13,310 nucleotides of DNA, taken from contig JAVKIP010000038.1 in the NCBI GenBank assembly GCA_031459385.1, positions 1 through 13,310 of the forward strand. The letters run 5' to 3'. The translations under genes and the position numbers were made by a program. The DNA comes from Candidatus Fervidifonticultor secundus (GTDB lineage Bacteria > Sysuimicrobiota > Sysuimicrobiia > Sysuimicrobiales > Humicultoraceae). The notes below the pieces were generated by a model that worked only from the letters and a program-made list of their open reading frames with translations, did not search any database and had not been told where the DNA came from. Shown one piece after another: positions 1 through 13,310 of this stretch; positions within the stretch are counted from its first letter, which is position 1; each line of letters starts with the position of its first letter.

Positions 1-2
1 AT

Positions 3-713
3 ATCGACGCGCTGCTGTCCCCGCCCGGGCCGCAGCATCTGTTCGGAACCGACGAACTGGGCCGCGACATCTTCAGCCGGGTGATCTTCGGCACGCGCTA
101 CGCGCTGCTCATCGGGGTCGCGGTGGTCATCATCGAGGCCGTCATCGGGATCGTGCTCGGGGCGTGTGCCGCGTTCTTCGGCGGCTGGCTGGACGCGCTG
201 CTAATGCGGATCGTGGACGTGATGCTGGCGGTGCCGACGCTGGTCCTGGCGCTGGCCATCGCCGGGGTGCTGGGCGGCGGCCTGGGCAACATGATCCTGG
301 CCATCGGCGTTACGGGCTGGCGCGAGTTCGCCCGATTGATCCGGGGCCAGGTGCTGGTCATCCGGACGACGCAGTACGTGGAGGCCGCCCGGGCCGTGGG
401 CGCCGGCGACGCGCGCGTGCTGGCCCGGCACGTCCTGCCCAACGCGCTGGGCACGGTGATCGTCTTTACCACGCTGGAGATGCCCGCCGCGCTGTTGTGG
501 GCCGCGTCGCTGAGCTTCCTCGGTCTGGGCGCGCAGCCGCCCACGCCGGAGTGGGGCGCGATGGTCTCCGAGGGCCGGGGATTCGTCGGGCAGGCGTGGT
601 GGGTGTCGACCTTTCCGGGCCTGGCCATTATGACCACGGTGCTCGGGTTCAACTTCCTGGGCGACGGCCTGCGGGATCTCCTCGATCCGCGCACAGCACG
701 CGTGCTCCAGTAA
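3..713 (+). CDS. Peptide/nickel (Dpp/Opp/Gsi-type) ABC transporter permease, DppC/OppC-like; 5'-truncated by the window edge
   Basis: The frame is open from base 3 (IDALLSPPGPQHLFGTDELGRDIFSRVIFG), the typical DppC GTDxLGRD motif, so the track's start at 81 is internal. It also has the EAA loop (YVEAARAVGA...RHVLPN), SLSFLGLGAQPPTPEWG and the C-terminal FNFLGDGLRDLLDPR. Confidence 0.95.
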   Translation: MDALLSPPGPQHLFGTDELGRDIFSRVIFGTRYALLIGVAVVIIEAVIGIVLGACAAFFGGWLDALLMRIVDVMLAVPTLVLALAIAGVLGGGLGNMILAIGVTGWREFARLIRGQVLVIRTTQYVEAARAVGAGDARVLARHVLPNALGTVIVFTTLEMPAALLWAASLSFLGLGAQPPTPEWGAMVSEGRGFVGQAWWVSTFPGLAIMTTVLGFNFLGDGLRDLLDPRTARVLQ

Positions 714-734
714 ACGCGCACATATGGAGGCGCC

Positions 735-1565
735 ATGATGACTCCCGCATTCAAGCGCGTCCTCGCTCCGCTGGACGGCTCGCCGCTGGCCGAGCGTGGT
801 CTCGACTACGCCGTCCGCCTAGCGCGTGCGTTGGGCGTCGGCCTCGCGCTGGTCCGCGTCGTGACCAATCGCCGGCAGGCCCCCTCCGCCCGGCTGTACC
901 TCGAGGAGGTGGCCCGGGGAGCAGCGGCGGATCTGGAGACGGGCATTGAGGTCCGCTACGGCGACCCCGCGCGCGAGATCCTGGCCGCCGAGCGTGAGGG
1001 CGACCTCTTGGTCATGACGTCTCACGGCGCGACGGGCCTCGAGCGGTTCTTGCTCGGGAGCGTCGCCGATCGGGTCCTGCGCTACGGGCGCGCGCCGGTC
1101 TTCCTGGCGCGGGCCTTCCATCCGCCGGCGACGGTCCTCTCGCCGATCCTGGTGCCGCTGGATGGCTCTGAACAGGCCGAGGCCATTCTCCCCTACGCAA
1201 CGCTGTTGGCACGGACGCTGGGTGCAGATCTGAAGCTCCTCCGGGTGATCCACGCCCGGGCGTTCGACACCGTGGCGTATCCACCCCAGATCGTGGAGAT
1301 GACGTTGGAGTGGGAACGCGCCGAGGGCCACCGGTACATCGAGCGACTCGTGCAGAGGCTGGCCGCGGACGGCCTCCGGGCGCGCGGCAGCGTGCGCGAA
1401 GCCGAACCCTTCCAGGCCATCGTGGAGGCGGCCGGGGAAGAAGAAGGCGGGCTCATCGCCATGGCCACCCATGCCAGGACCGGACTGGTCCGGACGCTGC
1501 TGGGCAGCGTGGCCGCCAGCGTCAGTGAGCATGCCTCCGATCCGGTCCTGCTGCTGAAGGTCTAG
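735..1565 (+). CDS. Universal stress protein with two UspA domains
   Basis: Two Usp repeats: RVLAPLDGSPLAE...LVMTSHGATGLERFLLGSVADRVLR and ILVPLDGSEQAE...IAMATHARTGLVRTLLGSVAASV. SD GGAGG at 726-730; the start is ATG 735 or 738. Confidence 0.93.
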   Translation: MMTPAFKRVLAPLDGSPLAERGLDYAVRLARALGVGLALVRVVTNRRQAPSARLYLEEVARGAAADLETGIEVRYGDPAREILAAEREGDLLVMTSHGATGLERFLLGSVADRVLRYGRAPVFLARAFHPPATVLSPILVPLDGSEQAEAILPYATLLARTLGADLKLLRVIHARAFDTVAYPPQIVEMTLEWERAEGHRYIERLVQRLAADGLRARGSVREAEPFQAIVEAAGEEEGGLIAMATHARTGLVRTLLGSVAASVSEHASDPVLLLKV

Positions 1566-1574
1566 GCGCCGTCG

Positions 1575-2747
1575 GTGGATCTGGCGGGGCTGCTGCCGGT
1601 CGTCGCCGCAGGCGTGGCCGCGGCTGCTGAGGCGCGGCGCCACTGGGTCTGCTTGCGCAGCATCAGGCACCGCATCCACGTCAACGGGACCAGAGGCAAG
1701 TCGAGCGTGGTGCGGCTGATCGCGGCCGGCCTGCGTGCGGGCGGCCTGCGGGTGGTGGCCAAAACCACCGGGTCGGCGCCGCGCGTCATTCTCCCCGACG
1801 GGTCAGAACGCGACCTGCGGGGTCGGCGCCGCGCGTCGTTGCTCGAGTACCGCAGCGCAGCCGCGCTGGCGGCGCGGCTGCGCGCCGACGCGCTGGTCGC
1901 AGAGTGCATGGCCTTGCGGCCGGAGTCCCAGCGCGTCGCCGAGCACTGCCTGATGCGTTCGACCGTCGGCGTACTCACCGGTGTCGGGCTCGACCACGTG
2001 GGGATCATGGGCGACTCCCTCGCCGAGATCGCCGAGGTCCTGGGCCGGACGATCCCTGCAGGCGGCCTGCTCCTGGTGCCGGGCCCGGAGGTGCCGCCGG
2101 TCTGGCTGGCGAGGGCGCGGGCGCAGGGAACCGTGGTCCGCCTCGTGCAGGTCGAGTCCGGGGTTGTGATGCCTGAGGCCTATCGCGAGTGGCCCGAGAA
2201 CGTGGCCCTGGCCCTGGCCGCCTGCGAGGAGGTAGGGGTCTCGCGCGAGGCCGCGCTCTCCGGTATCAGGATGGCCTCTCCGGACCCTGGTGCCCTGCGG
2301 ATCTGGAGACTTCGGGAACCGGGGCGCCAGACCTTGCTCATCGGAGCGTTCGGCGCCAACGATCCGGACTCATCCCGGCGGATCATCGAACGCGTGCGCC
2401 GGGAGTCCGGCCTGGCAGACGCGCCGGTGGTCGCGGTGCTCAACACGCGCGCCGACCGGGGTGAACGCACCTTGCAGTGGTGCGAGGCGTTGCTGGCCGG
2501 TGCGGTACCGGCCAGCCGCGTGATCGTCACCGGGCCGCACGCCCCTGCGGCCGTACGGATTCTGGTACGGGGTGGGTGGCCACGGCAGGACGCGGCGGCG
2601 GCGCCCCCGCGTCCTGCCGCGATCACCGCTGCCGCAGTGGCCCAGCGCGGTGCTGCCGTTGTCGCCGGCCTGGGCAACGTGCGCGGCGCCGGTGCCGCGC
2701 TGTTGGACTACTGGGCGACGGTCGCCGAAGAGATCGTCCGTGGCTGA
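1575..2747 (+). CDS. pgsB: Poly-gamma-glutamate synthase PgsB/CapB (Mur-ligase superfamily)
   Basis: N-terminal hydrophobic anchor, then RIHVNGTRGKSSVVRLIAAGL (P-loop), AKTTGS, ECMA, DH-x-x-x-MG, PDPGAL, AFGANDPDS and NTRADRGERT, all matching PgsB/CapB motifs. 390 aa, and overlaps pgsC. Confidence 0.93.
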   Translation: MDLAGLLPVVAAGVAAAAEARRHWVCLRSIRHRIHVNGTRGKSSVVRLIAAGLRAGGLRVVAKTTGSAPRVILPDGSERDLRGRRRASLLEYRSAAALAARLRADALVAECMALRPESQRVAEHCLMRSTVGVLTGVGLDHVGIMGDSLAEIAEVLGRTIPAGGLLLVPGPEVPPVWLARARAQGTVVRLVQVESGVVMPEAYREWPENVALALAACEEVGVSREAALSGIRMASPDPGALRIWRLREPGRQTLLIGAFGANDPDSSRRIIERVRRESGLADAPVVAVLNTRADRGERTLQWCEALLAGAVPASRVIVTGPHAPAAVRILVRGGWPRQDAAAAPPRPAAITAAAVAQRGAAVVAGLGNVRGAGAALLDYWATVAEEIVRG

Positions 2748-3171
2748 GCCCATCGGCATCGGTCTGATCGTCTCGCTGGTGCTCTCCGAGGCCGTGGGCC
2801 TCTCAGCCGGAGGGCTCATCACCCCGGCCTACCTGGCGCTGCTGGCGGATCAGCCATGGCGGCTCGCCGGGACCCTGATCGCCGCGACGCTGGCGCTTGG
2901 TATCTACCGCGCGATCGCGGCTTTCCTGATCCTGTTCGGGCGGCGGCGGTTCGTCGCCATGGTGCTGCTGGGTATCCTGTGCAAGTGGGCGGTGACGGCG
3001 CTCGCGCCGGGCCTGGCTGCGACGGTGGGCGTGCCCGTGGGCGCCGTGGGCTTCGTCCTGCCAGGGCTCATCGCCAACGACTTCGAGCGGCAGGGCGTGC
3101 TGGCGACTCTGGCCATGCTGGCGCTGGCGACCGCGGCCTGCGTCCTGGCCTTGCGCGTCCTGGGGTACTGA
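2740..3171 (+). CDS. pgsC: Poly-gamma-glutamate biosynthesis membrane protein PgsC/CapC
   Basis: GTG at 2740 overlaps the pgsB stop, giving a 143-aa hydrophobic protein with IGIGLIVSL, GLSAGGLITPAYLAL, LILFGRRRFVAMVLLG and VGFVLPGLIANDFERQG (CapC motifs). The track's 2572 start adds a spurious extension. Confidence 0.93.
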   Translation: MAEPIGIGLIVSLVLSEAVGLSAGGLITPAYLALLADQPWRLAGTLIAATLALGIYRAIAAFLILFGRRRFVAMVLLGILCKWAVTALAPGLAATVGVPVGAVGFVLPGLIANDFERQGVLATLAMLALATAACVLALRVLGY

Positions 3172-3172
3172 G

Positions 3173-4267
3173 ATGCGCTCGCGACGCTACGGTCCACGGG
3201 CGCTGCTCGCGATGCTCGCCCTGGCTGTGGCCGCAGGCGTCGGGACCCGAGCGGCCTCCCCGGTGCGCGATCCCCACAGCGGCGCCATGCGCCAGGCCGC
3301 CGTGCGCGCCGCCGACGCGATCGCGGTCATTCGCCGCGCCAGGCAGGCCAGGGGGCTGCCTCTCGATCCATACGCCGACCCAAATCGCACGGGTCTGGTC
3401 GGTGTCGAGTCCTCGCCCATCACCACCACGCTGGGTGACCTGGCGGCGAAGCGGACCACCACCAATCCCAACATGGCGGCCGCACTGGTGCGGTGGCTGG
3501 CCGAGGCTGGCGTGCGGCCCGGAGTCGTGGTGGCCGTCGGAGCGTCTGGTTCGTTTCCCGGGCTCATCATCGCGACCCTGGCAGCCGCGCATGCCCTGGG
3601 CGCCGAGCCCGTGGTCATCTCGTCGGTGGCGTCGTCGAGCTGGGGCGCGAACCTCCCGTCGTTGACGTGGCTGGACATGGAAGCCGCCCTGGTCGCCGCG
3701 GGGTGGGGGCCTCGCTCGGTGGCCGCCTCCCCTGGCGGGGACGCCGATGTCGGCGCGGGCCTGGACGCCGATGGGCGAGCGATGCTGCAGGCGGCGATGG
3801 CCCGCAACCGTGTGCCGCCCATCAGGGGCGAGGGCTTGCGCGAGCGCGTCGCCGCCCGGATGGCTGCCTATGATGCTGCGGTCGCGGGCCGGGCGCTGGC
3901 GGCGTTCGTGAACGTGGGCGGGGCCGCCGCCAACGTGGGGACCTGCCTCGGGATCCTCCGCGTCGCGCCGGGCGTGCACCGACGGCTCCCCGCGTGCCGC
4001 GGTGAACCCGGTGTCCTCTGGCTCATGAGCCGCCGCGGCGTGCCGGTCGTACACCTGTTGCACGTGGACGGCATTGCCGCTGCGTTCGGCCTGCCCAGGG
4101 ATCCGGTCCCGCTGCCGGTGCCCGGACTTGGAGCGCCGTTCGCCCGCATGCCGCGCCGGGCCGCCGTGGCCATGCTGGCGCTCCTGCTGAGCGGCATCGC
4201 CGTGATCGTGCGCTGGAACGAACGAACTGTGCGTTCCGTGCGGCCGACCCATCAGGTGGAGGCCTGA
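3173..4267 (+). CDS. pgsW: Poly-gamma-glutamate system accessory protein (PgsW / TIGR04332-like)
   Basis: Starts 1 nt after the pgsC stop. Motifs DPNRTGLVG, SPITTTLGDLAAKRTTTNPN, VAVGASGSFPGL, ISSVASSSWGAN, FVNVGG and GVPVVHLL are as recalled for this family. N-terminal signal/anchor and C-terminal TM helix. Confidence 0.82.
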   Translation: MRSRRYGPRALLAMLALAVAAGVGTRAASPVRDPHSGAMRQAAVRAADAIAVIRRARQARGLPLDPYADPNRTGLVGVESSPITTTLGDLAAKRTTTNPNMAAALVRWLAEAGVRPGVVVAVGASGSFPGLIIATLAAAHALGAEPVVISSVASSSWGANLPSLTWLDMEAALVAAGWGPRSVAASPGGDADVGAGLDADGRAMLQAAMARNRVPPIRGEGLRERVAARMAAYDAAVAGRALAAFVNVGGAAANVGTCLGILRVAPGVHRRLPACRGEPGVLWLMSRRGVPVVHLLHVDGIAAAFGLPRDPVPLPVPGLGAPFARMPRRAAVAMLALLLSGIAVIVRWNERTVRSVRPTHQVEA

Positions 4268-4287
4268 TACGGGCGCCGCGCGGGCCC

Positions 4288-4296
4288 TGCTATCGT
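4288..4296 (+). promoter_or_regulatory. Possible extended -10 element (TGcTATCGT) for an internal promoter
   Basis: TGn-TAnnnT pattern in the pgsW/DUF6305 spacer, 10 nt upstream of the strong SD AGAGGAGGTG (4307-4316). No clear -35. Confidence 0.3.
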
Positions 4297-4322
4297 CGGA
4301 GCTGGCAGAGGAGGTGGTCATC

Positions 4323-4880
4323 GTGCGCACCTGCCTGGCTGTGTGGCTGGCGGTGGCGCTGTTGGTTCTGCCCGACGCCGTCTGGGCGGCGCCATCGTTC
4401 ACCGCGGAACCGCCGGTCCTGCTCACATCCGCGGGGCAGAGTGCCGACCTCCAGATCGTCAAGGTCCTCCTCGACCGGCTCAAGGTCCCATTGATCACGA
4501 AGGCCCTCGCCAGGCCCGACGACCTCCGCGATGCCAAGACGCTGGTCCTGGCCATCGGCGGCAGTACCAAGGGGCTGGGGGCCGCGGGAATCGACGCCGA
4601 CGGCGAGCTCGCCAGACTGCAGGCACTCCTGGCCCGCGCTGGGGAGGCCGGGGTGAAGATCCTGGCGCTGCACGTGGGTGGCAGCGCCCGGCGGGGCGAA
4701 CTCTCGGACCGGTTCATCGCCGCCGTCGTGCCCAAGAGCGGCCATGTGGTAGTGGTCGCAGAAGGCAATGCCGACGGTCTCTTCACGAGGCTGACGGCGC
4801 AGTCGAAGGTGACCATGGAGACGGTGGACAGACTCGGCGATCTGGAAGGGGTGTTGCGCCGCATTTTCCGCGTCCGATAG
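4323..4880 (+). CDS. Exported DUF6305-like protein of unknown function
   Basis: The SD at 4307-4316 favours GTG 4323 over the track's 4314. Signal peptide MRTCLAVWLAVALLVLPDAVWA|A. Conserved-looking blocks PVLLTSAGQSAD, KTLVLAIGGSTKGLGAAGID, LHVGGSARRGELSD and GNADGLFT recall DUF6305. Confidence 0.75.
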   Translation: MRTCLAVWLAVALLVLPDAVWAAPSFTAEPPVLLTSAGQSADLQIVKVLLDRLKVPLITKALARPDDLRDAKTLVLAIGGSTKGLGAAGIDADGELARLQALLARAGEAGVKILALHVGGSARRGELSDRFIAAVVPKSGHVVVVAEGNADGLFTRLTAQSKVTMETVDRLGDLEGVLRRIFRVR

Positions 4881-4921
4881 GTCCGCCGGGCAGCGTCAAT
4901 CCCAAGGGAGGTGAACAGATC

Positions 4922-6613
4922 ATGCCCGCGCGCGTGGAGCGAACGGCCATTGCCTGTCTTGGCGTGCTCCTGATAGCCTCCATGGCGGCGCCCACCCCGG
5001 TGGGCGCGCAGACCGCGCGGCCGATCGCCGTGGGTCGGACGGGGATGGTGGCGTCGGCCACGCCGCTGGCCACAGAGATTGGCCTCCAGATTCTCGAGCA
5101 GGGCGGCAACGCCGTGGATGCCGCGGTGGCCACGGCGTTCGCGCTGGGTGTTGCCGAGCCCAACGCATCGGGTCTCGGCGGCGGTGGGTTTGTGCTTATT
5201 CGCCTCAGGTCGGGAGAGGTGGCGTTCATCGACTACCGGGAGGCCGCCCCTGGCAAAGCCACGCCCGACATGTATCTGGGTCCGGACGGCCGCGTGCGGC
5301 CCAACGCCACCACCATCGGTCACCTGGCCGTGGCCGTGCCCGGCACGCTGGCCGGCCTGGCCATGGCGCTGCAGCGCTACGGCACCATGAGTCTGCGGCA
5401 GGTCATGGCGCCGTCCATCGCCCTGGCCGAGCGCGGGTACGCCGTGACCAAGACGCTCAACGGAATCATGGTCGACAACCTGGCGAAGTTGAACATGTTC
5501 CCCGCCGCGGCCGCGGTATATACCAAACGGGGGTTGCCCTACGACGTGGGCGACCGTCTGGTGCTCAAAGACCTGGCCGCGACCTACCGGCTGATTGCAT
5601 CGTGGGGCCCCGACGTCTTCTACAGGGGCGAGATCGCCGACGCCATCGTGGCGGAGATGGCGCGCGGCCACGGGCTCATCACGAAGGAGGACCTGGCCAA
5701 CTACCGACCGAAGCTGCGCACACCGGTGCGCTCGACCTACCGCGGGTACGAGATCATCTCCAGCCCTCCGCCGTCCTCGGGCGGCACCCATATCATCGAG
5801 GCGCTGAACATCCTCGAGGGGTTCAACATGACGGCCCTGGGATTCCAGACGCCGGCAGCACTCCACGTCACCGCCGAGGCCCTCAAGCGGTCCTTTGCCG
5901 ACCGGGCGCGGTACATGGCCGACACCGACTTCGTGCCGGTGCCAATCGCCGGGCTGACCTCGAAGGCCTACGCCGAGACGCTGCGGCGGACCATCGATCC
6001 GAACCGCGCATCACCGGCCCCCTCGCCCGGCAACCCGGAGCCGTTTGCCAAGTCGGCCAACACCTCGCACATCTCGGTGGTGGACCGCGACGGGAACATG
6101 GTGGCGCTCACGCAGACCATCAACTACTTCTTCGGCTCCGGCGTGCTTGTGCCGGGCACCGGCATCATGCTCAACAACGAGATGGACGACTTCGTACCCA
6201 CGCCGGGTTCGGCCAACTCGGTGCAGGCAGGCAAGCGGCCGCTCTCCAGTATGGCGCCCACCATCGTGCTCAAGGACGGCCGGCCGTTCATGAGCGTGGG
6301 CACGCCGGGTGCCACCCGGATCATCTCGGCCCTGACCCAGATCATCATGAACATCGTGGACTATAACCTGGACATCCAGACGGCCATCGAGGCACCGCGC
6401 ATCCACGCCATGACCCGGGATGTCTTCCTGGAATCCCGCATCCCCCCCGACGTGCGCGAGGCATTGGCCCGCATGGGGCATCCCCTGCAGGTGCGGGGCG
6501 AGATGGACCTCTACTTCGGCGGCGCCCAGGGCATTGTGGTGGCGCCCAACGGCACACTCTACGGCGGCGCCGACCCACGCCGGGACGGGTTTGCCAGGGG
6601 GATCTGGCACTGA
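4922..6613 (+). CDS. ggt: Secreted gamma-glutamyltransferase (Ntn hydrolase; GGT/CapD family), 563 aa
   Basis: SD GGGAGGTGA (4906-4914) precedes ATG 4922, followed by a signal peptide. Motifs GGNAVDAAVA, EPNASGLGGGGF, IDYREAAP, VAVPG, PPPSSGG, the autoproteolysis site N|TSHISVVD (Thr codon 6062-6064), NNEMDDF, KRPLSSM and GGADPRR. Confidence 0.96.
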   Translation: MPARVERTAIACLGVLLIASMAAPTPVGAQTARPIAVGRTGMVASATPLATEIGLQILEQGGNAVDAAVATAFALGVAEPNASGLGGGGFVLIRLRSGEVAFIDYREAAPGKATPDMYLGPDGRVRPNATTIGHLAVAVPGTLAGLAMALQRYGTMSLRQVMAPSIALAERGYAVTKTLNGIMVDNLAKLNMFPAAAAVYTKRGLPYDVGDRLVLKDLAATYRLIASWGPDVFYRGEIADAIVAEMARGHGLITKEDLANYRPKLRTPVRSTYRGYEIISSPPPSSGGTHIIEALNILEGFNMTALGFQTPAALHVTAEALKRSFADRARYMADTDFVPVPIAGLTSKAYAETLRRTIDPNRASPAPSPGNPEPFAKSANTSHISVVDRDGNMVALTQTINYFFGSGVLVPGTGIMLNNEMDDFVPTPGSANSVQAGKRPLSSMAPTIVLKDGRPFMSVGTPGATRIISALTQIIMNIVDYNLDIQTAIEAPRIHAMTRDVFLESRIPPDVREALARMGHPLQVRGEMDLYFGGAQGIVVAPNGTLYGGADPRRDGFARGIWH

Positions 6614-6655
6614 GCTCCGGCCTGTCGGCCCCGACGCCCTGACCCAGTCTGCGGT

Positions 6656-7927
6656 ATGCTACAACCCGCGCTGCTGCTCGTGGCCATGACCGCGGTGTTC
6701 GTCGCGGCGGCCCTGGGCCTGCGCTGGCCGGTGGGGTTCTCGTTGATGCTCGGCGCGGTGGCCGGTACGCTACTGGCCGGCGAGGGCGTGCCGGTCCGCC
6801 ACCTGGTCGAGGGCAGCTTCGGTTTTCTCGACATCACCCTGATGATCGGTTCGGCCATGATCTTCATGAAGGTCTTGCAGCGCAATGGCCTGTTGGAGAC
6901 GCTGGGCCGACAGATCATCGACGGGTTGGGGGATCGGCCCGCGCTGCTGCTGGTGGCGCTGGCGCTGTTCATCATGTTTCCCGGCATGATAACCGGCTCG
7001 TCCAGCGCGTGCGTCTTCACCACGGGTGCCATCGCCGCACCGGTGCTGCTGGCTCTCGGCATCCCCGCGGAACAGACCGCGGCGATCATCGCTGTGGGCG
7101 CGGTGCTGGGCATGATCGCGCCACCGGTCAACATCCCGGCCATGATCATCGGCGGTGGGGTGGACATGCCATACGTAGGGTTCGGGCTCCCTCTACTGGT
7201 GCTCACAGTGCCGCTGGCGATGGGGCTGGTGCTCATGCTGGGGCGTCGCTTCGTGCGGGACCGGGCAGCGATCGCGCCCGACCGGCTGCCCGCCTCGCAC
7301 TACGCCCGCTTCGGCGCCAGGCTCTACCTGCCACTGGTTGTCGTCGGCGTGCTGATGTTTGGTCCCAAGGTGACGCCTCGCCTCCCGGATCTGGGCCTCC
7401 CCCTGATCTTTCTGCTCGGGGCCGCCACGGGGCTCGTCATCGGGCTGCCCATCCATCCCCTTCGCGTGGCCAAAGAGGCGGTACACGAGGCCCTGCCGGT
7501 CATGGGCATCCTGATGGGGGTCGGGATGTTCATCCAGGTCATGACCCTGACCGGGGCCAGGGGTGCGTTCGTGGTGGCGGCCCTGGTGCTGCCCGCCGCC
7601 TTGCTGTTTGTGGCGACCGCGGTGGCCATCCCGCTCTTCGGTGCCGTCTCGGCTTTCGGGTCTGCATCGGTGCTGGGCGTCCCGATCTTCCTGGCCCTGC
7701 TGGGTCGCAACGGGATCGTGGTGGGGTCGGCGCTGTCGCTGGTCGCGAGCCTGGGCGATCTGATGCCGCCCACGGCCCTGGCCGGGATCTTCGCCTCCCA
7801 GGTGGTCGGGCTGCCCGGCTATTTCGGGACGCTGCGGCGCTGCCTGATCCCGGCCGTCATCATTGATCTCGTGGGCATCGGCGCCCTGGTGTGGGCGAAC
7901 CCGTTGGCCCGGCTGCTCGGCCTGTGA
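6656..7927 (+). CDS. Ion-transporter superfamily permease (TRAP large subunit DctM-like / carboxylate transporter)
   Basis: 423 aa with about 11-12 hydrophobic segments. Repeated hairpin-like motifs FPGMITGSS...GMIAPPVNIP and FGAVSAFGS...GDLMPPTALAG are typical of DctM/IT transporters. No clear SD before the start. Confidence 0.8.
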   Translation: MLQPALLLVAMTAVFVAAALGLRWPVGFSLMLGAVAGTLLAGEGVPVRHLVEGSFGFLDITLMIGSAMIFMKVLQRNGLLETLGRQIIDGLGDRPALLLVALALFIMFPGMITGSSSACVFTTGAIAAPVLLALGIPAEQTAAIIAVGAVLGMIAPPVNIPAMIIGGGVDMPYVGFGLPLLVLTVPLAMGLVLMLGRRFVRDRAAIAPDRLPASHYARFGARLYLPLVVVGVLMFGPKVTPRLPDLGLPLIFLLGAATGLVIGLPIHPLRVAKEAVHEALPVMGILMGVGMFIQVMTLTGARGAFVVAALVLPAALLFVATAVAIPLFGAVSAFGSASVLGVPIFLALLGRNGIVVGSALSLVASLGDLMPPTALAGIFASQVVGLPGYFGTLRRCLIPAVIIDLVGIGALVWANPLARLLGL

Positions 7928-8070
7928 TGACCTGGATCTATCGGTGCATCGTGCTACTGCTGGTGGTCCTGGTCACCCTGGACCTGTTCGAGGAGCGCGA
8001 CCGGTTGCGCCAGGCCGTGGCGGTCATGGTCCTCGTGCCGCTGATCTTGCGCTTGCTGATGCTCAGATGA
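7927..8070 (+). CDS. 47-aa two-helix membrane microprotein (not in the ORF track)
   Basis: Translates as MTWIYRCIVLLLVVLVTLDLFEERDRLRQAVAVMVLVPLILRLLMLR*. The ATG shares the permease stop (TGATG, 7925-7929) and its TGA overlaps the next ATG (ATGA, 8067-8070). Third codon positions are GC-rich. Confidence 0.8.
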   Translation: MTWIYRCIVLLLVVLVTLDLFEERDRLRQAVAVMVLVPLILRLLMLR

Positions 8071-9197
8071 AGCGCACGCCGTGGCCGGCCCTGGGATTCG
8101 CCGCGGTGGCTGTGCTGGTGGCGGCCGCGAGCGGCCGCGCGTTCGTGGCGATGCGCGTGCCCGAGCCGATCTTCGCAGGACCGGGCGTCTCCCGACAGCG
8201 CTCGCTGGGGGCGTACAACCCTGTCCTGCGCGGCCGATCGGCCGACACGGGCGTCTACTTCCTCGACGGCGCCCGGCCCGGCGGCACGGTCCTGGTCCTG
8301 GGCGGGACGCATCCCAACGAGCCGGCCGGATACCTGGCAGCGGTGCTCCTCGTGGAGCGCGCCCGGGTTGCTGCCGGTCGCCTGATCGTCGTCCCGCGTG
8401 CCAACGGCAGCGCCTTCACGCACAACGACCCGCAGGAAGCCTCGCCCCAGACCTTCGAGATCTCCACACCCGGGGGGCCGCGCATCTTCCGGTTCGGGTC
8501 GCGCAACACCAACCCCATCGACCAGTGGCCGGACCCGGACGTCTATGTGCACGCCTCGTCGGGACAGCGCCTCTCGGGTAGCGAGGTCCGCAACCTGAAC
8601 CGCGCCTTTCCCGGTCGGCCCGATGGGACGTTCACCGAGCAGATCGCGCTGGCGATCACGACCCTGATCAGGGCCGAGGGGGTGGACCTGGTCATCGACC
8701 TGCACGAGGCGTCGCCGGAGTACCCGGTGATCAACGCCATCGTGGCCCACGAGCGGGCCATGCCCCTGGCGGCGGCGGTGTTACTCGAGATGCAGATGGC
8801 CGGCATCCAGATCGGGCTGGAGCCATCGCCCCAGAGGCTGCGGGGCCTCAGCCATCGCGAACTCGGCGACCATACACCGGCGCTGGCCGTGTTGATGGAG
8901 ACGCCCAACCCGTCACAGGGGCGCATCCGCGGCCGGACCAGCGCCGAGCTGGTCACCGGCGGCCGCGACGTGATCTACGAACGTGCCGCGGCGGCCGGTC
9001 GGCTGTTCGTGCCGTTCGACCCGGGTGGGTGGCCGATCGAGGTCCGGATGGGTCGCCATCTGGCCGGCGTGGGCCTCTTCGCCGCGAGGCTGGGGATCGT
9101 GCGCGCTGGCCGCGCCGTGATCATAGACGATCTTCCCGATCTTGCGGCCCTGCGGCGCAACGGGCTGGGCCGCTACCTGAGCCCGCCGCGGCCATAG
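8067..9197 (+). CDS. Exported M14-type zinc peptidase/deacylase (succinylglutamate desuccinylase/aspartoacylase family), 376 aa
   Basis: GGTHPNEPAG (HxxE, 8310-8321), LIVVPRAN, NLNRAFPG, VIDLHEA (third Zn ligand) and the probable catalytic Glu in METPNP. N-terminal signal/anchor MKRTPWPALGFAAVAVLVAAASG. The start is ATG 8067 rather than 7863. Confidence 0.87.
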   Translation: MKRTPWPALGFAAVAVLVAAASGRAFVAMRVPEPIFAGPGVSRQRSLGAYNPVLRGRSADTGVYFLDGARPGGTVLVLGGTHPNEPAGYLAAVLLVERARVAAGRLIVVPRANGSAFTHNDPQEASPQTFEISTPGGPRIFRFGSRNTNPIDQWPDPDVYVHASSGQRLSGSEVRNLNRAFPGRPDGTFTEQIALAITTLIRAEGVDLVIDLHEASPEYPVINAIVAHERAMPLAAAVLLEMQMAGIQIGLEPSPQRLRGLSHRELGDHTPALAVLMETPNPSQGRIRGRTSAELVTGGRDVIYERAAAAGRLFVPFDPGGWPIEVRMGRHLAGVGLFAARLGIVRAGRAVIIDDLPDLAALRRNGLGRYLSPPRP

Positions 9198-9300
9198 CCC
9201 CCGCGGCTTCTGTGTGGTGCCTAGGGTGAGCAACCGATGCATCCCAAGAGGGCAGTTGGTACCGTAGAACTGACAACAGGAACGAGAGGAGTGACTGCCC

Positions 9301-11583
9301 ATGCCTGCGGGGTTCACGCGTGAGGACGCGCTCGAATACCACACCCGCGGTCGGCCCGGCAAGATCGCCATCGCGCTCACGAAACCGTGTGCTACCCAGC
9401 GTGACCTGACCCTGGCGTACAGCCCGGGCGTGGCCGAGCCGGTTCGGGAGATCTACAAGCAGCCGCTAGACGCGTACACCTACACCAACAAGGGCAACCT
9501 CGTGGCCGTGCTCAGCAACGGAACGGCCATCCTCGGCCTCGGCAACCTGGGCGCGCTGGCCAGCAAGCCGGTCATGGAGGGTAAGGCGCTACTGTTCAAG
9601 CGCTTCGCCGACGTGGATGCCTTCGACGTCGAGGTGGACGCTACCACGCCCGACGAGATCGTGGCGGCTGGCAAAGCCATCGCCCCCACCTTTGGCGGGA
9701 TCAACCTGGAGGACATCAAGGCGCCCGAGTGCTTCGAGGTCGAGGAGCGACTCAAAGCCGAGCTGGACATCCCGGTCTTCCATGACGACCAGCACGGGAC
9801 GGCCATTATCAGTGGCGCTGGGTTGCTCAACGCCCTCGAGCTGGTCAACAAGCGGATCGAGGACATCAAGGTCGTCATCAGCGGCGCCGGCGCCTCGGCG
9901 ATCGCCAGCGCTGAGTTCTACGTTCGGCTGGGCGTGCGTCGCGAGCACATCACCCTGTGCGACACCAAGGGCGTCATCTACAAGGGCCGGACCGAGAACA
10001 TGAACCCTTACAAGGCACGGTTTGCGGTCGAGACCGAGGCCCGGACGCTGGCGGACGCCATGAGGGGTGCCGACGTGTTCCTGGGGCTCTCGGGGCCCAA
10101 CCTCGTCACCCGCGAGATGGTCCAGAGCATGGCGCGCGACCCGATCATCTTCGCCATGGCCAACCCCGATCCGGAGATTCCCTACGACGAGGCCAAGGCG
10201 GCCAGGCCTGATGCCATCGTGGCCACGGGGCGGTCCGACTACCCGAACCAGGTGAACAACGTGTTGGGCTTCCCGTTCATCTTCCGGGGAGCGCTGGATG
10301 TGCGGGCCAGGGCGATCAACGAAGAGATGAAGGTCGCCGCCGCCAAAGCGCTCGCCGCGCTGGCCAAGGAAGAAGTCCCCGAGACCGTGCTGCGGGCCTA
10401 CGGGCTCACCAGCCTGCGATTCGGCCGAGACTACATCATCCCCAAGCCCAACGACCCCCGGGTCCCGCTCTGGGTGGCCCCGGCGGTGGCCGAGGCAGCC
10501 ATGAAGTCGGGCGTCGCCCGTGTGCAGTTGGACCTCAAGGAATACCGGGATCGCCTCTCCCGCCGGCTCATCCCGGCCTGCGAGGTCATGAACGCCATTG
10601 TGGCGCAGGCGCAGGCCTCGCCGCGCCGCATCGTGTTCCCAGAAGGAGAGGAACCCGGGGTCATTCGGGCCGCGGTGGCCGTGGCCAAGGAACGCATCGG
10701 CCAGCCGATCCTGCTCGGGCGCTCAGAGGTCATCCGTCGGCGCATGGAGGAGATTCGGGTCACAGTCCCCCTGACCGTCATCGATCCCGAGCATGCCCCC
10801 GAGCGCGAGCGCTACGCCGAGGCACTGTTCTTCCTCCGGCAGCGGAAGGGCATGACGCGCCGTGAGGCCCTGACACGGGTGATCCGGCCCGTCATGTTCG
10901 GCATGCTGATGGTTCACATGGGCGACGCGGACGCGTGCATCGCCGGCGTGGCACACAACTACCCCGACGTGATCCGGCCCGCCCTCCAGGTGGTGGGCGT
11001 GGCGCCGGGATTCCGGAGGGTAGCCGGGCTCTATCTGGTGCTGTGGAACCACAAGGTCCTGCTGTTCGCCGATCCTACGGTGAACATAGAGTCGACAGCC
11101 GAAGACCTGGCCGATATCGCCATCATGGCCGCCGACCGGGCCATGCAGTTTCACTTGGCCCCCCGGGTGGCGATGCTGTCGTTCTCGAGCTTCGGATCCA
11201 CGCGGCATCCCCTGTCCGAGAAGGTCCGCCAGGCCACCGAGCTGGTGCGGCAGCGCCGGCCCGACCTCATGGTGGACGGCGAGATGATGGTGGAGACCGC
11301 GCTCAACCCGGAGCTGCGCGAGGCCGAGTACCCGTTCTCGGTGCTGAAGGGCGAGGCGAACGTGCTGATCTTCCCGAGCCTGGAGGCCGCCAACGTGGCC
11401 TACAAGCTCATGGAGCACTTGGCCGGGGCCACGGTCATCGGGCCCATCCTGATGGGCATGGCCCGGTCCATCCACGTCCTGCCCCGCGGGGCCGAGGTGG
11501 ACGCGATCGTGAACATGGCGGCGCTGGCCGTCGTCGACGCCCAGTTGCTGGAGCTGCGACCGCGCCGCGCTGCGGCGGGCTAA
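9301..11583 (+). CDS. maeB: NADP-dependent malic enzyme with C-terminal phosphotransacetylase-like domain
   Basis: ALEYH...[69 protein letters not shown] and [17 protein letters not shown]. The PTA-like domain has [17 protein letters not shown] and [23 protein letters not shown] at 9284-9291. Confidence 0.97.
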
Positions 11584-11601
11584 CGTTTCGGCAGGCCGGG
11601 G

Positions 11602-11619
11602 CCGCCGGGGGGCTGGCGG
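11602..11619 (+). terminator. Short GC hairpin between convergent genes; weak terminator candidate
   Basis: CCGCCGG-GGGG-CTGGCGG gives a 7-bp stem with one G-U pair. There is no U tract. Confidence 0.25.
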
Positions 11620-11624
11620 AGGGG

Positions 11625-13157
11625 TCAGCGAGCCCGTTCCGGCTCCCAGCCGTAGACCGGCAGGATGTCGACTGGCGCGTAATCGTCGGTCAGCAGAGGC
11701 ACGTCGCTGGTGGCGACCCGGCCGCCGTAGTAGTCGCGGGCGTAGCGGTCCAGCGGCAGCGTCACCCGGCCGCTGGACCGCAGCGCTCGAGCAGCCGTCA
11801 GGATCTCGTCGGCATCGATCCCCGTTCGGCTCGTGGCGATCAGGACGATCGTGCGCGTGTCGGTCGTGATGCGGGCCGGGCCGAATGCCGCCGGGAAGGG
11901 ATAGAGCCCGGGGAACACCGAGCCGTAGGTCTTGTGTAGGGCGCGGTAGAGGCGGCTGTTGCTGCCCTCGAGTGCGCCGATGATGTTCGAGGCGACCAAC
12001 CCTCCCGGGTTGAGATGGTCACGGACGATCTCGAGGAATTCCCGCGTCGCCAGATGGAAGGGGATGCCCTCGGCGAAGTACGCGTCCAGCACGATCAGGT
12101 CGTATTTGGCCTCGGCGCGCCGCAGGTAGACCCGGCCGTCGTCCACGATGATCCGGTGGCGGGGGTGGTCTCTGACCTCGAAGAAGCGCTTCGCGACGTC
12201 AACGACCGCTGGGTCGAGCTCGACGCTGTCAACGGTCACCTCCGGGTAGTCACGCAGGAAGCGCTTGGGTATCGTGCCCGAACCCAGACCGATCACCAGG
12301 ACCCGCCTGATAGTGGGCTGGAACGCCAGCGCCAGGTGGGCGTATGACGTGTAGAGGAAGGGGCTCTCGTAGGGGTTCTTCAGGACCATGCCGCCCTGGA
12401 ACGACCGGTTGAAACGCAGGTACCGGTTCAGACCGTCCTCCAAGACGCTGATCTGGTGATACGCGCTGTCCTTCTCATAGATGACCCGCTGCTGGGGCAG
12501 CCGGATCGGCCCACCCCGGGCCGGCGCCGTAGTCAGCACCAGGGCGACCGCTGCCGCAGCGGAGAGGACCGGCCGCGCGGTCCTCTGGCCGGTCAGGACC
12601 AGGAGGCCGGCCAGGACCAGGAGGCCGCCACCAAGCAGGATCAGGATGGCCCGCACGCCCATGGAAGGGATCAGGAAGAACGCCGTGGCGATGGTGCCGA
12701 AGATGCTGCCCGCGGTCGACAGGGCGTACAGGACGCCGGCGCTGGTGCCGACGGTCGCCAGGTCGCGTGCGACCAGCTTGATGGCGAACGGTGAGGTCGT
12801 CCCCATCAGAATGCTGGGTAGTGCGAACAGCACGATGGATGCCAGCAGTGGGCCAAGCCGCGGGCCCAGATTCCAGGTGTCGAACGCCCACAGCACGGGC
12901 CGGGAGACCACGTTGAGCGCCAGGATCGTCACGCCGGCCAGCGCCAGCAGCGTGGCCAGCACCCCGGCTCTGGGCCACCGGTCGGCCATGGTACCGCCCA
13001 GGTAGTACCCGAGACTGAGCGCGGCCAGGAAGATACTGATCAGCCCGCCCCAGACGAAGACCGAACTCCCGAAAAACGGCGCGATCAGCCGGCTGCCCAC
13101 GATCTCCAGGCCCATCAGGATGGCACCGCTCCCGAAGACCACCACACGCAAGATCAC
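11625..13157 (-). CDS. Fused MFS-like membrane domain / spermidine-synthase-like class I SAM-fold protein
   Basis: About 7 N-terminal TM segments (GAILMGLEIVGSRLIAPFFGSS, GYYLGG, YALSTAGSIFGT), then EKDSAYHQISV, VLVIGLGSGT, VELDPAVVDVAKRFF, DDGRVYL, YDLIVLDAY, HLATREF and LTDDYAP. GGAGG lies 6 nt upstream of GTG 13157, favouring it over 13172. Confidence 0.88.
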   Translation of the reverse strand: MILRVVVFGSGAILMGLEIVGSRLIAPFFGSSVFVWGGLISIFLAALSLGYYLGGTMADRWPRAGVLATLLALAGVTILALNVVSRPVLWAFDTWNLGPRLGPLLASIVLFALPSILMGTTSPFAIKLVARDLATVGTSAGVLYALSTAGSIFGTIATAFFLIPSMGVRAILILLGGGLLVLAGLLVLTGQRTARPVLSAAAAVALVLTTAPARGGPIRLPQQRVIYEKDSAYHQISVLEDGLNRYLRFNRSFQGGMVLKNPYESPFLYTSYAHLALAFQPTIRRVLVIGLGSGTIPKRFLRDYPEVTVDSVELDPAVVDVAKRFFEVRDHPRHRIIVDDGRVYLRRAEAKYDLIVLDAYFAEGIPFHLATREFLEIVRDHLNPGGLVASNIIGALEGSNSRLYRALHKTYGSVFPGLYPFPAAFGPARITTDTRTIVLIATSRTGIDADEILTAARALRSSGRVTLPLDRYARDYYGGRVATSDVPLLTDDYAPVDILPVYGWEPERAR

Positions 13158-13233
13158 AGCGTGCCTCCCCACCGAGATCCGGCCAACACTTCGCCCCTGG
13201 CCGCGATCGGGCCTTCTGCCCCAGCACGCTGAT

Positions 13234-13242
13234 TGGTATACT
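13234..13242 (+). promoter_or_regulatory. Extended -10 promoter element TGgTATACT upstream of pyk
   Basis: TGn plus a 5/6 match to TATAAT in a GC-rich background, ending 16 nt before the pyk ATG in the divergent spacer. Confidence 0.55.
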
Positions 13243-13258
13243 GCGTGAGGATTCGCCG

Positions 13259-13310
13259 ATGCGCCCCACGCGACGTACCAAGATCATCGCCACGCTCGGT
13301 CCGGCTTCCC
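13259..13310 (+). CDS. pyk: Pyruvate kinase N-terminus; 3'-truncated by the window edge (not in the ORF track)
   Basis: ATG 13259 reads MRPTRRTKIIATLGPAS, matching the pyruvate kinase N-terminal motif RRTKI(I/V)ATLGP(A/S)S. GAGG at 13247-13250. Confidence 0.88.
   Translation, partial: MRPTRRTKIIATLGPAS

Follow-up and report, generated by a model that had tools for sequence, protein, structure and literature searches.

To our knowledge, poly-gamma-glutamate (PGA) has been studied almost only in Bacillus. In B. anthracis, CapD anchors the polymer to the cell wall, and F. nucleatum is cited as a PGA producer (Candela 2009, in the references of PMC4497714). DoeB and AstE, the characterised AstE/AspA-group relatives of the M14 enzyme considered here, release a free terminal amino acid from N-acyl compounds. 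In B. subtilis, PGA is broken down from its N-terminal side by an exported gamma-glutamyltransferase (GGT), and a hydrolase gene adjoins the synthase operon; in the capBCADE operon of B. anthracis a GGT-family gene lies in the synthase operon itself (PMC4497714). PghP/PghL, which cut PGA, give a precedent for a zinc-dependent, carboxypeptidase-fold PGA hydrolase: their fold resembles that of carboxypeptidase A, the metal site is His-Glu-His and the catalytic Glu is distal (PMC6506827).

The window, by which we mean the whole stretch of 13,310 nt that was analysed, comes from a hot-spring bacterium and carries eight + strand genes between 1575 and 9197, listed here with the neighbouring gene on either side (bit scores are given with the family cut-offs where these apply):

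735..1565, + strand: usp, tandem universal stress protein (PF00582, 152 bits, two stretches)
1575..2747, + strand: pgsB, ATP-dependent amide ligase of poly-gamma-glutamate synthase (TIGR04012, 292.4 bits, cut-off 222.7)
2740..3171, + strand: pgsC, small polytopic membrane subunit of the synthase (TIGR04011, 117.3 bits, cut-off 96.45; PF14102, 115.5 bits)
3173..4267, + strand: pgsW-type "poly-gamma-glutamate system protein" (TIGR04332, 299.5 bits, cut-off 100)
4314..4880 or 4323..4880, + strand: DUF6305 protein, exported (PF19823, 156.2 bits, cut-off 25)
4922..6613, + strand: ggt, exported gamma-glutamyltransferase, an Ntn hydrolase (TIGR00066, 563 bits, cut-off 357.85)
6656..7927, + strand: DctM-like (IT superfamily) polytopic permease (PF06808, 41.4 bits, cut-off 23.8)
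7927..8070, + strand: membrane microprotein of 47 aa (no family match; two hydrophobic segments)
8067..9197, + strand: M14 zinc hydrolase of the AstE/AspA group, membrane-anchored (PF24827 AstE_AspA_cat, 42.5 bits, cut-off 25)
9301..11583, + strand: NADP-malic enzyme, MaeB type (NF009501, 799.6 bits, below the cut-off of 1178; PF01515, PF00390, PF03949)

The gene calls and family matches bear out what the first-pass annotation had noted, namely eight co-oriented genes with gaps of at most 55 nt and three overlaps. The pgsB and pgsC genes overlap by 8 nt and a single nucleotide separates pgsC from the pgsW-type gene; the next gap is 46 nt if DUF6305 starts at 4314 or 55 nt if it starts at 4323, which is the more likely start, and it is followed by gaps of 41 nt (DUF6305 to ggt) and 42 nt (ggt to permease). 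The permease and microprotein genes overlap by 1 nt (TGATG), the microprotein and M14 genes by 4 nt (ATGA), and the three are predicted to be translationally coupled. We read the cluster, with a probability of roughly 0.65, as a PGA synthase without PgsA that is joined in one operon to a module for turnover and uptake, made up of DUF6305, GGT, permease, microprotein and M14.

The synthase core is assigned by family. The match of PgsB to TIGR04012 spans residues 14-379 of 390 and lies above the equivalog cut-off; PgsC, hydrophobic throughout and also above its cut-off, adjoins it; and the TIGR04332 gene directly 3' of pgsC completes the pgsB-pgsC-pgsW cassette. This third protein takes the place of the PgsA/CapA of Bacillus: no PF09587 (PgsA/CapA) gene was found in the cluster, which thus lacks the third gene of a Bacillus-type PgsBCA/CapBCA synthase. 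Four PF09587 genes are present on other contigs of the genome, a family that 7 of 14 control genomes carry as well; PgsB scores above its cut-off in 1 of 14 control genomes. The pgsW-type protein is modelled as an extracytoplasmic alpha/beta domain flanked by N- and C-terminal membrane helices (residues 8-26 and 328-355; AF2 pLDDT 89.6). It has no match in Pfam or among PDB sequences, its model gave no Foldseek match at E≤0.001, and the best VIA match (Z 7.8) is a generic Rossmann-like one. Set beside pgsBCA(E)-pgdS and the unlinked ggt of B. subtilis, the window shares PgsB and PgsC as the conserved core and a GGT whose small subunit matches Bacillus GGTs best, but it differs in its third gene, in having no NlpC/P60 PgdS, in carrying ggt inside the operon, and in adding DUF6305, the DctM-like permease with its microprotein, and the AstE-like M14. 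With the pgsB-pgsC-pgsW cassette, as in Fusobacterium, the window shares matches above the cut-offs for TIGR04012, TIGR04011 and TIGR04332. In two Fusobacterium loci (L035, L045) the genes stand in one row as GGT-DUF6305-permease-microprotein-M14-pgsB-pgsC-pgsW, and a third (L028) has the same order up to the end of the available sequence inside pgsC. We found no text in the literature in which the five further genes are assigned to this cassette, nor any description of the module.

As in capBCADE, a GGT-family gene is in the same operon as the synthase; unlike capBCADE, the window has no CapA, carries the permease, DUF6305 and M14 in addition, and encodes a canonical GGT. The protein matches TIGR00066 over its full length and scores 464 bits against E. 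coli GGT and 396 bits against Bacillus GGT, but only 141 bits against CapD (large chain), and on these scores a CapD-type anchoring transpeptidase was rejected. Its small subunit begins at Thr381, the putative nucleophile, which aligns with residue 1 of solved small chains; Bacillus GGTs match it best, ungapped over residues 1-122, whereas in the aligned region the E. coli and H. pylori chains exceed it by 8 and 12 residues. The enzyme is thus best classed as the canonical hydrolase type, resembling the lid-less enzymes of Bacillus. The first-pass annotation had proposed a circuit in which a gamma-glutamyl polymer is made, anchored, trimmed and re-imported; since the GGT is canonical and not CapD-like, the anchoring step finds no support.

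The M14 protein has PDB relatives in 2qj8, DoeB (6twm) and 3na6. Across 14 sequences from several phyla, H82 and E85 (HxxE), R179 (NLNR), H213 (DLHEASPEYP) and E278 (LMET) are invariant, and E278 would be the catalytic residue. The site is of the same kind as that of PghP/PghL, while the window protein matches only PF24827, is about twice as long, is membrane-anchored and belongs to another family. An assignment as DoeB was rejected (equivalog score of 40.8 bits, cut-off 402.7), and the protein is orthologous to none of the named enzymes, whose substrates are succinylglutamate, N-acetyl-aspartate and N-acetyl-DABA. M14 (residues 8-31), GGT and DUF6305 each have one N-terminal hydrophobic segment, which suggests that all three carry signal peptides or membrane anchors.

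The permease match to PF06808 covers residues 15-387 and, although weak and distant, lies above the DctM cut-off; there is no NCBIfam match, identity is 47-58% across phyla beyond the window's own clade, and one relative is named "TRAP transporter large permease subunit" at NCBI. As in TRAP transporters (DctP, DctQ, DctM), a DctM-like large protein thus stands beside a small membrane protein and an exported one. Neither of these matches a DctQ or DctP family, however, and the DctM match itself is weak (41 bits): the cluster contains no DctQ small subunit or DctP receptor, the microprotein has no match in Pfam or NCBIfam, and DUF6305 matches only PF19823 in these collections. The microprotein is kept in 16 of 16 chosen loci, with Y5, V35, P38, L41, R42 and L44 invariant. 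A profile search of 1.84 billion representatives returned 353 relatives at E≤0.001; the best 150 of these are 39-158 aa long, most of them 47-50 aa, and include no fused form. We propose that it is the small subunit of the permease.

The DUF6305 protein covers PF19823 from 1 to 154 of 154 (its database copy has 185 aa, and the Atlas entry begins at residue 4). It is modelled as a single Rossmann-like domain of about 155 aa (AF2 pLDDT 89.1), one lobe and not the two-lobed receptor of TRAP systems; its fold matches are generic only, and its invariant residues are placed after predicted strands. In Bacillota loci the N-terminus is lipoprotein-like. Members of a second subfamily, in genomes that lack pgsB, are flanked by a peptide-binding protein and a histidine kinase, with SBP_bac_5 upstream in 5/5 loci and the kinase downstream in all four loci that have sequence there; Pfam DUF6305 as a whole is therefore not specific to PGA. 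The window protein falls in the module-type clade, which a quick tree separates from the sensor-type clade at 100% SH-aLRT. TSAGQ, Ser84 and GG are common to both subfamilies, and His120, Arg126-127 and Asp132 are found only in the PGA type. DUF6305 is fused to the permease in two lineages, each represented on two contigs (572 and 578 aa; 987 and 1005 aa), and to a TctC receptor in one protein, which suggests that it is an extracytoplasmic binding partner of the carrier; double and triple tandem DUF6305 proteins also occur. A bolder and still doubtful proposal is that DUF6305, permease and microprotein form a secondary transporter of a binding-protein-dependent kind not recognised before, adapted here to gamma-glutamyl products. 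Acting as an oligomer, DUF6305 would then be a solute-binding domain of a new, single-lobe type and would pass its ligand to a membrane partner, the sister subfamily doing likewise for the histidine kinase. What speaks for it is the permease as the gene right after DUF6305 in 67 of the best 80 loci (GGT in 11/80), together with both kinds of fusion, the tandems, the lipoprotein-like N-terminus and the shared and subfamily-specific residues.

These 80 loci were kept from a DUF6305 profile search in which 440 of 493 candidate stretches from a species-level genome collection contained relatives. Among the 35 of them with at least 8 kb on both flanks, which come from about ten phylum labels, GGT is present in 35, the permease in 33, M14 in 33, pgsB+pgsC+pgsW in 27 and a detectable microprotein in 26; among the 64 with at least 3 kb downstream, the permease and M14 are each present in 62. 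The association extends to whole genomes. Where the module has no pgsB nearby, a pgsB above the cut-off was found elsewhere in the genome in 10/10 cases. In a sample of 94 genomes from the window's own phylum, DUF6305 occurs in 9, PgsB in 10 (E≤1e-20) and an M14 orthologue in 11 (E≤1e-50); all nine DUF6305 genomes also have PgsB and M14, and 10 of the 11 M14 genomes have pgsB, the exception (G017) being a partial match to residues 87-228 only. In an even sample of Clostridia, M14 orthologues were found in 3 of 200 genomes scored and PgsB above the cut-off in 4 of 201, the three M14-positive genomes being the same ones that have PgsB and a module-type DUF6305. Co-occurrence of DUF6305, the permease and M14 with pgsBC-pgsW across many phyla, which had been put forward as a check, is thus seen both among neighbours and at the genome level; we also looked for the opposite pattern, with the downstream genes mostly in genomes lacking pgsBC, and did not find it for module-type genes. 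The linkage is not due to chance.

In the following scheme the gene families, their order and their co-occurrence are observed, and all substrates, the transport direction and the part played by DUF6305 are inferred. Judging by family membership, PgsB, PgsC and the TIGR04332 protein would polymerise cytoplasmic glutamate and extrude the polymer. The exported, lid-less-type GGT may take gamma-glutamyl units off the amino end of PGA outside the membrane, while the membrane-anchored AstE-like M14 may free glutamate at the carboxyl end or split gamma-Glu-Glu. The products (glutamate or short gamma-glutamyl peptides) would be imported by the DctM-like permease with its 47-aa subunit, DUF6305 acting as an exported ligand-binding domain at the permease. 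The cell could thereby draw on its own PGA as a reserve of glutamate, carbon and nitrogen, or use it as a coat for hydration or against stress. The circuit of the first-pass annotation is thus partly supported, without its anchoring step: making, trimming and re-import fit the exported or anchored GGT, M14 and DUF6305 and the tight coupling of permease and M14. An operon that both makes and degrades the polymer would run a futile cycle unless it were regulated, and we identified no regulation.

The same neighbourhoods bear on another view, which we consider rather unlikely, that the downstream genes are part of the biosynthesis and export machine. GGT and M14 would then control how long the chains become or free the polymer from the synthase (a role proposed for PgdS), DUF6305 would help assembly outside the cytoplasm, and the permease would provide a substrate or exchange one, for instance by exporting glutamate or an ion. 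The position of the module relative to pgsBCW is free, however (upstream, downstream or on the opposite strand), and permease-microprotein-M14 also occurs by itself at a distance from pgsBCW (L088). In one Clostridia genome (G250) PgsB is accompanied by neither DUF6305 nor M14, so that the synthase can do without the module, which is a counterpoint to the turnover reading as well. DctM-type carriers of the IT superfamily are, in addition, known as importers. A part in synthesis would agree with the position of DUF6305 directly after pgsW in 8 of the 80 loci (the window's clade and delta-type loci), with two loci that hold only pgsBCW-DUF6305-GGT together (permease-microprotein-M14 being elsewhere in the genome), with a 400-aa database protein (P0251) that joins a Mur-ligase middle domain to DUF6305, and with the suggestion, reported in PMC4497714, that PgdS releases chains from the synthase.

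Conservation raises a further alternative. Across phyla, identity is about 50% for the module proteins and about 35% for PgsB, PgsC and PgsW, and the DUF6305 tree mixes phylum labels; the module therefore moves independently and could serve the scavenging of foreign gamma-glutamyl compounds. It would then be a general scavenger of such external compounds, for example PGA made by other organisms, glutathione or gamma-glutamyl peptides, merely co-regulated or co-transferred with the synthase, with DUF6305 as their sensor or binding protein. The sister subfamily, which has a peptide-binding protein and a two-component sensor as neighbours where the genome lacks pgsB, is in line with this, as is the argument that non-producers may feed on PGA (PMC4497714). 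A pure scavenger should be frequent in non-producers, however, and apart from the partial match in G017 no sampled genome had module-type genes without pgsB, which makes this alternative improbable. That unrelated genes were simply packed on a small contig is scarcely credible. In its favour there is just the general point that promoter and terminator scans are uninformative in 70% G+C DNA; recurrence of the gene set in about ten phylum labels, translational coupling and genome-level co-occurrence already contradict it.

On the turnover and uptake reading, the cluster offers candidate roles for four unnamed families (DUF6305, a distinct DctM-like carrier, a small membrane protein and a distinct M14 clade) and bears on how PGA may be made without PgsA, reclaimed and its products imported outside Bacillus. 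The compact gene set would mark PGA metabolism in about ten phylum labels, including gut Clostridia, Fusobacterium, spirochaetes and hot-spring lineages. Should the proposed activities be right, the hydrolases would be new exo-acting PGA-degrading enzymes, some of them thermophile-derived, and if DUF6305 is a receptor, it would widen the known kinds of binding-protein-dependent transport and sensing. The two genomes of the same genus lack the cluster, which is present at 96% identity in a genome from a different genus; mis-binning or recent transfer may account for the 13.3-kb contig, a point that bears on the ownership of the operon and not on its function.

Consensus scans of the window, a weak test in DNA of 70% G+C, gave no promoter-like site and six terminator-like sites, where shuffled sequences lead one to expect 3.4 ± 2.3. 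Each of the six is within a coding region, and none falls in a gap of the cluster. The usp gene ends at 1565 and leaves only 9 nt to pgsB; the start of the transcription unit may thus be upstream of 1575, with usp possibly its first gene; this adjacency is shared only by the nearest relative (L002). In one hot-spring RNA library, each of the window's 30 bins is covered by assembled contigs at ≥95% identity, DNA carry-over being possible, and one contig of 501 nt spans 1235-1735 across the usp/pgsB junction, a contig over two genes not amounting to proof of one transcript. Downstream, the malic enzyme gene begins 103 nt after M14 on the same strand, and only in L002 and L005, both close relatives, does it likewise come after M14; we do not count it within the system, and it may be a metabolic neighbour on a route from glutamate through the TCA cycle to malate and pyruvate.

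The eight genes that the first-pass annotation had read as one poly-gamma-glutamate (PGA) cluster were all recovered in the window. Twelve genes in total emerged from listing the ORFs, inspecting their start codons and scanning for families. The 13,310 bases (~70% G+C) make up the entire contig C32 of the source bin G000 (3.3 Mb in 59 contigs, 97.6% complete, 5.5% contaminated). The cluster and its flanking genes are arranged as follows:

3-713, same strand as usp: Dpp/Opp/GsiD-like ABC permease gene, 3' end only, ending 21 nt before usp
735-1565, same strand as pgsB: usp, tandem universal stress protein gene, 9 nt before pgsB
1575-9197, + strand: pgsB, pgsC, pgsW, DUF6305, ggt, DctM-like permease, microprotein and M14 peptidase genes
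9301-11583, same strand as the M14 gene: maeB, 103 nt past M14
11625-13172, opposite strand: fused MFS/spermidine-synthase gene, convergent with maeB

Importers of nickel, dipeptides and glutathione are among the top NCBIfam rows for the truncated ABC permease, each scoring under its cut-off. The microprotein gene starts with an ATG overlapping the permease stop (TGATG) and ends within the ATGA that opens the M14 gene. No Rfam family matched the window and no tRNA was found in it. Consensus scans of the window turned up six terminator-like sites, every one of them intragenic, versus 3.4 +/- 2.3 in shuffled sequences, and not a single promoter-like site, an outcome that is compatible with a single transcription unit and counts as weak evidence in DNA of ~70% G+C. 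The operon may begin upstream of the eight genes and may be stress-responsive. Among related loci, the usp-pgsB adjacency was seen solely in the nearest relative (L002); the pair formed by maeB and the fused MFS/spermidine-synthase gene also follows M14 in L002 and L005, and at L088 a spermidine-synthase-like gene (13563-15068) lies near a stand-alone permease-microprotein-M14 row.

One hot-spring metatranscriptome run contained 42% of the words sampled from the cluster. We placed 77 metatranscriptome contigs on the window, 34 of them at 99% identity or above, and all 30 bins were covered; RNA-library contigs bridged the usp/pgsB (501 nt) and permease/microprotein (446 nt) junctions. These observations hint that the region is transcribed, the contigs showing neither strand, level nor single transcript and DNA carry-over being possible. 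Two RNA joints, linking 1900 with 8934 and 8009 with 11835, were rejected as chimeric contigs, each occurring on a single contig with a 21-letter side.

A profile built from 16 aligned DUF6305 proteins was used to scan a species-level genome collection. A relative was encoded in 440 of 493 candidate stretches, of which the best 80 loci, including flanks of at most 10 kb, were kept and all their six-frame ORFs compared with the window proteins (phmmer). The records carry the labels Sysuimicrobiota, Armatimonadota, Bacillota, Spirochaetota, Thermodesulfobacteriota, Myxococcota, Pseudomonadota, Acidobacteriota, Fusobacteriota and Actinomycetota. Cultured carriers include Fusibacter paucivorans (L057), Rectinema subterraneum (L073) and Oscillibacter valericigenes (L033). 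Within the 35 loci flanked by 8 kb or more in each direction, GGT was present in 35, the permease in 33, a strong M14 match in 33, pgsB, pgsC and pgsW together (pgsBCW) in 27 and a detectable microprotein in 26; where at least 3 kb of downstream sequence was available, the permease and the M14 gene were each found in 62 of 64 loci. Across the best 80 loci, the next gene 3' of DUF6305 is the permease in 67, GGT in 11 and another gene in one, with one contig end; the preceding gene was identified as GGT at 49 loci and as pgsW at 8. Placement of pgsBCW relative to the module (DUF6305, GGT, permease, microprotein and M14) is variable, being upstream, downstream or on the opposite strand.

The genomes behind the eight full-flank loci without pgsB, together with those of L007 and L011, all carry pgsB elsewhere (TIGR04012 above cut-off in 10/10), and the same family is above cut-off in 1 of 14 control genomes. 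Likewise, in the two genomes whose locus holds only pgsBCW-DUF6305-GGT (L013 and L017), a permease-microprotein-M14 row is found elsewhere. Neighbourhood and genome profiling thus bears out the anticipated co-occurrence of the permease, M14 and module-type DUF6305 with pgsB (27/35 loci, 10/10 genomes). We give these counts with no test statistic because the samples include kin and the draws are not independent. An even sample of Spirochaetota had DUF6305 above cut-off in 1 of 151 genomes, the centre genome only, a frequency too low for co-occurrence to be tabulated.

The window GGT is canonical, and residues 1-122 of its small subunit align best, and gap-free, to Bacillus GGTs; over the aligned range the E. 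coli chain exceeds that of the window by 8 residues and the H. pylori chain by 12. Bacillus GGT is without a lid loop and takes PGA as substrate. Being canonical, the window enzyme gives no support to anchoring by a CapD-like enzyme, the first-pass annotation having included an anchoring step in its proposed circuit. The M14 protein has one N-terminal membrane segment, retains HxxE, NLNR, DLHEASPEYP and LMET, and is 55-62% identical to its counterparts across phyla beyond the window's own clade; the relatives with solved structures are deacylases of the AstE/AspA group, DoeB among them. A second AstE-like M14 paralogue of ~270 aa adjoins pgsB or pgsW in many loci, with hosts in Bacillota, Spirochaetota, Acidobacteriota and Varibaculum, and is absent from the window:

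L070:13116-13919, L041:13770-14591, L031:13334-14194, L060:5305-6129 and L033:4833-5771: ~270-aa AstE-like paralogue

Of six such paralogues scanned against PF24827, five score 56-64 bits and one scores 34 bits, and in the 652-aa database protein P0165 the paralogue is fused to the large M14 enzyme.

The permease is 47-58% identical across phyla beyond the window's own clade, falls in no NCBIfam family and has no meaningful solved relative by sequence. The microprotein is kept in 16/16 aligned loci, and its profile, run against 1.84 billion representatives, recovered 353 members; the best 150 of these range from 39 to 158 aa, mostly 47-50 aa, and hence no fused microprotein is seen among them. 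The PgsW model (pLDDT 89.6) has two terminal membrane helices flanking an alpha/beta domain. It gave no informative structural match, with nothing at E<=0.001 in Foldseek and a best VIA Z of 7.8, and hhalign assigned a probability of 0.6% to a relationship between PgsW and DUF6305.

Altogether, the data agree with a PGA system in which synthesis by PgsB, PgsC and PgsW is joined to a module for extracytoplasmic breakdown and uptake. PgsB, PgsC and PgsW would synthesize PGA, the exported GGT and M14 enzymes would break it down outside the membrane, and uptake by the permease would follow. The case is strongest on four points: module-type genes go with pgsB at genome level, both hydrolases are exported, permease and M14 are coupled, and there are precedents for action on PGA by a GGT and by an enzyme of zinc carboxypeptidase fold (PMC4497714 and PMC6506827, respectively). 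Median identities are 45-53% for module proteins versus 34-37% for synthase proteins; this better conservation, together with a tree that mixes phyla, argues that the module travels as a unit.

The NCBIfam entry TIGR04332 shows that the three-gene cassette pgsB-pgsC-pgsW was already known to curators. Full-text searches, with most subscription journals outside their reach, found no paper naming DUF6305 and none pairing pgsB with an AstE-like enzyme (succinylglutamate desuccinylase), and among the literature matches listed for PgsW none was relevant; nor was the one paper listed for the TIGR04332 protein, which concerns Francisella. A description of the module was likewise not found in PGA reviews or in a 2015 PgsB/PgsC survey, itself limited to PgsB, PgsC and PghP. 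Absence of the module from the literature searched is not proof of novelty.

DUF6305 itself is not confined to PGA loci. An even sample of 201 Clostridia genomes, each at least 90% complete, had PgsB above cut-off in 4/201, M14 orthologues in 3 of the 200 scored and DUF6305 above cut-off in 8. PgsB, M14 and DUF6305 occur together in G008, G181 and G230, and G250 has PgsB alone. PgsB is absent from five of the eight DUF6305-positive genomes (loci L082-L086), whose DUF6305 proteins are 24-29% identical to that of the window, versus 43-56% for module members; GGT, permease and M14 were not found near these five loci. A family-5 peptide-binding protein (SBP_bac_5) is directly upstream in 5/5, a histidine kinase directly downstream in the 4/4 with sequence there, and a response regulator comes next in the 3/3 scanned:

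L084:8136-12480, an example from Clostridia without pgsB: SBP_bac_5, DUF6305, histidine kinase and response regulator row

In a quick maximum-likelihood tree, a long branch parts the five sister rows from 82 module-type rows (SH-aLRT 100%). The divergence in sequence, the distinct context and the tree split therefore indicate that Pfam DUF6305 holds at least two subfamilies, with only one of them in PGA loci. The sister row may be an unstudied peptide-sensing system.

The window DUF6305 protein has a signal sequence at its N terminus, and Bacillota loci show a lipoprotein-like start (LxAC). Its AlphaFold model (pLDDT 89.1) is one three-layer alpha/beta domain. The residues invariant in 16 sequences (T38, G41, Q42, D45, G82, G83, S84, G87, H120, G122, G123, R127, G128, S131, D132, G151 and D154) sit right behind predicted strands, a position where, we infer, folds of this kind commonly have their ligand site. 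The sister subfamily retains TSAGQ, S84, G92, E98, R101 and GG122-123 and lacks H120, R126, R127 and D132, a pattern that fits a common scaffold whose ligand contacts would differ by subfamily. Structural searches gave no basis for a function: in Foldseek a BRCT domain (TM 0.21) alone passed E<=0.001, and the best VIA hits, at Z 10.3-9, were half-domains of ribokinase-like and glycosyltransferase proteins, generic and Rossmann-like. By sequence, the profile met only weak stretches of dihydropteroate synthase and integrin I-domain among PDB entries (E 0.005 and above), and no usable match was found in the ESM Atlas. A Ser-His-Asp hydrolase, to which SGNH esterases and cutinases in weak Foldseek rows pointed, was set aside as less likely, the sister subfamily being without His120 and Asp132. 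The search for longer DUF6305 relatives yielded 15 proteins, including these forms:

DUF6305-permease fusion: 572 aa, and 578 aa in a member of different origin
Three DUF6305 copies, acidic linker and permease: 987 aa, with a 1005-aa member; the same 90% cluster holds an unfused 415-aa permease
668-aa form: has the look of read-through after a truncated DUF6305, possibly artefactual
Two or three DUF6305 copies in tandem: one three-copy protein on 22 contigs, another in L074
TPR repeats, TctC receptor domain and DUF6305 in one protein
Mur-ligase domain and DUF6305: one protein

Fusion and tandem forms are represented by the database proteins P0252/P0406, P0246/P0408, P0254 and P0241, and by locus L074:326-2233. 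Gene order, fusions and sister context tentatively point to DUF6305 as a partner that binds to membrane proteins, in preference to an enzyme dedicated to PGA; we hold this to be less likely than not.

Finally, we followed the cluster within its own phylum. The nearest named record is a Candidatus Fervidifonticultor quintus MAG (L002), with DUF6305 96% identical and flanking genes alike; in the NCBI taxonomy it belongs to Candidatus Sysuimicrobiota, previously called CSP1-3, and the records of some relatives are labelled Armatimonadota. The words glutamate, capsule and polyglutam are absent from the main text of the phylum paper (PMC11604079). Besides the cluster, G000 has four PGA_cap (PF09587, CapA-like) genes on contigs C6, C28, C47 and C20, unlinked to pgsBC; as the family is also present in 7/14 control genomes, they say little about PGA. 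Among 94 genomes of the phylum, DUF6305 was found in 9, PgsB (E<=1e-20) in 10, of which 9 were above cut-off, and the M14 orthologue (E<=1e-50) in 11, with PgsB and the M14 orthologue both present in 9/9 DUF6305 genomes. PgsB and M14 are also present in G038, an assembly of 340 contigs where DUF6305 was not found. DUF6305, PgsB and M14 are all absent from the two same-genus genomes within this sample (G011 and G012), and G015, from another genus, has an M14 gene at 96% identity to that of the window, which marks the cluster as accessory and of patchy occurrence. The 13.3-kb contig could have been mis-binned or recently acquired; contamination of G000 is 5.5%. In G017 (98% complete), which is without PgsB and DUF6305, only a partial M14 match was detected (C9:7997-8422, residues 87-228, 84% identity), and this fragment may be the remnant of a lost cluster.

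Follow-up and report, generated by a model that had tools for sequence, protein, structure and literature searches.

The window, i.e. the whole stretch of 13,310 nucleotides that was analysed, includes a gene cluster that runs from pgsB to a gene for an AstE-like hydrolase, all on the forward (+) strand and with short gaps or overlaps between the genes. The first gene (1575–2747) encodes PgsB, the ligase subunit of poly-gamma-glutamate synthase (NCBIfam TIGR04012, 292.4 bits, cut-off 222.7). PgsC is encoded at 2752–3171, start approximate (Pfam Caps_synth_CapC, 114 bits; NCBIfam TIGR04011, 115.8 bits); its open reading frame as listed, 2572–3171, overlaps pgsB. These are followed by a gene for a 'poly-gamma-glutamate system protein' (3173–4267; NCBIfam TIGR04332, 299.5 bits, cut-off 100) and by the DUF6305 gene (4323–4880), which starts with GTG at 4323, ~8 nt downstream of AGGAGG, and encodes an exported protein of 185 aa (PF19823, 156.2 bits, E 6.5e-46). 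The next gene (4922–6613; ATG at 4922, preceded by GGAGG) is for a gamma-glutamyltransferase of the GGT/CapD family with an N-terminal leader (PF01019, 572.6 bits; TIGR00066, 561.6 bits). It lies inside the span considered in the first-pass annotation but was missing from the reasoning given there.

Downstream of the GGT gene is a gene with an ATG start for a 423-aa permease (6656–7927; PF06808), an elevator-type, remote homologue of DctM in the ion-transporter superfamily. It is followed by a gene for a 47-aa two-helix membrane microprotein (7927–8070), a predicted small subunit of the permease on the basis of gene overlaps, a hidden Markov model (HMM) and a complex model. The last gene of the cluster (8067–9197; PF24827, 41.8 bits) encodes an AstE/AspA-type (M14-like) zinc hydrolase of 376 aa that is predicted to be membrane-anchored. 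PgsA/CapA was not seen among the 12 window ORFs scanned against Pfam and NCBIfam, and a literature search found no published account of this gene set. The gene set is not a chance arrangement, because it recurs across phyla.

Conservation of the gene cluster

The permease was used as bait for 80 genome loci from many phyla, 39 of them with at least 8 kb on each side, and DUF6305 for 80 metagenome loci, 26 of them with at least 4 kb on each side (full-flank loci in both cases). DUF6305, GGT and the AstE-like hydrolase are each present in 39/39 full-flank genome loci, and the permease, GGT and the AstE-like hydrolase each in 26/26 full-flank metagenome loci. The co-occurrence of DUF6305 with the permease, which was suggested earlier as a check, is found with either bait. 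DUF6305 is linked to the permease no more tightly than GGT and more loosely than the AstE-like hydrolase. The pgs genes are found within 10 kb in 32 (TIGR04332), 31 (PgsC) and 28 (PgsB) of the 39 full-flank genome loci, a given pgs gene being missing from this distance in 7–11 of them.

The DUF6305 gene immediately precedes that of the permease in 68/69 metagenome and 39/67 genome loci; in 13/67 genome loci it comes straight after the AstE-like gene. In 71/77 and 47/48 loci, the AstE-like gene follows the permease at a distance of 100–500 nt. The gap exceeds 500 nt in 6/77. Six insert loci were inspected (L028, L037, L041, L046, L063 and L070); two of these have a gene for 444–460 aa in the gap, and in all six the microprotein gene still adjoins the AstE-like gene. 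In L049 and L088, the permease, microprotein and AstE-like genes have been doubled together, and one DUF6305 gene each and no second copy was found there.

Neighbours of the cassette in the loci examined include extra GGT copies, short AstE/M99-like peptidases, an M14 carboxypeptidase, and a histidine kinase with a response regulator that has a DpiA-like HTH. A PF05908 poly-gamma-glutamate hydrolase is found nearby in L070, and a D-glutamate cyclase in L058. These genes point to gamma-glutamyl breakdown and use of glutamate. Going by the record titles, many of the hosts are amino-acid fermenters, such as Fusobacterium, Clostridium tetanomorphum and Synergistaceae.

The permease

DctM (PF06808; residues 15–387, about 41 bits (40.8–41.4), E 1.1e-10, cut-off 23.8) is the sole Pfam family that matches the permease above the cut-off. 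CitMHS scores 19.3 bits, under its cut-off of 31.9, and the NCBIfam models gave no match. Seven full-length canonical DctM proteins of the same genome score 260–415 bits with Pfam, and an eighth locus is split (148.7 and 80 bits). The permease was aligned with the DctM proteins of the genome by hhalign (97.4%, E 1.2e-11, 312 columns), its GxxTGSS, APPV and MPPTA motifs being matched with their DctM counterparts. Only 469 representatives among 1.84 billion were retrieved by phmmer at E<=1e-3, and precomputed matches of the relatives also include the CitMHS, DcuC and NhaC families. By these comparisons, the permease belongs to a compact family that is apart from canonical DctM yet remotely homologous to it.

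The AF2 model of the permease (pLDDT 88.4) matches NaS1 (Z 27.4, rmsd 4.0, 410 aligned), ArsB (Z 26.9), NaDC3 (Z 23.9), SiaM (Z 23.6) and VcINDY (Z 23.1), and IseQM is also among the matches. As modelled, the fold is not distinguishable from that of DASS or ArsB carriers. The first-pass annotation had described a stand-alone DctM/IT-type permease of 423 aa, which agrees with the ORF and the PF06808 match, and had called the system TRAP-like; this term is borne out no further than by a remote homology to DctM, and by fold the protein is equally near NaS1, ArsB and SiaM.

The absence of TRAP partners from the cluster, noted in the first-pass annotation, was confirmed. DctQ, DctP and TAXI proteins were not found among the 12 window ORFs scanned against Pfam and NCBIfam, nor on the contig of the permease in whole-genome searches. 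The matches of the genome to DctQ (2), DctP (2) and TAXI (7 above the cut-off) are all on other contigs, and in the loci examined five of its canonical DctM genes adjoin partners of the DctQ, DctP or TAXI type.

The microprotein and the AstE-like hydrolase

The ORF of the microprotein as listed (7891–8070) gives 59 aa from GTG. The conserved protein begins with ATG at 7927, in overlap with the stop codon of the permease (cTGATGa), and has 47 aa; its own stop codon overlaps the start of the AstE-like gene (cagATGAag, 8067–8070). The protein has two hydrophobic segments; Y5, L41 and R42 are invariant and E23 is conserved. Among loci with the permease and at least 250 nt beyond it, the HMM of the microprotein matches after the permease in 78/78 and 50/50, in line with the coupling of the two genes noted earlier. 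The microprotein has no Pfam or NCBIfam match, DctQ included. It falls in 626 database clusters, and none of the 120 listed has a Pfam family.

A complex model of the two proteins supports binding of the microprotein to the permease, with an ipSAE, i.e. the model's own confidence, of 0.62 as compared with 0.00 for the best of 3 controls. The mark applied is reached by 116/157 solved complexes and 2/215 mismatched pairs; these counts are approximate here, because own alignments were used. At least 98% of contacts agree between runs, and the pLDDT of the partner is at least 78. The modelled contacts involve permease residues 24–31, 51–66, 249–253 and 272–288, which in the AF2 model belong to the early helices of both repeats and not to the hairpin motifs; the list of contacts does not name loop residues 20–26 of the microprotein, E23 among them. 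The contacted helices would be part of the scaffold, the place of DctQ in TRAP transporters, and the model favours a DctQ-like position of the microprotein, which had been proposed earlier as a minimal DctQ substitute. In the available excerpt of PMC9971032, SiaQ is described as touching only the scaffold of SiaM and as thought to permit a monomeric elevator. SiaQ-SiaM complexes have been solved, so that the score of the model might also be reached by likeness to these.

The AstE-like hydrolase was absent from the unit proposed in the first-pass annotation. Its PDB relatives are AstE/AspA and the deacetylase DoeB. H82, E85, H213 and E278 are each retained in at least 71/72 sequences, and an N-terminal hydrophobic segment is present in the sequences shown.

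The DUF6305 protein

DUF6305 is encoded by a single gene in this genome. The protein has an N-terminal hydrophobic leader, and the AF2 model (pLDDT 94.9) has a single Rossmann-like alpha/beta domain of 155 residues. G38, Q39, G79, S81, K83, G84, G86, A88, E95, H117, G120 and R124 are invariant in 44 sequences, and R123 is conserved in at least 90%. In the model, the invariant residues lie at strand ends and helix starts around one conserved crevice, which would be positively charged. Some homologues from Firmicutes have a lipoprotein-type leader containing Cys, and one protein has three tandem DUF6305 domains. The best fold matches are ribokinase-like proteins, ThiM, GT-B half-domains and CheY, with Z values (at most 10.2) near the background of 7–8 stated for the tool; no binding protein is among the matches listed. 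Weak Foldseek matches include SGNH esterases and cutinases (TM-scores to esterases of 0.30–0.37). A PDB profile search and the ESM Atlas gave no lead.

Proposed function of the carrier

On balance, the permease and the microprotein probably make up a two-subunit uptake carrier within a cassette for turnover of poly-gamma-glutamate, a reading held with modest confidence. The pair would form an elevator-type secondary transporter in which the microprotein packs on the scaffold helices of the permease and does the job of the four-helix DctQ, enlarging the scaffold such that the carrier could function as a monomer. PgsB, PgsC and the TIGR04332 protein would make the polymer, the exported GGT and the anchored AstE-like hydrolase would free glutamate or very short gamma-Glu peptides, and the carrier, as the uptake arm of the cassette, would take in the released product. 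Both substrate and direction of transport are suggested by the neighbouring genes, with which the cargo proposed earlier, glutamate or gamma-Glu oligomers, is compatible. DUF6305, as a small exported or lipid-tethered protein, would be a further member of this module and might act as a cargo receptor.

It seems rather unlikely that DUF6305 is a receptor of a new kind, with a single domain and perhaps oligomeric, that captures glutamate or gamma-Glu oligomers and passes them to the permease-microprotein pair; if true, this would define a new type of binding-protein-dependent secondary transporter. Its presence with the permease in every full-flank locus, its gene position directly before the permease, where binding-protein genes usually lie, the leader peptide seen throughout and the tandem domains agree with a receptor, as do the lipoprotein-type leaders, which Gram-positive binding proteins carry. 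K83, H117, R123 and R124 in the crevice would suit a carboxylate ligand. However, the model shows one domain and no two-lobed clamp, the fold and profile searches do not help this reading, GGT and the AstE-like hydrolase co-occur as strictly, so that linkage does not single out DUF6305, and only one copy of its gene was found beside the doubled trio. A tentative but better possibility, still short of an even chance, is that DUF6305 acts outside the transporter, as an extracytoplasmic enzyme or polymer factor that binds, trims or transfers poly-gamma-glutamate, the carrier taking the product directly like GntP, DASS or CitMHS proteins. S81, H117, E95 and the glycine-rich loops at the Rossmann-type crevice also fit catalysis, the esterase matches and variable gene position are consistent with an enzyme, tandem repeated domains are common in polymer-binding proteins, and the families matched by relatives of the permease need no binding protein. 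Nevertheless, the protein could not be matched to the catalytic motif of any known family of hydrolases, the residue order is, in our reading, unlike SGNH, the TM-scores are low, and in most loci the gene immediately precedes the permease.

The microprotein could belong to the hydrolase, or to hydrolase and permease both, because it stays beside the AstE-like gene in the six insert loci. It is improbable that it is mainly a partner or anchor of the hydrolase, or the glue of a three-protein complex channelling product, and not a DctQ substitute. The ATGA overlap with the AstE-like gene, the doubled trio, the membrane segment of the hydrolase and the loop with E23 would fit, but the start of the microprotein overlaps the permease as well, and in the complex model, which is of high confidence and has clean controls, both its helices lie against the permease. 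A homodimeric permease is an alternative in so far as the modelled fold is as near to the dimeric DASS and ArsB carriers (see above) as to SiaM. The synthesis genes in the operon make supply or export conceivable, and a PgsA-like gene was not seen among the ORFs scanned; pgs genes are near most full-flank cassettes. Even so, a carrier that supplies glutamate to PgsB, exports glutamate or oligomers, or takes part in secretion of the polymer in PgsA-less systems is very improbable. To our knowledge, elevator carriers of the ion-transporter superfamily move small anions, not polymers, and the permease fold matches such carriers. Some full-flank cassettes are without a given pgs gene nearby, and the strictly linked partners are hydrolases, not synthase subunits; import of monomer for synthesis is hardly distinct from uptake in turnover.

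Comparison with known systems

The cassette resembles TRAP transporters (DctPQM, SiaPQM, IseQM, TAXI-QM) in a large subunit homologous to DctM, of similar size and inverted-repeat helical layout, and in a small exported protein encoded beside it. A further likeness is a separate small membrane protein that the model places against the scaffold helices, comparable to the position of SiaQ on SiaM in the excerpt of PMC9971032. It differs in having 47 aa and two helices in place of the ~180 aa and four helices of DctQ, no DctP or TAXI protein, a DctM score far under those of the true TRAP permeases of the genome, a one-domain candidate receptor and a predicted membrane-anchored hydrolase fixed to the unit.

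The DASS/ArsB carriers (VcINDY, NaCT, NaS1, ArsB) and other ion-transporter-superfamily carriers that are independent of binding proteins include the best structural matches of the permease and share the elevator architecture with two hairpin motifs, but give no sequence-family match apart from the sub-threshold CitMHS. According to the excerpt of PMC9971032, such carriers homodimerise through the scaffold, whereas the modelled scaffold surface of the permease is occupied by the microprotein.

Like the Bacillus pgsBCAE/capBCADE systems, in which GGT, CapD or PgdS serves for breakdown or anchoring, the cassette combines PgsB and PgsC equivalogs with a GGT-family enzyme in one locus. Unlike them, it includes no PgdS and has TIGR04332 in the operon place of PgsA/CapA, and it adds the AstE-like hydrolase, DUF6305 and a dedicated carrier, none of which is known to us from Bacillus loci. 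The cassette is also carried by Fusobacterium nucleatum (L042), a species cited as producing polyglutamate (Candela et al. 2009, quoted in an excerpt of PMC3815933).

Organisation of the gene cluster

The window has a G+C content of 70%, its source genome is 3.3 Mb, and its closest public relatives are Armatimonadota MAGs. The cluster genes all lie on the + strand and either overlap or are separated by gaps of no more than about 55 nt. A tandem-Usp gene (735-1565, +) is followed by genes for PgsB (1575-2747, +) and PgsC (approximately 2752-3171, +), both equivalogs scoring over the cut-off of their NCBIfam models (TIGR04012, 292.4 bits, cut-off 222.7; TIGR04011, 115.8 bits, cut-off 96.45). The place after PgsC that is held by PgsA in Bacillus is occupied in this set (1575-4267) by a TIGR04332 'poly-gamma-glutamate system protein' of 364 aa (3173-4267, +) with a hydrophobic segment at each end. 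No PgsA/CapA family match was found among the 12 window ORFs with Pfam and NCBIfam, and none for PgsE/CapE, the latter result being meaningful only if the libraries contain a PgsE model.

The next gene (4323-4880, +) has a GTG start after AGGAGG and encodes a 185-aa DUF6305 protein with a hydrophobic leader. It is followed by genes for a gamma-glutamyltransferase (GGT; 4922-6613, +), the 423-aa permease (6656-7927, +), the microprotein (7927-8070, +) and an AstE/AspA-type zinc hydrolase (8067-9197, +). The conserved ATG of the microprotein gene shares one base with the permease stop codon, and its own stop lies inside the hydrolase start. The first-pass annotation, which described a stand-alone DctM-type permease, a DUF6305 protein and a coupled microprotein, is thus borne out by the ORF and Pfam checks. 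Its inventory holds for the genes that it named and omitted GGT inside the span and the hydrolase just after it.

The cluster is followed by a gene for a malic enzyme with a phosphotransacetylase-like domain (9301-11583) and by a convergent gene for a fused MFS/spermidine-synthase protein (11625-13172, -; NF037959, 220 bits). An open-ended frame of 315 aa at the left edge (2-949, +) has no Pfam or NCBIfam match and, given the 70% G+C DNA, may not be a real gene. A promoter and terminator scan of the window gave no signal exceeding that of shuffled sequences (0 promoters; 6 terminator-like sites, where 3.4 +/- 2.3 were expected).

Conservation of the gene neighbourhood

An alignment of 21 permeases used as bait recovered 80 loci from contigs of one genome per species, with permeases 49-94% identical. 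Hosts include Fusobacterium, Cetobacterium, Clostridium tetanomorphum and Synergistaceae, as well as Calditrichota, KSB1, Bipolaricaulota, Spirochaetales and Desulfobacterota. Searching these 80 loci by tblastn with the window proteins detected the AstE-like hydrolase in 77, DUF6305 in 67, GGT in 64, TIGR04332 and PgsC in 45 each, and PgsB in 43. Many of the loci are truncated by contig ends. In the 39 whose flanks reach 8 kb or more on each side, DUF6305, GGT and the AstE-like hydrolase were present in all 39, and TIGR04332, PgsC and PgsB were found within 10 kb in 32, 31 and 28, respectively.

The reverse search, with an alignment of 44 DUF6305 sequences against metagenomes, also gave 80 loci. 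All 26 whose flanks reach 4 kb or more on each side include the permease, GGT and AstE-like genes, and the 11 of the 80 that lack a permease match are all short or end no more than about 1.9 kb past DUF6305. Co-occurrence of DUF6305 with this permease, on which the earlier proposal of a joint transporter depended, was therefore complete in loci with full flanks (39/39 from genomes and 26/26 from metagenomes). The DUF6305 gene is immediately upstream of the permease gene in 68 of 69 metagenome loci and 39 of 67 genome loci; in the remaining genome loci it is farther upstream (11/67, as in the window, with GGT between), immediately after the hydrolase gene (13/67) or elsewhere (4/67). The hydrolase gene starts 100-500 nt past the permease gene in 71/77 genome and 47/48 metagenome loci. 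GGT, DUF6305, the permease, the microprotein and the anchored hydrolase form a strictly linked core, which usually adjoins PgsA-less poly-gamma-glutamate synthase genes.

Pfam assignment of 77 extra neighbour ORFs from 15 of the related loci (designated by L-numbers) revealed additional gamma-glutamyl and carboxypeptidase enzymes. A D-glutamate cyclase (L058, 4735-6321), a PF05908 poly-gamma-glutamate hydrolase (L070, 2950-3978) and an M14 carboxypeptidase (L026, 3659-5329) were each seen in a single locus, and short AstE/M99-like peptidases (~240 aa) are repeatedly encoded in the stretch from the long hydrolase to PgsB. Genes for a histidine kinase (~450-470 aa) and a response regulator (~206-227 aa), absent from the window, recurrently adjoin the cassette in loci of Firmicutes, Fusobacteria, Synergistota and Spirochaetes (L026, 16206-18198; L042, 5429-7427; L023, 17299-19310; L021, 5378-7391; L058, 16348-18343; L082, 17986-20039; L088, 16146-18278). 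The HTH domain of the regulator is DpiA-like in L088 and of the IclR type in L058. This pair may be a sensor controlling the cassette.

Family and fold of the permease

DctM (PF06808) is the sole Pfam family over its cut-off for the permease (41.4 bits, cut-off 23.8). CitMHS scored 19.3 bits, under its cut-off of 31.9, and no DASS or ArsB Pfam match was obtained at E<=0.01. The permease is the weakest of 10 DctM matches in the source genome, which has seven full-length canonical DctM genes (260-415 bits) plus an eighth locus that is split. A word-indexed search gave close relatives in the thousands, 413-471 aa long, and those that are named carry the automatic names 'TRAP transporter large permease' or 'GntP family'. 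Exhaustive phmmer against 1.84 billion representatives gave just 469 at E<=1e-3; hence, at the single-sequence level, the family is compact and separate from canonical DctM. In hhalign, the permease aligned with the DctM proteins of the same genome at 97.4% (E 1.2e-11, 312 columns, 21% identity) with the glycine/serine and proline motifs of both in register. Judged profile against profile, the permease is homologous to DctM.

The AF2 model (pLDDT 88.4) adopts the elevator fold known from the ion-transporter superfamily. TRAP M subunits were close to the top of the Foldseek matches, and VIA-align gave Z scores of 27.4 for NaS1, 26.9 for ArsB, 23.9 for NaDC3, 23.6 for SiaM, 23.5 for IseQM and 23.1 for VcINDY. 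The fold alone is no ground for calling the permease 'TRAP'; likeness to NaS1 and ArsB is common to the whole superfamily, and neither Foldseek nor VIA-align ranking separates TRAP-M from DASS or ArsB carriers, which are elevators that dimerise through the scaffold domain. In the fold comparison, SiaM, IseQM and VcINDY are among the matches, and the permease is as close to NaS1 and ArsB as to SiaM.

The permease has no N-terminal extension and hence no fused DctQ. As first noted, it is not accompanied by a DctQ (PF04290), DctP (PF03480) or TAXI (PF16868) protein: none was found in the window, anywhere on its contig, or among the 77 neighbour ORFs of the 15 related loci. As a control, among the loci examined in the same genome, five of the canonical DctM genes adjoin genes for DctP, TAXI or a DctQ that is either separate or fused, alone or in combination.

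The microprotein and its predicted complex with the permease

Between the permease and hydrolase genes are ORFs of 47-50 aa that share the consensus M-T-x-I-Y...E-K-D...Q...I-P-L-x-L-R-x-L-M-I-K. An HMM built from 42 sequences and run on all stop-to-stop frames detected the microprotein in every locus with at least 250 nt past the permease, namely 78/78 permease-baited loci and 50/50 DUF6305-baited loci that have the permease. The protein database includes 626 microprotein clusters. Among the 120 listed, all but one (74 aa) are of 47-50 aa, no Pfam family is assigned and every named one is 'hypothetical'.

In the six inspected loci that have an insert between the permease and hydrolase genes, the microprotein remains beside the hydrolase gene. 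In two of these, of Calditrichota/Deferribacteres type (L028, 7082-8416; L046, 2626-4008), a leader-bearing gene for 444-460 aa lies between the permease and the microprotein. Two other loci (L049, 15107-17605; L088, 6481-9114) include a second, divergent set of permease, microprotein and hydrolase genes; in L088 the paralogues are 33% (permease) and 44% (hydrolase) identical to the window proteins. Thus, the permease, microprotein and hydrolase genes duplicate as a unit. In each of these two loci, a single DUF6305 gene was found.

TRAP transporters are the textbook monomeric elevator carriers, in which DctQ is a second subunit that enlarges the scaffold. A complex was modelled from the permease and microprotein alignments with the microprotein as the scored partner. 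The complex scored 0.62, compared with 0.00 for the best of 3 controls. This mark was reached by 116/157 solved complexes and 2/215 mismatched pairs, counts that hold only roughly because our own alignments were used as input. Runs share at least 98% of contacts, with a partner pLDDT of at least 78. In the model, both microprotein helices (4-19 and 27-42) contact permease residues 24-31, 51-66, 249-253 and 272-288. In the AF2 permease model, these residues correspond to helices two and three of both inverted repeats, and the contacted segments do not include the conserved hairpin motifs (110-116, 155-159, 332-338 and 367-374). By analogy with SiaM, the contacted helices would belong to the scaffold. 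In SiaQM, as described in PMC9971032, the Q subunit touches only the M scaffold, and the authors propose that Q allows the elevator to act as a monomer.

The model supports, but does not show, binding of the microprotein to the permease, and it may draw on solved Q-M complexes. The microprotein had been proposed as a minimal DctQ substitute; the modelled contact lends this real support, at the level of a model. No match of the microprotein to any Pfam or NCBIfam model, DctQ included, was obtained.

DUF6305

The DUF6305 protein matches PF19823 over the whole model (1-154; 156.2 bits, cut-off 25). Its AF2 model (pLDDT 94.9) comprises a leader and one three-layer alpha/beta domain of residues ~30-185; the two hinge-joined alpha/beta lobes of periplasmic binding proteins are not seen in it. 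The invariant residues (G38 Q39, G79 S81 K83 G84 G86 A88, E95, H117 G120 and R124) are located where strands 1, 3 and 4 reach their C-terminal ends and the next helices begin, the position of the usual ligand crevice in Rossmann-like folds. The basic residues of this crevice would suit a carboxylate.

Assignment to a family by fold failed, as Foldseek and VIA-align gave just generic Rossmann-like matches (top PDB match in Foldseek, ThiM kinase, E 3.6e-4, TM 0.49; best VIA-align Z against 48,161 chains, 10.2). No binding protein is among the Foldseek and VIA-align matches listed, and unlisted families may still match. A profile search of the PDB from the alignment of DUF6305 gave chance-level matches only, led by dihydropteroate synthase (E 0.003, 40 residues), and the ESM Atlas gave no usable match. 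An SGNH hydrolase was considered, as two motifs, GQS following strand 1 and GNxDG, are reminiscent of blocks I and III, yet the invariant His stands before these motifs and the idea was therefore dropped.

Some Firmicutes homologues have a lipoprotein-type leader. A search for fusions gave four longer proteins, none with a permease, GGT or AstE-like domain, which is weak evidence. One metagenomic protein of 587 aa (P0271) has three tandem DUF6305 domains (PF19823, 493 bits in 3 stretches), and a second protein, of 400 aa (P0273), a Mur-ligase middle domain with DUF6305, may be PgsB and DUF6305 merged by gene calling. These features would suit an enzyme or a polymer-binding factor about as well as a receptor, and the suggestion that DUF6305 is the binding protein of the transporter appears rather doubtful.

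The hydrolase and a proposed function of the cassette

The window hydrolase is related to AstE/AspA (M14-like; PF24827, 41.8 bits; PDB relatives 2qj8, 6twm and 3na6). H82, E85, H213 and E278, which we take to be the metal ligands and catalytic base of an AstE/AspA-type hydrolase, are kept in at least 71 of 72 homologues, and eight arginines are kept in at least 95% of these 72 sequences. An N-terminal hydrophobic segment is retained in the AstE-like proteins displayed. From its sequence, the protein is read as a putatively active, membrane-anchored ectoenzyme with an acidic substrate.

In the simplest mechanism, exo-acting gamma-glutamyl enzymes would release glutamate outside the membrane, and the permease and microprotein would take it in as a two-subunit carrier. 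A more elaborate reading is that the cassette adds a fourth type to the receptor-dependent secondary transporters DctP-TRAP, TAXI-TRAP and TTT. It would be composed of a DctM-like elevator with a 47-residue, two-helix stand-in for DctQ that completes its scaffold, a single-domain Rossmann-like receptor (DUF6305) and a membrane-anchored zinc hydrolase, wired to the carrier, that makes the cargo in place. If true, degradation of the polymer would be physically linked to uptake at the membrane; we consider this reading unlikely.

With the simpler two-subunit carrier, a DctM relative that apparently manages with a 47-residue, two-helix partner would define the minimum for the task of DctQ, and the pair would be small and tractable for structural work. 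The cassette genes are spread over hundreds of species, most of them anaerobes and some from gut and oral genera such as Fusobacterium, and tie poly-gamma-glutamate synthesis to what looks like breakdown and re-import. If so, the polymer would be an external glutamate store, beyond a role as capsule alone. A literature search gave no paper on the module, on DUF6305 (PF19823) or the microprotein, or of relevance to TIGR04332, these being three cassette families without an assigned function; no DctM system without DctQ was among the matches listed. The literature found on Fusobacterium and pgsB consists of reviews; in one of these, PMC3815933, there is no mention of the word 'transporter'.

As described in PMC9971032, uptake by TRAP transporters strictly needs a binding protein and a sodium gradient. 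The permease shares with TRAP transporters the DctM-family large subunit, whereas the four-helix DctQ and DctP/TAXI are missing here. The Pgs system of Bacillus has PgsA, whereas the set in the window is PgsA-less and includes TIGR04332 instead.
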